A DNA stretch of 64,000 nucleotides from an uncultured Planctomycetaceae bacterium. GTDB lineage: Bacteria; Planctomycetota; Planctomycetia; Isosphaerales; Isosphaeraceae. Both the position numbers and the translations under genes were made by a program. Below the pieces are notes generated by a model that saw nothing but the letters and a program-made list of their open reading frames with translations, was not told the origin of the DNA and did no database searches. The DNA is taken from the NCBI GenBank assembly GCA_963833985.1, contig CAWIAD010000002.1:1344001-1408000 (forward strand), given 5' to 3'. Position 1 is the first letter of the stretch; each line of letters opens with the position of its first letter. Positions 1 through 64,000 of the stretch are shown here, piece by piece.

Positions 1-441
1 CCTTCGGGACCAGGTCTCCTTCGGGACCAGGTCATGAACTCGGGCGATCAACACGTCCTCGTAATGAGAGCGGTTGAAGATGGCCACTTCACCACGGGCA
101 GGCGCGGCACGATGGATCCGCCAGAGGAAATCGTGCCCAAGCTCGAGCGCGCTCGGTTGCTTGAACGACACGACTTTGCAGCCTTGTGGGTTCATCGCAC
201 CCAGGATGTGACCGATCGTGCCATCCTTACCCCCTGCGTCGAGCGCTTGGAGACAGATCAGGAGTGATCGCCGTCCATTGGCATAAAGCAACTCTTGCAG
301 TTCTCTCAGCCTTTGCAAGTCGTGCTCAATCTCCTTGGCGGCCTCCTTGTGGTCCTCGTGATGGTTCTTCAACTTCGGGTCGATATCCTTCAGGCTGACC
401 GTGGTGCGGGGCGGCACTCGGAAGCGTTCCACATAGCTCAC
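1..441 (-). CDS. ppk2: Polyphosphate kinase 2 family protein (N-terminal part; runs off the window start)
   Basis: Manual minus-strand translation from a GTG at 441 (AGGAG RBS upstream) gives VSYVERFRV...LLICLQALDAGGKDGTIGHILGAMNPQG...FKQPSALELGHDFLWRIH...GEVAIFNRSHYEDVLIARVH, which carries the PPK2 motifs. It is absent from the ORF track because no stop codon lies in the window. Confidence 0.92.
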   Translation of the reverse strand, partial: MSYVERFRVPPRTTVSLKDIDPKLKNHHEDHKEAAKEIEHDLQRLRELQELLYANGRRSLLICLQALDAGGKDGTIGHILGAMNPQGCKVVSFKQPSALELGHDFLWRIHRAAPARGEVAIFNRSHYEDVLIARVHDLVPKETWSRR

Positions 442-533
442 TTCGCTCCTCCTGCCGGCGGTTGCCGAAGGATTTTTTGTCCAAGGTTCCGGACGTGGGT
501 CGTCCAGAACCTTCTGTCGCGCATCTGGTGGAG

Positions 534-1085
534 TTACACGCCCACGGTGGCCAGCCGATCCCCGTGGACCGTCGTTGCATCCGCCTCACTTTGATGCAGT
601 AGGTCCTTGGCATGCTCAACCTCTTCGGAGGTTCCGTGAGCAACGAGAAGGAGTTTGCCGTTCTTCACCTCAGTTTCGTATTGCAGGACGCTGTTCTTCG
701 GAATGCCGATGCTGACCAGTGCGGCGCCCAAGGCGCTGAGTCCACCCATGACCGCGGCGCTCTCGAGCGCTCCGACGATCCAGACCACCAGCGGTCCCGC
801 AACGAGCACCGTCCCGATGCCAGGCAACCAGAAGAACGCGGAGCCGAACAGTAATCCCCAGAAACCGCCCCAGAAGGCCCCCAGCTTTCCCCAGTACTTC
901 ATGCGGTCGCCGGTGTTGTAATAGCCGACGACGTTCTCCTCTGTGTGGTAATCCTTGCCGATGATCGACAGCTTCTTCATGTCGAAGCCACTCTTGTGAA
1001 GTTCGCGGATCGCGTCTTCGGCGCGCTCATGAGATTCGAAGATTGCGACAACGGAGTTTTTGTCTGACATCATCTGGTTCCTCAT
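534..1085 (-). CDS. General stress protein 17M/YflT-like (DUF1269-type) membrane protein with glycine zipper
   Basis: 183-aa ORF with an N-terminal VVAIFESHERAEDAIRELHKSGFDMKKLSIIG motif, Gly-rich TM segments and a C-terminal YETEVKNGKLLLVAHG. Confidence 0.75.
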   Translation of the reverse strand: MRNQMMSDKNSVVAIFESHERAEDAIRELHKSGFDMKKLSIIGKDYHTEENVVGYYNTGDRMKYWGKLGAFWGGFWGLLFGSAFFWLPGIGTVLVAGPLVVWIVGALESAAVMGGLSALGAALVSIGIPKNSVLQYETEVKNGKLLLVAHGTSEEVEHAKDLLHQSEADATTVHGDRLATVGV

Positions 1086-1211
1086 TGGTGAGTACTGGTG
1101 GAACTGGCAAAAGCTGACGTGCGAAAAGGTGAACTGCGCGTCACGGCTGTATTACGCTAATGCGTCGGATTGGTCGTGAAGTTCTTGCGGCCTAGAGACC
1201 GGAGCGCGAGC

Positions 1212-1319
1212 AAAAAAGAAGCCGGCGTGGTCAAGAACCCTGAGGTCCCAGGCCACGCCGGCTTACTCTTCGACGGACCGCCCGGAATACCCGGGCTGCC
1301 CTTCGTTTAGTCATCCGAC
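1212..1319 (-). promoter_or_regulatory. Putative transcription attenuator / riboswitch-like leader, copy A
   Basis: GTCGGATGACTAAACGAAGGGCAGCCCGG-loop-CCGGGCGGTCCGTCGAAGAGTAAGCCGGCG is followed by a 12-bp terminator stem and CTTTTTT. It lies upstream of 534..1085 and is homologous to 2076..2183. Confidence 0.75.
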
Positions 1320-1383
1320 TACTTCAGATCGTTTCCCAGAGCCGACGAGATAGTTCCACGTCGAGTCTCAAAGAACACTCGTC

Positions 1384-1413
1384 ATGGTATGCGCGGCGAC
1401 AAGGGAAAAGCAA
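1384..1413 (-). promoter_or_regulatory. Candidate sigma70 promoter for attenuator copy A
   Basis: Minus strand reads TTGCTT-N18-TACCAT, about 65 nt upstream of the motif. Confidence 0.4.
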
Positions 1414-1484
1414 ATGAATTCGTGCTAAGGTCGGAATTCTTCATACCAGATCAATCTGAGAAGGGTGACAGCGGTTCAGACGTT

Positions 1485-1919
1485 CTACTTCCTCTTCGCC
1501 TCGCGGACCTGTGGCGTTTCGGCCAGTGTGAAGCGCACGCGCTCCTCGCCGGTGAGCGTGCTGATATCGTGGTGCATGCTCACAACCTTGATGCCGGTGA
1601 CTTCTTCGACCAGGGCTTCCATGAGAGGTCGCGCAGTTTCGAGAAGATGTGTACGTACTTGTTTGAGCAGATCTCTCCCCTTTTCGGCCGGCAGCGACTT
1701 GACCAGGTGCTGTTCCGCTGCGGTCAAGACGCCTTGGAGGCGGACGATGAGCAAGTCGCCGATCAAGTGAGTGCGGATATCCTTGGGCCCCCGGCCCATG
1801 TTTTCCTGCTCAAAACGACCCATCCCTGCACAAATGGTGGCTTCGATTTCCCCTTGTGTTCTCAAGACCGTTCCATCAACCGTCCGATAGCTGAGGACTC
1901 GGGTTCTCGCAGAGAGCAT
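1485..1919 (-). CDS. DUF2294 / MpsC-family protein
   Basis: TQGEIEATIC...FEQENMGRGPKDIRTHLIGDLLIVRLQGVLTAAEQHL...GRDLLKQVRTHLLE...VTGIKVVSMHHDISTLTGEERVRFTL matches the DUF2294 pattern. Confidence 0.85.
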   Translation of the reverse strand: MLSARTRVLSYRTVDGTVLRTQGEIEATICAGMGRFEQENMGRGPKDIRTHLIGDLLIVRLQGVLTAAEQHLVKSLPAEKGRDLLKQVRTHLLETARPLMEALVEEVTGIKVVSMHHDISTLTGEERVRFTLAETPQVREAKRK

Positions 1920-2075
1920 CCCAGCCCGAATCGTCCAGGCGCCGGCTAACCGGCAAGTATTATTTGTAAAGAAGACAATATCCTTGCAATGGGCGCGAAG
2001 GATGAGATAATAATGGAATCTTGGGAAGCTTGTCCAAGCATGTGGGCAAATCCCGTGACAATCTGAGTTGGGATC

Positions 2076-2183
2076 GTCGGATAACTACATAAAGGGCAAC
2101 TCGCCTTTGCGGGGGGCTCGTTAGCGAGTAAGCCGGCGCGGCGGATACCTTGGGGTAGTCCGCCGCGCCGGCTTCTTTTATTT
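2076..2183 (+). promoter_or_regulatory. Putative transcription attenuator / riboswitch-like leader, copy B
   Basis: GTCGGATAACTACATAAAGGGCAACTCGC-loop-GCGGGGGGCTCGTTAGCGAGTAAGCCGGCG is followed by a 16-bp terminator stem and CTTTTATTT. It is divergent from the DUF2294 gene. Confidence 0.75.
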
Positions 2184-2252
2184 GCTGGGTGCCGTGCACA
2201 TGGGCCAGGGTTGAATTCGCTGTCCAGAACCCTAGCGCTCACGGAGAAACAG

Positions 2253-2360
2253 ATGAAATCAGTCTCGATCAAGTCGTCTGTCCCCTCAGAAAACGAGCAG
2301 GTACTGGAATCCGCGCGTGGACTGCATGTGCAGATCCATGTCTCTGGTCAGAATGGTTCT
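2253..2360 (+). pseudogene. 5' stub of the gene downstream of attenuator B, cut by an IS630 end
   Basis: GGAG RBS and ATG at 2253 (MKSVSIKSSVPSENEQVLESARGLHVQIHVSGQNGS), running into the IS630 terminus at about 2359. Confidence 0.4.
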
Positions 2361-2599
2361 AAGCGGCTCGCCGCGGTTTCTTTTCACTTTTTGATTTGAG
2401 ACCGCGCCCGTACCCCTGGAAGCCTGTGTCAACTGCCGCGCGGAGGTGTGCGTGAGCAGGCTAAGCGACGCGAAATCAGCGATTCCTGAGCAACATCGCT
2501 GAGGGTACCAACAAAATTCCCCTCGAAGAGCCTGGTCACTTGATCAAGCTTCCCGAGGGGTGTACTCCGTGGTTTACCACAACAGCGGAGTACTCGACC

Positions 2600-3184
2600 A
2601 TGTATCATGATTTACCCCGGACCGCCAGGCTCTGGTCGTTTCTTTGGGCTGTCGACCAGCATCTCGCAGAGGAAACCCGCAAGCAAGCATGTTCATGTGG
2701 CGGCCGCCTGCACGCCGCCAACTATCTCCGCAAGCCACGCGGCACTGCCGTCCAGCTACCCGAGCAAGAATGCCTCAGACTGAGCTTCTGCTGCGATCGC
2801 GAGGGCTGCAGGAAGAGAGTCACACCGCCGTCGGTGCGCTTCCTGGGCCGCAAGGTCTACCTGGGCGCGATCGTGATCCTCATCAGCGCCATGCGGCAGG
2901 GACCCTCGCCACGCCGCGTCCGCGAGCTTTCCACACGCTTCGGCGCCGACCGCCGGACCATCGCCCGCTGGCAGGTCTTCTGGCGCGAACGCTTTCCTCA
3001 GACACCATTCTGGAAGGTTGCAGGCGCCCGGTTGGTGCCGGTCCTGGAGATCCTCTCCCTTCCCTACTCACTTGTCGACGCCTTCCTCTCCCGCCATCGC
3101 ATCTGCAAAGGGTGGACGCTCCTGCTGCGGTTTCTCGCACCGATCACGATCCCCGGCGGCCTGCGAATCGAGGTCTCGCGATGA
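2600..3184 (+). CDS. Transposon ORF1: Cys/His zinc-ribbon plus HTH-like protein (DUF6431-like position)
   Basis: ATG at 2600 after GGAG; motifs CSCGGRLH...FCCDREGC and FGADRRTIARWQVFW. It is the first gene of the element. Confidence 0.7.
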   Translation: MYHDLPRTARLWSFLWAVDQHLAEETRKQACSCGGRLHAANYLRKPRGTAVQLPEQECLRLSFCCDREGCRKRVTPPSVRFLGRKVYLGAIVILISAMRQGPSPRRVRELSTRFGADRRTIARWQVFWRERFPQTPFWKVAGARLVPVLEILSLPYSLVDAFLSRHRICKGWTLLLRFLAPITIPGGLRIEVSR

Positions 3185-3280
3185 TCGCTTTCCACCCGCA
3201 GAAGATGCTCGTCGCCGATTTTGATCCGCCGATTTATAGAGGTTGTCACGGTCCCTTCACCCGACTTGTGAGGAGATGTG

Positions 3281-4754
3281 ATGACTCAAAGACACCCCTG
3301 TTCAACCGCTGCCTTGTGGGCACGGTTTCGGTTCTCCGTGGTGGGCTCGCTCCTGAGCTCTCCCCCTGCGCGGATCGCTTCAGACAGCGATCTGCTCCCT
3401 TGCCGAAAAGACCTGGTCGCATCCTGTGACGGGGCGCGATGTCCGCGTCGCGGCCGCCACCATCGCGCGCTGGTACTACACGGCGCTCCACCAGCCTGAC
3501 GACCCGGTCGCCGCCTTGCGTCGTGCCGTGCGGAAAGACTGCGGAAAGATCTCGCTGGCGGCGACCCTCGCCGAGCGACTCCATCTCCAGTATCGCGATC
3601 ACACGGACTGGAGCTATCAACTGCACTACGACAACCTCGCCGCGCTCTTGAAGGCCGATCCCTCACTGGGGCGGCTCCCCTCCTATTCCACGATCAAGCG
3701 TTTCATGCAGGCTCACGGCCTGGTGCGCAGACCGAGGCTCCGGCCCGGCGGACGCCCTGGCGAAGTCCGCGCCCAAGAGAGGCGTCAGACACGGGAAATC
3801 CGCAGCTACGAAGCCACCCATGTCGGAGCGCTCTGGCATCTCGATTTCCACCACGGATCGCTCAAGGTGCTCACTCCCGGCGGCCAGTGGCTGCGGCCAA
3901 TCGCGCTGGGCATCCTCGATGACCACTCACGACTGTGCTGCCACGTTCAGTGGTATCTCTCGGAGACCGCCGAGGACCTGGTGCACGGACTCTCCCAGGC
4001 GATCCAGAAACGGGGCCTGCCGCGCGCGCTGTTGACCGATAACGGCTCCGCGATGGTGGCCGAGGAAGTCACCGAAGGGCTCTTGCGTCTGGGCATCGTC
4101 GCAGAGCGAACGCTCCCTTATAGCCCGTATCAAAACGGCAAGCAGGAGGCGTTCTGGGGCACGCTCAAGGGGCGGCTCATGAAGATGCTCGATGGTGTCA
4201 GGGAATTGACCCTGGAATTGCTCAATGAGGCAACCCAGGCCTGGATGGAAATTGAGTACAACCGCGCCGTGCACCGCGAGACCGGCAGCTCGCCGGTCGA
4301 CCGCTTCGCCAAGGCCCCCGATGTGCTTCGCTCGAGCCCTTCGAGTGTAGCGCTGCGTGCGGCATTCCGCCTGGAGACCAAGAGGAGCCAGCGTCAAAGC
4401 GACGGCACCATCTCACTGGAGGGGAGGCGCTTCGAGATTCCGGCAAGGTACCGTCACTTCCGCGCAGTGACCGTCCGTTACGCCCGCTGGGACCTCGGCC
4501 GGATCGATCTGGTCGACGAGCAAAGTGGAACCGTCCTGGCTCCCATTTATCCCCTCGACAAAGCCGCCAACGCCGACGGCCGCCGGGCCGTAACCGGGTC
4601 CGGTGGCACCGAGGTGCCGTCCCCAGAGCAGCGGCGCGACGCCGGCGAACTGCCACCCCTCCTGAAAAGGATCCTCCAGGAGTACTCGGCCACGGGCATG
4701 CCGCCGGCCTATTTGCCCAGGACATCCCCGAAAGACAACGGAGAACCCTCATGA
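3281..4754 (+). CDS. DDE transposase (rve core, Mu-transposase-like C-terminus); apparent frameshift at about 3370
   Basis: LWHLDFHH, ILDDHSR, LTDNGSAM, PYSPYQNGKQE, EYNRAVH and DGTISLEGRRFEIP motifs. The N-terminus MTQRHPC...(RBS AGGAG) is in another frame. Confidence 0.9.
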
Positions 4755-5595
4755 ATAGCAAGAAACTGCTGGCACTCTATGGGCTGAAATGGAACCCGTT
4801 TTCACCCGAGCTTCCTCCCGAAGCACTGCTGGCGCCCCCCAGGATCGAGCAATTTGCCTGGCGCGTGGAACAGCTGGTCCAGGAAGGAGGCTTCGCGCTG
4901 ATCACGGGTGAGTCGGGCACCGGCAAATCGGTGGCGCTGCGGATTGTGGCCGGGCGGCTGGCGGCGCTGCGGGATGTCACCGTCGGTGTGATCGAGCGAC
5001 CCCAGTCGAAGAGCCCCGACTTCTATCGGGAGCTGGGGGACATCTTCGCGGTGAAGCTGGCACCGCACAATCGCTGGTGCGGGTTCAAGGCGCTCCGCGA
5101 GCGGTGGAAAGCCCACGTGGCCTCCTCGCGGATCCGCCCGGTGCTGCTGATCGACGAAGCCCAGGAGATGAGCCCTGAGGTCCTCTGCGAGCTGCGTATT
5201 CTCTCCAGCGCCGACTTCGATGCCACGTCGCTTTTGACCGTGATCCTCTCGGGAGATGAACGACTGCTGGAACTGTTGCGGCACGAAGATCTGGTGCCCC
5301 TGGGCACCCGGATTCGCACGCGACTGGTCACCGAGCCCGCCACCCGCGAAGAGCTCCTGGAGTTGCTTCAGCACGCGCTGGCCAAGGCCGGCAATGCCGC
5401 GCTCATGACGCCCCAGCTCGCAGAGACACTGGTCGACCACAGCGCGGGGAACTACCGTTTGCTCATGATTATGGGAGGTGAGCTCTTGGCCCATGGCATG
5501 GCGCACGAAATCGGGCAGCTTGACGAGAAGTGCTACCTCGAGGTCTATCAGCCGCGAGGCCCGCGCCCGCGCTGAAGAAGAAAGCGAAGGTGTGA
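4751..5595 (+). CDS. ExeA/AAA_22-type transposition ATPase (TnsC/MuB/IstB analogue); terminal frameshift at about 5570
   Basis: YGLKWNPF N-terminus, Walker A GESGTGKS and Walker B LLIDEAQ; ATGA overlap with the transposase. Confidence 0.88.
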
Positions 5596-5597
5596 CG

Positions 5598-6551
5598 ATG
5601 GCGACCAGTGGCGAGCAAGTGCTTCCGGTGGTGCGTGTGGCCGAGCTTCCCAGCGATGAGCTCGCGGAGCGATGGCTGGTGGAGCAGCTCTGGTGTGCCC
5701 ACGCGGTGGGCGTCATCGGCGGCGCTCCGAAGTGCGCCAAGACGTGGCTGGGGCTGGACATGGCCCTCTCCGTAGCCACGGGCACACCATGCCTGGGCAA
5801 GTATGCCGTACCGGAGCCGGGACCGGTTCTGGTTTACCTGGCTGAGGATGCGCTGCGGGCTGTGCGCGAACGTATCGAGGGAATGGCCCGGCATCGCGGT
5901 CTGGATCTCGACGAGGTGTCGATCCACGTGATCACGGTCCCGGTGCTCCGGCTCGATCACGATCGAGACCGCACGCGGCTGTGGGAGACAGTGCGGGGGC
6001 TTCGGCCTCGGCTGCTGGTGCTGGATCCCCTGGTGCGACTTCACGGCATCGACGAGAATCATGCTGGCGACGTCGCCGAATTACTCGGGTATCTGCGGTC
6101 GTTGCAGCGTCAGCTTGGCCTGGCGGTTCTGCTGGTGCATCACACGCGGAAGAACGCCGCGGACGGTGTTGCCGCCGGTCAGGGCCTGCGTGGGTCGGGT
6201 GACATACATGCCTTCGGCGACTCGAACCTGTATCTCCAGCGCACGAAGGAGCACCTGATCCTCTCCAGCGAGCACCGGTCGGCGCCGGCAGTCAGCGCCT
6301 GTTTATCTGGAGCTGGTCGCCACCGACGCGGGGACAGCTCACCTGGAGGTCATCGCAGCGCCTGATGATCGGAACGGGCGCGACCTCGAAGGGCAAGTGC
6401 TGAATCTTCTGGCTCAAGGCCGAGTGCTTACGCGAGCGAGCCTGCGTGATTCGCTGGCGGTGAAGAACGAGCGTTTAGGGACGGTACTGGAGTCACTGGA
6501 GCGCACGGCAAGATCGGCCGCACAACTGGAGGCTGGCGACGTCTCCGCTGA
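5598..6551 (+). CDS. AAA_25 / RepA-like SF4 helicase with C-terminal wHTH; apparent frameshifts at about 6290 and 6505
   Basis: WLVEQLW, GVIGGAPKCAKTW, VLVYLAED, LLVLDPLVRLHGIDEN, LVHHTRK and LRGSG are RecA-fold RepA/DnaB-type motifs. Confidence 0.8.
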
Positions 6552-6566
6552 TCATCCGGAGCGGAC

Positions 6567-6601
6567 CGTTCCGTTCCCCTTCCGGAGAGGGGAACGGAAC
6601 G
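6567..6601. repeat. Perfect 14-bp inverted repeat inside the transposon right end
   Basis: CGTTCCGTTCCCCT-tccggag-AGGGGAACGGAACG, with no U-tract. Confidence 0.85.
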
Positions 6602-7155
6602 ATCCTCCTGCAGTGAAATACACCATCGATCATCTTGCCCAGATGGCCATCGATTATCGCGGCCACTCTCAGGAGGCTGGCCCGTGTGGTGTGACTTCGC
6701 TGCGGCATCTCCTGGTACTCCACCTGCCGGAACACAGACTCGATCTCATTAAGGTCCGGCGCATACGGCGGAAGGAAATACAGGTAAACCCCTCTTGCAG
6801 CCAGCCCTCGTCGAGCTCGCCGGACGACGTGGCTGGTGTGCAGACCCGCATTATCAAGCACCACGACACGAGGGACGCTGGCTCGGGGTAATGCCCCGAG
6901 GAACTTCAAGAAATCATAGGAGTCCCAGGTGCGATCCGCGGTGAAGACTTCGAGCCGCGGTGAGTGCCCGTAAGGCCGATATGCCGCCATGGCGTTGCCC
7001 CGGCGGCGCTGCGGACTCTCGTAGCCGATCCGCTTACATTGTCCCCGCAGGGACCAGCTATAGGCCGTCAGCAAGGTGGGTGCAAAGCCGCATTCGTCAA
7101 GGTAGTAGAGCTTCAGGCAGCCAGCTGATGCTTTTTTTTCAAGTTGTCCAGCACC

Positions 7156-8415
7156 CAGGGCGATTGCGCCATAATGGGTAATTTGGCATGATTGGGCGGA
7201 CGCGATTTCGCCGCTTGTTGCGAATCAGCAAGGGTCGAGGAGATCGCGCGAGCCCGGAATTCATGACATGTCGAAATCCAAGTCTGTTCGGATCGCGGAC
7301 CATTTCGCGGAACTGACCGATCCGCGGCGTCGTGCGGTGACCTACCCGTTGATCAATGTGGTAGTCATTGCCGTGTGTGCTGTGATCTGTGGCGCGGATG
7401 ATTTCGTCGCCATCGCCAAGTTCGGCAAGACGAAGCATGAGTGGCTGGCGCGGTTTCTCGATCTGAAGACCGGCATACCGTCGCACGATCGTTTCAATGC
7501 GATCTTCGCCGCCCTCAAACCGGCGGAGTTCGAGAAGTGTTTGCTGAGCTGGATCACGGCTCTGCATGAAGTCACCGGCGGGCAGGTGATCGCCATCGAC
7601 GGCAAGACGCTTCGCCGCAGCTTCGATACGGCCAGCAGCAAGACGGCCATTCACATGGTGAGTGCCTGGGCGACCGCCAATCATATTAGCTTGGGGCAGG
7701 TCGTCGTCGACGCCAAGAGCAACGAGATCACGGCCATCCCGAAACTGCTGGAAATGCTCGAATTGGCCGGCGCGATGGTCACCATCGACGCGATGGGTTG
7801 TCAAACCGAGATCGCGCGGCGAATCGTCGACGCAGGCGCGGATTACTGCCTGGCCGTGAAGGATAACCAACCCACTTTGCATCAGGGGATCATCGACTAC
7901 TTCGCGAGGCACGTGGAGGACGACTTCGCGGGCGTCCGGATGCGTCACCATACGACTGATGAAAAAGGGCACGGGCGAGTGGAGACTCGTCACTACATGA
8001 TCTGCCCTGTTCCCGACGATTTGCCAGACCGTTTGCGTTGGCCCGGCCTGAAGGCGATTGGAGTTGCCATCAACATAACACAGCGCGACGGCGAGACGGT
8101 CGGCGAAAACCGCTATTACATCCTGAGCAAATTCGTCGCGGCCAGCCGTTTCGCCGATGCCGTACGGTCGCACTGGGGTATCGAAAACCAACTGCACTGG
8201 CAACTCGATGTCACCTTTCAGGAAGACCAATGCCGCATCCGCCAAGGTCACGCGGATGCGAACTTCAGCATCCTCCGCAGGGCCGCACTGAGCCTGTTGA
8301 AGAACGAGACCACACTGAAAGTCGGCATCAAGAACAAACGCCTCACCGCCGGCTGGGACGAAGCCTATCTCGAAAAAGTGCTGATCGGCTCATGACTTAA
8401 GGTGCAATCGCCCTG
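7156..8415 (+). mobile_element. ISAs1-family insertion sequence
   Basis: Terminal IRs CAGGGCGATTGCGCC / GGTGCAATCGCCCTG; no flanking target duplication. Confidence 0.93.
7268..8395 (+). CDS. ISAs1-family (H-repeat) transposase
   Basis: GIPSHDRF, IAIDGKTLR, KSNEITAIP, TIDAMGCQ, KGHGRVETR and RSHWGIENQLHWQLDV motifs. Confidence 0.95.
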   Translation: MSKSKSVRIADHFAELTDPRRRAVTYPLINVVVIAVCAVICGADDFVAIAKFGKTKHEWLARFLDLKTGIPSHDRFNAIFAALKPAEFEKCLLSWITALHEVTGGQVIAIDGKTLRRSFDTASSKTAIHMVSAWATANHISLGQVVVDAKSNEITAIPKLLEMLELAGAMVTIDAMGCQTEIARRIVDAGADYCLAVKDNQPTLHQGIIDYFARHVEDDFAGVRMRHHTTDEKGHGRVETRHYMICPVPDDLPDRLRWPGLKAIGVAINITQRDGETVGENRYYILSKFVAASRFADAVRSHWGIENQLHWQLDVTFQEDQCRIRQGHADANFSILRRAALSLLKNETTLKVGIKNKRLTAGWDEAYLEKVLIGS

Positions 8416-8526
8416 ATCCGCGGGGTCACCAAGCGGAACCCTCGCGCGGTCGTCGATCGCCTGCTCTCCCTGACGGGATGACAACGAGGCCAACTACGGC
8501 AAGCACAGACCAGAGTCTCTGGGAGT

Positions 8527-11500
8527 TTATTGCTCCTCTAGCCTGAGCAGTGCTGGCCTTCTACTTCCGCGAGTCTGTACGACCAAATTCTGCTCGGCAC
8601 AGCGACCAACCAATTCGACGGGTTCCGAGAGGAAAGCAAACGGACGGGGTTTCACTTGCCGTCGGATCTCGTCATGGCACTCATCCAGTTTATGGATCTC
8701 CGTATAGGGCGACGGTCGGCTGTGGAAGAAGCCCTCCTTCAAGTCGAACACCCAATTCCCTAGCCCAGCGGTCTCTCCTGTCAAACGCCACTCCTGCGTA
8801 CGTCGATTCACGACCCATGCCATTCCATTGGATTGCCGCACTGCAAGCTCGTCGCCATCAGGAGAGAATTGCAGACCGACGATCCACCTCGTCCCTCTTT
8901 GGTACAGTTCCTCACGAGGTTGAAAGCATTCAACCGACGCTTTTCCTCCTTCTAGGCCAGCGACTGGGAGGATCAGCACGGTGTTGGAGCGGAAGCCTAT
9001 GGCCAATAGAGACCCATCGCTCGATAAGGCGATGCTTGCGATACCTAGCTTTGTAGTCTCGAACTCACGACTTGGACAGAAATCCTGTCCGTCCTCGGAC
9101 AGCCATAGCTCGTCAAGCCGACTATTCTGGAGGACATCTGGGCTTTGTTTCGTAAGCCATTCGAGGACGCCGATCCCGAATGGCTGGACCGATTCGCCTA
9201 TGATGTGATACAGATGCGCGTTCTGACCACCGACGGCGAACAGCGTACCGTCGTGCGTACAAGCTACGCACGATGGTCTCCACGTCAATTCGATCGACAC
9301 CAAGACATCGATGCCGGAGGGAGTGTACCGCCATACGTTCAGTTGCCCCTCTAACTCGGCGACTCCAAGCAGTGGCGCGGTCGAAGCAGCGGCCAAGCCT
9401 GCGAATTGGCCCGACAGCCGTTTCGATTGCCGGCTTTCTGCTCGCTCCAACTCGAGCGTGATAATCTCGTCGGCCTCCGTGGCCATCGCGAAACGGCTGT
9501 CATTGTCGTAGAAGCAACCGGCAATGACACGGCTGCTCGCTCCACGATGAACGTAGACCACCTTGCCGTTAACCGCGTTCCGAGTCACAAGTCGCCCATC
9601 TGAGGTTGTCATTCCAAGAAGCTTCTCGTCTCGGCTGAGCGCCGTCCATGTCGTCGTTGGCGGCACAGATACGGAATGATCGCCCCGCATGACCAGAACC
9701 TGACCCCACCGCGTGCCGATGTAGAAGCTTCCGTCTTCTCGACCGGAGGGCGCCACACACGTCGCGTCGCATGCGCCCGGAGTTCGCGTTGCGACCAGCT
9801 TCTGCTGATGGCTAACTGAGTAGATCACGACTTCGCCAGCGCTGGTGACGACTGCGCAATGCATGCCGTGTGGATCAGCGGCAATGTGCGTTACTCTGCC
9901 GTCCAGTTGACATTGCGTTCTCGTGTCTTCGAGGATCGACGCATCGGACAGTACCTGATGAACCCACAACGATTGATCCTGAGTCACCGCGAACATGCGG
10001 GTTCCCTCGCCTGAAAAGGTGACCGAAGTGACGGAACTCCCAAGATCCAAGTGCCCTCCCCAAATCGCTTGGTGCTGATCGAGTAACTCCCCTTCCAGCC
10101 AAAGCGAATAGAGTCTTCCCTTCTCAGTGCCGATGATCAGCAGATCATCTCTCTGCGGCACGAATGCTACGCACGAGCAAAGATCTCCTTTCTCGGGCAA
10201 CTCAAAGTTCACGTTGGTCCGAGAGTCCAATCGACGGACGTATACACGATCCGCATGGTCGGCAATTGCTACACAGAGCTTCGCTTTTTCTGATATCGCA
10301 ACGTCGAGTACGGGAATCCCTTGCTTCATAGCCCCCGGTCGGTCTTGAGCGTCGGGCGTGTCATTATTGACATAGAACGAGTGAATAGGTTCACCGCCTG
10401 AACCTTGCGCCAGGCCATTTTTATCCTCGACCCATAGATGCACATTCCCTCTTGTATTTCCAGTCGCAAGCACTCGCGCTACTTGTCCCCATTGCGCAAG
10501 TGCAGTGGTGACGCGAGCGTGTGGTCAATGTGCGGTGTTCCACGACAGCAACATGGGGGTTGTAAGGAAATTGACTTCTCTCCAACATAATTCCACTTGC
10601 TTCCCAAGGCACAATGCTCCCATCCTGAGCAAAGCTGACCACCAGTTCGGGGTCGGGTCTCTTTGGTGTGAGAACGGCTAACGCCGTGATCGAGGACGTG
10701 TGAACGTGGAACGCAGGAACGGTGAGATGGTCGGGGCGTGCGATGGTACGCACCCATTGCCGTCGAGGGTATCCGAATTCGCGCCACTTCGTGACCAAAG
10801 CGACGAGTTCCCCATCAGGGGGTTCTGCACGGTCGTCGATCTCCCTCCAAGTTGGCGCGGCTTCGTGCTGTAAACACTGGAACAAATGGTCTGGGTGGTC
10901 GAGCACAAAAGCCATGTGGCGCTTGAGTGCTTTGGCAATCTGACGTATCGCCTCACATTGGCGGTAATTCCGAGGCAACTTATCGCCCACTCGTTCGAGG
11001 TCGTCGATAAGCCCGACGACAAGCTCGGAGCCACTCTCGGAGGCCTTTGCCTCGAGGAACTTCAGGTCAGTAAGCAGGGGCGCGAGGTCGTCCCATCTCT
11101 CGGCCTCGAGGAGGTGAGTGGGCAGGAATCGGAGGTAATACGCCGACATTCCTGCGGCGTTGGCCCTCCACTCTGCGAGGCCGGCTTTTGCCAGGCGATC
11201 ATGGCCGTTGGATCGGCTCACATAAAAATGCCTAGCGCGTGCTTTGTCCGTGAGCCACCCTGCCAGCCACGAGGCGGCGAAGCTGTAGCGAGCGCCGCCC
11301 GAGCTAGGCTGGGCGTGCAACCAGGTCGCGACCCGGTCCAGGAGGTCCCGCAGTTTGTACTCGGCCTCCATTCCTGTCGCCGCCCCGATCAGTTTCGTTG
11401 TCGGTGGTTCCTGCGCAGCGAGGATGACTTCGAAGACGGTCCTCGTATCCTCGAACCCCCGGGCATCGGGAAATAGTCGTCTCAGCGAGCGGCTGACCAA

Positions 11501-13480
11501 CGCGTCGAGCCCCTTAGGTAGCTTGTCCAACTCGTCAAAACTGTTCTGATCCTGCTCGATGCCCTGAATTGCCAGCCTGACGTAGAGGAAATTCCGATCA
11601 CTTCTCTTAATCAGGAGGGAGGCTGCCTCATCCAACGTCACACGGGCTTGCGCAAGTCGCTCTTGCAAGTTTGGCTCACCGAGCCAACTGGAGATGAACC
11701 GACGCAGGTCTTCATCGACGTCCTTAAGGTGGGCTGGATTGTCAGCCCCGATCTCCACCGGTGGGCGCACATCAGAGAATTGCTGCAGGACCTCGGGGTC
11801 ATTGCTTGCGGTGGCAACGACTCGAAGCCAGGCGGGCAGTCGCCGGGTGCGACAGCAGAGAAGGTCCAGGATAGTCTGTTTTGAGACGTTGCGGTCAAGC
11901 GATTCGTCGAGCGCGTCGATCACGATGTACGCCACGTCGTCCCGATTGCGCGGCAGGCGTTGGAGGGGAGCGAGGATCCCGGCCTCGAAGGCGCTGGCGG
12001 GGTCAGCGCGACAATTCGCCGGACCGAGCGCTTCTTTCTCTGCATCGGACAGCGCCTCCCAGTATCCCGCCAGGTTGCCAGCTAGCATGCCGGCCAGGCT
12101 CCTGACGAAGCGCGACGGAGCCAACGTCTCAGGGGTATCGTACTGGCAGAAGTGGTAAGCCAGGATCCGCCCACTTGGGTTGCGGCGGACAAGCTCGGCC
12201 AGGAATGTGGATTTACCAACCCCCATGTTCCCCGTAAGTAGGAGAACCCGCTCTGCGCCGTGTGCGAGCCAGGCGTCGACTTCGTCGAAGAGCCAGGGCC
12301 GGTGGGTGTAGCGACTGAGCTTCTCCTGGAGGTAAGCCGAAAAGTCCAGCGGTTCAGGCACCGACGCCGTGCTCTCCAGCCAGTCACGTAATGCCGCAGC
12401 GAGGTCCCCAGCAGTCTGGAACCTCTCTTCTGGCTGTTTCCGGAGACACTTGCGGACGATTTCATCTAGGCTTCTGGGGACCGACGTATTCAAATCTCTG
12501 AGAGGCGGCGCCTCATAGTTTTCGATCCAGTTTTCGATCTCCTCCCTCGTACCCTGAAACGGTCGCCGACCGGTCAGTAACTCGTAGAAAACCACGCCCA
12601 GACTCCAGACGTCCGACCGCCGATCAGGGCTGCCAGCTCGGCCCTGCACCCATCGCAATTGTTCGGGAGAAGCGTAAATGCGCGTGGCGCCGGGCGAGGC
12701 TTGGCGCTCAAGCAGCTCACCCGCCGCACCCGCAAGGCCAAAGTCGGCGATGCGCGGTCCGCCCTCGTCGTCGAGGAGGATATTCGCAGGCTTCAAATCG
12801 CAGTGGATCAGCGCCTGCCTGCCCTTCCCCCGCTCGTGTAGGCGATGCAGCGAGTCCGCCACTCGTTGCATGAGCTGGGCCGCCTCTCTGGGCTGGACGC
12901 CGGAAGGGTGGCTGCGGATCAGATCTTCCAGGGAGCCTCCCGAGAGCAACTGCATGACGACGTAAGGTTGGCCGTTTTCGAACTGGCCGTAATCGTGCAC
13001 CTGGACAACGCCCTCCAGCTCAAGCCTGGCAAGCGTCTGCATCTCCTGCTCGAAGCGTCTGACTGCCTGCGGGCTGGAAAGGCGGTTCGAGTTGAGGACT
13101 TTTAAGGCCACCTCGCGACCCATCTTCGTATCCCTCGCGCGAAACACGGTACCAAAGCCGCCTGCGCCGAGCTTCTCGACAAGGGCGTATCGGACGCCAT
13201 ATTCCTTTGGTTCCGCGTCCCACGCACGCCGGACTGCCGCGTCCTGCCCAGGAAAGCGGCCTATATACTCGGCCAAAGTCGGCAACTCACCTGCATGCCA
13301 CCGGATGGGATGCTCCTCGCGCAGGAGATCCTCGAGCAGGTTCGGCCTCTCGGTATCCGCCACCTGCATGAGGTAGTCCTCGATGGACGGCCGCTGACCA
13401 GCCTTGAAGGCTTCTTTAAACTCGTAGCATAGGCGTACCCGTCTCCTGTCAGGCGATCCACGTTGGTCTTCAGAGAGCAT
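8527..13480 (-). CDS. Ser/Thr kinase - NACHT/STAND NTPase - WD40 repeat protein (about 1650 aa; apparent frameshift at about 10500)
   Basis: Kinase motifs LGAGGFG, VALK, HCDLKPANILL, DFG and SDVWSLG; Walker A GNMGVGKS, ILAYHFC and Walker B YIVIDALDE. Beta-propeller repeats continue in ORF 8527..10473. Confidence 0.85.
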
Positions 13481-13513
13481 GGCTGACTGCGCTCCAGTGC
13501 GGGTCTTGTCGGC

Positions 13514-14125
13514 CTACCTGTCGGCCGCGAAGGTCTGGTCCCATTGCTCGTGGATGTTTACCAGTTTGCGGTAGACCGTTCTCTCCGTCATCCTTAGTGC
13601 CTCGGCGATCTCTGCCCGGGTTCTCCCTCCAAGGTCCATCTCGGCGATTTGTTTCAGCTCCGCGTCATCCAGCTTGTCGATCGCAACGCGGTAAGTGTCA
13701 CGTAATTCGGCGAGAGCCTCAGGCCCGGTGAGCTGACTCACGACGCCGTCCATGCCATCTGCAACATTCATTGATGAGTCTCGGCCACCGCGTTTCTTTG
13801 CTGTTATTCGATCGCGCTGGTCGTAGACCTTGCGGATCATGATCTTCACCAGTAGCCCCCAGAGTTCGTGACGGTTCTGCAGGTTCCGGATCTGGCCCGC
13901 CTTGACTGCGGCGCAGAAGCTATCGAATGCGCTAAGTGCAGCGTCCTCCTCATCCTCCGTCGGACGGGGTATGTTTCCGAACTTCCTGCGGTAAGTTTGG
14001 CGTCCCAACCCTACTAACCTCTCGAGATATCGCTCGACGAGCCGGGTCACGGCATCCTCGTCACCCTCGTAGAGCCCGTCGAACCAGGCTGTCACGCTGT
14101 GCTGCTCTGCCATGGGTGAGTTCAT
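13514..14125 (-). CDS. ECF-type sigma factor (planctomycete kinase-associated type)
   Basis: SVTAW...GDEDAVTRLVERYLERLV, DEEDAALSAFDSF, LQNRHELWGLL, AKKRGG and a sigma4 HTH EIAEALRMTERTVYRKL; directly upstream of the kinase. Confidence 0.9.
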   Translation of the reverse strand: MNSPMAEQHSVTAWFDGLYEGDEDAVTRLVERYLERLVGLGRQTYRRKFGNIPRPTEDEEDAALSAFDSFCAAVKAGQIRNLQNRHELWGLLVKIMIRKVYDQRDRITAKKRGGRDSSMNVADGMDGVVSQLTGPEALAELRDTYRVAIDKLDDAELKQIAEMDLGGRTRAEIAEALRMTERTVYRKLVNIHEQWDQTFAADR

Positions 14126-14368
14126 CCCAATTTCCCGGTTCGATCGCGCGTCTCGAACCTGCAAGTCCTCTGAGGGCGCGAAACTTCGGACGCAAGACCC
14201 CGTCTCCAGGTTCCCGCCCTACTGCGCGATGTGTGCGAGCATTTCTTGCCCGTCGTGTCAGTCCCGGCGGGAAACGGCGGAGTTTACACGCGGAGACGGC
14301 GATCGCCGCGGGAAGTCACCGTTGACGTCGCCATGAGACGGGTCGCCGTCTCTGGGAGAACTAAAGCC

Positions 14369-15628
14369 ATGTTACCGCTAACTATGAAGCACTTGGAGTG
14401 GGCAGCGCTGATTCTGCTTCTTCCAGCGGTCGCCCGGAGCCGGACGGCGGAAACCCTCGTCCCCCACCCTGCCGTGGAATCCGCGGCGGCCGGGGCGAAC
14501 CCGATGAACGCGACGCGCCAACTCGGTCGGTTCGGTGAGTCGTTCGTCCGCGAGAACCTGCGCGCTAGCGGATACGAAGTCTACGACGCCAATCTGAATG
14601 ATCGCGGAATCGACCTTCTCGCGGTGAAGCGGAGCCCTCAAGGCGAACTGATCGAAGTGCGGCCGATCGAGGTCAAGACGCGCTCGCGAGGAGTTGATTT
14701 CCGGCTCGAAAGTACCCAGGACGGCTTTCAACTCTCCTCTGGGTGGACCGACAAGCGGCTCGCTCAACTGGCGCGGGATCACCCCGATCCTACGCTGCGC
14801 CGCCTCGCGGCCGATGTGCTGGTCCTCAAGGATTCGCATCCCGAGAGGATCAGGCCGCGACTCCACGGCCTGTCAACCGGTGATAACGCCTACAAGGTCT
14901 TCCTCATTGAACCGAAGTCGGGGGCCATTCAGGGCCTGGAGAGCGAGAGTTCACTCACGAGATTCCTGAGGAAGCTCGCCGAGGCCAACGTTAAACCAGC
15001 CATCCGACAGGCCGCAGTCCGGCACCTCCAGCAGTTCGACCAGATCCAGGCTGGCGTCTTGAGTCGCGAGGCGTCTTCCACCGCCGTAGCGGCCCGACCG
15101 GTAACTCCGGCCAGCGCTGTCTCAAAGCAGGTGCCGGGCCCAACATCGACGTCCCTTTCGGAGGCCGCCGAGGTCGTGGCCTCCGAATCCGGGGTGATCG
15201 CCAAGGCGCTTCCCATCGCGGCCAAGACAGTGGCTGTCGCCGCAGTGGTTGCCGATGGCGTCACGCGTGGCCATCAGGCCTATCAGGTCGAGCAGCGGTT
15301 CCAGCGGGGCGAGATATCCGACCGCGATCGGGTTCTCGCCCATGCCAGGAACGGCAGCGGGATGGCCTTGAGCTGGACAGGGGCTGCGGCCCTCGCATCG
15401 CAGGGAGCCGCTTGGGGCTCGGCGCTCGGTCCCTTCGGGACGGCAGGCGGTGGTGTCATCGGCGGCGTGGCCGGCTACCTGGGCGGAGAAAAGGTGGCCG
15501 AGGTCGCGGTCGAACATGGCGCCGACGCTATCTACGCCGGAGTCAATGCCGCCCGAGATTCGGTGGGATGGGTCAACGGCCAAGCCACTCAACTGTGGGG
15601 CGTGACCAGGTCCCACCTTGGTTGGTGA
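14369..15628 (+). CDS. Exported protein with a PD-(D/E)XK nuclease-like domain and C-terminal glycine-zipper helices
   Basis: Signal-like WAALILLLPAVA; LGRFGESFVRENLRASGYEV...RGIDLLAVK...IEVKTR; C-terminal GAAWGSALGPFGTAGGGVIGGVAGYLGG. Confidence 0.6.
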   Translation: MLPLTMKHLEWAALILLLPAVARSRTAETLVPHPAVESAAAGANPMNATRQLGRFGESFVRENLRASGYEVYDANLNDRGIDLLAVKRSPQGELIEVRPIEVKTRSRGVDFRLESTQDGFQLSSGWTDKRLAQLARDHPDPTLRRLAADVLVLKDSHPERIRPRLHGLSTGDNAYKVFLIEPKSGAIQGLESESSLTRFLRKLAEANVKPAIRQAAVRHLQQFDQIQAGVLSREASSTAVAARPVTPASAVSKQVPGPTSTSLSEAAEVVASESGVIAKALPIAAKTVAVAAVVADGVTRGHQAYQVEQRFQRGEISDRDRVLAHARNGSGMALSWTGAAALASQGAAWGSALGPFGTAGGGVIGGVAGYLGGEKVAEVAVEHGADAIYAGVNAARDSVGWVNGQATQLWGVTRSHLGW

Positions 15629-15788
15629 TGCCGACGGCCCTCCAGCCGTGGACGACCTACGGGCAGTCGGCGAGTTTGGTAGCGGCTTGCGGACGCGAAT
15701 AAACGACTACCACGCGATTGCTTCATCCAGGCTCCGGATCATCCCGATCGACCGGTCTGAGAAACTCTTTCATTGAAAGGACCTCATC

Positions 15789-15929
15789 ATGGCCAGACGA
15801 GTGCGACACATCCAGGCGAGGCCGGGCGAGTGGATCAAGGTTCATCGGCCCCGGCGCCAGAACAACTTCGACGATTACGGCTGGATCATCATCGTTATCT
15901 TCCTGCTCCTCAGCTTCCGGGGATGCTGA
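15789..15929 (+). CDS. Small 46-aa membrane protein (below the ORF-track cutoff)
   Basis: GAAAGGA RBS then MARRVRHIQARPGEWIKVHRPRRQNNFDDYGWIIIVIFLLLSFRGC*, with one C-terminal TM helix. Confidence 0.55.
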   Translation: MARRVRHIQARPGEWIKVHRPRRQNNFDDYGWIIIVIFLLLSFRGC

Positions 15930-16343
15930 CCGATCGTAGCAGCGTCACACGCACAGCTCAGCCATAAAGCTCGCCGGCTCGTGGCAGGGAGGGCAGCTTT
16001 GGGCTTAGCATTGTCAAGATGCACAAAGCCACCGTCGACAGGTTTTGGGACATCGGCGAGTTGCACTGGTTGAGCCGGGGCGCGCTCCCCCCTCTGCCGT
16101 ATACGCGATTCTACCTCGCTGAGGGTGCCTTCCGGGCACGTGATCAAATTCCGGCGCCGCTCGCGAATACCCTCGGGCGTCGGGGATCGCTCCGAGTTGC
16201 CGAGCCCGAGAGTTCGTCCTGCCCCAAGTTCACTGGAGATCGGTGGCCTTGGTCTGGCTCGGGCCGAGAGAGAAACGACTTCTGCCCGAGTTAGGTGACG
16301 GCCGACCCACATCGCCACGACGTCTCAGGATTGCATTGAAGAT

Positions 16344-16829
16344 TCAGGACAGATTGTATTGACTCTTCAAAATGCCTACTGCGATGACGGTAACTTCTAG
16401 TTTTTCGATGTAATCCAACTCAGGGACCGCATTTTCCGGTTCCCATAGGTAGGAACGGCCGTACTGCTCTTCTGGAAGCTCCGAACAGTCGATCTTCTGC
16501 TTGGTGGTGTCATTCACAAGCCACACATGGTATTCGCTCTTTCCGGTTCCCGTGTACGTTCCACGATACCGGCACATCCGGTCCTTCTTCGTAATACTCT
16601 CGTACCATTCCGATTCGTCTACTCGTCCGGCTGCTAGTCGATACGTCCTGACGCCAGCAGCCATCAGTTCCTCAAGGGCAATGGCGGCAGCATGGCCGCA
16701 CTGCATTTTCCATTCGTCACGGAACTTGGACTTCAGGCGATCGCGAACCCTTTTCACCAACATTGAGCGGGAGGTCGCGTTTGTGGGATCGAATGCTGCC
16801 GCCGCTTGGTTTCCTTGTTCGTCGGTCAC
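16344..16829 (-). CDS. Hypothetical protein, possible papain/transglutaminase-like fold
   Basis: 161-aa lower-GC ORF with GGAG RBS; QCGHAA...YHVWLV...KIDCS spacing resembles a Cys-His-Asp triad. Confidence 0.5.
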   Translation of the reverse strand: MTDEQGNQAAAAFDPTNATSRSMLVKRVRDRLKSKFRDEWKMQCGHAAAIALEELMAAGVRTYRLAAGRVDESEWYESITKKDRMCRYRGTYTGTGKSEYHVWLVNDTTKQKIDCSELPEEQYGRSYLWEPENAVPELDYIEKLEVTVIAVGILKSQYNLS

Positions 16830-16980
16830 CGGTTCGACTCCACCAAGGTCGCAGGAAGTGAGCTAGTATGGTCACAGTATCCATCAACCTGGAACGGGTA
16901 AACGTCCCTTGCCTCAGTTGGCCCATTACTACGCCGCGCCTTCGAAGCGTCTCGCCCCCCACTCAGAGTGTGCTTTCCAA

Positions 16981-18159
16981 CTAGTGTCCTGAGTTACAAA
17001 TTCGCCAAATAACCTTGACTTATCATGTATTCGTCATATAATCTCTCAAAGGAGATTTATGATGAATAAAGGTGGTCGCCCCAAGGCTACTCTCACTTTG
17101 AATGATGTCGAGCGCCAGAAACTCGAAGCGTGGTCGCGCCGGCCCAAGACCAGCCAGCGTCTCGCCCTCCGTTCGCGGATCATCTTGGCTTGCGCTCAAG
17201 GTTTCGATAATCAGGAAGTCGCCGCACAGCTCCGGGTGAATGTCGTGACGGTCGGGAAATGGCGGAAACGTTTCCTCCTCGATCGTCTCGACGGCCTGTC
17301 CGACGAGCCAAGGCCGGGGGCGCCCTGCAAAATCACGGACGCAATGGTCGAGGCCGTTGTGACCAAGACTCTGGAGGAGAAACCCAAGGCCGCCACGCAT
17401 TGGAGCACTCGGGGCATGGCGGAAGCCGTCGGCTTGTCTCAGACAGCGATCTCGCGTATCTGGCGAGCGTTCGAGTTGAAGCCTCACCGCAGCGAGACGT
17501 TCAAGCTTTCCACGGACCCCTTTTTCATCGAGAAGGTCCGCGACATCGTCGGGTTGTATATGAGCCCGCCGGAGCGCGCTATCGTCTTGAGCATCGACGA
17601 GAAGAGCCAGGTGCAAGCGTTGGACCGTACCCAGCCGTTGCTTCCCATGGGGCCTGGCCAGGCGGAGAGGCGAACTCCGGATTATGTACGCAATGGGACG
17701 ACTTCGCTGTTCGCCGCCTTGGACGTCGCGACAGGTCGTGTGATTGGCAAATGCTACCGTCGCCATCGACAACAAGAATTCCTCAAATTCCTCAACGAGA
17801 TCGATAGCCAGATCGCCAAAGCACCAGGCGTCGAGATTCACCTCGTCATGGACAACTACGGCACACACAAAGCTCCAGCCGTGAAGCGGTGGTTCGCTCG
17901 CCATCCCGAGTATCATCTGCATTTCACTCCCACCAGCGGCTCTTGGCTGAACCAGGTTGAACGATTCTTCGCGGAGATTACCGAGAAGCGAATTCGCCGT
18001 GGAGTATTCCGGAGCGTGGCGGCGTTGGAACAGGCGATCCATGAATTCCTGGCAAAACACAACGTAAATCCCAAGCCTTTCGTATGGACGGCAGATGCTG
18101 ATATGATCTTAGATCGAGTGACGAGTGTTTGTGAGCGAACTTCTAACTCAGGACACTAG
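16981..18159 (+). mobile_element. Intact IS630-family element
   Basis: Ends CTAGTGTCCTGAGTTACAAATTCGC / GCGAACTTCTAACTCAGGACACTAG (IRs with a CTAG/TA target). Confidence 0.95.
17059..18159 (+). CDS. IS630-family transposase
   Basis: HTH domains; [39 protein letters not shown] and [17 protein letters not shown] motifs. Confidence 0.95.
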
Positions 18160-18174
18160 CTCCTTCGGGGTTCC

Positions 18175-18208
18175 GTGGTGCAGTCGTGGTGCAGTCCGTG
18201 GTGCAGTC
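18175..18208. repeat. Three direct 11-bp repeats GTGGTGCAGTC
   Basis: Exact copies at 18175, 18186 and 18198, about 100 bp from the tRNA 3' end. Confidence 0.85.
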
Positions 18209-18248
18209 AGGTTTCTGAGGGGCTGAAACGGGCCCGAAACTCGAACCC

Positions 18249-18290
18249 AAAAGAAGGCCCCGAGGCGGCTTTCGCGGCTTCGGGGCCTTG
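18249..18290 (-). terminator. Intrinsic terminator downstream of tRNA-Gly
   Basis: Minus strand AAGGCCCCGAAGCCGC-GAAA-GCCGCCTCGGGGCCTT followed by CTTTT. Confidence 0.75.
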
Positions 18291-18304
18291 TTGACGTAAG
18301 TTTA

Positions 18305-18376
<72 letters not shown>

Positions 18377-18535
18377 GTGGGTCAGGCGAGAGCCAGTCCG
18401 GGCGAAGGACTCGAAGTCTTCCGCCCGGGGTGGCAACGGCCTGAATCACTGATTGAGGGTAACAGCCCGCTGGGCGGCGATCAACACCGAAGCGCGAAGA
18501 CCGCCCGCTCGGCCGTTCGCACGATCGCCGCGCAC

Positions 18536-19882
18536 TCAACGTAACGGCTTGAACGCAATGGCGCGGAACTCGACGGGGTCGTTGTGGCCGGCGAGGCCGA
18601 AGTAGCCGCTGGTGCGGTCCTTGCCGGGGTGGGCACTGTTCGCCATGAAGTCCTTCACCGTGCTCAGGTCGGCGTCCAGGATCACCGTGCCGTTCAGCTC
18701 GACCTTGATCTTCGGGCCGGTCACCGTCACCTCCTGGAAGTTCCACTCGCCCACGGGACGCTGATAACCCACCTTCGAGGGAGCCATGCCGTAGGCTGAA
18801 CCGTGGTACTGACGCGGGTCGAGCTGGCCGTACTTCGTGCTCGTGTCGTCAATGATCTGAAGCTCGCACATGCCCACGTAGGCGGTGTCGCCTTCGCCCG
18901 GATAACGGATCGCCAGGCCGTTGTTGCCGCCGGGCGGCAGCCGGAACTCCAGCCGGGCCGCGAAGTCGCTCAGGTCCTTCTTGTAGTAGATCGTGCCGCC
19001 CTGGCCGGGCTTGCACATGAGCACGCCGTCCTTCACCTGGTACTCGTCGATCGGCCCCGCCCAGCCGTTCAGGTCGTGGCCGCCGAAGATCTTCGTGAAA
19101 CCCTCGGCGCCATGCTTCGATAGAATCGCGTTGGCTTCATCGGCGGGGATCTCCCGCACCCGGATGTTCCGCCAGCGGATCTCGCTGCCGTGCGTCTGAA
19201 GCTGGATCGGACCCTTCGGCGGGATGGGCAGATCGTGGTTCCAGTAGTTCTCCAGGATCACGTGATCGACCACGAGCTTGCCGTTCAGGTAAACCGTGGT
19301 CCGCGCTCCGGTCTGGATGATCCGGAACGTGTTCCACTGGCCGATCGGGTTGTCGGCGCAGGTGAGCGGGTCCTTGCCAGCGTGCCCGGCCGCATTGTTC
19401 CAGAGGCCGCCCGAGCCCTTGTCCGCGCCCATCCTGGCATAGCTGGGCTCGGTGAAGTCCCAGATCTGGATCTGCGGCGTGCCGCGCAGGTACACGCCGC
19501 TGTCACCCTTCGGGCCGATCTTGAATTCGACGAAGAGCTCGATGTCGCCATAGTCCTTGTCGGTGGTCAGGTAGACGCCCTGGCCGTCGTTGACGATCTC
19601 GCCGCTGTCGACGCGCCAGTGCTTCTTGAAATCCTCGGCGTCGCGGGCAAGCTGTGCGGCTTTCTCGTCAGAGCCCAGCGCCGCGAACTTGCGCGGGTCG
19701 GCCGTTTCCTGTCCGTGCCAGCCGGTGAGGTCCTTGCCGTTGAAGAGGGAAATGAAGCCGGCCTGCGCCTCGGCGGTCGTGGGGGCCGCGGCCCGCACCG
19801 CCGTGCCTTGCCAGGCCAGAAGTACCATGCCAGTGCAGATCAGGAAGAATCGAGGACATCGCATGCGCGGAGACCCTTTCAT
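18536..19882 (-). CDS. Secreted tandem DUF1080 (3-keto-disaccharide hydrolase-like) protein
   Basis: Signal peptide and two repeats with LFNGKDLTGW, GDSGVYLRG, GQWNTF, GPIQLQTHG..IRWRNI / FGLAGHNDPVEFRAI. Confidence 0.9.
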   Translation of the reverse strand: MKGSPRMRCPRFFLICTGMVLLAWQGTAVRAAAPTTAEAQAGFISLFNGKDLTGWHGQETADPRKFAALGSDEKAAQLARDAEDFKKHWRVDSGEIVNDGQGVYLTTDKDYGDIELFVEFKIGPKGDSGVYLRGTPQIQIWDFTEPSYARMGADKGSGGLWNNAAGHAGKDPLTCADNPIGQWNTFRIIQTGARTTVYLNGKLVVDHVILENYWNHDLPIPPKGPIQLQTHGSEIRWRNIRVREIPADEANAILSKHGAEGFTKIFGGHDLNGWAGPIDEYQVKDGVLMCKPGQGGTIYYKKDLSDFAARLEFRLPPGGNNGLAIRYPGEGDTAYVGMCELQIIDDTSTKYGQLDPRQYHGSAYGMAPSKVGYQRPVGEWNFQEVTVTGPKIKVELNGTVILDADLSTVKDFMANSAHPGKDRTSGYFGLAGHNDPVEFRAIAFKPLR

Positions 19883-22672
19883 GGAAGCCTGGTGACGAAG
19901 TTGTAATGGCCGGAGCCGACCTCGAGCACGGTCTTGCCCTCGGCGGTTCGCTGCACCCGCACGCCCGCGGCCTGGCCGAGCGGGCTGCCGTTCTCGGTGA
20001 TGGCGTCCGCGGAGGGAGCCGGCAAGATCACCCTGGCGGTGGTGTTGGCGGGGATGGTGGACTTCAGGGTGAACGTCTGGCCTTCCCTGGTCCAGGCGGT
20101 GGTGATCCGGCCGTGGATGCTTTCGTACGAGGTCTCGGCGTGGGTCAGGCGGTGGCCTGGGTGGGGTTCGATGACGATCTTCCGGTAGGCCGGGCCGTCG
20201 CTCTTGATGCCGCCGATGTTCTCGACCATCCACTGGTACACGGCGCCGAAGGAGTAGTGGGCGAAGGAGTTCATGCCGGGGTCCTGGAAGCCCTTTTCCG
20301 GGGTCCAGCCGTCCCAACGCTCCCAGATGCTGGTGGCGCCCTGCTTGATGGAGAAGCCCCACGAGGGGAAAGTGTCATTGAAGAGCAGGCGATAGGCCAC
20401 GTCCTCGCGGCCGATCTTCGAGAGCACGAGCATCAGGTCCTTGGTGCCGATGAAGCCGGTGGTGAGGTGGTTGTGGTGCTTCTCGATGTCCTCGACGAGG
20501 TAGCGCGCCGCCTGCGCAGCACGCTCGCCGTCCACGAGGTCGACGGCCAGGGCGAGGACGTAGCAGGCCTGGGTATCGCTCCGGATCCGGCCATCCGCCG
20601 AGACATAGGCCTTGTTGAAGGCCGCCTTGACCTGCTGGTAAAGGTCGTGCAGCCGCGCGGCGTCCTCGGTCTTGCCCAGGATCTCGGCGGCCTCGGCCGT
20701 GAGCCTGGTGCTGAGGGCGAAGTAGGCCGTGAAGATGACGTCCTTGGGCGTATCGGCGCCGATGCTCAGCCAGTCGCCGAAGCAGTGGTACTGACCAGGC
20801 GGAAGCAGATCGGGCGTGCACCGGCTGCGGCAGAACTCGATGAACCTGAGCATCGAGGGATACTGCCGTTCGAGCACCCGGCGGTCGCCGTAAACCTGGT
20901 AGACGGTCCACGGGCAGATCACGCCCGCGTCGGCCCAGGCGGGGCCGCCGTCGTCGCCGGCCACCTTCACCGGGGCCACCATGGGGAACTGACCATCGGC
21001 GCGCTGGCCGTCCGCCAGGTCGATCAGCCACTTGTCGAAGAAGGCCTGCACGTCGCAGTTCAGCGTGGCCGTGCGGATATAGACCTGGGCGTCGCCGGTC
21101 CAGCCCAGGCGCTCGTCGCGCTGGGGACAGTCCGTGGGGATGTCGATGAAGTTGGCGCTGGGTCCAGTAAGAGTTGCTCTGCAGCGTGTTGAGCATGGGC
21201 TCGGAGCAATGGAACTGGCCGACGACGGGAGTCTGGCTGGAGAGGGCGATGCCGGTCAGCGTGCCCGGCGCGGGGGCTGACCTGAGCCCGGTGATCTCCA
21301 CGTACTGGAAGCCGTGGAACGTGAACCGGGGGGTCCAGGTTTCCTCGCCTTGGCCCGCGCAGATGTAGGTATCCACGCAGCGAGCCGCGCGCAGGTTGGT
21401 CGTGTAGATCGTCCCGTCGGGATTGAGCCGCTCGGCGAACCGCAGTGTGATCTTCTGACCGGGCTCGCCGCGAACCGAAAGCCGGGGCACACCGGCGAAG
21501 TTCTGGCCCATGTCCAGCACGTAGGCTCCGGGCTTCGGCTCGGTGATCGCCTTCGGCTTGAGCTCGGCGAAGGGAAGGACGGGCGGGCCGGGATGTGCCT
21601 GGACGACGGGATGGACCTCGGAGCCGGTCACCACGGCAGCCCAGCGCGAATCGTCGAAGCCGGGAGTGTCCCACCCGGACAGCGCCGCCCGGGCGTCGTA
21701 GGTTTCGCCCATGAGAAAGTCGGCCTCGGAGATGGGTCCGGTGGCCGCTTTCCAGGTCGGTCCGGTGGCCACGGTGTCGGTGCTGCCGTCGTCATACTCG
21801 ATATGGAGTTGGGCCTTGAGGCGGGGGTGCTTGCCGTAATGGTCGCGCAGCTTGCCAAAGCCGACGTAGCCGCTATACCAGCCGTCGGCGAGGATCGCCC
21901 CCAGCGCGTTCTCTCCCTGGCGAAGCTGGTCCGTCACGTCGTAGGCGCGGGAATAAACGCGCCGGGTGTAGTCGGTCCAGCCGGGGTTGAAGGAGTCGTC
22001 GCTGACCCGGCGGCCGTTGAGGTAGAGGTCATGAATGCCCAGCGCGGTGGTGTAGACCGTGGCGTGCTTGACGGGCCTGGAGAGCGGAAACGTGGTACGC
22101 AGATAGGCCGGTGGAGGCAGCACCAGGTTCGCTCCGCCGGCGCCGGCCTTGAGTGCGTTGCGCGGGGCGTCGTAGCCAATCCACTCGGCTTTCCAATTCG
22201 AGGGGTTGAGAAGCCCCATCGACCAGGCCGCCGTGCTGCTCCAGGCCGAGGGCGTGCCGTCCTTGTCCCAGACCTTCACTTTCCAGAAGCAGTGCTGGTG
22301 CGAGGTAAGCGGCTTGCCGGCGTAGACGATGGCGGCCGTCTCGCCGCTCTGGACCTGGCCGCTATCCCAGAGCTCGCCCTGGTCCTGGCCCAGGGCCTCG
22401 GGGCTGGCGGCCACCAGCACGCGGTAGGCGGTCTGCTTCTGCCCGCGCTCGGGCGACGTGACGATCCAGCTCAGCCGGGGTTGGGCCACGTCGATGCCCA
22501 GGGGTTTCGCGCGGTACTCGCAGCGCAGTTCTGCGGGGCTGAGCCCCGATGCGGGCTCCGGAGCGGGCTCGGCTCGGGCGATGGGCGTCATCATGGCAAG
22601 TGCAGCCAGCACGAGGAAGAGAAGGTTCCCGGACGGAGGGGATGCGGTGGAAGAGGGACTCGTGTCGATCAT
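19879..22672 (-). CDS. Alpha-L-rhamnosidase, GH78 (apparent frameshift at about 21160)
   Basis: LRCEYRAKPLGID..PRLSW, LDMGQNFAG, FTFHGFQY and TSIWERWD..MNSFAHYSFGAV motifs; IPTDCPQRDERLGWTGD is in the second frame just past the shift. Confidence 0.92.
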
Positions 22673-22684
22673 GGTGCGTCTTTC

Positions 22685-23857
22685 CTATACAGCGGTCGTG
22701 GCCAGCGAGTTGCCATAGCCGATGATCACGGTGGAAGCGATGAGCACAAGCAGTGTCAGGGCGACAAGCCGGCGGGTATGCCGGCTGGTGCCGGCCCATT
22801 CCTTCAGGGCGATGCCCCAGAGGGTGCTGAAGATCATGATGCTGGCCATGTGCAGGGTCCAGCTCGAGAACTTGAAGCGGCCCATCTGGGTTTCGCCCAT
22901 GGTGTAGAAGAAGAACTGGAAGTACCAGGTCGTGCCAGCCAGGGCACAGAAGAGGTAGTTCCAGATGAGCGGAACTCGCTCCGAGGCGCCCGGGGCTCGA
23001 AGTCCGGGCGCGTGCTCGGCGACCTCTTCACCGGGTGCGTCGATGGTGGTCTCGATGATGGTTTCCTGTTCGCGGGCGGGCGACGACCGGCCGTTCAGGC
23101 CAAGGTACTGATGCGCCGTCTTGTTCTTCAGGTGGAGGATGAGACACCAGATGAAGTTCGTGGTGAACCCGCCCAGCAGCAGCACGACCAGCACCGGCAG
23201 CCCTTGCCAGAGCGTCGTGGTGCCGTGCTGGAGGGTGATCTCCTTGATCGGGTCGCCCGCGGCCAGGCCGTACGAGAAGCAGGCACTCATGACACCAGAG
23301 AAGGTGGCGACCAGGATTCCTTTCTTGAAATCGAATTCCTTGATCGCGGCCTTCTTCTGCTCTTCGGACATCTCGCGTTCCTTGGACATGCCGGCCATAC
23401 CCGCGACGGCGATGCCGGCCATGCACACGAAGACGCCGAAGAGGATGATCTGGCCCGAAGTTGTGGGCACGATCTTCGTGAGCAGCTCGCCGCGAAAGAT
23501 CGGCGGCATGAGCGTGCCGAAGGCCGCCGTGAACCCGAGCGCCACCGCCATGCCCAGCGACATGCCCAGGTAGCGCATGGTGAGCCCGAAGGTCAGCCCA
23601 CCCAGGCCCCACAGAACCCCGAAAAAATAGGTCCAGAAGAGCGTGCTGCTGGGCGCCTCGCGGATCACGGAGGTCAGGTCGCTGGTCATGATCGAGGCCA
23701 GCAGCCAGGGCGCGATGATCCAGCTAAAGAAGCCGCCGGTGAGCCAGTAGGTCTCCCAAGACCAGTTGCGGACGAACCGGTAGGGGACGTAGAAGCTCCC
23801 GGAGGCCAGGCCCCCGAGCCAGTGAAAGACGACGCCGAGGAAGGGATTGGGGGTCAT
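22685..23857 (-). CDS. rhaT: L-rhamnose/proton symporter
   Basis: GVVFHWLGGLASGSFYVPY..WSWETYW, GLTFGLTMRYLGMSLG and SSWTLHMASIMIFSTLWGIALKEW; lies next to rhaA. Confidence 0.93.
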   Translation of the reverse strand: MTPNPFLGVVFHWLGGLASGSFYVPYRFVRNWSWETYWLTGGFFSWIIAPWLLASIMTSDLTSVIREAPSSTLFWTYFFGVLWGLGGLTFGLTMRYLGMSLGMAVALGFTAAFGTLMPPIFRGELLTKIVPTTSGQIILFGVFVCMAGIAVAGMAGMSKEREMSEEQKKAAIKEFDFKKGILVATFSGVMSACFSYGLAAGDPIKEITLQHGTTTLWQGLPVLVVLLLGGFTTNFIWCLILHLKNKTAHQYLGLNGRSSPAREQETIIETTIDAPGEEVAEHAPGLRAPGASERVPLIWNYLFCALAGTTWYFQFFFYTMGETQMGRFKFSSWTLHMASIMIFSTLWGIALKEWAGTSRHTRRLVALTLLVLIASTVIIGYGNSLATTAV

Positions 23858-23872
23858 GGGCGGTGCTCAGAA

Positions 23873-23979
23873 GGCAGTAGGCAGAAGGCAGTTTGTAGGG
23901 TGGGTCGAGCCGCAGGCGAGGCCCACCAGGGCGGCCGTGGGCCGCGGGTAGTAGGTAGTAGACATAGGCAGTAGGCAGT
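23873..23979. repeat. GTAG-type REP palindrome embedded in GGCAGTA/GGCAGAA heptamer repeats
   Basis: GTAG-GGTGGGTC...GGCCCACC at 23895-23927, with heptamer runs at 23873-23892 and about 23949-23979. Confidence 0.6.
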
Positions 23980-24048
23980 GAAGAGGAAGGGGAAGACAGG
24001 CATTCTTGCCTGTCAATTCTAGGCAGGGGGCAGGTGGCGGTGGGACGC

Positions 24049-25317
24049 TTACCTGCGATTCAGGATTTCGGTTTCATAACGCTTCAACTCGTCGAGCCAG
24101 GCCGGGCCGACGGGGACGTTCCGGATCTGGCAGTACTGGTCCCAGACCGCGCCGAAGGGGAGCGTCTTCAGCTCTTCCAGGAGTGCCAGCCTTGCGGTGT
24201 AGTTGCCCTCGGCCTCGAACTGCCTCAAGGTTTGTGTGGGCTCCAGCAGCGCGATCAGGAGCGCCTTGAGCATGCACCGGGTGCCAATGACCCATGCCGC
24301 CACGCGGTTGATGCTGGCATCGAAGAAATCCAGGCCGATATGCACGCGGCCGAGGTAATCGCCGCGCACCAGCTCCTGTGCGATGGCTTCCAGCTCGTCA
24401 CTGAGGATCACCACATGGTCGCTGTCCCAGCGCACACCTCGGCTGACATGCAGCAGGATCTCATCGAGCACGCTGAGCACGGCGGAGATCTTGTCCGAGA
24501 GGACTTCCGTGGGGTGATAATGTCCCGCGTCGAGGCAGAGCAGCTTCTTCCGCGAGACGGCGTAGCCCAGGTAAAACTCGTGCGAGCCGACGACGTAGCT
24601 CTCCGAGCCCAGGCCGAAGAGCTTGCCCTCCACGGCGTCGAGATTCAGCCTGGGGTCGATGGGCTCGGCGAAGACGGCATCGAGCGACTCGGCCAGGCGC
24701 TCGCGGGGCCCCTTGCGATCGATGGGCGAATCCTTCATGCCGTCGGGAATCCAGACGTTCGTGACGCAAGGCGTCCCCAGCGCCTTGCCGAAGGCCGCGC
24801 CGATGCGCCGGCAGACGATGCCGTGATCAATCCAGAACTTGCGGATCGCCGCATCGGGGTGGGCCAGCGTGAGACCGTCGGCCGCTCTGGGGTGGGCGAA
24901 ATAGGTGGGGTTGAAGTCGAGGCCCATCCCTTTCGACCTCGCCCAGTCGATCCAGCGCGAGAAGTGGGCCGGCTCGATCGCGTCGCGTTCCACTCTCTTG
25001 CCGCCGGTCTCGGCATAGCTGGCGTGCAGGTTGAATCGGTGCGTTCCAGGGATCAGCGACAGGGCCTTATCCACGTCGGCCCGCAGCTCCTCGGCCGTGC
25101 GCGCCCGGCCCGGGTAATTCCCAGTCACGGCCAGGCCACCGCCCAGCTCGGAACCGGTATTCTCGAAGCCGCAGACATCGTCGCCCTGCCAGCAATGCAG
25201 CGAGATCGGGATGGAGCCGAGCCGCTGGATGGCCGCGTCGGCATCCACGCCGAGCGCGGCATATCGTTCCTTCGCCAGGGCAAAGGACTGTTCCACGTTC
25301 CCGGAGAGTGAGATCAT
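24049..25317 (-). CDS. rhaA: L-rhamnose isomerase
   Basis: [61 protein letters not shown] and [13 protein letters not shown] motifs. Confidence 0.97.
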
Positions 25318-25503
25318 GAGCACAGACTCGCAGGAGGGCTCAATTCATCGAGGGAGCACGACCGGATTCTCGCACGGAAACAGGGCCTGATCCAGTGGCT
25401 TCCCGGGCCGTCCGGATTTCCGCCCACGCAACGCCGGGCGCCCTGTACACTCAATCTCCATGAGCCGCTTGACGCGCACCAACCCTGACGAGAGGAGGCC
25501 TTC

Positions 25504-26601
25504 ATGAGTTATGAACGCGCCTGTTCACGATGGATCCTGTTCGCTGCGCTCCTCTGGCCTGTCCACGGAGTGACTGCCGAGGAACCGGCGGCCCACGCAC
25601 AGACGGCAGCCCGGCACGATCGGCCACCGCGCAAGGTGATCGTCGGGACCACCATGACGCGGTGGTATGGCGATTACCCCGGACTCGACGGCCGGCTCGA
25701 GCAGATGGGCAACCTGATCGACGCGATGGCGGCAGAATCACGCGCTCGCTATGGCCGGCCGCTGGACCTTGCTTTGTTCACGGAGTTCGCGGTCACCGCG
25801 GGGAAGCCGGGGCCGGCAGGCGCGGTGGCCGTGCCGCTTGAAGGTGCGGTGCTCGAGAGGCTTGGCTCCAAGGCGCGGGAGCACAACACCTACGTCGTCT
25901 GCGGCGGTATCTTCCGCGACGCCACGGCGGCCGGCGCGTGCGGAAATGCGGCCGTTGTGATCGACCGCAAGGGCCGGCCGGTGGGCCGGTACGTCAAGGT
26001 CCATCCCGTGCTGGATGAGGTCAAGCCGGGCGGGCAGATCGTGCTGGAGGGGGGCGTGCAACCGGGAGCGGAGTACAACGTGTTCGACCTCGACTTCGGC
26101 CGCGTAGGATTGCAGATCTGCTATGACGTGGAGTATCCCGAGGGCTGGCTGCGCCTGGCCGAGAGAGGCGCAGAGCTTGTGCTTTACCCGACCCAGTCCC
26201 CCCAGCTCACACGGCCCGCCATGTACGCGGCCACCCACGAATACTGGGTCGTCTCGTCCACGTTCCGGAACAACGCCTCCATCTTCGAGCCGGGTACGGG
26301 CCTGGTGGCCGCTCAGATCAAGGAGCCCAAGCAAACTCTCGTCCACGAGATCGACCTGAGCACCGTCATCCTGCCCTGGACTTCGCGCTTGCGCAACGGC
26401 GAAGCCTTTCGTGAGGCATTTGGCGATCGCGTCGGCTTCCATTACTCCGAGTCCGAAGACCGCGGGGTCTTCTGGTCCAACGATCCGAACTGCTCGATCG
26501 GACAGATGGCGCGCAGCCTCGGTCTACTGGAATCCACGACCGAACAGCATGCGCGCGCTCGCGACGCACAGGATCGGCTCCGCGGAGGCCCGGCACGCTG
26601 A
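25504..26601 (+). CDS. Secreted carbon-nitrogen hydrolase (nitrilase superfamily)
   Basis: Signal peptide; catalytic E-K-C context LFTEF, YVKVHP and GLQICYD. Confidence 0.85.
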   Translation: MSYERACSRWILFAALLWPVHGVTAEEPAAHAQTAARHDRPPRKVIVGTTMTRWYGDYPGLDGRLEQMGNLIDAMAAESRARYGRPLDLALFTEFAVTAGKPGPAGAVAVPLEGAVLERLGSKAREHNTYVVCGGIFRDATAAGACGNAAVVIDRKGRPVGRYVKVHPVLDEVKPGGQIVLEGGVQPGAEYNVFDLDFGRVGLQICYDVEYPEGWLRLAERGAELVLYPTQSPQLTRPAMYAATHEYWVVSSTFRNNASIFEPGTGLVAAQIKEPKQTLVHEIDLSTVILPWTSRLRNGEAFREAFGDRVGFHYSESEDRGVFWSNDPNCSIGQMARSLGLLESTTEQHARARDAQDRLRGGPAR

Positions 26602-26631
26602 AGCTTTCAAACCATCTCATGACTCACCCCA

Positions 26632-28353
26632 TCAGGGTTGGCCCCAGGCCGATTTCAGCTCATGCACCACGAGTGAGTCGATCTTGACCGGACCACCCTG
26701 GCGGAGCACGGAGATCGTACGGTTGTGGCCGCCGGGAATCGCGGCGACCGACATGGCGATACGACCGTCGTTGCCGAAGACCTCGATCGAGCCCCGGTCC
26801 AGGAACACCCTGAGGTTGATCTTGCCGTTGTAGGGTTGCAGCGGCGCCCGTACGTTCTTGCAGACAAGCTCGTGGCGAGCCGGCTCGTAAACGAGCCTGG
26901 TTCCGCGCAGGTCAAGACCAAGGTTTTCAACCCCATCGGTCGATGCCTCCAGCGCGATCTCGAACAGATCGCCGGAGAGCTCGCGGAGCGGGTCCTCACC
27001 GTTGGAGAGTGTCAGCGCGCTCCACTCGCGTTTCTGTCCGCGCAGCGACGCGAGCTCGAGCACGGGCTGAGCCATGAGGCGGATGCCCTCGTCCGTGTTC
27101 TTCAAGGTGAGCTCCACGGGAAGCGTCATCTGCTGGTTGAAGGGCATCCCGGGAAACGTGGCGGCGTTGTTCCAGCCGATCTGGATCCGCCGGCCGTCGG
27201 GCGTGTTGCTGTACGACTGCGCGGCGTAGAAACTGCCATACCAGAGCTGGAGCTTGTTCTTGCCCGAGGTCGGGCGGAATGCGCGGCCATCGAAGTCTCC
27301 CAGCATGTACTTGCCATCGGCGGCGTGCAGCACCCAGCGCGTCTTTGAGCGGTCGCCATCGACAGGCAGCTCGAAGAGGTCGGGGCACTCGAAGAAGCCG
27401 TCGATCTTGCTCTGGTAGGTCCAGGCCTTGAGGTCGGACGACGCGTAGAACGCGATACTCTGCTTGCCGCCAGTCTCGTCGTAGACGGCCATCACCCAGT
27501 GCTTCGCTGGCTCGAACCAGAGGAGCCGCGGATCACGCCCGGCGTGTTTCACGACCGGGTTGCCCTCGTATTCCTTCCAGGTTTGCCCCCGGTCGTTGCT
27601 GAAGAGGATACATTCACCCCGGCCCGTGCTGGTGAAGGCCGCGGCGAGCGGTGGAGCTTGGCCGCTTTGAGATCTGGAAGTGTTTCGTGTGTCGACGACT
27701 GCACTGCCTGAAAAGCACCAGTCGCCGAAGGCGCGCGGGCGGAGTGCGATCGGCTGTTCGTGCCAGTGGACCAGGTCGGTGCTCAGTGCGTGGCCCCAGT
27801 GCATGTTGCCCCAGCTCCAGCCGTACGGGTTGTGCTGGTAGTAGAGGTGATAGGCGCCGGCCTGGTAGACCAGCCCGTTGGGGTCGTTGAGCCAGCCGCG
27901 CCGGGACGTGAAGTGGAACTGGGGCCGGTGCGGCTCGTGGTACATGCCCTGAGCGTCGGGCACCTGATCCGCCTGCGAGATCCGGGCCAGGCTCTCCGCG
28001 GGATGCTCCAGCGCGTCCACCTCGATGCGCAGCGTCTTGCCGCGGTGGGCGTCCAGGTCCTCGAAGACCCAGAACTCGGGCTGGTTCTCGGCCAGCTCGA
28101 TCTCGAACTCGCGGTGGGCCTGGCCATCGATGCGCAAGCTCATCCGCCGCTTCGGGGCACCGGTGCGCACCGGCAAGTGCAGGTATCGGTGTGTGAGCAC
28201 CAGCTCACGGCTGGCGGTCGCGGCCTGGCCGGTTGAACTCGCCACGGCGACTGGGCCGGCGGCATCAGTAGCCGGACCTGTGGTCTCTGCCGCCGACAGC
28301 ATGCCGGCGGCCAGAACCAGGGGCGGGAAGATCTTCAGGAAGAATGGCATCAT
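26632..28353 (-). CDS. GH32 levanase/beta-fructofuranosidase
   Basis: RPQFHFT..WLNDPNG, WGHALSTDLVHW, FSGSAVVD, RDP, FECPDLF and FYAAQSY motifs. Confidence 0.93.
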   Translation of the reverse strand: MMPFFLKIFPPLVLAAGMLSAAETTGPATDAAGPVAVASSTGQAATASRELVLTHRYLHLPVRTGAPKRRMSLRIDGQAHREFEIELAENQPEFWVFEDLDAHRGKTLRIEVDALEHPAESLARISQADQVPDAQGMYHEPHRPQFHFTSRRGWLNDPNGLVYQAGAYHLYYQHNPYGWSWGNMHWGHALSTDLVHWHEQPIALRPRAFGDWCFSGSAVVDTRNTSRSQSGQAPPLAAAFTSTGRGECILFSNDRGQTWKEYEGNPVVKHAGRDPRLLWFEPAKHWVMAVYDETGGKQSIAFYASSDLKAWTYQSKIDGFFECPDLFELPVDGDRSKTRWVLHAADGKYMLGDFDGRAFRPTSGKNKLQLWYGSFYAAQSYSNTPDGRRIQIGWNNAATFPGMPFNQQMTLPVELTLKNTDEGIRLMAQPVLELASLRGQKREWSALTLSNGEDPLRELSGDLFEIALEASTDGVENLGLDLRGTRLVYEPARHELVCKNVRAPLQPYNGKINLRVFLDRGSIEVFGNDGRIAMSVAAIPGGHNRTISVLRQGGPVKIDSLVVHELKSAWGQP

Positions 28354-28527
28354 CGCTCTCCCAACGCGGTTTGGGGTCGGATCCGGTCTGGCGAAAAACG
28401 AAGCGTACCGCAAATAATCCTGCCTGAATATCGAATAGTTGGTGACTTTGCAGGCAGTTCCTGTGCTGCGCGTCATCTGTGGCCCCCGGGGCTGGGATAC
28501 GAATCGGTCCTGTTCGAGGGATGTGTC

Positions 28528-29968
28528 ATGTCGCTGGACGTGCAGCCTGACGAGTCGATGAAGGAACCTGGCGTGCTGGAACCGACGCTGCTGGATACCG
28601 AGCCGGGCACGGGCGAGGCACGGGAGCTCGCCGGGGAGGCGGCAATACCGTCAACCAGCCGTCCCGAACCTGTCTCGGCCGTCGAGCGGCTGACGTCGGT
28701 GGACGTGCTGCGCGGATTTGCCCTGCTGGGCATCCTGGCCATGAATATCGTCGGGTTCGCCTGGCCGGGTGCGGCTTACGAGGATCCACTACAGGGCGGC
28801 GGCTTCGAGGGTACCGACCGCGCTGTCTGGTTCTTCAATCATCTGGTCTTCGAGGCCAAGATGATGACCATCTTCTCGATGCTCTTCGGCGCGGGGCTGG
28901 TGCTCATGAACGAGCGCGCCGGCGCGCGGGGCGTCGCTGCGCGGAGTCTACTATCGCCGCGTGCTCTGGCTGCTGGTCATCGGTGCCATTCACGCCTACC
29001 TGATCTGGGAAGGGGACGTGTTATTTCTGTACGCGGAGTGCGGGCTGATTCTTTACCTGTTCCGCAATATGAAACCGCGCACGCTGATCCTTCTGGGCGT
29101 CACGTTCATGCTGCTGATTGTTCCCCTGGTCCTGGGCTTCGGCGCGGCGATCCAGGGCATGAAAGCGGTCACGGCCCGGGTTGATGCCCAGGTCAAGGAC
29201 GGCGAGACGCCGAGCAAGTTGGATCAGCGCATTCACGATCTCTGGACGAACTCACTCCAGAAGGAAATGAGGCCTGACCCCGAGCAGCAGCAGAAAAAAT
29301 GGGACGAGGAGATGGCGGCCTACCGGGGCGGTTATATCGGGATTGTGAGGCACCGCGCCTTCCACCTGCTGATGGGTCAGACCATTGGGTTCCTGCTCGG
29401 CGGCTTCTGGTTCGCGGGAGCGCGCATGGTTCTGGGCATGGGACTGATGAAGCTGGGCGTTTTCGCGGCCGAGCGGACGCGGAGGTTCTATACGTGGATG
29501 ACCGCGCTGGGTTATGGCATCGGGCTGCCACTCATGGTTTTCGATGCCACCGAGCTGATCCGCCATGGATTCAAGGACGAATACATGTTGCAGGGCGGGA
29601 TATTCTATAACGTCTTCGGCAGCCTGGTGGTGGCGCTCGGGCACGTCGGGCTGATCATGCTCATCGTCCAGGGCGGCGCCCTGACGTGGCTGACACGCCG
29701 GCTGGCGGCCGTGGGGCGGATGGCGCTCTCCAGCTACCTGACCCACTCCATCGTCTGCACCACCCTCTTCAACGGCTATGGGTTCGGCCTCTTCGGCCAG
29801 ATCCATCGCACCGGGCTGGCCGGCATCGTGCTGTTGATCTGGATCTTCCAGCTCTGGATCAGCCCGATCTGGCTCCGGCATTTCCGCTTCGGTCCCGCCG
29901 AGTGGCTCTGGCGGTCGCTGACGTACTGGAGGATCCAGCCGATGAAGAATGAACTCGCCCCGGGTTAA
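28528..29968 (+). CDS. DUF418 (YeiB-like) membrane protein (apparent frameshift at about 28935)
   Basis: ERLTSVDVLRGFALLGILAMNI, FSMLFGAG, GRMALSSYLTHS and FRFGPAEWLWRSLTY motifs. Confidence 0.9.
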
Positions 29969-31527
29969 TCAGGCTGGACCGGCCGATGTGTGCTGTTCTC
30001 GATGAGCCTGGCGCAGAAGCCAATCAGGTTGGCGTAGTCCGTCACGGCAATCCGCTCGTCCACTCCGTGAATGCGCTCAAGGTCCTCGGCTTTCAGGCGG
30101 AGCGGCAAGAAGCGGTAGATGTCGCGTGCCAGGGGAGCAAAATGGCGTGAGTCGGTGGCGGCCATGCACAGACCGGGCGCCACGACGGCTTCGGGAAAGA
30201 TCTCGCTGATGGTGCGCTGGAGCGTGTGGAAACTCTCGGAGCCTGTCGAAGGGACCGCCGAGGGCTCCGAGACCTTCCCGGACCAATCGCAATGCACCTG
30301 GGGATCCGCGATCACGTCTTGGACTCGCTGAAGCGTCCTGGCCAGGGTCTCGCCGGGCAACAGCCGCAGGTTCACGAGCGTCTCCGCCTGAGCAGGCAAG
30401 ACGTTGGGGGCAACGCCTCCCCGGGTCATCGTGGGCGCCATCGTCGTTCGGATCAAGGCATTCATCGATGGCTTCTGTTCGAACTCCCGGAGGATCAAGG
30501 CTTCCGTGAGCCAGCGATTGGCCAGAGCGATGCGCCGGGGTCCGTTCATCTCGGGCCCGAGGTAGTCAAGCATCGCGGCCGTGGCACCATCGAGGCGCCT
30601 GGGAAACGGGCGGGACTGAAGACGGTCGATCGCGGCGGAAAGGCGGCCAATGGCCGTCATCGCCGGAGGCATCGAAGAGTGCCCGGGTGGGCCCTCCGCC
30701 CGGACCCGGATCGTGCCGTAGCCCTTCTCGGCAATTCCCACATAGGCCACCGCACGGTCGAAGCCGCCGATGATGCCCTCGGTCAATCCGCCTCCTTCGT
30801 CAAGGACAAACCGGAAGTGGACCCCACGCGTCCGGAGCGATTCGGCGATCCGCAGGTTCCCCGCCGTTCCGCCTTGTTCCTCATCGTGTCCGAGGGCGAG
30901 ATAGACATCACATTCCGGGTGAAACCCTTCCGTGAGAAGCCGTTCCACCGCCTCGAGCATGCCGAGCGCTCCGGCCTTCACGTCAAGCGCTCCGCGTCCC
31001 CAGATGTATCCATCGGCAATTTCCCCCGAGAACGGGGGATGCGTCCACTTCGCTTTCGAGTTGTCCTCGACGGGAACAACGTCCAGGTGGGACATCAGGA
31101 GGATCGGCTCACTCGCCGGGTCGGAACCCTTCCACCGGTAAAGCAGGCTCATCGCGCCGTGGATCTCGCGCTCAAGCCGTGCGTGAACCCGCGGGAACGA
31201 CGTCTCCAGGAACGCCCGCAGTTCCAGGAACGGCCGCGGATTCGTCGCTGCCGCAGTATCCGCCGCGACCGTGGGGAACTGGATCGCGCGTGCCAGACGT
31301 TCGGCGTGGCCGGGAAGCGGCTCGCGTGGTTGCACCCGGGGCGGGTGAACCTGTTTCGACGTGAAGTGGACCGTATGGAGCGCGAGAATCACGACCAGCA
31401 CGAGGACCGCGATGGCCAGAAGCATTACCGAGGCGGCCAGCACCCGCATCAGCCTCCGCCCGCGCCGGGCGATTGCCTCGGGACTTCCCCCACCTGCCGC
31501 GCGATCGCTGAACGTCAGCTCTGGCAT
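29965..31527 (-). CDS. M20-family metallopeptidase/amidohydrolase (PM20D1/carboxypeptidase S-like)
   Basis: LLMSHLDVVP, IWGRGALDVK, GHDEEQGG, VLDEGG, AEKG, GHSSMP, TDSRHF and IHGVDERI motifs. Confidence 0.92.
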   Translation of the reverse strand: MPELTFSDRAAGGGSPEAIARRGRRLMRVLAASVMLLAIAVLVLVVILALHTVHFTSKQVHPPRVQPREPLPGHAERLARAIQFPTVAADTAAATNPRPFLELRAFLETSFPRVHARLEREIHGAMSLLYRWKGSDPASEPILLMSHLDVVPVEDNSKAKWTHPPFSGEIADGYIWGRGALDVKAGALGMLEAVERLLTEGFHPECDVYLALGHDEEQGGTAGNLRIAESLRTRGVHFRFVLDEGGGLTEGIIGGFDRAVAYVGIAEKGYGTIRVRAEGPPGHSSMPPAMTAIGRLSAAIDRLQSRPFPRRLDGATAAMLDYLGPEMNGPRRIALANRWLTEALILREFEQKPSMNALIRTTMAPTMTRGGVAPNVLPAQAETLVNLRLLPGETLARTLQRVQDVIADPQVHCDWSGKVSEPSAVPSTGSESFHTLQRTISEIFPEAVVAPGLCMAATDSRHFAPLARDIYRFLPLRLKAEDLERIHGVDERIAVTDYANLIGFCARLIENSTHRPVQPD

Positions 31528-31579
31528 GCCGTGGCTCCATTCAAGACGATTGACCAGTCTGTCATGCGATGGAGGCCAA

Positions 31580-31955
31580 GCGGACCCGAAGAAGTCCTTG
31601 GAGAGGATTGCCGTCCGCTTGCCCGGTGCTGAGGGCCAAGCCTGGTTGCTCTCCTCGTGGGGTACGATTCCGATCGTGCCCTTCCATTCTCGTGGGGTAG
31701 GATTCTATCCGTGCCCTTCCATTCTCGTGGGGTACGATTCCAATCGTGCCCTTGAATTCTCGTGGGGTAGGATTCTATCCGTGCCCTTGAATTCTCATGG
31801 GTACGATTCCAATCGTGCCATCCCTGGTCCATCAGGCAGAAAAAGTGCCACGAATGGAATCGAGTCCCACGAGGAGATCGAACAGGTGACATGATCGGAA
31901 TCGTGGCCCACAAAGAGCGGCCTCCCGGTCATGCAGGATCGCATCAACCGGCTGA
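31580..31955 (-). repeat. REP-containing non-autonomous repeat element, copy 1, with a 5-unit 35-bp tandem array (31654-31819)
   Basis: Units CTCGTGGGGTACGATTCCAATCGTGCCCTT(C/G)(C/A)ATT alternate with ...TAGGATTCTATCCGTGCC... units. The flanks are reverse-complement homologues of 47221-47319 and 49314-49450. Confidence 0.88.
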
Positions 31956-32367
31956 ATGCCTGTCAAAGAACGATTGCGAACCTGCTGAGTAATAGGATAC
32001 CGAAGTGATCGAACCAGGTGACGAGGTTCGCGACGGCGAGGGCGGAGAGATCCTTGACTCGGAAGGAACCTCTCGCAGGCTACGACCTACTGGCGTACGT
32101 AGTCTGCGGGCGCGTCTTATCCATGGCCACCCGCCGCCTCGGGACAGACGGTCGCCCGCCAGGAGACGACCACGACCGGTACTTTGTCGGGGCTCTCCAG
32201 GGGGTCGCGAGACCGTCCGGTCTGGATCAGCCCGATCTGGCTCTGGCGGTCGCTGACGCACTGGAGTATCCAGCCGATGAGGTTGACTCAGGCCGCAGCG
32301 TGACCGGCGATGTCACCCGTGGACCGGACGGTCGCCCACGGGGGATCGCCGAGCGGCCGGGCACGGC

Positions 32368-33862
32368 TTACATGTAGCCGGGCGCGTTGCTAGTTTCGCC
32401 AAATTTCGCCGGAAGTTGCGCCTGTTCGGTCCAGTGGCTGCGCCGTCGTCGGACCTGCCTCCAGGCGAACAGGCCGACGATGGAATCTGCATAGAACATC
32501 CCGCGCGGGGTCGGTACCATCGCGGTTCCGTCCACGGCGAGCAAGCCTTCAGCCTCGAGCGCTTCGACCTCGCACTCGAAATCAGCAAGCGGGTCGCCCC
32601 GGAATGTGCTCATGTAGTCGTCGAGCCTCGATGTGCAGGGCGGCGAGCCGACGCGTGAGGAAGAAGATCCGCTGGTCCCAGGGGTCGTAATCGAAGCGGC
32701 GGTCCCAGGTTGGACCGTCGCGATCCACGGCTGCCATGTATTCTTCCGAACTATCGGGGTTCATCGCCTTTGTGGCCCGCTCGGCTCCGCCAGCGAAGGA
32801 GATCGCGGAGGGCCCGAAACCGACCACGTCGTAACGGTTGGGCCGGAAGCCAAACTTCTCGTAGACGAAGCGATGCGCGTGGCCACGGAACTCCCGCCGC
32901 TCGAAATTGGTGAGCGTGGTCTGGTCGAAGTTCCGCTTCAGAAGCAGCTCGCGGAGCGCGAGCCAATTGTCGCAAGCTGTTTCGTTGCCAGGCAGGGAAG
33001 CGACCAGCGCGGGGTCGCGCGACCAGGCGGTGCCGAGACCCTCGAAGAGGACCAGGTGGTAAAGGCCCATGTGGTCCAGCCCGATGGCGACGGCCCGCTC
33101 GACGTCGTCGCGCATGTCGCCTTGAGATTCGCCCGGCAGGTTGAAGAGAAGATCGCCCGAGACCGTGAAACCTCGGGCGTGAGCCGCCTCGACGACGGCG
33201 CGGAACGTTGCCGCGTTGCCGAATCCGAGACGGCCCATGAGCCGCAGCCGCTCTTCCTGGAACGTCTGGATGCCCATGCTGAGGCGGAAATGGCGGGCTG
33301 GAAGTTCCTCGCGAAGGATGTCCATGAGCAAGGGCTCACGGTTCAGGAACGCGGCCGGAACGCCCTCCAGCGTGACCTCGGCCGAGGAGAGATCGAACGA
33401 CCCGGCGAGAGCTCTGCAAAGAGTATGGAACGACTCAGGCGGGCAGAGATTTGCAGTGCCGCCGCCGAAATAGAGCCCGGCAACCTGCCTCCCATGGAGG
33501 CTGGGATCACGACGGAGGCGATCACCGATCTCCTTGACCACGTGATTGACGATGTGGGAGGCTTTCCGCCGGTTGAACACCTCATGCGGGAACGTGCAGA
33601 AACCGCAGCCGGCGACCGCCGGGTTGCAGAAGGGATGCGGAAGGACCCCCACGAGCAGCCCGCGCGCGGGGTCGTGGTTCAGGTTCGGGTCAACCCAGCC
33701 ATGGCGATAAAGCTTCTTGTTCCGGGGCATGGCGGCTGCCAGCGGATAACCGTGCAGCAACCGGTGTCGCTGTGGCCGTTGCATCAGGCGGCGGAGCAGC
33801 TCCCGGTCGTGAGCGGTCGGAGACGCGGTGTCAAGGTGGAGCACTTCAACAAGCAGGTGCAT
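32368..33862 (-). CDS. HemN/HemW-like radical SAM protein (apparent frameshift at about 32625)
   Basis: PFCNPAVAGCGFCTF cluster motif, LYFGGGTANL, EVTLEG, RLSMGIQTF, DLLFNLPGE and VVGFGPSAIS; the C-terminal TPRGMFYADS is in the second frame. Confidence 0.85.
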
Positions 33863-33905
33863 GAGGAAACTCCTTGAGGGTTGGGGGACGGTTCTAGCAA
33901 CGAAG

Positions 33906-34400
33906 TCATTGACCGTGGAAATGTGCGCGATCAGTGATCGCCTTCGGGTTCAGGCCTGGGATGCGGTGCCTTGACGGTCCGTGCGCAATTCGCCGCGAAA
34001 ATAGGTCCAGGACGATGCCCGCCAGCAGGTATTGCGAGAAACTCTGTAGTATCCAGCAAATAATGATCTGGTGTGGTATTGTGATGGAGGCGTAAGCCAG
34101 GAGATAGATCGGCAATGCGCCAACGAAGAATAGCGCCGCTCCGAGGCGCGCACCGTTCAGCGGCACCACTGAACCGACTGCGAGGAAAGCCCAGGTGAAC
34201 AAGAAACCAAAAGCGAGCGGATGGAAGATCATGTAAGGCAGAGTCCACCCCGGCCAGGGACGGAAGATGCCGCTCGTCACGTAGAGAGTGGAGAGCGAAG
34301 TCGTCACGAGGATGTGAAAGAACAGTCCGACCACTAGCATAACCATGCCGGCAAGGCCGCCAAGGCTGAGGAACGCCCTGGTTTTGGTGCATCTGGTCAT
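33906..34400 (-). CDS. Small 4-TM membrane protein (in frame with the upstream peptidase but with its own RBS/ATG)
   Basis: GAGGAA RBS then MTRCTKTRAFLSLGGLAG..., with four hydrophobic segments. Confidence 0.6.
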   Translation of the reverse strand: MTRCTKTRAFLSLGGLAGMVMLVVGLFFHILVTTSLSTLYVTSGIFRPWPGWTLPYMIFHPLAFGFLFTWAFLAVGSVVPLNGARLGAALFFVGALPIYLLAYASITIPHQIIICWILQSFSQYLLAGIVLDLFSRRIAHGPSRHRIPGLNPKAITDRAHFHGQ

Positions 34401-35702
34401 TGTATGTTCCTCAATTCTGAGATCATGTACGCTGTCGAGGGTTGAATACCGCCTTTCGTTGAGTCCCATCGCACGACGGACACTCTTTGCTTCGAGTCGA
34501 GTGATCGGCTTGCGGCCGCGGATCGTCAGGGAATCCAGGTCGGAAGGAACCCGCGTCAGGAACTCGCCGCCATCGCGTGTGACAAGAATCGTGTCGGAAT
34601 GGCGGAAGCCGCCCACGTCTCCCTCATGCAAGTAGATTCCCGGTTCAATGCTGATCACCATGTTCTCGGCGAGTATGTCCGCGCTGCCCGCGGCGACCCA
34701 GGGAGCTTCATGATTGCCCAGACCAATGCCATGTCCCGTGCGATGGAGCCGGCATTCCTCGCCCGCGTACCCTTGCTTCGCCAGGAAAGCGTTGACGGCG
34801 TCGTCGATGTCGCCACAGGGGATCCCAGGCCGGACCATCTTCAGCGCAAGTTTTCTTGCCTCGAGCATGGCCTGAAACACGGATCTTGTCTTCGCATCAG
34901 GTCGCACTGTGAAGAAAGTCCGCTCGCTCTCCGCGGCATAGCCGTTGACCCGTAGGAAAGCAAGGGCCACATGCGGACCACGTCCCAGGCGATCCCGCGG
35001 GGACGGAATGGAATGAGGCTGGGCGCTGCGTGGCGCAGCCCAGGTCGCCATGAGCACGCGGTTGGTAAGAGGGTCCCAGTCGGGGCTGTCGCGAATGATC
35101 GACCGCGTGATCCTGCCGGTCCGCGCAAAACCTTCGGCAACCGTCGCGTCCCGGTAAGCCGCGTCGAGAAGCTGCTGGACGGCTAAGTCGGCGTATCGGG
35201 CGGCCTGCCTGATCATGGCGATCTCGGCCTCGGACTTGATCAGCCGCAAGCTCTCGATAAGCGTCAGTGCCACGGGCGAGAGTTCCTGCAGCTCGCCGGC
35301 GATGTCCAGCCGGAGTGAAGCCTCCACTCCGATGCGTCCTGCTTTTCCACAAAGGTCCAGAAGGACATCACGCCAGGCTCGGCCCGGCGGCGCGGGGTGA
35401 TCCCGGTAAGTGTGAATGACTCGCGTCTGAACTCCCTGGCTTTTCTTCATGTGTTCGGCATCGAGCCTGGGAACCAGGAGCGCCGGCTCCTCCCTCCCAG
35501 GCGGCGTCACGATGAGGAAGAACGGCCGCTCCAGCGGCTCGAACCCCGCGCCGGTCAGGTAATAGATACTGTCGAACGAAGAGACCAGGAGCCGGTCGAG
35601 ACCGGCGCCGGCAACGGCGGTTTGAAGCCGGCCAAGGCGATCGCGATACTCTTCCGCGGTGATTCGTGGCATGGCTTTCTGAAGTCTCCCTACAGAATTC
35701 AT
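34401..35702 (-). CDS. Xaa-Pro peptidase, M24B family (true 3' end uncertain)
   Basis: Creatinase-like N-domain IYYLTG..ERPFFL; LIKSEAEI, NGYAAESERTF, HRTGHGIGLGNHEAP, SIEPGIY and GFRHSDT motifs. Confidence 0.88.
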
Positions 35703-35789
35703 ACGTGCTCCCGATGAAAAGCTTTCTTGTCGGTTTCGCCGATAGCGCGATAGCAACAGGGGGCCGGCGTGGAAACCGCTTGCGGGGTC

Positions 35790-35804
35790 TCAAGACGAGT
35801 GCCG
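35790..35804 (-). promoter_or_regulatory. Candidate sigma54 (-24/-12) promoter
   Basis: Minus strand CGGCAC-TCGTC-TTGA versus consensus TGGCAC-N5-TTGC, about 90 bp upstream of the peptidase and divergent from a sigma54 activator. Confidence 0.6.
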
Positions 35805-36010
35805 CAATGGACTTTGCTGGAGCAGCGAACTGAAGCAGCTTCGGTGCCGAATCTCCGTGGCCGTTCTAAATCAAGGCGCCACCATGCCTTGTGGAGTTTC
35901 AGGAAGGACCCAACCACTGGCAGCTCGCCAGCCGCGCGGCATATTCTGTAGCATGGACCGCAAAACATGTCGGCCGTGTCTCGAGTAGGCAAAGAGCGCA
36001 GCAGCGCGGG

Positions 36011-37774
36011 ATGGTGATGATGGCACTTCTGGAGTCCGGTCAGTGGCGTGTCGCCCAGTCGATCGCGGGGATCGGCTTCTGCAACCCGTTCCTTCCCGAG
36101 CGGCTCGAGCTGGAGCGGCGCGCTCTCGGGGCCGACTATGTCGACGTCGGGCCTGTGATCCAGGCTCGTCCCGGGGTTCCCGTAGAGGAGCACTTCCCGA
36201 ACGTGACGCTACTCCGCCAGCGCGGCGAGGAGGCTCTCAAGACCATGCGGTTGCAGCTGGAGGAAGGGCATCCCGCAACGGAGTCCGAACTTCTGGTTTA
36301 TGAGAATCTGGCGCTCTTCGTGATCTATAGCCGGTACATGAACTCACTTGACGGACTGGTCGCCAGGTCGCTGAACCAGAAGGGCTGGGACGGCAAGGTC
36401 TCAGAGCGAGAGTGGAAAGCCTTCCTGTACGATTTCCAGTACTACTTCCAGATCCCCGGCCGGGACCTTCCTTCAAAGCATGATGCGGCCAGGGTCTTCG
36501 CCGGATACTTCCAGATCGAGCGCACCTTCATACACATCTTCCACAAGATCCGCGGAGGCTCGATGCCGGCGGCGCGGTTGCGTGCGGCGGTATGGCAATC
36601 GATTTTCACCCATGACATGGCACGTTATCTCCGGGTACTGCACCGGCGCATGACCAGGGTGCCAACACTGATCACGGGGCCCTCCGGAAGCGGCAAGGAG
36701 CTTGTCAGCCGGGCGATCGGTCTGTCCTGCTTCATCCCCTTCAACCCGTTGAGCAAGAGATTCGATGCCCTCATGGACGACCTGTACGTGCCTTTGAACA
36801 TCGCGGCGCTGAGCGCGACCTTGATCGAGTCTGAATTGTTCGGGCATGTCAAGGGGGCCTTCTCGGGGGCGAATCAGAACCGCGAGGGATGGCTTGGAAA
36901 ATGCGGTCCCCATGGCGCGGTGTTCCTTGACGAGATCGGCGAGCTTGAAGGCTCGATCCAGGTGAAGCTTTTGCGCGTGCTCGAATCGAAACTGTTCCAG
37001 CGCGTCGGCGACACGGTTAACCGGAGTTTCAACGGCAAGATCATCGCGGCCACCAACCGCAACCTGGCCGCGGAGATGAAGGCCGGCAAGTTCCGCGCGG
37101 ATCTCTATTACCGGCTTTGTGCCGATCAGGTCGGCACGCCCTCGCTGGCCGAGCAGCTTGCCCACCGGCCCGAAGATCTGGATCAGCTGGTTCAATACTT
37201 GGCAGAAGAGGTTCTCGGATGCGAGGTGTCCGGCGGAGACGACGCCGCACGGGATGACTTCGCGGTTCGCGAAGCGCGTGCGTTGACCCGGGAGGTCGTC
37301 TCCTGGATCGATCGCGAACTCGGCCGCGGCTATACCTGGCCGGGAAACTTCCGGGAGCTGGGGCAGTGCGTCCGGAATATCATGATCCGCGGCAGTTACC
37401 GTCCCAGCCCCCACGGCCGCGATCCTGATGACAGGCGTGAACCGGCCGAAACGTTCCTCCACCAGGTCCGCGAGCTGGAGCTCTCGGCGGACGAACTCCT
37501 GGGCCGGTACTACGCGCTGGCCTACGATCGATGTGGGCGCAGTTACCAGGCCACCGGCCGACGATTGGGTGTTGACTGGCGCGTGATCAAAGACAACCTC
37601 GATCGATCGTTTCTTGACCAGCTTCCGGGCGGCGAACTACCACTTCACGATCGAGTCTCGACGTCGACGGGACGCGGTAAGCCAGCGCCTCAGCCAGACA
37701 CTGCCGGCTCCAGGATCGACCGTGCCCAGTCCATGTCGCGGTCCAGGAGCGGTGGAACTGGCGGTTCCCCGTAA
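36011..37774 (+). CDS. Sigma54-dependent enhancer-binding protein with an unrecognised N-terminal domain
   Basis: ITGPSGSGKELV, ESELFGHVKGAFSGA, VFLDEIGEL, IIAATNRNL, FRADLYYRL and WPGNFREL motifs, with a C-terminal HTH. Confidence 0.92.
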   Translation: MVMMALLESGQWRVAQSIAGIGFCNPFLPERLELERRALGADYVDVGPVIQARPGVPVEEHFPNVTLLRQRGEEALKTMRLQLEEGHPATESELLVYENLALFVIYSRYMNSLDGLVARSLNQKGWDGKVSEREWKAFLYDFQYYFQIPGRDLPSKHDAARVFAGYFQIERTFIHIFHKIRGGSMPAARLRAAVWQSIFTHDMARYLRVLHRRMTRVPTLITGPSGSGKELVSRAIGLSCFIPFNPLSKRFDALMDDLYVPLNIAALSATLIESELFGHVKGAFSGANQNREGWLGKCGPHGAVFLDEIGELEGSIQVKLLRVLESKLFQRVGDTVNRSFNGKIIAATNRNLAAEMKAGKFRADLYYRLCADQVGTPSLAEQLAHRPEDLDQLVQYLAEEVLGCEVSGGDDAARDDFAVREARALTREVVSWIDRELGRGYTWPGNFRELGQCVRNIMIRGSYRPSPHGRDPDDRREPAETFLHQVRELELSADELLGRYYALAYDRCGRSYQATGRRLGVDWRVIKDNLDRSFLDQLPGGELPLHDRVSTSTGRGKPAPQPDTAGSRIDRAQSMSRSRSGGTGGSP

Positions 37775-38478
37775 TTCAAGCGCAGGTCGAACCGGGCGCG
37801 GTCGTAGAGGGCGTGAACGACTGCGCCGAGGTCGAACTCGGGCTCCGGGTCTTCGGGCAGGAGCGGGATCGGGATCGCCGGGATCGGCTGCCGGACGCCG
37901 AAGACGTGGAGTTGCGCCTTCGGTCGCGTGGCCCCTCGGCTCACGAGGATGCGATAGTCGATGCGTTTGATCGGCACGCGGGCCAGGGGCATGGGCTGCC
38001 CGGCGCGCAGCAGGTCGATCTCGACGAGGTTGGTTCGAGAATCGAGGATTTTCATCCGCTTGTTGAGGTATTTCACTCGTCCTTCCGCGTGGATCTTGTT
38101 GACGGGGGAGAGGATCTCCAGCACCGTGACCAGGGTTCCGGTCTCGACGTCGTGAATTTCCAGGAACCACTCTTGAAGCGAGTCGTTGGTCACGACCTCC
38201 ACGTCGAGCACGCCGCCCACAGCCGATTCCTCGTTCTCGGCCGGCTCCCACCCCGCATTGCCACGCGCGGGTCTGGCAATCACGAGGTCGGGTCGGCCCA
38301 CCAAGACGAGTTCACCCGGGTCCATCCTGTACGCCTGCTGCTCGAGGCCGATGTAATACTTCGGTGCGACTTGGGGCGTAAGCTCATTGGCAATCGCCGC
38401 GATCAGGCTGTTGTGCACATCCGGCCAGAGCGCTGGATGTTCGAGCCAGGGATCCATGCCGGGGAATGGTGGTCGCAT
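37690..38478 (-). CDS. DUF4058 family protein
   Basis: MRPPFPGMDPWLE..WPDVH, LVTVLEILSPVNK, NLVEIDLLRAG and PAIPIPL motifs. Confidence 0.88.
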   Translation of the reverse strand: MRPPFPGMDPWLEHPALWPDVHNSLIAAIANELTPQVAPKYYIGLEQQAYRMDPGELVLVGRPDLVIARPARGNAGWEPAENEESAVGGVLDVEVVTNDSLQEWFLEIHDVETGTLVTVLEILSPVNKIHAEGRVKYLNKRMKILDSRTNLVEIDLLRAGQPMPLARVPIKRIDYRILVSRGATRPKAQLHVFGVRQPIPAIPIPLLPEDPEPEFDLGAVVHALYDRARFDLRLNYGEPPVPPLLDRDMDWARSILEPAVSG

Positions 38479-38549
38479 GCTTCGAAGCAAATTCTCCGCA
38501 GGACCAGTCCTGTTCCTTGTGTTCCTTGAGCTCAAGGCGACTATCCCTA

Positions 38550-40043
<1,494 letters not shown>

Positions 40044-40063
40044 GGGGGTATCGCTCCACTCGA

Positions 40064-43000
40064 TCAACCTTTGGTCACCACTTCGTCCAGGTTAAGGATC
40101 ACGTTGCCGATCATGGTCCAGGCGGCCAGCTCGGCGGGGTCCCACTTCGGGTCGGCCTTCGTCTCGCCGGTGGCGATCAATGCCCGGGCCGCGTCGGGAT
40201 GTCCGGCGTAGCGCGCCTGGAAGTCCTGGAGGGCCGAGGTCAGCTCGGCGAGCTCCCGGGCGTCGGGCCGGCGCGCGGTGGCAAGGCGGAACATGAAAGC
40301 GAGCCGCTCGTCGGTGGTCGGCCCGGCCTCGCGGAAGGTTCGCTCGGCCAGACCGCGTGCCGCCTCCACCATTTGCGGCTCGTTCATGAGCAGGAGCGCC
40401 TGGAGGGGGGTGTTGGTGCGTTCCCTGCGCACCAGGCACGCCTCGCGGGAAGGAGCGTCGAAGGTGGTCATCTGGGGCGGAGGCGAGGTCCGCTTCCAGA
40501 AGGTGTAAAGGCTGCGGCGATGCACCTTCTCGGGGCCGCTGTCGGCGGTGAACCGCGCGGTGTTGCTGCCGGTGTAACCCACGGCTTCCCACAGGCCGGC
40601 CGGCTGGGGCGGCTTCACGCTTGGCCCGCCCACATGCTCGACGAGCAGGCCGCCGAGGGCGAGTGCCTGGTCGCGCACCATCTCGGCATCCAGCCGGTAG
40701 CGAGGGCCGCGGCTCAGCAGTCGGTTGGCCGGGTCGCGGGCGAGGCTTTCGGATGTCACGTGCGCGCTCTGGCGATAGGCTGCCGACATCACCAGCCGTT
40801 TCATGAACCGCTTCACGTCCCAGCCGTCGTCACGGAACTGCACCGCCAGCCAGTCGAGCAGTTCGGGATGGCTGGGCGGTTCTCCTTGCGACCCGAAATC
40901 CTCGGCCGTCTTCACGAGTCCGGTGCCGAAGATTTGAAGCCAGAACCGGTTCACGGCCACCCGTGCGGTCAACGGGTGGTTCGGCGCCACCAGCCAGCGG
41001 GCCAGGCCCAGGCGGTTCAATGGCGCGCCCGCGGGCGGAGGGGGCAAGAACGCCGGCAAGGCGCGTCCCACCTTGTCGCGGCGCTGATCGTATTCACCAC
41101 GGTTCAGGATGTAGGCCGGCTTCGGCTCGCCCTGCCGCTCGCGGAAGACGAGGGTTGTGGGAACCTGGCCCTCGACCTGGCTGCGCGCCTGTTCGGCGGC
41201 CGCCCGCTCGGCGAGCAGCGGTTCCAGGACGGCACGCGAGCCCGAGAAATCGCGCTCGATGAAAGCGGCCAGCAGCGCCTTCTGCTGCACCGAGGTTCGC
41301 TTCGAGCGCTCGACGGCGAGGCTCGCTTTGATCTCGCTGGACAGGCCCGCGCCGCGGTCGGCCTTCCGGCGCGCAGCCAGGCAGCGAACGAGCCGTAGAG
41401 CTGGCCTTCCTGTGGCGTCCAGGTGTCGAGGCCCGCGCGGTCCCAGTACACCGTTCCATCGTGCTGCGTGAAGGCCCAGCCGTCGATGAGGGTCCCGGGC
41501 TTGAGGCCCAGCTTGCCGGCCTCCACCTCCAGACGGACCCACTTGCCGGAGGCCGGCAGGTCTCCGCGATGCAACCGCTCGGGCGTACCGTCCTTGCCCC
41601 ACGAGATGAGGTTCTGGCCCCAGTACGCGCGGTGGCTCCAGCCGCCCTCGGTATGCCACTGAAGCATGATCTCCCTGGGAGGGTCGAGCGGGTCGAGGAA
41701 CACCTGGGCAAAGAGTGTGTCCCCCTCACCGATCTTCAGCTTGCGCGGGGCGCTGTCGAAGAACCGTTGCTTGAGCCCCTGGGCCGCGACCCGCAGCGCC
41801 GCTTGACCGCTGGCGACGGGGTGCTCGGGACGGGTCACGAATTCCCAGGGGCCATCACCCTGGGCCTTCGCTCCACCGGGCACGGCGTCTTCGATCCAGA
41901 CGAAGTCGCGGCGCTCCACGACCTCGCTCTCGCCGGCATCGGCCTTCGGATCGTAAGCCGCGACGGCCCGGGCCACGGCCGCGGAGATCTTCCGGCTCAC
42001 CGCGGCGATGCGCGCGTCGGCCTCGGCCATGGCCTTCTTCTGGTCGGGCGAGGGCACTCTCACCACCGGTGCCCAGCGTGCGTCGTTGCCGTCGAGCGCA
42101 GGGCCGTCAATGTTGTTGAAGAAAGCGAAGAGCTGGTAGTAGTCTTTCGACCGGACCGGGTCGTACTTGTGATCGTGGCAGCGGGCGCAGCCGATGGTCA
42201 TGCCCAGGAACACGGTGCCATTGGTATCGACCTGGTCGAACACGTTGCGGACGTAGACTTCTTCCTCGATCGACCCTCCCTCGCTCGTCGAGATGTGGCA
42301 GCGGTTGTAGCCGGTGGCGACAAGCTGATCGAGCGTGGGGTCGGGCAGAAGATCGCCGGCAAGCTGTTCCACGACGAACTGGTCGAACGGCTTGTTGGTA
42401 TTGAACGCCCGGATCACCCAGTCGCGGTACGGCCACATCTCGCGGTAGTTGTCCAGGTGCAGCCCGTGGGTATCTCCGTAGCGGGCAGCGTCGAGCCAGA
42501 ACCGGGCCATCTGCTCGCCGTAACGCGGCGAGTCGAGCAGCCGGTCGACGATCCGCTCATAGTTCGACTCCGAGCTGTCGGCCAGGAAGGCGTCGACGTC
42601 CTTGAGCGCGGGAGGCAGCCCGGTGAGGTCGAGCGCGAGCCGGCGGATCAAGGTGGCCGGGTCGGCCTGCGGGGCGGGATGCAGCCCCTCCTCCTCGAGG
42701 CGGGCGAGGATGAACCGGTCGACCGGGTTCCGCGGCCATCGCGCGTTCTTGACGTCGGGCAGGCCCGGCTTGCGGGGCGGCTCGAACGCCCAGTGCGTGG
42801 TCCAGGGTGCGCCTTGCTGGACCCACTGGCGGAGCGTCTCGATCTGCTGGGCCGTCAGCCGTTTGCCCGACTTCCTCGGCGGCATCACGGCCTCGGGATC
42901 GTCCGATTCCACGCGGAAGATCAGCTCGCTGTCCTCCGCCTTGCCGGGAACGATGGCGAACTCGCCGCCCTTCAGCTTCCCCATCGCACCGTCCCTGGTG

Positions 43001-43224
43001 TCCAGCCGCAAGCCGGCCTTGCGCTGCTTGTCGTCGGGCCCGTGGCACGCGAAGCAATTGTCCGAAAGAATGGAACGGACATCGCGGGCAAAGTTCACGG
43101 GGCGGCTCTTGTTGTCGGCCGCCTTCGTGGCGCCCGTGTCCCCGGCTCGGGCCAGCGGGGAAAGCAGAAGGAAGCTGGAAACGCCAATCCATGCGAGCGC
43201 TGCGTTGCGGACGAGAGAGGCCAT
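40064..43224 (-). CDS. DUF1549/DUF1553 planctomycete cytochrome c (PSCyt/PSD1) protein (apparent frameshift at about 41370)
   Basis: [71 protein letters not shown] and TNTPLQAL motifs. Confidence 0.92.
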
Positions 43225-43591
43225 CGGATCGCCCCCTGCGTGGCCGCCCGGTTGGCGTTTCTGCGGAGACCCGTGCTTCGTTCGCTGGATCGGTGCGAGC
43301 GGGTTCAGGTCCTCGGCAGCATCGTCTCGCGGGCGGGATCGGGTTTGCGCTGGTGTGATCAATGCGAGGCAGGTCGGAAGGCATGCCCGGCGGCGCCTCG
43401 AGATCTCGCCACCCAGCCTCCATCCTCGACACATTATATAGAATCTTCCTTGCGTTTGTCACCCCACTCGTGCCGGGCATGAGGGGCAGGGGAGTGATGG
43501 CCGGTGGCTCGCGGCGGTCGGACGGGCATCTGCGTGCGGGACGCAACCCTGCGCGTTGACTGAGATTCGGGCGAATTCCTACAATCCGACC

Positions 43592-45479
43592 ATGGCCACC
43601 GACCTGCCGATGCCCGGCTCCTGCGTCTTCCTGCTCGCGGGCCTGCCGGGAATCTGGCTGGCCGGCCGGCTGCTGGCGCGGCGCATCCTCTCGGAACCGC
43701 TGAGCGTCTTGTTAGTGGGTCCGGGCCTGGGGCTGGCCGCCTGGCTTCTGGCGGTGCACTTCACAGCGCGCTGGACCGGGTCGTTCCTGGTCGGACTCTG
43801 GGCGGGGACGGCGAGTGTGGCGCTGGCCGGGTTGCTTGGCTGGGTCGAGCGCGTCCCGTGAGCGCTTCACTCATGAGCGGGCCGATGAGCCGGCAGGCCG
43901 ACGTTCCGTGGCTCCCGCACGCGCCATGATCGTCTCGGCCGTTCTGAGCACGCTGCTCATTGCGCCGATGACCCTGAACTGGGCATTCCACGACGAGCAG
44001 CTCTACACGGGCCACACGGGCGTCGTGTCCCAGCTTTTGAACGGCCACTATCCGCCCCGGCACATGACCTTCCCGGAGCTGGAGTACCGCTACCATTACG
44101 GCTTCGACGTCGCGGCCGCGGCCGTGTCCGCCGTCTTGCGGATTTCACCGGGCGCCGCGATCGACGTCGTCACGCTCGCGAGCTGGCCCTACACCTGGTG
44201 CTTGCTCTGGGTGCTGGGCGACACGCTGCTGGGGCGCGGCCGCGGCTGGCTCACGGCGCTGATCACGCTCTTCGGCGGCGGACTGCCTTACCTGCTGGCC
44301 CTGCACGATGGGTACTACGTCGCCCGGCTCGTCCTCATCTGCGAGGTCGGCGGCATGGACCTGAACCCTCCCATGATCTCGTACTTCTACCAGCATGCCT
44401 GGGGGCTGGGGTTGCCGCTCGCCCTCTGCGCCACGCTGCTCTTGCTGGAGCGCGACCGCGTGGGGCCTCTGCGCTATGCCTGCCTGGCGGTCCTGCTCTC
44501 CGCGCTCTCCTTCAGCCAGGTGGTGCTGTACGCGTCGCTGGCCGGTGCGCTCACGGTCGCGGAGGTCTTCTGCGACCGAACGTTGCGGGGACGCCGACTG
44601 GCCGGGACGGGCGCGGCGCTGGCGTTCGCCTTGCTGGCCGGCTGGGCCGCGGGCGGGTTCTTCCTGCCGCCTCCGGACCAGATGGGGATGGGCATCCACT
44701 TCCAGAGAGGCGTTGCCGCAACTCCGAGCGACACCCTGGTGTGGCACCTCCTGACCTACGGCTTGCTCTTGCCGCTGGGTATTTGCGGTTTCGCCTTCCT
44801 GTCCCGGGGCCGGCTGTTCCTGGCGCTGCTTGTGGCCGGCAGCCTGGGAGTCCTCAATTTCCTGACCTACGCCCATTCGTGGGACCTGGTCAAGTTCGGC
44901 ACGGTCGCCGCCTTGGCACTGGCGATCACCTCGAGTGCCACCGTCACGCGGGTGCTGGCGCTGCGGCCAGCGTTTCTGGGCCGCGCACTCGGCCTGATAC
45001 TCCTGGCGGGCCTCACGGCCGATGGCCTGGCATTTCCGCTGCTCTTCGCGATCGATGCGCCGGGGATCCCGCTGGCCATGTATCCGAAGGAAGCGTCGCG
45101 GCCGCCGTCGGGCGACGACCTTCAGGCGATCGGCTGGCTGCGAAGGCAGGTCCCGCCCGACGAGATCGTCTACCGCAAGCAGAGTGCCGCGCTGGCCTAC
45201 GACCACGTCGGTGGGCTGGCCGTTCCCTGGTTCGACGGCCTGACCGACACCTTCGGGTTCTCGCAGCAGCGCATGGACCGGCGCAGGCGGCTGCTCCTGG
45301 AGCCGCCCGGCGACCCTGAAACCTACGACGCGGAGCATCTTCGCTGGTTCGTGCTGGGGCCCGAGGACACTCCCGTGGCGCGGCACGTCGATCGCTGGAC
45401 GGAGCAGGGGCGGGCGCGCGTTGTGGCGCGGTTCGGGTCATTGCGCGTGGTCCGGCTGCTGCCGCGGCCTGGAGCCTGA
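43592..45479 (+). CDS. Multi-pass membrane protein, possibly a GT-C-fold glycosyltransferase (apparent frameshift at about 43845)
   Basis: More than 10 hydrophobic segments, a periplasmic FHDEQLYTGH...YPP...YHYGFD loop and a C-terminal soluble domain. Confidence 0.6.
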
Positions 45480-45502
45480 GCCAGGGCCTTGGCCTGCTCG
45501 GC

Positions 45503-46042
45503 TCATTCCACCTCGACGTCCTCGATCGGCACGTCCCAGTGGGCGTCAAGGATCTCGAACCGCCGCGCTTCCTCCGCGCGGAAGGTGGTCTGATCCGGAT
45601 ACAGCTCCTTCTTGATCGCCTCCTCCACGGCGGCCGGTGCGAAGGCGGCCTCGACGTTCTTGAAGACGATGGTCACCCGGTAATCCCAGCGGCCGTCCTC
45701 GGTGGCATGATAGCGCGGTTTGACCGCGGTAACGCGCAGCAGCCGGCCGGTCTGCACCTGCTTCTTGAGCACGGGATAGTGGTTCTTCTTGAAGAGCCGG
45801 ATGAACTCGTCGGCATGCCCCCACCTGGCCTTGTAGTAGTACTCCACGATGAACGGCTTCTCGGCGTGCTTCGCCTCGGCCTGGGCTTCGGCCCCGGGTT
45901 CAGCCTCGGTTTGCGAACTGGCGCGGACCATCGGTTGAGCTTTCTGGAGGAGAGGGACCGCCATCACCAGCAACATCACCAGCCAAAGCAGGTCGCGGAC
46001 TGACCGGATGACGGATCTGCCGTGTGTTGTTTTCATAGACAT
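45503..46042 (-). CDS. Conserved exported hypothetical protein
   Basis: Signal/TM segment then VEYYYKARWGHADEFIRLFKKNHYP...WDYRVTIVF...RRFEILDAHWDVP; codon usage is host-like. Confidence 0.7.
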   Translation of the reverse strand: MSMKTTHGRSVIRSVRDLLWLVMLLVMAVPLLQKAQPMVRASSQTEAEPGAEAQAEAKHAEKPFIVEYYYKARWGHADEFIRLFKKNHYPVLKKQVQTGRLLRVTAVKPRYHATEDGRWDYRVTIVFKNVEAAFAPAAVEEAIKKELYPDQTTFRAEEARRFEILDAHWDVPIEDVEVE

Positions 46043-46482
46043 GTCCCGTCGGGTGCGAACCTCGAGCGTCTCAATCCCAGTCATACTCTTCGCCCGGACG
46101 CCAGGCAAGTCGCGACCGCCCACCGGCTACGCCGAGCGGCAGAGGATGCAGAAAGAGCCAGTACCAAAGTCGGAGGAGCTTCTTCAGCCACAAGAGGAGC
46201 CAGGCACCAAGGTCGGGGCATCTGCGTCGATTGAACCGGCGTGGCAAGCTGCCCGTTGGTCCGGGCTTCGGAGCTTTCGTGCCTGTCTCTTTCTCGGGGC
46301 TTTCGTGCCTGGCGTTTTGTTGCTTTCCTGGCTCTTTCTTGAGTTCTCTTACGTCGATTGCTCCGGCCGCTTTGAGATGCAGCCACATAGTGAGTCGAGG
46401 CAGCTCTCGAATTTGCTGGTGCGAAGCCCGGTTCCGGTGTACAATCGCGTCGGTCAAATCATGATCGAGGAGTACCGCCGTC

Positions 46483-47172
46483 ATGCCTGCACCCGATGAG
46501 AGAAACGCCACGACCGTGGTGATCGAGATGAAGCCCGGCTGGATCTACGTGAAGGTGGCCGAGCCCAGGCCTGAACCGGAGCGGATTGAACGCCTGCTTG
46601 GCCTGACCATCGATCACTGGTTCCACGCCCATCCGCAGTTCATGATCGACAAGACTCAGGCCGTTACCCAGCACGGCAGGCTCGAAGGCATCAACGTCTG
46701 GTACCACGCCAGCGAACAAGAGCCGGAGCCAGGCGTCCCTCAGGATGCGCGGCAGCCCATCGCGCTGACCTTCGGAGTGGATCGCCAGGTCTTCGAGCTC
46801 TTGCCGAAGGAACACATCGAGGCCCTTGTCGATGAAGCGTTGCAGATCAGCCTCGCCCACAAGGAGTGGCACGGGACGTTGGTGGTGATCAGCCCGGGTC
46901 GAACGGCCGTGGTGCTGGACAAGCACGTCAACCAGGGAGTGGTGCTGCTGGTGGAATCGGTCTATCCCTCGCTCGAAACCAAGACGAGACAGTCCGTCGA
47001 AACCTGGCTTGAGGCCCCGCAAACGCGCCGCCATGTGGTCCTGATCGATGGTAGCTGGTTCATGGGACAAACGCCCCGGTCCACCCCGGGCACGATCGTC
47101 GACTGCGGTGAAAGGGCCACGAACTTCACTCTCGATCGTGAGCCTCCCACCGCGGATCCGGACGGCGATTGA
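46483..47172 (+). CDS. Hypothetical protein
   Basis: 229-aa ORF with a GAGGAG RBS and host-like codon usage; no family recognised. Confidence 0.6.
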   Translation: MPAPDERNATTVVIEMKPGWIYVKVAEPRPEPERIERLLGLTIDHWFHAHPQFMIDKTQAVTQHGRLEGINVWYHASEQEPEPGVPQDARQPIALTFGVDRQVFELLPKEHIEALVDEALQISLAHKEWHGTLVVISPGRTAVVLDKHVNQGVVLLVESVYPSLETKTRQSVETWLEAPQTRRHVVLIDGSWFMGQTPRSTPGTIVDCGERATNFTLDREPPTADPDGD

Positions 47173-47319
47173 CGGGAGCCGCTTGCTCGAGAGCCGCGGT
47201 CTGTGGCCCGGCCACCGCGCTCAGCAGGTTGATGCGATCCTGGATGACCGGGAGGCCGCTCCTTGTGGGCCACGATACCCAATCGTGTCAATTCCATCAC
47301 CTCGTGGGACACGATTCCA

Positions 47320-49313
47320 GTGCGCCGTGGAAAGGTGTTGGTCTTCAGTGGGTGTAACTCCCACCCGGCAACTGGGTCGCTCCAGCCGGTAGCTATCGGA
47401 GCGGCGGTGGAGGAGACGAAACCGTCGGAGCCTTCGAGACAGATGTGTCGCTTGGCGATGCAGCGAACCGACAGGCCGTAACGCGAGTGAACGTTGAGCA
47501 GGCCTCGAAAAGTCCAATGTGGTCGCCGACCTTGCTGGAATATGGGGAAGGCCGCCGTCGCTGGGGATGAAAGGGAAACGGTTGGAATAGGCCGCCCCAC
47601 GAGCGATCAGAACCCAGCGGGCCACCGGGGTATTGACGACGGCATGTCGGCACACGGAGATCAACACAACACGGGAAACCCCAAGCGGTGAGGGCGCGTG
47701 ACCCTCAACCGGACGCCCGCGAGGGACCGGCCGGGCTGCCTGGGGTGGCGGAGAGGCCCGTAGTACCGTCGACGCCGGGTAACTCCGGTCGAGGGAAGGG
47801 GCCTTGGTTCAAGGTCAACGCAACAAGCGGCAGACAGCCGGGAGATTGGCGTGAGTCTATCACCTCCACTGAAGGTCGGGAAGTTGCAGACGGCGTTGCA
47901 CACCAAAGCGAAGAACGCGCCCAACTATCGGTTCTACGTCCTGTACGACAAGATTTATCGACGTGACGTTCTGGGATTCGCCTACGAACGCTGCCGTGCC
48001 AACGGCGGCGCGCCGGGGATCGACGGCCAGAGTTTCGCCGACATCGAGGCGTCCGGGAAGGAACGATGGCTGGACGAACTGGCGGAACAACTTCGTAAGG
48101 AGACGTATCAACCCCAGGCGGTGCGGCGCGTGTACATCCCCAAAGGGGACGGCAAGCAAAGGCCGCTGGGCATTCCTTGCATCAAGGATCGTGTGGTGCA
48201 GATGGCTGCGGTGCTGGTCTTGGAGCCGATCTTCGAGGCCGACCTGGAGCCGGAACAACACGCCTACCGCCCGGAGCGCAGCGCCCTGGACGCCGTCCGC
48301 GAAGTCGAACGGCTGCTCAAGACGGGGCACACCGAGGTGGTGGACGCGGACTTATCTGGATATTTCGATAGCATACCCCATTCCGAGTTAATGAAATCGG
48401 CGTCACGGCGCATCAGCGACGGTCGCGTCCTGCGGCTGATCAAGATGTGGCTGGAAACACCGGTGGAAGAAACCGACGGGAAGGGGCAGCGCCATCGAAC
48501 GACCCGGAATAAGGACCAGGGGATGGGTACACCGCAAGGTGCACCGATCTCACCATTGTTGTCAAACATCTACATGCGACGATTTGTGAAGGGATGGAAG
48601 ACTGGTGGACACGAGCGGCGTCTGGTCGCGCGAATCGTCAACTATGCGGACGACTTCGTCATCTGCTGTCGCGGCACGGCCGAAGAGGCCATGACGGTGA
48701 TGCGGAAGATGATGTCCAGGCTGAAGTTAACGGTGAACGAGACCAAGACGCGGCTGTGCCACCTGCCTGAGGAGACGTTCGACTTTCTGGGTTATACCCT
48801 CGGCCGGAACTACGACCGACGAACGGGCCGATCCTACATAGGGTCACGCCCATCGCGGAAGAAGATCATTCGGCTGTGCAGCGAGATCAGTGCGATGACG
48901 ACGCGCCAGACCACTGGACAGGACGTCGAGATGCAGATTGGTCGGATCAATCGCAAGTTACGCGGTTGGTCCAACTATTTTCGCATCGGAACGGTGAGCC
49001 CAGCCTATCGCCAAGTCAACCACCACGTCCGCTACCGGGTACGTCAGTGGTTGTGTGCGAAGTTCAAGGTGCCGGGTCAGGGGCTCAGACGCTACCCTGA
49101 CAGATACCTGCACCAGGAGTTGCATCTTTACCAGCTGCAACGAACCTAGCCGCGATGGTTTCGTGAGCGAACGTGTGAACTCAACCAATGAGACAAGCCT
49201 TGTCCGAAAGCTGGATGCGGGAAAACCGCCCGTCCAGTTTGATGAGCGGGGTGTGGAAACGAGGCCCAGCCGAGCCATCGACTCGAGCCCACCGCGCCAC
49301 GCCTCGACCCTAC
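47320..49313 (+). mobile_element. Group II intron (1994 nt; RT/maturase without an endonuclease domain)
   Basis: 5' GTGCG at 47320; domain V AAGCTGGATGCGGGAAAACCGCCCGTCCAGTTT at about 49208-49240; 3' end ...CGACCCTAC at 49313. Removing it restores the palindrome GACACGATTCCA|ATCGTGTC. Confidence 0.95.
47851..49149 (+). CDS. ltrA: Group II intron reverse transcriptase/maturase
   Basis: GAPGIDG, RRVYIPK..RPLGIP..DRVVQ, DADLSGYFDSIPH, GTPQGAPISPLLSNIY, YADD, FDFLGY and an X domain LRGWSNYF; no HNH. Confidence 0.95.
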   Translation: MSLSPPLKVGKLQTALHTKAKNAPNYRFYVLYDKIYRRDVLGFAYERCRANGGAPGIDGQSFADIEASGKERWLDELAEQLRKETYQPQAVRRVYIPKGDGKQRPLGIPCIKDRVVQMAAVLVLEPIFEADLEPEQHAYRPERSALDAVREVERLLKTGHTEVVDADLSGYFDSIPHSELMKSASRRISDGRVLRLIKMWLETPVEETDGKGQRHRTTRNKDQGMGTPQGAPISPLLSNIYMRRFVKGWKTGGHERRLVARIVNYADDFVICCRGTAEEAMTVMRKMMSRLKLTVNETKTRLCHLPEETFDFLGYTLGRNYDRRTGRSYIGSRPSRKKIIRLCSEISAMTTRQTTGQDVEMQIGRINRKLRGWSNYFRIGTVSPAYRQVNHHVRYRVRQWLCAKFKVPGQGLRRYPDRYLHQELHLYQLQRT

Positions 49314-49492
49314 ATCGTGTCACTTCTTCTATCTGATGGACCAGGAATGGCACGATTGGAATCGTACCCCACAAGGAGAGCGGTCAGGCAGGGCCCTCAG
49401 CCCCCGGGCAAGCGAACTGCAATCCTGCCAAAAGACTTCTGCGGATCTGCTGATCGCTGGTGCCCGGCCCGGCTTGGCCGGGCCCTGCGCGT

Positions 49493-50325
49493 TCATGATT
49501 CGATCGGGATCCAGATCTCGATAGCTCTGAGTCCCGTTTGCGGGTTGAACTCGGCGCCATAGCGTTCGAACGACGGCACAGCGATGGGCTTATGGCCCGA
49601 GCCTGGAATCCACTGGTTCCAGATCGCCATCATCGTGGAACGAATGCCGGCCACGTGGCCGCGATGCAGGAACACGGCGTATCTTGCGGGGGGACTTGCA
49701 GCGTCGCCAGTGCTTTCGGAAGGTCGGGGCTGCCGGTGATCTCGACCCCCGTCATGTCGTCGAAGCAGCCCTCCGCGTCGAAATGGGAGCAGACCCCGTA
49801 GGCGACCTGCCCGGCCTGTCCGGGGATTCTCCCGAGATAGGGCGTGAACCTCTGCCATTGCTTCGGGATGCCCGCAACCGCATGGCAGTCGTATCGTTCT
49901 GACAGGCCCGCGAAGACGATCTGTGCGCGGGTGTCGAAGCGAGGGGCATCGAGCGGCCGGGTCGTCGCTGCCTCCATTGGAATAGCCTCTGCGAGGTTGA
50001 TGCTGTGGATGTGGCCCTGCAAGCGAACCTGTTCCGGAGTCAGTCCGAACTGTTCGCGAAACGCCCTGGTGAACTCCTCATGGGACCCATAACCGGAGCC
50101 GAGGGCGACGTCGATGATGCGATAGGTCCCCTGTGCCAGTCGACGCGCCGCCTCGCTCAGCCGCCGCCCCCGCACGTCGCGCATGAGCGAAAGTCCCGTG
50201 GACGCCGCGAAGGCGCGCGTGAGGTGGAACGGCGAGAAGTGACAGGCTCTGGCAATGGCCTCGAGCGAGGTCGATTCCTCCGAATGAATCTCGATGAACC
50301 AGAGCGCCTTCTGAACAAGATCCAT
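49493..50325 (-). CDS. AraC-family regulator with a GyrI-like effector domain (apparent frameshift at about 49690)
   Basis: MDLVQKALWFIE..SPFHLTRAF..RRLSEAA..GYGSHEEFTRAFREQFGLTP, with a C-terminal YAVFLHRG..FERYG..EIWIP. Confidence 0.9.
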
Positions 50326-50727
50326 GAGCGTTCCTCCTGATCTCACGGCATGATAGCCGGGACGGGAGGGAGACTGCTTGATCGTTCTTGCGGTCTCTGA
50401 GGCTGGCCGACACAGAAACTGAAGAAGCGGAAACAGGACAAGCAGAAAGAACAGAAACGAAACAGGCGAGGGAGCTGAAGACCTGACAGAGCCGAAAAGA
50501 GACACACCCGGCACGCCCTGTGCAGCGGGTCTGTGCGCCGCCGCGCAACAAGCTGCCAGGCATGAGAGTTGCATTCCGGAATCAACAACCTCCTGCATGC
50601 GACTCATCCAGGTCTCACGTGGCGAGAGCGCCGCCGGAATCACCGGCTGCGCAGGCGGGCGTCCCACGGCGAACGTTCACGCGGGCGCTTGCCCGGTCCG
50701 CCGCAGAGGTCCCGGGCATTTTCCCGC

Positions 50728-52860
50728 ATGTGCATATTACTGACGTTCATCCGCGAAAGCCGGCTGGCCCGGGCGGGGCGAAAGTCTCCCTGGCGACCGC
50801 TGTCGGCATTGCCTGATCGCAAATTGCCGAAACTCGAGAACCTGCGACGGGCCAGACGAAGAGGTATCGCGACGGTCGAGCCCACGTTCTGGGCTGCCGC
50901 GCACGACCTCGAAGGGCAAGGGAATCTGGATTTGCCCGGACTGGCCAAGCTGGTGGGGTTTCCTTGCATTCTCCGGTCCTGCTCGCCGACCGAGGACACC
51001 CTGCAAGGATCACAAGCGGGACGGTTTGTGAGCGTGATCGTGCACCGTCCCGAGGCGATGGCCGGCGCTCTGGCGCGCGTCATCTCGTCGTTACCGGCAG
51101 GGTCTGGCCAGCGGATGGGAGCCGTCGCGGTACAGCCTTTCCTGGCCGGCTCCAGGGCCGGGGTCACGTTCTTCGACGGTTTCTATTTCGAGGAAACGGC
51201 GGTCTCTGGCCAGAATACGGGCGTTACGTCGGGCCGGAGGCGCGGGCGGGTCTGTCGTGGCCACATCACGCGCGGAGAAGCGCAGAGCGACTGGCTGCTT
51301 CGTCTCCATCGGCTCATTGGCGGCCCGCTCGATGCGGAGTGGACGGAGGATGCCGGTGGACGGCGCATCCTGATTCAGGTCCGGCCGGCCCTGTTCCCGG
51401 TTCGCAGGTGCGAAACCCTGAGCCTAGCCAACAACAAGGAGACGCTGGGCGAGGTTCCCAGCCCGTGGATCGCCGGAGTGTACGCCGACGTGGGACATCC
51501 GGTGCACGAATTCGCCCGCCGCGCCGATCGGCGACTGCCGGACTGGAATGAACCCTACACGATTGAGCTGGCCGGCAGGGTCTGGGTGAACTTCTCTTCG
51601 CTCTTTCGCCTGATGGATCGCTGGGGCTTGCCGCGCAGCCTGGTCTGGCGGTCCCTGGGAGGCGCGCCATCCGGGCCCGTGGACGATCGCTTCTTGCCGG
51701 GGCCGTTCCTGCGATCGCTCCCTGCACTGGTGAAGATCGCCTGGAACTGCCTGGCAAGCGACCTGGTCATCGGCCGCGACTTGCATCGAGTCGACAAGGT
51801 GCTGGACGCGGCCCATTGCCTGGCCGATCTCTGGGACGTGAACGTGCGGGTCCACCAGCTTTCCATCCGGCACAACTTCGCCCTGATCGCGGTGTCCAGC
51901 GCCGCTTCGGGTCTGCGGCGCTGGCTTGGCATCGCATCACGGGCGAATCCCATCACGCAGGCCATGATGGCCGAGTACGCGGCGATCAGGGCCAGACCCC
52001 GGCCGGCCGATCGATTGCAGGGGATCGATGACTGGCTGCGGCACTACGGACATCGCGGACCGCTTGAGACCGATCCCTCCCAGCCGCGCTTCATCGAGCT
52101 GAGCGAAGAGCTGAAACAGGATGTGGCCCGAACCGAGACAGGACAGGAAAACGGGCCGGCTCACGGCTCACGCCCCAGCGCCGGGCCGGCGCTGCTCTCC
52201 CGGCTGCTCTGCCACTGGGAGCAGCGCCGCGAGTGGTTCCGGCATTCGCTCATGCGGCGCACCCAGCGGCTCAGACAGCGCATCCTCGAGGAGGCCAGAA
52301 GAGCGGTCGATGCGGGATGCCTTGATATTCCTGAAGATGTCTTTCTCCTCACTCGCAATGACCTGACCGCGAGTCCAGACTCCTGGAAGGCGCGCGTGGG
52401 CCAGTCACGCGCCCGGCTGGAGCAAGCGCGTCGTCTCAGTTTTCCCACATCGACGACGCGCGACCTGGTCGAGGAGTCCTGGAGGCGATCCGGATCGTCG
52501 GGGATCCGCGGGCAGGAAGGCCCCTTCGTGGGCATTGGCTTCGGCTCGACGCCGGTCACGGGCACGGTGGTGCGGGCCCGGACGATCCACGAAATCTTGC
52601 GGCGACAAGACTGGCCGCAAGCGCCGATCCTGGTCGCGGACGCACTGGGGCCGTCATGGGCGGTGGTCTTCCCCAGGTTCAACGCCGTCGTTTGCGAGCT
52701 GGGGGGCGAGCTGAGCCACGCCGCCATCTTGCTCCGCGAGGCGAAGCTCCCCTGCGTGATCAACGCCGCGGGTGCCTTTCGCAGCCTGGCGGAAGGCGAC
52801 ACGATCCGCGTCAACCCCGCCTCTGGCGAGGTCGTCCTGGTGGCCCACCGCGCAGGATGA
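50728..52860 (+). CDS. PEP-utilising enzyme family protein (PPDK/rifampin phosphotransferase-like architecture)
   Basis: ILRSCSPTED..AGRF, DAEW..ILIQVRP, YGHRGPLETD and a phospho-His swivel domain ELGGELSHAAILLRE. Confidence 0.8.
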   Translation: MCILLTFIRESRLARAGRKSPWRPLSALPDRKLPKLENLRRARRRGIATVEPTFWAAAHDLEGQGNLDLPGLAKLVGFPCILRSCSPTEDTLQGSQAGRFVSVIVHRPEAMAGALARVISSLPAGSGQRMGAVAVQPFLAGSRAGVTFFDGFYFEETAVSGQNTGVTSGRRRGRVCRGHITRGEAQSDWLLRLHRLIGGPLDAEWTEDAGGRRILIQVRPALFPVRRCETLSLANNKETLGEVPSPWIAGVYADVGHPVHEFARRADRRLPDWNEPYTIELAGRVWVNFSSLFRLMDRWGLPRSLVWRSLGGAPSGPVDDRFLPGPFLRSLPALVKIAWNCLASDLVIGRDLHRVDKVLDAAHCLADLWDVNVRVHQLSIRHNFALIAVSSAASGLRRWLGIASRANPITQAMMAEYAAIRARPRPADRLQGIDDWLRHYGHRGPLETDPSQPRFIELSEELKQDVARTETGQENGPAHGSRPSAGPALLSRLLCHWEQRREWFRHSLMRRTQRLRQRILEEARRAVDAGCLDIPEDVFLLTRNDLTASPDSWKARVGQSRARLEQARRLSFPTSTTRDLVEESWRRSGSSGIRGQEGPFVGIGFGSTPVTGTVVRARTIHEILRRQDWPQAPILVADALGPSWAVVFPRFNAVVCELGGELSHAAILLREAKLPCVINAAGAFRSLAEGDTIRVNPASGEVVLVAHRAG

Positions 52861-53093
52861 CCCGGTCCGAGACAGCGCCCGATCGCGAACCGAACCGACC
52901 CGACCCTTGCCACAGCCGCTCCGGTTCGGAGCGAGCGGAGAAGCAGCATGCGGCCAGGTGCAAGGGGGCGGCAAGGCCGGGATGCACACGGATTGACACC
53001 CGCGATGCAAGGCCGGCGGGTCCCGGGACCTCGATGCCAGGGCACGGCGATGCCGCGACGGACACGCTCCGGTTCCGGGCCCTCGCTGCCGGG

Positions 53094-53882
53094 TCAGTCC
53101 GGCAGGAAATGCCGTGCAAAGGCGGGAACGTCGCGGTAGAGGACGTGAAAGCTCTCGTTGAACGACCGGAACCTGAGGCCAAAGGGACGCACCAGCTTTG
53201 CCAGGCTGGCGCGGGAGTAGAGCGAGACGTGCCCGTTGCGGGGGGCGGCGTACCACCAGTTCAGCCCCTGGCGGTCGATGTCGGCCGGCTGGAGCAGCGT
53301 GGAGAAGAGGATGAGCCCGTTCTCCGTGAGCGACTCGTTCATCTCCGCGATCGACCGTGCGGGGTCGATGGAATGCTCCAGCACTTCGAAGCAGAGCACG
53401 CAGTCGAAGCGGCCGGCGGGCCGGGCGTCATGGCTGGCCACGAACGGGTCGTAGGTCTCGACGTGGGGAAAACCCGCGTCCCGCAGCAGCCCGGCCAGCG
53501 TGCCATGGCCGCCGCCGTGATCGAGGATGCGCGCCGGCCGCTCGGTGGGGAATAGCCCTCGCAGCACCTGGGCATTGGACCGTGGCCGCGCCTCGGGATA
53601 ATCCGGGTCCACCAGCACGTAATCCTGGTTATAGATGTGTTGCTGAAAGTCCTCGATCGAGAAACCATCGAACGCCGTGGTGAAGAGGAACTGGCAAAGC
53701 GAGCAGCGGTGATAGTAGACCGGCACGCCGGAGAGGCCCAGCACGCTGCGGCGGTAGATCTCACAGTTCTTGTGGAAGTCGACAACCCCGTAGAGAAACG
53801 CCTGGGCGCCGCAGCACTTGCAGACCGTTTCCTGAGGGCAAATGGCGCGCATCCGTGCGTTCATCACACCGCTCCTCTCCAT
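53094..53882 (-). CDS. Class I SAM-dependent methyltransferase with an N-terminal Zn-binding motif
   Basis: CKCCG..YHRCSLCQFLF, ILDHGGGHG, YDPF, FDCVLCFEVLEH and PRNGHVSLY motifs. Confidence 0.88.
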   Translation of the reverse strand: MERSGVMNARMRAICPQETVCKCCGAQAFLYGVVDFHKNCEIYRRSVLGLSGVPVYYHRCSLCQFLFTTAFDGFSIEDFQQHIYNQDYVLVDPDYPEARPRSNAQVLRGLFPTERPARILDHGGGHGTLAGLLRDAGFPHVETYDPFVASHDARPAGRFDCVLCFEVLEHSIDPARSIAEMNESLTENGLILFSTLLQPADIDRQGLNWWYAAPRNGHVSLYSRASLAKLVRPFGLRFRSFNESFHVLYRDVPAFARHFLPD

Positions 53883-53906
53883 GACATTATGCAGATGAGA
53901 GTCCGC

Positions 53907-54686
53907 TCACCGCGCTCTTTCGATCACCGTCCGCCAACGCCGGGGGACAGCCTCCCAGGCCGACTGATAGGTCGCTTCGAGAGCCACGGGCACATGCCCG
54001 CCGGCCCTCAGGAAGAGAGGCATCTCCGGCAGCTCGTCACCGACGGCCACCATCTCGACGAACGCGCGCACGCCCATCTCGGCCTCGTAAGCGGCGAGGG
54101 TGAGCGGCTTTCCCGCGGGTGCCTGGTAGTGTTCATCGCAGAGGGCTTCCCAGATGGCGCCATGGATCCCGTTGGGGTCTCTCGAGGATGGTGGAATCAG
54201 ATCGAGGATAAGCAGGTGGATATCCTGATTCAACAGCTCCACCGCCTTGTCGACGAACTTCTGAAGGACCGCCCGGCTCGACTTGTTGCCCGGCGAGACG
54301 ATCTCGACGATGGCAATCAGCCGATCCCCGCTCACGTGGCGGATCGCGACGACGTTCTGCTTTCGGCGGTAGAACTCCATGTCTGTCTCGCCGACCAGGC
54401 GGGCTCGCGGCCTGGCGGCGACCACGCCGCCTGCGCTGGAGGAGGATCCATTGCCGCCGAGGGCAGGATCATATTGTTCCTCGACGACCGAGCCGGGACC
54501 GCTCGCCGGTCGCGATTGAAGTGTCAAGACTTCGGGGCCGAACTGTGATGCATGTTGCTCGGCCAGGGCGTAATGGTCTGGAGGAAGCACTCCACCGTTG
54601 AGTAGCCGTTTGATCTGTTCAATCCAGGCGTGATGGAAGTCGTGAAAGATTCCGGCTTCGACCTTCGACCAGTCGTGAATGGGCAT
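53907..54686 (-). CDS. DUF4058 family protein
   Basis: MPIHDWSKVEAGIFHDFHHAWI, IAIVEIVSPGNK, HLLILDL and LPEMPLFL motifs. Confidence 0.85.
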   Translation of the reverse strand: MPIHDWSKVEAGIFHDFHHAWIEQIKRLLNGGVLPPDHYALAEQHASQFGPEVLTLQSRPASGPGSVVEEQYDPALGGNGSSSSAGGVVAARPRARLVGETDMEFYRRKQNVVAIRHVSGDRLIAIVEIVSPGNKSSRAVLQKFVDKAVELLNQDIHLLILDLIPPSSRDPNGIHGAIWEALCDEHYQAPAGKPLTLAAYEAEMGVRAFVEMVAVGDELPEMPLFLRAGGHVPVALEATYQSAWEAVPRRWRTVIERAR

Positions 54687-55187
54687 GGCAAGACCTTCCT
54701 TCCCGAACGTGATCCTGACCGTATTTTACAAGCAATGGCCGTTACCGGCTATGCGAGCCGCGCGTGTCTCTGGTCGGTAGCCGCGAGGCATACCCTGTCC
54801 AGGCAACTCACCCTCCTGCTGTCCCCGTTTTTCGGCGGCGGGCTCTGGGATAATTACGTTCAATGGTCATGTCCAACCTGGTCCCTGACCAGCGAGACCA
54901 CAATGACATGCAGCGACGTTCACCAGCAGCACGGCCCGGACCCGCTCGATGCCGCGAGACGGGCACCGCCGGGCGCTCCCACGACGAGAGCCGGCGCGAC
55001 GAACAAAGGGCTTCCGTTGCCGGATTCATCGCAGCCCTCCCTTTGGATTGAGCGGTCGTCCGGTCCCGCACGCCACGCCGGGCGGCTCTTCTCCAGCCAG
55101 GCCGGGTACCCCGTAGAATAGACCGGAGGCCATCATGCCGGAAGCGGTAAGCGAACCGCGCCGGATTGGATCGGGAGGAACGCAGTC

Positions 55188-55958
55188 ATGAAGACGAAGG
55201 CCGAGATCGTGAAGGATTGGCTGCCCCGGTACACGGGGCGCCCGCTCGATGGGTTCGGTAAGTACATCTTGCTGAGTAACTTCGTCAACTACGTTGATAT
55301 GTTCGCCCAGCGGTTCGGGGTCGAGGTGCTGGGTAAGGACCATCCCATGCAGTCGGCGACTGCCGAGAACCTGACCATCCTCAACTTCGGCATGGGGAGC
55401 GCCATGGCCGCGACCGTGATGGACCTGCTGGCCGCCGTGGAGCCGAAGGCCGTCCTCTTCCTGGGCAAGTGTGGGGGCCTCAAGAAGACGAAGCTCGGCG
55501 ACTTCATCCTGCCCATCGCCGCGATTCGAGGCGAGGGGACGAGCAACGATTACATGCCTCCGGAGATCCCGGCGCTGCCGTCGTTCCGGTTGCAGAAGGC
55601 CGTCTCGGCGATGATTGTGCGGCACGGCTGTGAATACTGGACCGGGACCGTCTACACGACCAACAGGCGGGTCTGGGAGCACGATGAGAAGTTCAAGCTC
55701 TATCTGAAGCAGATGCGGGCTTCGGGAATCGACATGGAGACCGCCACGATCTTCATCGTGGGCTTCGTCAATCACATACCGAAAGGTGCGCTGCTGCTGG
55801 TATCGGATAGTCCGATGAGTCCCGAGGGAGTCAAGACGACCAGAAGTGATCGTGCCGTGACAGATCAATATGTGAAGCAGCATCTGGAGATAGGCATCGA
55901 CTCGTTGATCGAGCTGAGAGACTCGGGAGAGTCGGTCATGCATTTGCGATTTGAATGA
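55188..55958 (+). CDS. amn: AMP nucleosidase (short form, PNP/UDP family)
   Basis: MKTKAEIVKDWLPRYTG, NFGMGSAMAATVMDLL, FLGKCGGL, AAIRGEGTSNDY, YTTNRRVWEHD and IDMETAT motifs. Confidence 0.93.
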   Translation: MKTKAEIVKDWLPRYTGRPLDGFGKYILLSNFVNYVDMFAQRFGVEVLGKDHPMQSATAENLTILNFGMGSAMAATVMDLLAAVEPKAVLFLGKCGGLKKTKLGDFILPIAAIRGEGTSNDYMPPEIPALPSFRLQKAVSAMIVRHGCEYWTGTVYTTNRRVWEHDEKFKLYLKQMRASGIDMETATIFIVGFVNHIPKGALLLVSDSPMSPEGVKTTRSDRAVTDQYVKQHLEIGIDSLIELRDSGESVMHLRFE

Positions 55959-56150
55959 CGTTCGAACGGGACGGCGAAATAGACCAGCCGGCCCCCTTTC
56001 CCCCATAAGCAGGTCTGGTTCTTTTAAAGTGACCTGAACTCCGCTCCGATCCCCTCCGGATGTTCGGCGACACAGGACAGGAATGGCCCAGAAACCAGGA
56101 TGTGATAGAATATCAGAAGGTTTCAGGCAAGATTTGAACGAGGACGGACC

Positions 56151-56410
56151 GTGAACATCAGCTTTGAGATACCCCACGACATCGAAGAGCAGATTCGCGC
56201 CGAGGGGACGGACCTCAACCGAAAGGCGAGGGAAGCCTTCCTGCTCGAACTGTACCGCGAGGAGCGTATCTCCCATGCTCAGCTCCGGTGGCGTTGGGCT
56301 TGAGCTTCCATGCAACGGAGGTGCTCATCAAGCAACGAGGGGTCGGGCAGGACATCGAACTCGATGAGTTCGAGTCAGGGCGCGAGTTTCTGAGGAAGGC
56401 CAGGCCCTGA
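56151..56410 (+). CDS. UPF0175-type antitoxin (apparent frameshift at about 56290)
   Basis: GAGGA RBS and GTG; ISFEIPHDIEEQI...AREAFLLELYREERISHAQL|ALGLS...LIKQRGV; the stop overlaps the toxin start. Confidence 0.7.
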
Positions 56411-56694
56411 TGACGGTCGTCTGCGACATGGGGCCTCTGCACTACCTGATCCTCATCGAGGCCGAGCACATCCTGTCCCAGCTTTTCGACCGCGTGCATA
56501 TTCCCCAGGCCGTGCATGCCGAACTGAGCCATCCCCATACCCCCGAGCCGGTCCGACGCTGGGCCGTCGCTCTTCCTTCCTGGGTCGAGGTGAAGGAGCC
56601 TACCAAGATCGAGGACATTCCATTGCTCGGCAGAAGGGGCTTGAAAGGAGCAGGCGAGCCTCGCCGAGCGTCGTTCCAGCTCATTCAGGAATGA
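56410..56694 (+). pseudogene. DUF3368/PIN-like toxin, 3'-truncated
   Basis: MTVVCDMGPLHYLILIE..ILSQLFDRVHIPQAVHAEL...GAGE, after which similarity ends as it meets a convergent gene. Confidence 0.7.
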
Positions 56695-57023
56695 AGCTCG
56701 CCGCTCCAGTAACGGAACTCGATCGTCTCGTCCCCGCGCTGGTACCGTAGCTCAGAGGCCGGAACTTCGGTGACCCACACGTCTTTTGCCACCCCATTGG
56801 TCCGGCTGACCGCGATGATCGCCCGGTCGTTGAGTACGTCGTCGATGAATCGCCGTATCGCTTCCGGCTCGCCCGGGCCTGAAGACGAGGCCAGGATATC
56901 TGCGTGAGTATGCCACGGAAAGCTCGCAAAACCAATGGCCGTATCGCCATCGGCCGCGCGGCAGACGACGAGTTTCAGCAAGCCGTCGTTGCTCGTGTGC
57001 GCCTCGATGATACTCAACGGCAC
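56685..57023 (-). CDS. Hypothetical protein
   Basis: Compact domain IIEAHTSNDGLLKLVV..TAIGFASFPWHTHADIL..ETIEFRYWSG; the start is uncertain. Confidence 0.55.
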   Translation of the reverse strand: MPLSIIEAHTSNDGLLKLVVCRAADGDTAIGFASFPWHTHADILASSSGPGEPEAIRRFIDDVLNDRAIIAVSRTNGVAKDVWVTEVPASELRYQRGDETIEFRYWSGELHS

Positions 57024-57383
57024 CGACTCCCGGAGGTCTCCCGAGACCGCCTCGCCTCGCCACGCAGGAAGGAAAGAGGTCAAGGGGCTTGCTGCTGGGA
57101 CGGCAGAGCCAGCCATTCGGGCTGCTGGCTCAACCACGCTCGATACGGCTTTCCCCGGATAAATCCGCCCCATGCGAGCCCAGCGAGCAGGATTGCCAGG
57201 ACCACGGCGACAAGCCGAAGCTGCCGGGTTGGGGAGCCTGACCCGGCCAGGGCGACGACGGCAGCTGTGTGTGCCCCACTTGGCGGACGCCGGCGCAACG
57301 AGGGGCCAGGGGGTTGCATCGGATAAGCGAAGCGTGCCTTGAGTGTAAAGATTCAACTACAGTTCAGACGTTACACATTTCGA

Positions 57384-59490
57384 TCAGTGTTCTGAGGGTC
57401 GCTCAAGGCTAAAACGGTGAGTCGTTTGTCCAGTTCGGCTCTCTGCCTTGCGATGAAGATGCAGCGTGATTGGTGGTGGGCTGGCGTCATCGTGAAACCG
57501 ATGGTCTTCCGTCAATTCCGTCAATGCTATGCGTACTGTCGCATACCCCACTGCCTCGACATCCACCTGCCAGCAGCAATATAAGACACATCGTGACTTT
57601 CTGAAGAGCGTTGAGTTAGAGCAGCAATTGAACCCGAGGCTGATGGTCGTCTGACCATCCAGACCGGTGGTCGGAGCACGGTATTCGGCGCGATTGAATT
57701 CCGTAAACTTCACCTGGGCTGCTGAGATCGGACGCCCGGAGTCCGCATCGAGGACCGTGAACCTGAGCGGTACATCGGCTTGTCTTGCTTCAGCCGGAAA
57801 TGGAGAGGCGTACCACCCGAGTTATACTACAACTCGGCAGGAGTCTCACCATGCGAAAGCCCCGCAAGAACTATACGCCTGTCGAGAAGGTCGCCATCCT
57901 CCGGCGCCACCTCATCGATCGCGTCGCCGTTTCCGATCTCTGCGACGAGCACCAGCTGTCGCCCACGTTGTTCTACCTCTGGCAGAAGCAGTTCTTCGAG
58001 GGGGGCACGGCGGCCTTCCAGCGCAAGAACGGACCCTCTGAGAGCCAGCACCTTCGCACCATCGCAGCCCTCCGCGACAAGCTCCAGCGCAAGAATGAAG
58101 TCGTCGCCGAGCTCATGGAGGAACACATCCAGCTAAAAAAAGAGCTTGGGGAGCTTTGACCAAGGCATGGGTTCCCCACGATACCCGCGACGGCATCGTT
58201 GACTTCGTCAGGCGCTGGTCGCAGCGAACCGAGATCCCCGTCGCCAGGTTCATCACCTGGCTGGGGATCGCAGCCAGCAAGTTCCAGAACTGGAAGACTG
58301 GCTATGGACTGGCCAACGAGCACAATGCCTTGGTTCCACGCGACTGGTGGCTGGAGCCGTGGGAAAAGCGAGCCATCATCGAGTTCCACAAGGACCATCC
58401 CGTCGACGGCTACCGGCGACTGGCGTTCATGATGCTCGACGGCGATGTCGTCGCGGTCAGCCCTTCCAGCGTCTATCGCGTGCTCCGTGATGCGGGGTTG
58501 GTAAAGCATCATAACAGCAAACCTTCACTCAAAGGCAAAGGCTTCCAGCAGCCACTTTTGCCCCACGAGCACTGGCACGTGGACATGTCGCACATCAACG
58601 TCGCCGGCACGTTCTACTCGCTTTGCAGCCTGCTCGACGGCTGCAGCCGGTTCATCGTCCACTGGGAGCTCCGCGCGAGCATGACCGAGGCTGAAGTCGA
58701 GACGATCATCCAGCGCGGCACGCGAGCGATACCCTGACGCCCGCCCGCGGATCATCTCTGACAACGGGCCCCAGTTCATCGCCAGGGATTTCAAGGAGTT
58801 CATTCGGATTTGCGGTATGACACATGTGAGAACATCGCCATATTATCCGCAAAGCAACGGCAAGATCGAGCGCTGGCACCGCTCGCTGAAATCCGAGTGC
58901 ATCCGGCCCGGCGTGCCGCTGTCGCTGGAGGATGCCCGTCGTCTCGTGGAACGTTATGTTAATCACTACAATCAAGTGCGTCTTCATTCTGCGATCGGTT
59001 ACATCGCCCCGGCCGACAAGCTGGCCGGCCGTGGTCCAGCGATCTTCGCCGACCGCGACCGTAAGCTGGAGACTGCCCGTGAAAGGAGGGAACAGGTGCG
59101 TGCGACGACCCGAGCGACGGGTTGATCACAGGGAGGCGATTGTCTCGTTCAGCTCGGTGCGGCTACGATGAGAGATGGCCTGGGCGGAAGGTAAGGCAAC
59201 GTGGCGACACGACCTGAGCGCCGACCCAGGGACCAAGACCGAAGGGGGCGGCACGATGCCGCCCTGTCTTCTCCTTCGGGATTGGTACGAAAGCGGTAAA
59301 TCGGTCCATCTGTGTGAATGTTCACTCTACCTTATCTTTCGGCCCCGGTTTCTCCATTTCACGCTGAACCATTACAGGCTCTTTCGAACGACTGATTGAT
59401 CGCAGGTGAAGCCAAAAAGACGAGGAGAGCCGTCGCACCACCCATCGCCAACAGCACCGCAGTCCCTTTGAAGATTCGATGCAATGGCAT
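57384..59490 (-). pseudogene. Exported hypothetical protein gene interrupted by IS3
   Basis: Removing 57781..59376 plus one GGCT yields MPLHRIFKGTAVLLAMGGATALLVFLASPAINQSFERA|DVPLRFTVLDADSGRPISAAQVKFTEF..., in frame with ORF 57384..57713. Confidence 0.75.
57781..59376 (+). mobile_element. IS3-family insertion sequence (orfA 57851..58159, orfB 58156..59125 with apparent frameshift at about 58717)
   Basis: IRs TGTCTTGCTTCAGCCGGAAATGGAGA / TGTAATGGTTCAGCGTGAAATGGAGA; 4-bp DR GGCT; orfB WHVDMSHI, ISDNGPQF, PQSNGKIERW and YNQVRLHSAIGYIAP motifs. Confidence 0.93.
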
Positions 59491-59591
59491 GTTCCACCTG
59501 GCGGTCCAAGGACGCTCACTTAACCCCGATCTGTCAACACCGTTTATAGTTCCGGCGATACACAGTATCTCGGATTCCCAGGTATGCCGAC

Positions 59592-60038
59592 CTAATCTCG
59601 AAGTCCTTCGAGCAAGTCAAATCCTTCAAGCAAGATGTCGATGTCACTGGCCAATACTTGCTCCCAGGCGTAAGAAACTCGATGCACCAATTCCTCCAGC
59701 TGGTCTCGGAACGCTTGGGTGAACGTCGCTCCGCGTGACCAGCGACGATGATATTCCAGGCCTTCATCAATGATACAAGCAACCGGGTAGGCGACTTCCG
59801 CGATAGCCGTCGAGTCTTCCCTCGGGCCTCTCCGCTCCGAGGGCACGGGGCCGTTGAGCCGACCGTTGACGGCCTCCAGGCAATCGAGGATGTCGCCGCA
59901 CAGCGGCTGAACGTCGGGGGCCACCCGGTTTCGTTCCGCGTCCCACAATACCCATCCGAAGCTCTCCGTCTCCGGGAGTTGTCCCCCGGGGAGGTTTGCG
60001 TGGTTACAAAGGCGAGCGATCGCTTCCTCAAAAGTCAT
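59592..60038 (-). CDS. Hypothetical protein (acidic, 148 aa)
   Basis: GGGAG RBS; closed ORF in a run of co-oriented orphan genes. Confidence 0.55.
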   Translation of the reverse strand: MTFEEAIARLCNHANLPGGQLPETESFGWVLWDAERNRVAPDVQPLCGDILDCLEAVNGRLNGPVPSERRGPREDSTAIAEVAYPVACIIDEGLEYHRRWSRGATFTQAFRDQLEELVHRVSYAWEQVLASDIDILLEGFDLLEGLRD

Positions 60039-60070
60039 TCACGTGGCTCCCGGCGGTCAGTCATAACCCC

Positions 60071-60379
60071 TTACTCATTGCTTTTATGGAAGAGGCGCAT
60101 AGCCATCCGTATATCGCCCAGAGCATCCTCCGCGTGGGTAAGCTCGTGAAGCGCCTCACCGAACTTCTCCCATCCGCCGAGCCTGAGCAGCTCCTCGCGG
60201 ACGTATGACAACGCCCTCTCGGCGTCGCTGATGCTGCTCTCGGCGTTTACTCGCCACCATGAAGTGAAGTGGTCTGCGATCCAGGCTGCTGGCTCGGTGC
60301 CCTCTGGCAATCGGCCCATGGGCGACAGGGCCTGCTCGATCCAGTTCACCAGGGCTTCCCTCACCTCATCGCTCGCCAT
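60071..60379 (-). CDS. Hypothetical protein (102 aa)
   Basis: Closed ORF with plausible codon usage, co-oriented with its neighbours. Confidence 0.55.
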   Translation of the reverse strand: MASDEVREALVNWIEQALSPMGRLPEGTEPAAWIADHFTSWWRVNAESSISDAERALSYVREELLRLGGWEKFGEALHELTHAEDALGDIRMAMRLFHKSNE

Positions 60380-60679
60380 TTCGATTCATCCTGGAAGATG
60401 AAGGGTCTCGCTCTACTCGAACCGTACAGATAATGCATGGTTGCGTTTAGTGGAGCTGCTGCGTCGAACTATATACCACCCGATGCGGCAGCAGCCAACG
60501 CGACGCATGCTTCTCCTGGCAGGAATGGCCATGCTGGAACGGTAGGTTTAAGGAAGAGGTAACAGCCTGAAAATGCGTGCCAGCATTCTGACTGATAGCG
60601 GCGGGCGCATCTCCTGGCGGGAGGCCCGGAGTCGATCGTTATAAGCTTGCATGTTCTCCCCTGTCTCGACCCATTCCAG

Positions 60680-62923
60680 CCTACTTTCCGCACATCTCCC
60701 TTTGATTTCCCCGAATTCGACCTGAGGCCATCTTCTCAGACGCGGCCCCAGGGTCGGTAAACATCTACAAGTCGATCGGCACGGGGACCTTGTTCGGTTC
60801 AGATGGTTCGCCAACCGGACCGTTCCTGAACTCGAGCCATTCTTCGCCTTGTCTTATGACTTGGCAATGTCCAGCCGCGCGCCGCGATTCTCGCCGCGAC
60901 GACTTGTGACACGGGCTATGAGCGTAAGTTGAGCGGCTCACAACTTATGTCAAGGCACATTGTCATAAGGGAATCGCAAGATTTTTTGTCCTTGACGTCC
61001 CGATCTCCTCCGCCATCATTGCGGCAAGCCCTGCGGCGGTCGGCCTGCTCCCCTCACGGCCCTGGAAGGCCCGGCGGCGGACACCGGCCAACTCGCTGCA
61101 AACCCTCCGGAGATGATCCGCATGAACGAACCTCAACGACCGCGCCAACCCGGCGAGACGGCACGCTCGAAGGGACGCAAGCGCACGCTCAACACGCGGC
61201 GGATTGCCGCCGTGCCCATCCTGGAACACTTCCTGAGTCGGCTCCGCCTTCGCGAGTTTCTCTGCGACCACCTGCCCCATGAGGACGGCCGCACTCGGGT
61301 CCCCACGGCCACGGCCTTGCTCGTCCTGCTGCGCAACCTGCTGATCTCGCGTGAGCCACTCTATGGTGTCGGTGAGTGGGTGGCCCGCCATGAGCCGAAA
61401 CTGTTCGGGTTGTCCGATGTCCAAGTCGCCGCAATGAACGACGATCGAGTTGGCCGGGCCCTCGACCGTCTCTTCGACGCCAATCTCTCGGGGTTGGCCC
61501 TGAAGGTCGCGGCCCATGCCGTACGCGAATTCGACGTCAGCCTCGACCAGTTACACAACGACTCGACCACCATCACTTTCCACGGTGACTACGAGTCGGC
61601 GGAGGCGGAGCGAACCCTGCGGGGACAATTGCGGTTGGCGGTGACCTGGGGTCATAACAAAGACCACCGCCCCGACCTCAAGCAGCTACTCTACATCCTC
61701 ACCGTGACCGGCGACGGTGCCGTCCCGGTGCACTTTCGCGTCGAGAGCGGCAACGCCACCGACGACCGCTCTCACCAGGAGACCTGGGAGTTGCTCTGTC
61801 AACTGACCGGACGCCGAGACTTTCTCTACATCGCCGACTGCAAGCTGGCCACCACCGAGAACATGGCCTATCTGCATCAGCGCGGCGGTCGGTTCCTCAG
61901 CGTGCTGCCGCGAACTCGCAGTGAGGACGGTGCCTTCCGCGGCGCCGTACTCCGGGGAGAGATCCAGTGGCGATGGACCCACGACAAGTACGACGACAAG
62001 GGACAGTTGACCGACCGCTTCTCGATCTGCAAACCTGCGAGCCAGACCACCGAGGGTTACCGGCTGATCTGGTATCACAGCACACGCAAGGCCGAGTTGG
62101 ATGCGGAGGTACGGCTGACCCGGCTGGAGAAGGCGTTGAAACGACTGGACGAACTGCGTGCCAAGCTCGCCTCGTCCCGAACCCGGTACCGCAGTCGAGC
62201 CAAGGTCGCCGAGGCGGTCGAGGAGCTGCTCCGAGACTGTGAGGTCACCGAGTGGATCTCGGTCGAGATCGAGGAGCAGGTCACCGAAAAGTTCCGCCAG
62301 GAGCGACGCGGCCGGCCTGGACAGGACACGCGGTACGTCCGAGAGGAGAAGCTCCGTTACTCGTTGAAGCATCGGATTGAGTTGGAGCGACTGGATGAGG
62401 AGGCCCGCTGTGATGGCATTTTCCCGCTGGTGAGCAACGAATCGAAGATGACGGAGCAGGATCTGCTCTTGGCCTACAAACAGCAACCGGCCATCGAACG
62501 ACGGTTCGAGCACCTGAAGACTGACTTCGTGGTAGCGCCTATGTACCTGAAGGAGGTAAGTCGGATTCAGGCCTTGCTCTGCGTGTACTTCTTCGTGTTG
62601 CTGGTCGAGGCGCTGTTGGAGCGAGAACTCCGCCGCGCGATGGAACGAGCGGGAATCGAGAGTCTGCCACTGTATTCCGAAGGTCGGGCCTGCCGACGCC
62701 CGACGGCTCGAAAAGTGATCGACCTGTACGAGGACGTTCAAGAGCATTCCCTGAAGGCTGGGAAACGCCCTCTTGAGGTCTTCAGCACAGAGTTAACTCG
62801 GCTCCAGAAGAGGATCCTGCGCCTGCTGGGGATACCCAAAGCCTACGAGATTTGAACCTGACAGGCCGAAAGACGGCACACGGAAATTAGGAGATAGTCA
62901 AGGCGAGATGTGCGGAAAGTAGG
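60680..62923 (+). mobile_element. IS1634-family insertion sequence
   Basis: Perfect 19-bp IR CCTACTTTCCGCACATCTC / GAGATGTGCGGAAAGTAGG; 6-bp DR TTCCAG (60674-60679 and 62924-62929). Confidence 0.95.
61113..62855 (+). CDS. IS1634-family transposase
   Basis: NDDRVGRALDRL, LHNDSTTITFHG, GHNKDHRPDLKQ, YIADCKL and YKQQPAIERRFEHLK motifs. Confidence 0.93.
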   Translation: MIRMNEPQRPRQPGETARSKGRKRTLNTRRIAAVPILEHFLSRLRLREFLCDHLPHEDGRTRVPTATALLVLLRNLLISREPLYGVGEWVARHEPKLFGLSDVQVAAMNDDRVGRALDRLFDANLSGLALKVAAHAVREFDVSLDQLHNDSTTITFHGDYESAEAERTLRGQLRLAVTWGHNKDHRPDLKQLLYILTVTGDGAVPVHFRVESGNATDDRSHQETWELLCQLTGRRDFLYIADCKLATTENMAYLHQRGGRFLSVLPRTRSEDGAFRGAVLRGEIQWRWTHDKYDDKGQLTDRFSICKPASQTTEGYRLIWYHSTRKAELDAEVRLTRLEKALKRLDELRAKLASSRTRYRSRAKVAEAVEELLRDCEVTEWISVEIEEQVTEKFRQERRGRPGQDTRYVREEKLRYSLKHRIELERLDEEARCDGIFPLVSNESKMTEQDLLLAYKQQPAIERRFEHLKTDFVVAPMYLKEVSRIQALLCVYFFVLLVEALLERELRRAMERAGIESLPLYSEGRACRRPTARKVIDLYEDVQEHSLKAGKRPLEVFSTELTRLQKRILRLLGIPKAYEI

Positions 62924-63340
62924 TTCCAGCTCCCGGCACCTTACATGCTTCCGGCAGCCGACGCAGTAGGATCGATCTACCATGTATGTGTGCGGATTCT
63001 TGAGATACGTCCGGATGATCTCCTCCGGCATGACGGTACGTTGGCCGCAACGCCAATGGCGGTAAACGCGCGGCACGCCTTCCAGCGAACCTTGATATCG
63101 GTCGTCGGGAGGCAAAGTGACATACTCGCTGAGCCGGCCGTCGGGGCGAAGCCGGGTGTGCTCAAGCCGATGTGCCTCATCCTGTTCCGGATCGACCCAT
63201 TCATGACAGTAGCGGCAACGTGACCAGGGCCTATCGACCCCGAGGTCACGAATGAGCCATTTCTCCTTGCTGACCACCTCAGCCTCGACGCTCAGGGCGT
63301 CGGACATCGCAGGCTGATACACGGGCCAGAGAGCGTCGGC

Positions 63341-64000
63341 TGTGCGTGAGCAGGCTAAGCGACGCGAAATCAGCGATTCCTGAGCAACATCGCTGAGGGT
63401 ACCAACAAAATTCCCCTCGAAGAGCCTGGTCACTTGATCAAGCTTCCCGAGGGGTGTACTCCGTGGTTTACCACAACAGCGGAGTACTCGACCATGTATC
63501 ATGATTTACCCCGGACCGCCAGGCTCTGGTCGTTTCTTTGGGCTGTCGACCAGCATCTCGCAGAGGAAACCCGCAAGCAAGCATGTTCATGTGGCGGCCG
63601 CCTGCACGCCGCCAACTATCTCCGCAAGCCACGCGGCACTGCCGTCCAGCTACCCGAGCAAGAATGCCTCAGACTGAGCTTCTGCTGCGATCGCGAGGGC
63701 TGCAGGAAGAGAGTCACACCGCCGTCGGTGCGCTTCCTGGGCCGCAAGGTCTACCTGGGCGCGATCGTGATCCTCATCAGCGCCATGCGGCAGGGACCCT
63801 CGCCACGCCGCGTCCGCGAGCTTTCCACACGCTTCGGCGCCGACCGCCGGACCATCGCCCGCTGGCAGGTCTTCTGGCGCGAACGCTTTCCTCAGACACC
63901 ATTCTGGAAGGTTGCAGGCGCCCGGTTGGTGCCGGTCCTGGAGATCCTCTCCCTTCCCTACTCACTTGTCGACGCCTTCCTCTCCCGCCATCGCATCTGC
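63341..64000 (+). mobile_element. Mu/Tn7-like transposon copy 2 (left end and ORF1; continues beyond the window)
   Basis: 63341..64000 reads identical to 2447..3106 by eye. The flanking 5-mer is TCGGC, different from copy 1. Confidence 0.95.

Follow-up and report, generated by a model that had tools for sequence, protein, structure and literature searches.

The locus examined here raises the question of how a group II intron comes to sit inside a REP palindrome and whether it finds such palindromes by their sequence or by their structure. The window, i.e., the whole 64,000-nt stretch from an uncultured Planctomycetaceae bacterium that was analysed, harbors on its forward strand a real group II intron of 1,994 nt, starting with GTGCGCC (GTGCG at 47320) and ending in GACCCTAC with AC at 49312-49313 (Table 1). 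Its boundaries are fixed, as intron nt 1 and 1994 delimit the blastn alignments of every genomic copy, and together with Rfam matches to RF02003 (D1D4-4; 98.9 bits) and RF00029 (41.2 bits at a cut-off of 40) this bears out the span given in the first-pass annotation. The sequence features of a mobile group II intron are present: a GUGYG 5′ end, an AY 3′ end, the domain I core, domain V, an RT/maturase encoded in domain IV and pairing with the flanking exons through EBS1, EBS2 and EBS3, as located by covariation. At the sequence level, the presence of multiple copies with precise ends implies past mobility. The window copy, one of only two in the genome without an interrupting insertion, differs at nt 1982 from every other copy that was examined as well as from relatives, and at nt 1990 from eight of nine other copies and from relatives, both positions lying within the last 13 nt of the intron. 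In 10 of the 12 young copies, a 2-kb site-specific serine-recombinase element occupies a GATC in the RT gene, intron and element together forming a 4-kb composite. When public sequencing runs were searched for sampled words of the stretch, the best run reached 0.21 and none attained half.

Table 1. Positions in the window of the intron, its exon-binding and intron-binding sites and the surrounding REP units; ^ marks the intron point.
Feature	Position	Strand	Basis
BIME-like array of five type-B units (+) and two type-A units (-)	31657..31911		
Empty type-A REP unit (GTGGGACTCGATTCCA^TTCGTGGCAC), IBS2 and IBS1 intact	31845..31870	-	
Neighboring A-like REP unit with 5-nt loop (GTGGGCCACGATACCCAATCGTGTCAA)	47265..47291	+	direct reading
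5′ part of split type-A REP unit (GTGGGACACGATTCCA): 5′ arm and loop, with IBS2 and IBS1	47304..47319	+	
IBS2, GGAC	47307..47310	+	
IBS1, ATTCCA	47314..47319	+	
Group II intron	47320..49313	+	blastn ends of every copy, Rfam
Domain I core	47346..47486	+	RF02003
Structural hairpin (TGTGTCGC ttg GCGATGCA) enclosing GTGTC (47445-47449)	47444..47462	+	Rfam stem, covariation
EBS2 (GUCC), unpaired 5′ side of internal loop immediately before the EBS1 hairpin	47512..47515	+	
EBS1 (UGGAAU), 9-nt terminal loop of 4-bp hairpin, GAAGGCCG next	47536..47541	+	covariation, RNAalifold
TGGAAT in conserved loop (UUGGAAUAGG), hairpin in part of the clade only; not an EBS	47583..47588	+	
EBS3 (U), 2-nt internal loop (GGGGUA-U-UGA) of coordination-loop type	47633..47633	+	
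Intron-encoded RT/maturase, 432 aa	47851..49149	+	RVT_1, GIIM, TIGR04416
GATC in RT gene, codon 233 (between GTPQGAP and ISPLL), empty in window copy	48546..48549	+	
Domain V and part of domain VI	49206..49288	+	RF00029
3′ arm of split REP unit (ATCGTGTCAC); IBS3 is A at 49314	49314..49323	+	
Convergent type-B REP unit (GTGGGGTACGATTCCAATCGTGCCAT), empty	49347..49372	-	

The RT/maturase scores 360 bits against TIGR04416 (cut-off 300) and consists of RVT_1 and GIIM only, confirming that an endonuclease domain is absent. Its closest match among those compared is the RT of Ni.ha.I1 from Nitrobacter hamburgensis plasmid 1 (51% identity over 431 aa versus 30% for a g1 member and 30% for a class-D-listed member), an intron that the Zimmerly database lists under "bacterial class F" and Toro and Martinez-Abarca (2013; PMC3552965, Table S2) under g3. 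In line with class F/g3, the window intron combines the lack of a D/En domain with a IIB-like RNA and with EBS1 and EBS2 in domain Id, an arrangement described for IIE and IIF (PMC3753933). Ni.ha.I1 matches the same D1D4-4 model, also lacks an endonuclease domain, is of similar length (1,911 nt) and, given its published boundaries, has EBS1, EBS2 and EBS3 at equivalent points of the structure; it is, however, listed in an IS4 transposase gene and not in a REP. The window intron appears to be class-F-like, as judged by pairwise RT identity. Membership in the RmInt1-like class D was rejected, the RT being only 30% identical to the class-D-listed RT at NC_010627.1 170153-171646, whose intron matches RF02005 (D1D4-6) and not RF02003. 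Nor is this a group IIC intron, considering the presence of a covarying EBS2, an EBS1 of 6 nt and an insertion point within the hairpin.

The repeat split by the intron is a REP unit of type A with the general form GTGGGACACGATTCC(A/G/C)^(A/T/G)TCGTGTCAC. Rejoining the flanks (GTGGGACACGATTCCA^ATCGTGTCAC) restores an 8-bp stem, GACACGAT/ATCGTGTC, with the loop TCCA. The intron had been described as inserted in the REP loop; it lies within the hairpin, at the junction of loop and 3′ arm. Throughout the genome, 163 empty units with up to five mismatches to either of two 26-nt consensus forms were found, whereas five shuffled control 26-mers gave 0, 0, 0, 0 and 1 matches. The family proposed from the window alone is thus real, as is the empty homologous site claimed for the minus strand (at 31845-31870), and it has the attributes of REP/BIME elements: an imperfect palindrome, high copy number and type-A units facing type-B units in arrays. 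Type-B units (n = 76) mostly keep the IBS1 motif ATTCCR (65 of 76), while GGGT replaces the GGAC of type A, and the two types differ further at +7 and +10. Near the window copy, long ORFs stop before the REP array. Of 13 further genomes from the genus, 8 contain the family as well, which therefore predates the intron lineage. An association with RAYTs was not apparent, since no REP unit lies closer than about 1.5 kb to any of the seven genomic Y1_Tnp matches; in PMC2936281, REPs are mentioned only in connection with Y1 transposases. In the related genomes G006 and G020, introns of the same clade have GGGGACACCATACMY as target, with four of five such sites in G020 being filled; repeat families of other genomes comprise GGGGTCAGACCGAGT as well as GGGGACACCATACMY.

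For locating the exon-binding sites, the covariation between intron loops and exons was evaluated in relatives (35 each for EBS1 and EBS2, 19 for EBS3). The EBS1 loop forms on average 5.06 of six possible Watson-Crick pairs with the last six exon nucleotides (1.94 ± 0.24 for shuffled exons) and the EBS2 stretch 3.03 of four (1.89 ± 0.15), values that none of 2,000 exon shuffles attained. Compensating EBS2/IBS2 forms are GUCC/GGAC, GACC/GGTC, CGUCU/AGACG, CGUCC/GGACG, AACCC/GGGTT and GUUU/AAAC. EBS3 is Watson-Crick-paired with exon position +1 in 17 of 19 intron/exon pairs, with all four pair types represented, and all three sites are unpaired in the RNAalifold consensus fold. In total, 11 nt of the REP are complementary to the three sites: GUCC/GGAC at -13 to -10, an EBS2 of only 4 bp, UGGAAU/ATTCCA at -6 to -1 and U/A at +1.

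The 10.2-Mb genome contains 13 intron copies, each with precise ends, and 12 of them interrupt a type-A REP unit at one fixed nucleotide. The one exception is the copy at C2:1011493, which occupies a non-hairpin site devoid of the 3′ arm and nevertheless keeps GGAC (-13 to -10), GATTCCA (-7 to -1) and T at -15. GGAC and T-15 are common to all 13 filled sites. Position -1 is more variable (A in six copies, G in four, allowing a U-G wobble, and C in two). In two filled sites, which read GACTCCC, positions -1 and -5 do not match EBS1. The 12 young copies share identical first 330 nt, and the flanks beyond the REP differ between copies. Counting of filled and empty units gave 12 versus 82 for type A and 0 versus 76 for type B (Fisher p = 0.0006); given the further differences between the two types at +7 and +10, this comparison does not single out IBS2 as the deciding feature. 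Perfect IBS2 and IBS1 motifs (GGAC-N3-ATTCCR) occur at 85 genomic sites, with a much higher occupancy in REP hairpins (9 filled, 25 empty) than elsewhere (1 filled, 50 empty; p = 0.0009), so that the 11 bp do not fully account for the target choice. Among the empty perfect sites, T-15 is found in 24 of 25 hairpins versus 6 of 50 others. The excess in hairpins could hence be due to T-15, to selective loss of genic insertions or to the hairpin itself.

Taken together, these results make it likely that a class-F-like intron without endonuclease domain has the REP as its homing site and retrohomes into type-A units by RNA-DNA pairing. Since all three EBS match a multicopy repeat, spread by base-pairing to a multicopy and harmless target is the probable course, and the idea that EBS-REP complementarity underlies REP homing, already put forward in the first-pass annotation, gains support from GGAC at 13 of 13 sites and from the 12 of 13 sites that are REP units.

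Alternatively, the hairpin extruded from the REP in single-stranded DNA might be what is recognized, with pairing only fixing the exact position; this could proceed in a IIC-like manner or via a loop-loop contact of the EBS1 loop with the REP loop. Indeed, REP units fold as DNA at about -5.5 kcal/mol compared to -1.3 to -1.8 for shuffled sequences, IBS1 covers the 4-nt loop plus two stem nucleotides, and 9 of 34 perfect sites are filled if they are hairpins but only 1 of 51 if they are not. This hairpin effect, however, is inseparable from T-15 or selection. Moreover, IBS2 and part of IBS1 reside in the 5′ arm, so that pairing requires an opened stem, the 3′ arm is missing from one copy, and relatives are inserted at sites without a hairpin or where a repeat arm ends. 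Structure-assisted targeting is accordingly considered unlikely. The parallel to IIC introns drawn initially likewise fails as a mechanism in view of the EBS2, the IIB-type EBS3 loop, the insertion inside the hairpin and the non-hairpin sites of one copy and most relatives. Hence, targeting of the REP by sequence homing and not by IIC-like hairpin recognition is supported.

Somewhat less probable still is that the intron inserts at any EBS match and the REP copies merely persist because genic insertions are lost. In favor of this, the surrounding sequence suggests that most of the 50 empty non-REP matches are genic, and all retained copies appear to be intergenic. Type-B units, however, appear just as intergenic, yet none of the 76 is filled, and 12 of 13 copies are found in one 26-nt motif although perfect sites outside REPs outnumber those within (51 versus 34).

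The evidence contradicts a pairing of the intron with its exons through the sites initially assigned, TGGAAT at 47583-47588 as EBS1 and GTGTC at 47445-47449 as EBS2. Both strings do exist in the intron, each with a complement in the exon. The TGGAAT loop, however, recurs in 8 of 15 aligned relatives, seven of which have other exon ends, the window intron alone showing ATTCCA. GTGTC is part of an Rfam stem (47444-47451/47455-47462) with changes on both sides in four of eight pairs and a covariation score of 0.312 versus 0.164 ± 0.03, and the loops covarying with the exons are located elsewhere. The proposed positions were thus rejected, while two other loops match the REP, a second TGGAAT at 47536-47541 as the real EBS1 and 47512-47515 as EBS2. 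Two further candidates were rejected: CCCACGAG at 47596-47603, which is complementary to exon positions -19 to -12, as it is conserved in relatives whose exons differ, and intron nt 16-26 (GUGUU, GGUC) as EBS2, where no compensation is seen across relatives. Duplication or recombination of REP-flanked DNA instead of intron mobility has hardly any probability either, as BIME flanks are common to several copies but unrelated at others, the ends are exact to the nucleotide and filled units have unoccupied counterparts: GTGGGACAAGATTCCA^TTCTTGTCTC, for instance, carries the intron at C1:2833550 but is empty at C1:3092853.

In retrohoming by pairing, the spliced intron RNA with bound RT/maturase would reverse-splice into the REP strand carrying 5′ arm and loop, for which the 5′ arm would need to be unpaired. 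As the RT protein is devoid of an endonuclease, synthesis of cDNA would be primed by the nascent strand at the replication fork, as demonstrated for RmInt1, and the protein may add contacts, e.g., with the invariant T at -15. The cumulative GC skew was too flat for placing origin or terminus and thus for assigning the replication orientation of the copies. With more than 160 copies and an apparently intergenic location, the REP would offer many harmless targets, of which at least 25 perfect ones are still empty.

From a shared SNP, spread of the 4-kb composite with RT supplied in trans is suggested. A tentative extension, for which the chances are slightly less than even, is that the commonest form of the REP-homing lineage is this composite, its RT gene being split by the large-serine-recombinase element, that it is copied to new REPs by retrohoming with RT from the two intact copies and that the clade retunes EBS1 to the short intergenic repeat of the respective host. 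If true, RNA would serve as the intermediate by which a DNA element spreads as natural cargo of the intron.

Several known systems share part of these traits. RmInt1 of Sinorhizobium meliloti, an endonuclease-free class D intron, homes into the multicopy ISRm2011-2 and reads its target by EBS2 (-13 to -9), EBS1 (-7 to -1) and EBS3 (+1), similar to the intron described here, and T-15, invariant in our sites, is critical for it (PMC4075523); it differs by class, by a target within an IS gene instead of a 26-bp palindromic repeat and by an EBS2 of 5 bp instead of 4 bp. IIC introns, as portrayed in PMC4424553 and PMC1702495, also lack the endonuclease domain and are associated with intergenic DNA hairpins (intrinsic terminators, attC sites), but they are without EBS2, insert after the stem-loop and read structure, whereas the window intron possesses EBS2, inserts inside the hairpin and has one copy without any hairpin. 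In halophiles, class E and CL1 IIB introns, hence non-IIC and endonuclease-free, lie beside attC-like hairpin repeats (Sonbol and Siam, 2021; PMC7923331); these are single truncated copies preceded by the hairpin, and no EBS-IBS match to the repeat was shown. REPs serve as landing sites for mobile DNA also in the case of REP-targeting insertion sequences and of a group II intron of Pseudomonas putida KT2440, for which Tobes and Pareja (2006; PMC1525189) list two of nine copies as REP-associated; here, by comparison, 12 of 13 copies are in a REP, at one nucleotide and with the explanatory pairing mapped. Apart from this "2 of 9" table entry, our full-text literature search yielded no report of REP homing, and a review from 2015 names three target specificities for bacterial group II introns: homing sites, terminators and attC sites (PMC4424553).

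A IIB-like, class-F-like intron with a REP as homing site joins the sequence precision of homing to the abundance and harmlessness of an apparently intergenic repeat. In addition, the locus represents a natural test for the role of the EBS2-IBS2 pairing, which is dispensable for self-splicing of IIE and IIF introns in vitro yet covaries (PMC3753933), as REP units differing in IBS2 are here either used or never used. Since the same clade has been retargeted to other repeats in related genomes, the system is suited for studying the co-evolution of introns and repeats.

The intron in the window is complete, and its protein scores above the NCBIfam equivalog cut-off for group II RT/maturases (360 versus 300 bits). 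As the first-pass annotation had stated, this protein lacks an endonuclease domain, since RVT_1 and GIIM were the only domains found by the search. Over 431 aa, the RT shares 51% identity with its counterpart in Ni.ha.I1 from Nitrobacter hamburgensis, an intron listed as 'bacterial F' and g3 (PMC3552965, Table S2) and matching the same Rfam family as the window's intron, while identity is 30% both to the RT of Sr.me.I2 (g1) and to an RT from the class D table of PMC3552965 whose intron matches RF02005. Among solved structures, IIC RTs are the top matches (E = 4.5e-50), and the top plasmid matches are planctomycetal (Planctomyces sp. SH-PL62, 67.7%; Frigoriglobus tundricola, 64.8%), making a planctomycete the probable host. 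The intron is provisionally filed as class-F/g3-like.

Features of the intron, its copies and the REP family (positions refer to the window unless contig C1 or C2 of the source genome is named)
Feature	Position	Strand	Remark
Complete group II intron	47320-49313	+	5' start GTGCGCC; 3' end ...GACCCTAC
Domain I core	47346-47486	+	Rfam RF02003, group-II-D1D4-4, 98.9 bits
EBS2, GUCC	47512-47515		covariation with exon
EBS1, UGGAAU	47536-47541		covariation with exon end
EBS3, U	47633		covariation with exon +1
RT/maturase ORF, 432 aa	47851-49149	+	within domain IV; RVT_1 and GIIM
GATC in RT gene	48546-48549		recombinase element site; empty in window copy
Domain V/VI	49206-49288	+	Rfam RF00029, 41.2 bits (cut-off 40)
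Type A REP			82 empty units; consensus GTGGGACACGATTCCRATCGTGTCAC
Type B REP			76 empty units; consensus GTGGGGTACGATTCCAATCGTGCCAT
BIME-like REP array	31657-31911
Type B REP unit	49347-49372
tRNA gene	18305-18376	-	Rfam, 69.8 bits
Uninterrupted intron copies (2)	window's copy; C2:2152285-2154278
Interrupted intron copies (9)			2.0-kb insertion after intron nt 1230; one with additional 1,283-bp insertion
Split intron copy (1)			apparently spans two contig ends
Old degenerate intron copy (1)			about 95% identical, internal deletions
Composites with A1245C	C2:6449421, C2:5368389, C2:5420400, C1:773979, C1:1996097, C1:2833550, C1:3092918

In the source genome (10.16 Mb, 65% G+C, two contigs), blastn with the intron detected 13 copies, 12 of which are young and do not differ within the first 330 nt; an intact RT ORF is retained in only two. 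Compared with nine others, the window copy is unlike all, or all but one, at four positions, two of them within the last 13 nt. At 49301 and 49309 (nt 1982 and 1990 of the intron), close to domain VI and the 3' splice site, the window copy's bases are derived, as deduced from relatives agreeing with the other copies there (..CACCTCGACTCTAC).

All 13 insertion sites share the pattern ..T-G/T-GGAC-NNN-(ATTCC/ACTCC)N^NTC.. (^, insertion point), with GGAC at exon positions -13 to -10 and T at -15, counted negatively before and positively after the insertion point. The base at -1 is A in six, G in four and C in two cases, having diverged in the degenerate copy, and at +1 A (8), T (3) or G (2) is found. 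At twelve sites, the target is a unit of a single palindromic repeat, either GTGGGACACGATTCCR^ATCGTGTCAC or the compensated variant GACAAGAT/ATCTTGTC, that forms a hairpin with an 8-bp stem and the loop TCCA, and the intron sits exactly where the loop ends and the 3' arm begins. The remaining site (C2:1011493, ..gtcattGGACgGGATTCCA^GTTCGCCTG..) has kept GGAC, GATTCCA and T-15 without a complementary 3' arm. Since flanks outside the repeat differ between copies and empty units matching the filled ones are present in the genome, the copies represent separate precise insertions and not duplications.

Allowing up to 5 mismatches to either of two 26-nt consensus forms, 163 empty units of this repeat (REP) were counted, five being ambiguous between types A and B, whereas five shuffled 26-mer controls gave 0, 0, 0, 0 and 1 matches. 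Units are also assembled into BIME-like arrays, A facing B; as DNA, they form hairpins with folding energies near -5.5 kcal/mol versus -1.3 to -1.8 for shuffled sequences. Of 13 other genomes of the genus that were searched, 8 contain the family, which was detected in none of 23 genomes from other genera; a reversed-pattern control gave 0 everywhere. No REP unit lies closer than about 1.5 kb to any of the genome's seven Y1-transposase matches, so that these matches do not point to a RAYT link.

For locating the exon-binding sites (EBS1-3, pairing with the exon target bases IBS1-3), intron relatives were sought in 61 related genomes and found in 33, with long matches of 72-87% identity, and the 5' ends and exons of 35 non-identical relatives were compared. 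The 9-nt hairpin loop GC-UGGAAU-A (47534-47542) varies together with the final 5-8 exon bases, forming on average 5.06 of 6 Watson-Crick pairs in a fixed register, far above the 1.94 ± 0.24 obtained with shuffled exons (maximum 2.89; 2,000 shuffles), and its UGGAAU is therefore assigned as EBS1. Located 20 nt upstream, the variable stretch AAA-A-GUCC-AAUG compensates with exon -13 to -10 (or -14 to -11) in the EBS2/IBS2 forms GUCC/GGAC, GACC/GGTC, CGUCU/AGACG, CGUCC/GGACG, AACCC/GGGTT and GUUU/AAAC, with a mean of 3.03 of 4 pairs versus 1.89 ± 0.15 after shuffling (maximum 2.43). In 17 of 19 intron/exon pairs, the EBS3 column, GGGGUA-N-UG, and exon +1 form a Watson-Crick pair (9 A-T, 4 U-A, 3 C-G, 1 G-C); of the two exceptions, one is U-G and the other has an uncertain boundary. 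The RNAalifold consensus of 15 relatives shows EBS1 as a terminal loop, EBS2 as the unpaired 5' side of an internal loop, and EBS3 within a 2-nt internal loop of the kind named coordination loop in IIB introns. All three positions also fit Ni.ha.I1 with its published boundaries, where EBS1 UUUUGC pairs with GCAAGA, including one G-U pair, and EBS3 U with +1 A.

The first-pass annotation had placed EBS1 at TGGAAT 47583-47588 and a candidate EBS2 at GTGTC 47445-47449; both strings are present, but not in these roles. The former falls within UUGGAAUAGG, the loop of a hairpin limited to part of the clade; eight of 15 aligned relatives carry the hexamer there (one further has TTAGAAT), and in seven of these eight the exon ends are unlike ATTCCA. 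It is a conserved structural loop, and its identity with the true EBS1, in the window's intron alone, looks like a coincidence. GTGTC lies inside the helix TGTGTCGC/GCGATGCA, an Rfam stem in which 4 of 8 pairs change on both sides. Likewise, CCCACGAG (47596-47603), perfectly complementary to exon -19 to -12 (CTCGTGGG), is conserved in relatives with other exons and probably a chance match.

Type B units have kept ATTCCR in 65 of 76 cases, with GGGT in place of the type A GGAC. While 12 type A units are filled and 82 empty, type B shows 0 filled and 76 empty (p = 0.0006), and restricting the comparison to perfect IBS1 gives 10 filled and 53 empty versus 0 and 65 (p = 0.0006). This contrast is consistent with a need for Watson-Crick EBS2-IBS2 pairing, although A and B differ at +7 and +10, too. 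Genome-wide, 85 GGAC-N3-ATTCCR sites exist, of which the 10 filled comprise nine REP and one non-REP site, whereas 25 of the 75 empty ones are hairpins, defined by 7 or more of 8 stem pairs, and the other 50 are not (Fisher p = 0.0009). Hence, something besides the 11 paired bases favors REPs. Of the 25 empty hairpins, 24 carry T-15, compared with 6 of the 50 other empty sites, and PMC4075523 describes T-15 as the key protein-read base in RmInt1, a class D intron of Sinorhizobium meliloti. The REP excess could stem, in no order of rank, from T-15, from selection against insertions within genes or from the hairpin as such.

Within the 2.0-kb insertion lies the gene for a large serine recombinase of 549 aa (Resolvase, Recombinase and Zn_ribbon_recom domains), and the insertion is bounded by perfect terminal inverted repeats, each about 20 bp long. 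This element fills the GATC site at C2:1012723-1014733 and in nine other intron copies; 10 of the 12 genomic copies of the element occupy this site, in both orientations, as would be expected if the joined ends formed a palindromic site whose core is self-complementary. The SNP A1245C is common to all seven fully assembled composites with the recombinase gene running with the intron and missing from three other compared copies (two uninterrupted, one anti-oriented composite), a second anti-oriented composite being excluded because of a further insertion. This distribution suggests that the composite, 4 kb long and with a disrupted RT gene, was either copied as a whole with RT supplied in trans or propagated through gene conversion. 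At the same intron position, a genome of another genus (G032, locus L013) has a related recombinase with a frameshift, and the degenerate copy bears an 81%-identical element remnant at this point. Each contig has one end breaking within the intron/recombinase composite (C2:1-1245 and C1:1-747); accordingly, this repeat is what stopped assembly. The 1,283-bp second insertion (C2:2147542-2148824, at intron nt 1762-1773 of copy C2:2143754-2149057) has inverted ends and two further genomic copies (C1:1489923 and C1:2490876).

Other repeats are targeted by relatives. In a genome of the same genus (G006), the short repeat GGGGACAYCATACMY occurs 27 times (control 0), and an intron with EBS1 AGGUAU is positioned directly after one copy; in G020, from another genus, 4 of 5 sites of this repeat are filled. 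The repeat of both genomes, also written GTTCCGGGGACACCATACCY (loci L097-L108), sometimes forms inverted pairs. Several other relatives are positioned after ..GGGGTCAGACCGAGT. Judged from these sequences, EBS2 stays near GNCC across the clade and EBS1 is evidently retuned to local repeats.

Full-text searches of literature available without subscription returned one relevant entry, PMC1525189, whose table reports 2 of 9 intron copies in P. putida KT2440 as REP-associated. Homing sites, terminators and attC sites are named as known specificities in passages of a 2015 review (PMC4424553), and truncated class E and CL1 introns are described in PMC7923331 as adjoining attC-like hairpins. Taken together, the sequence facts of the first-pass annotation stand and, with the EBS1 and EBS2 assignments replaced, its proposal of homing to REP is supported: the window's intron would be a case of sequence-specific homing with REP as the homing site.
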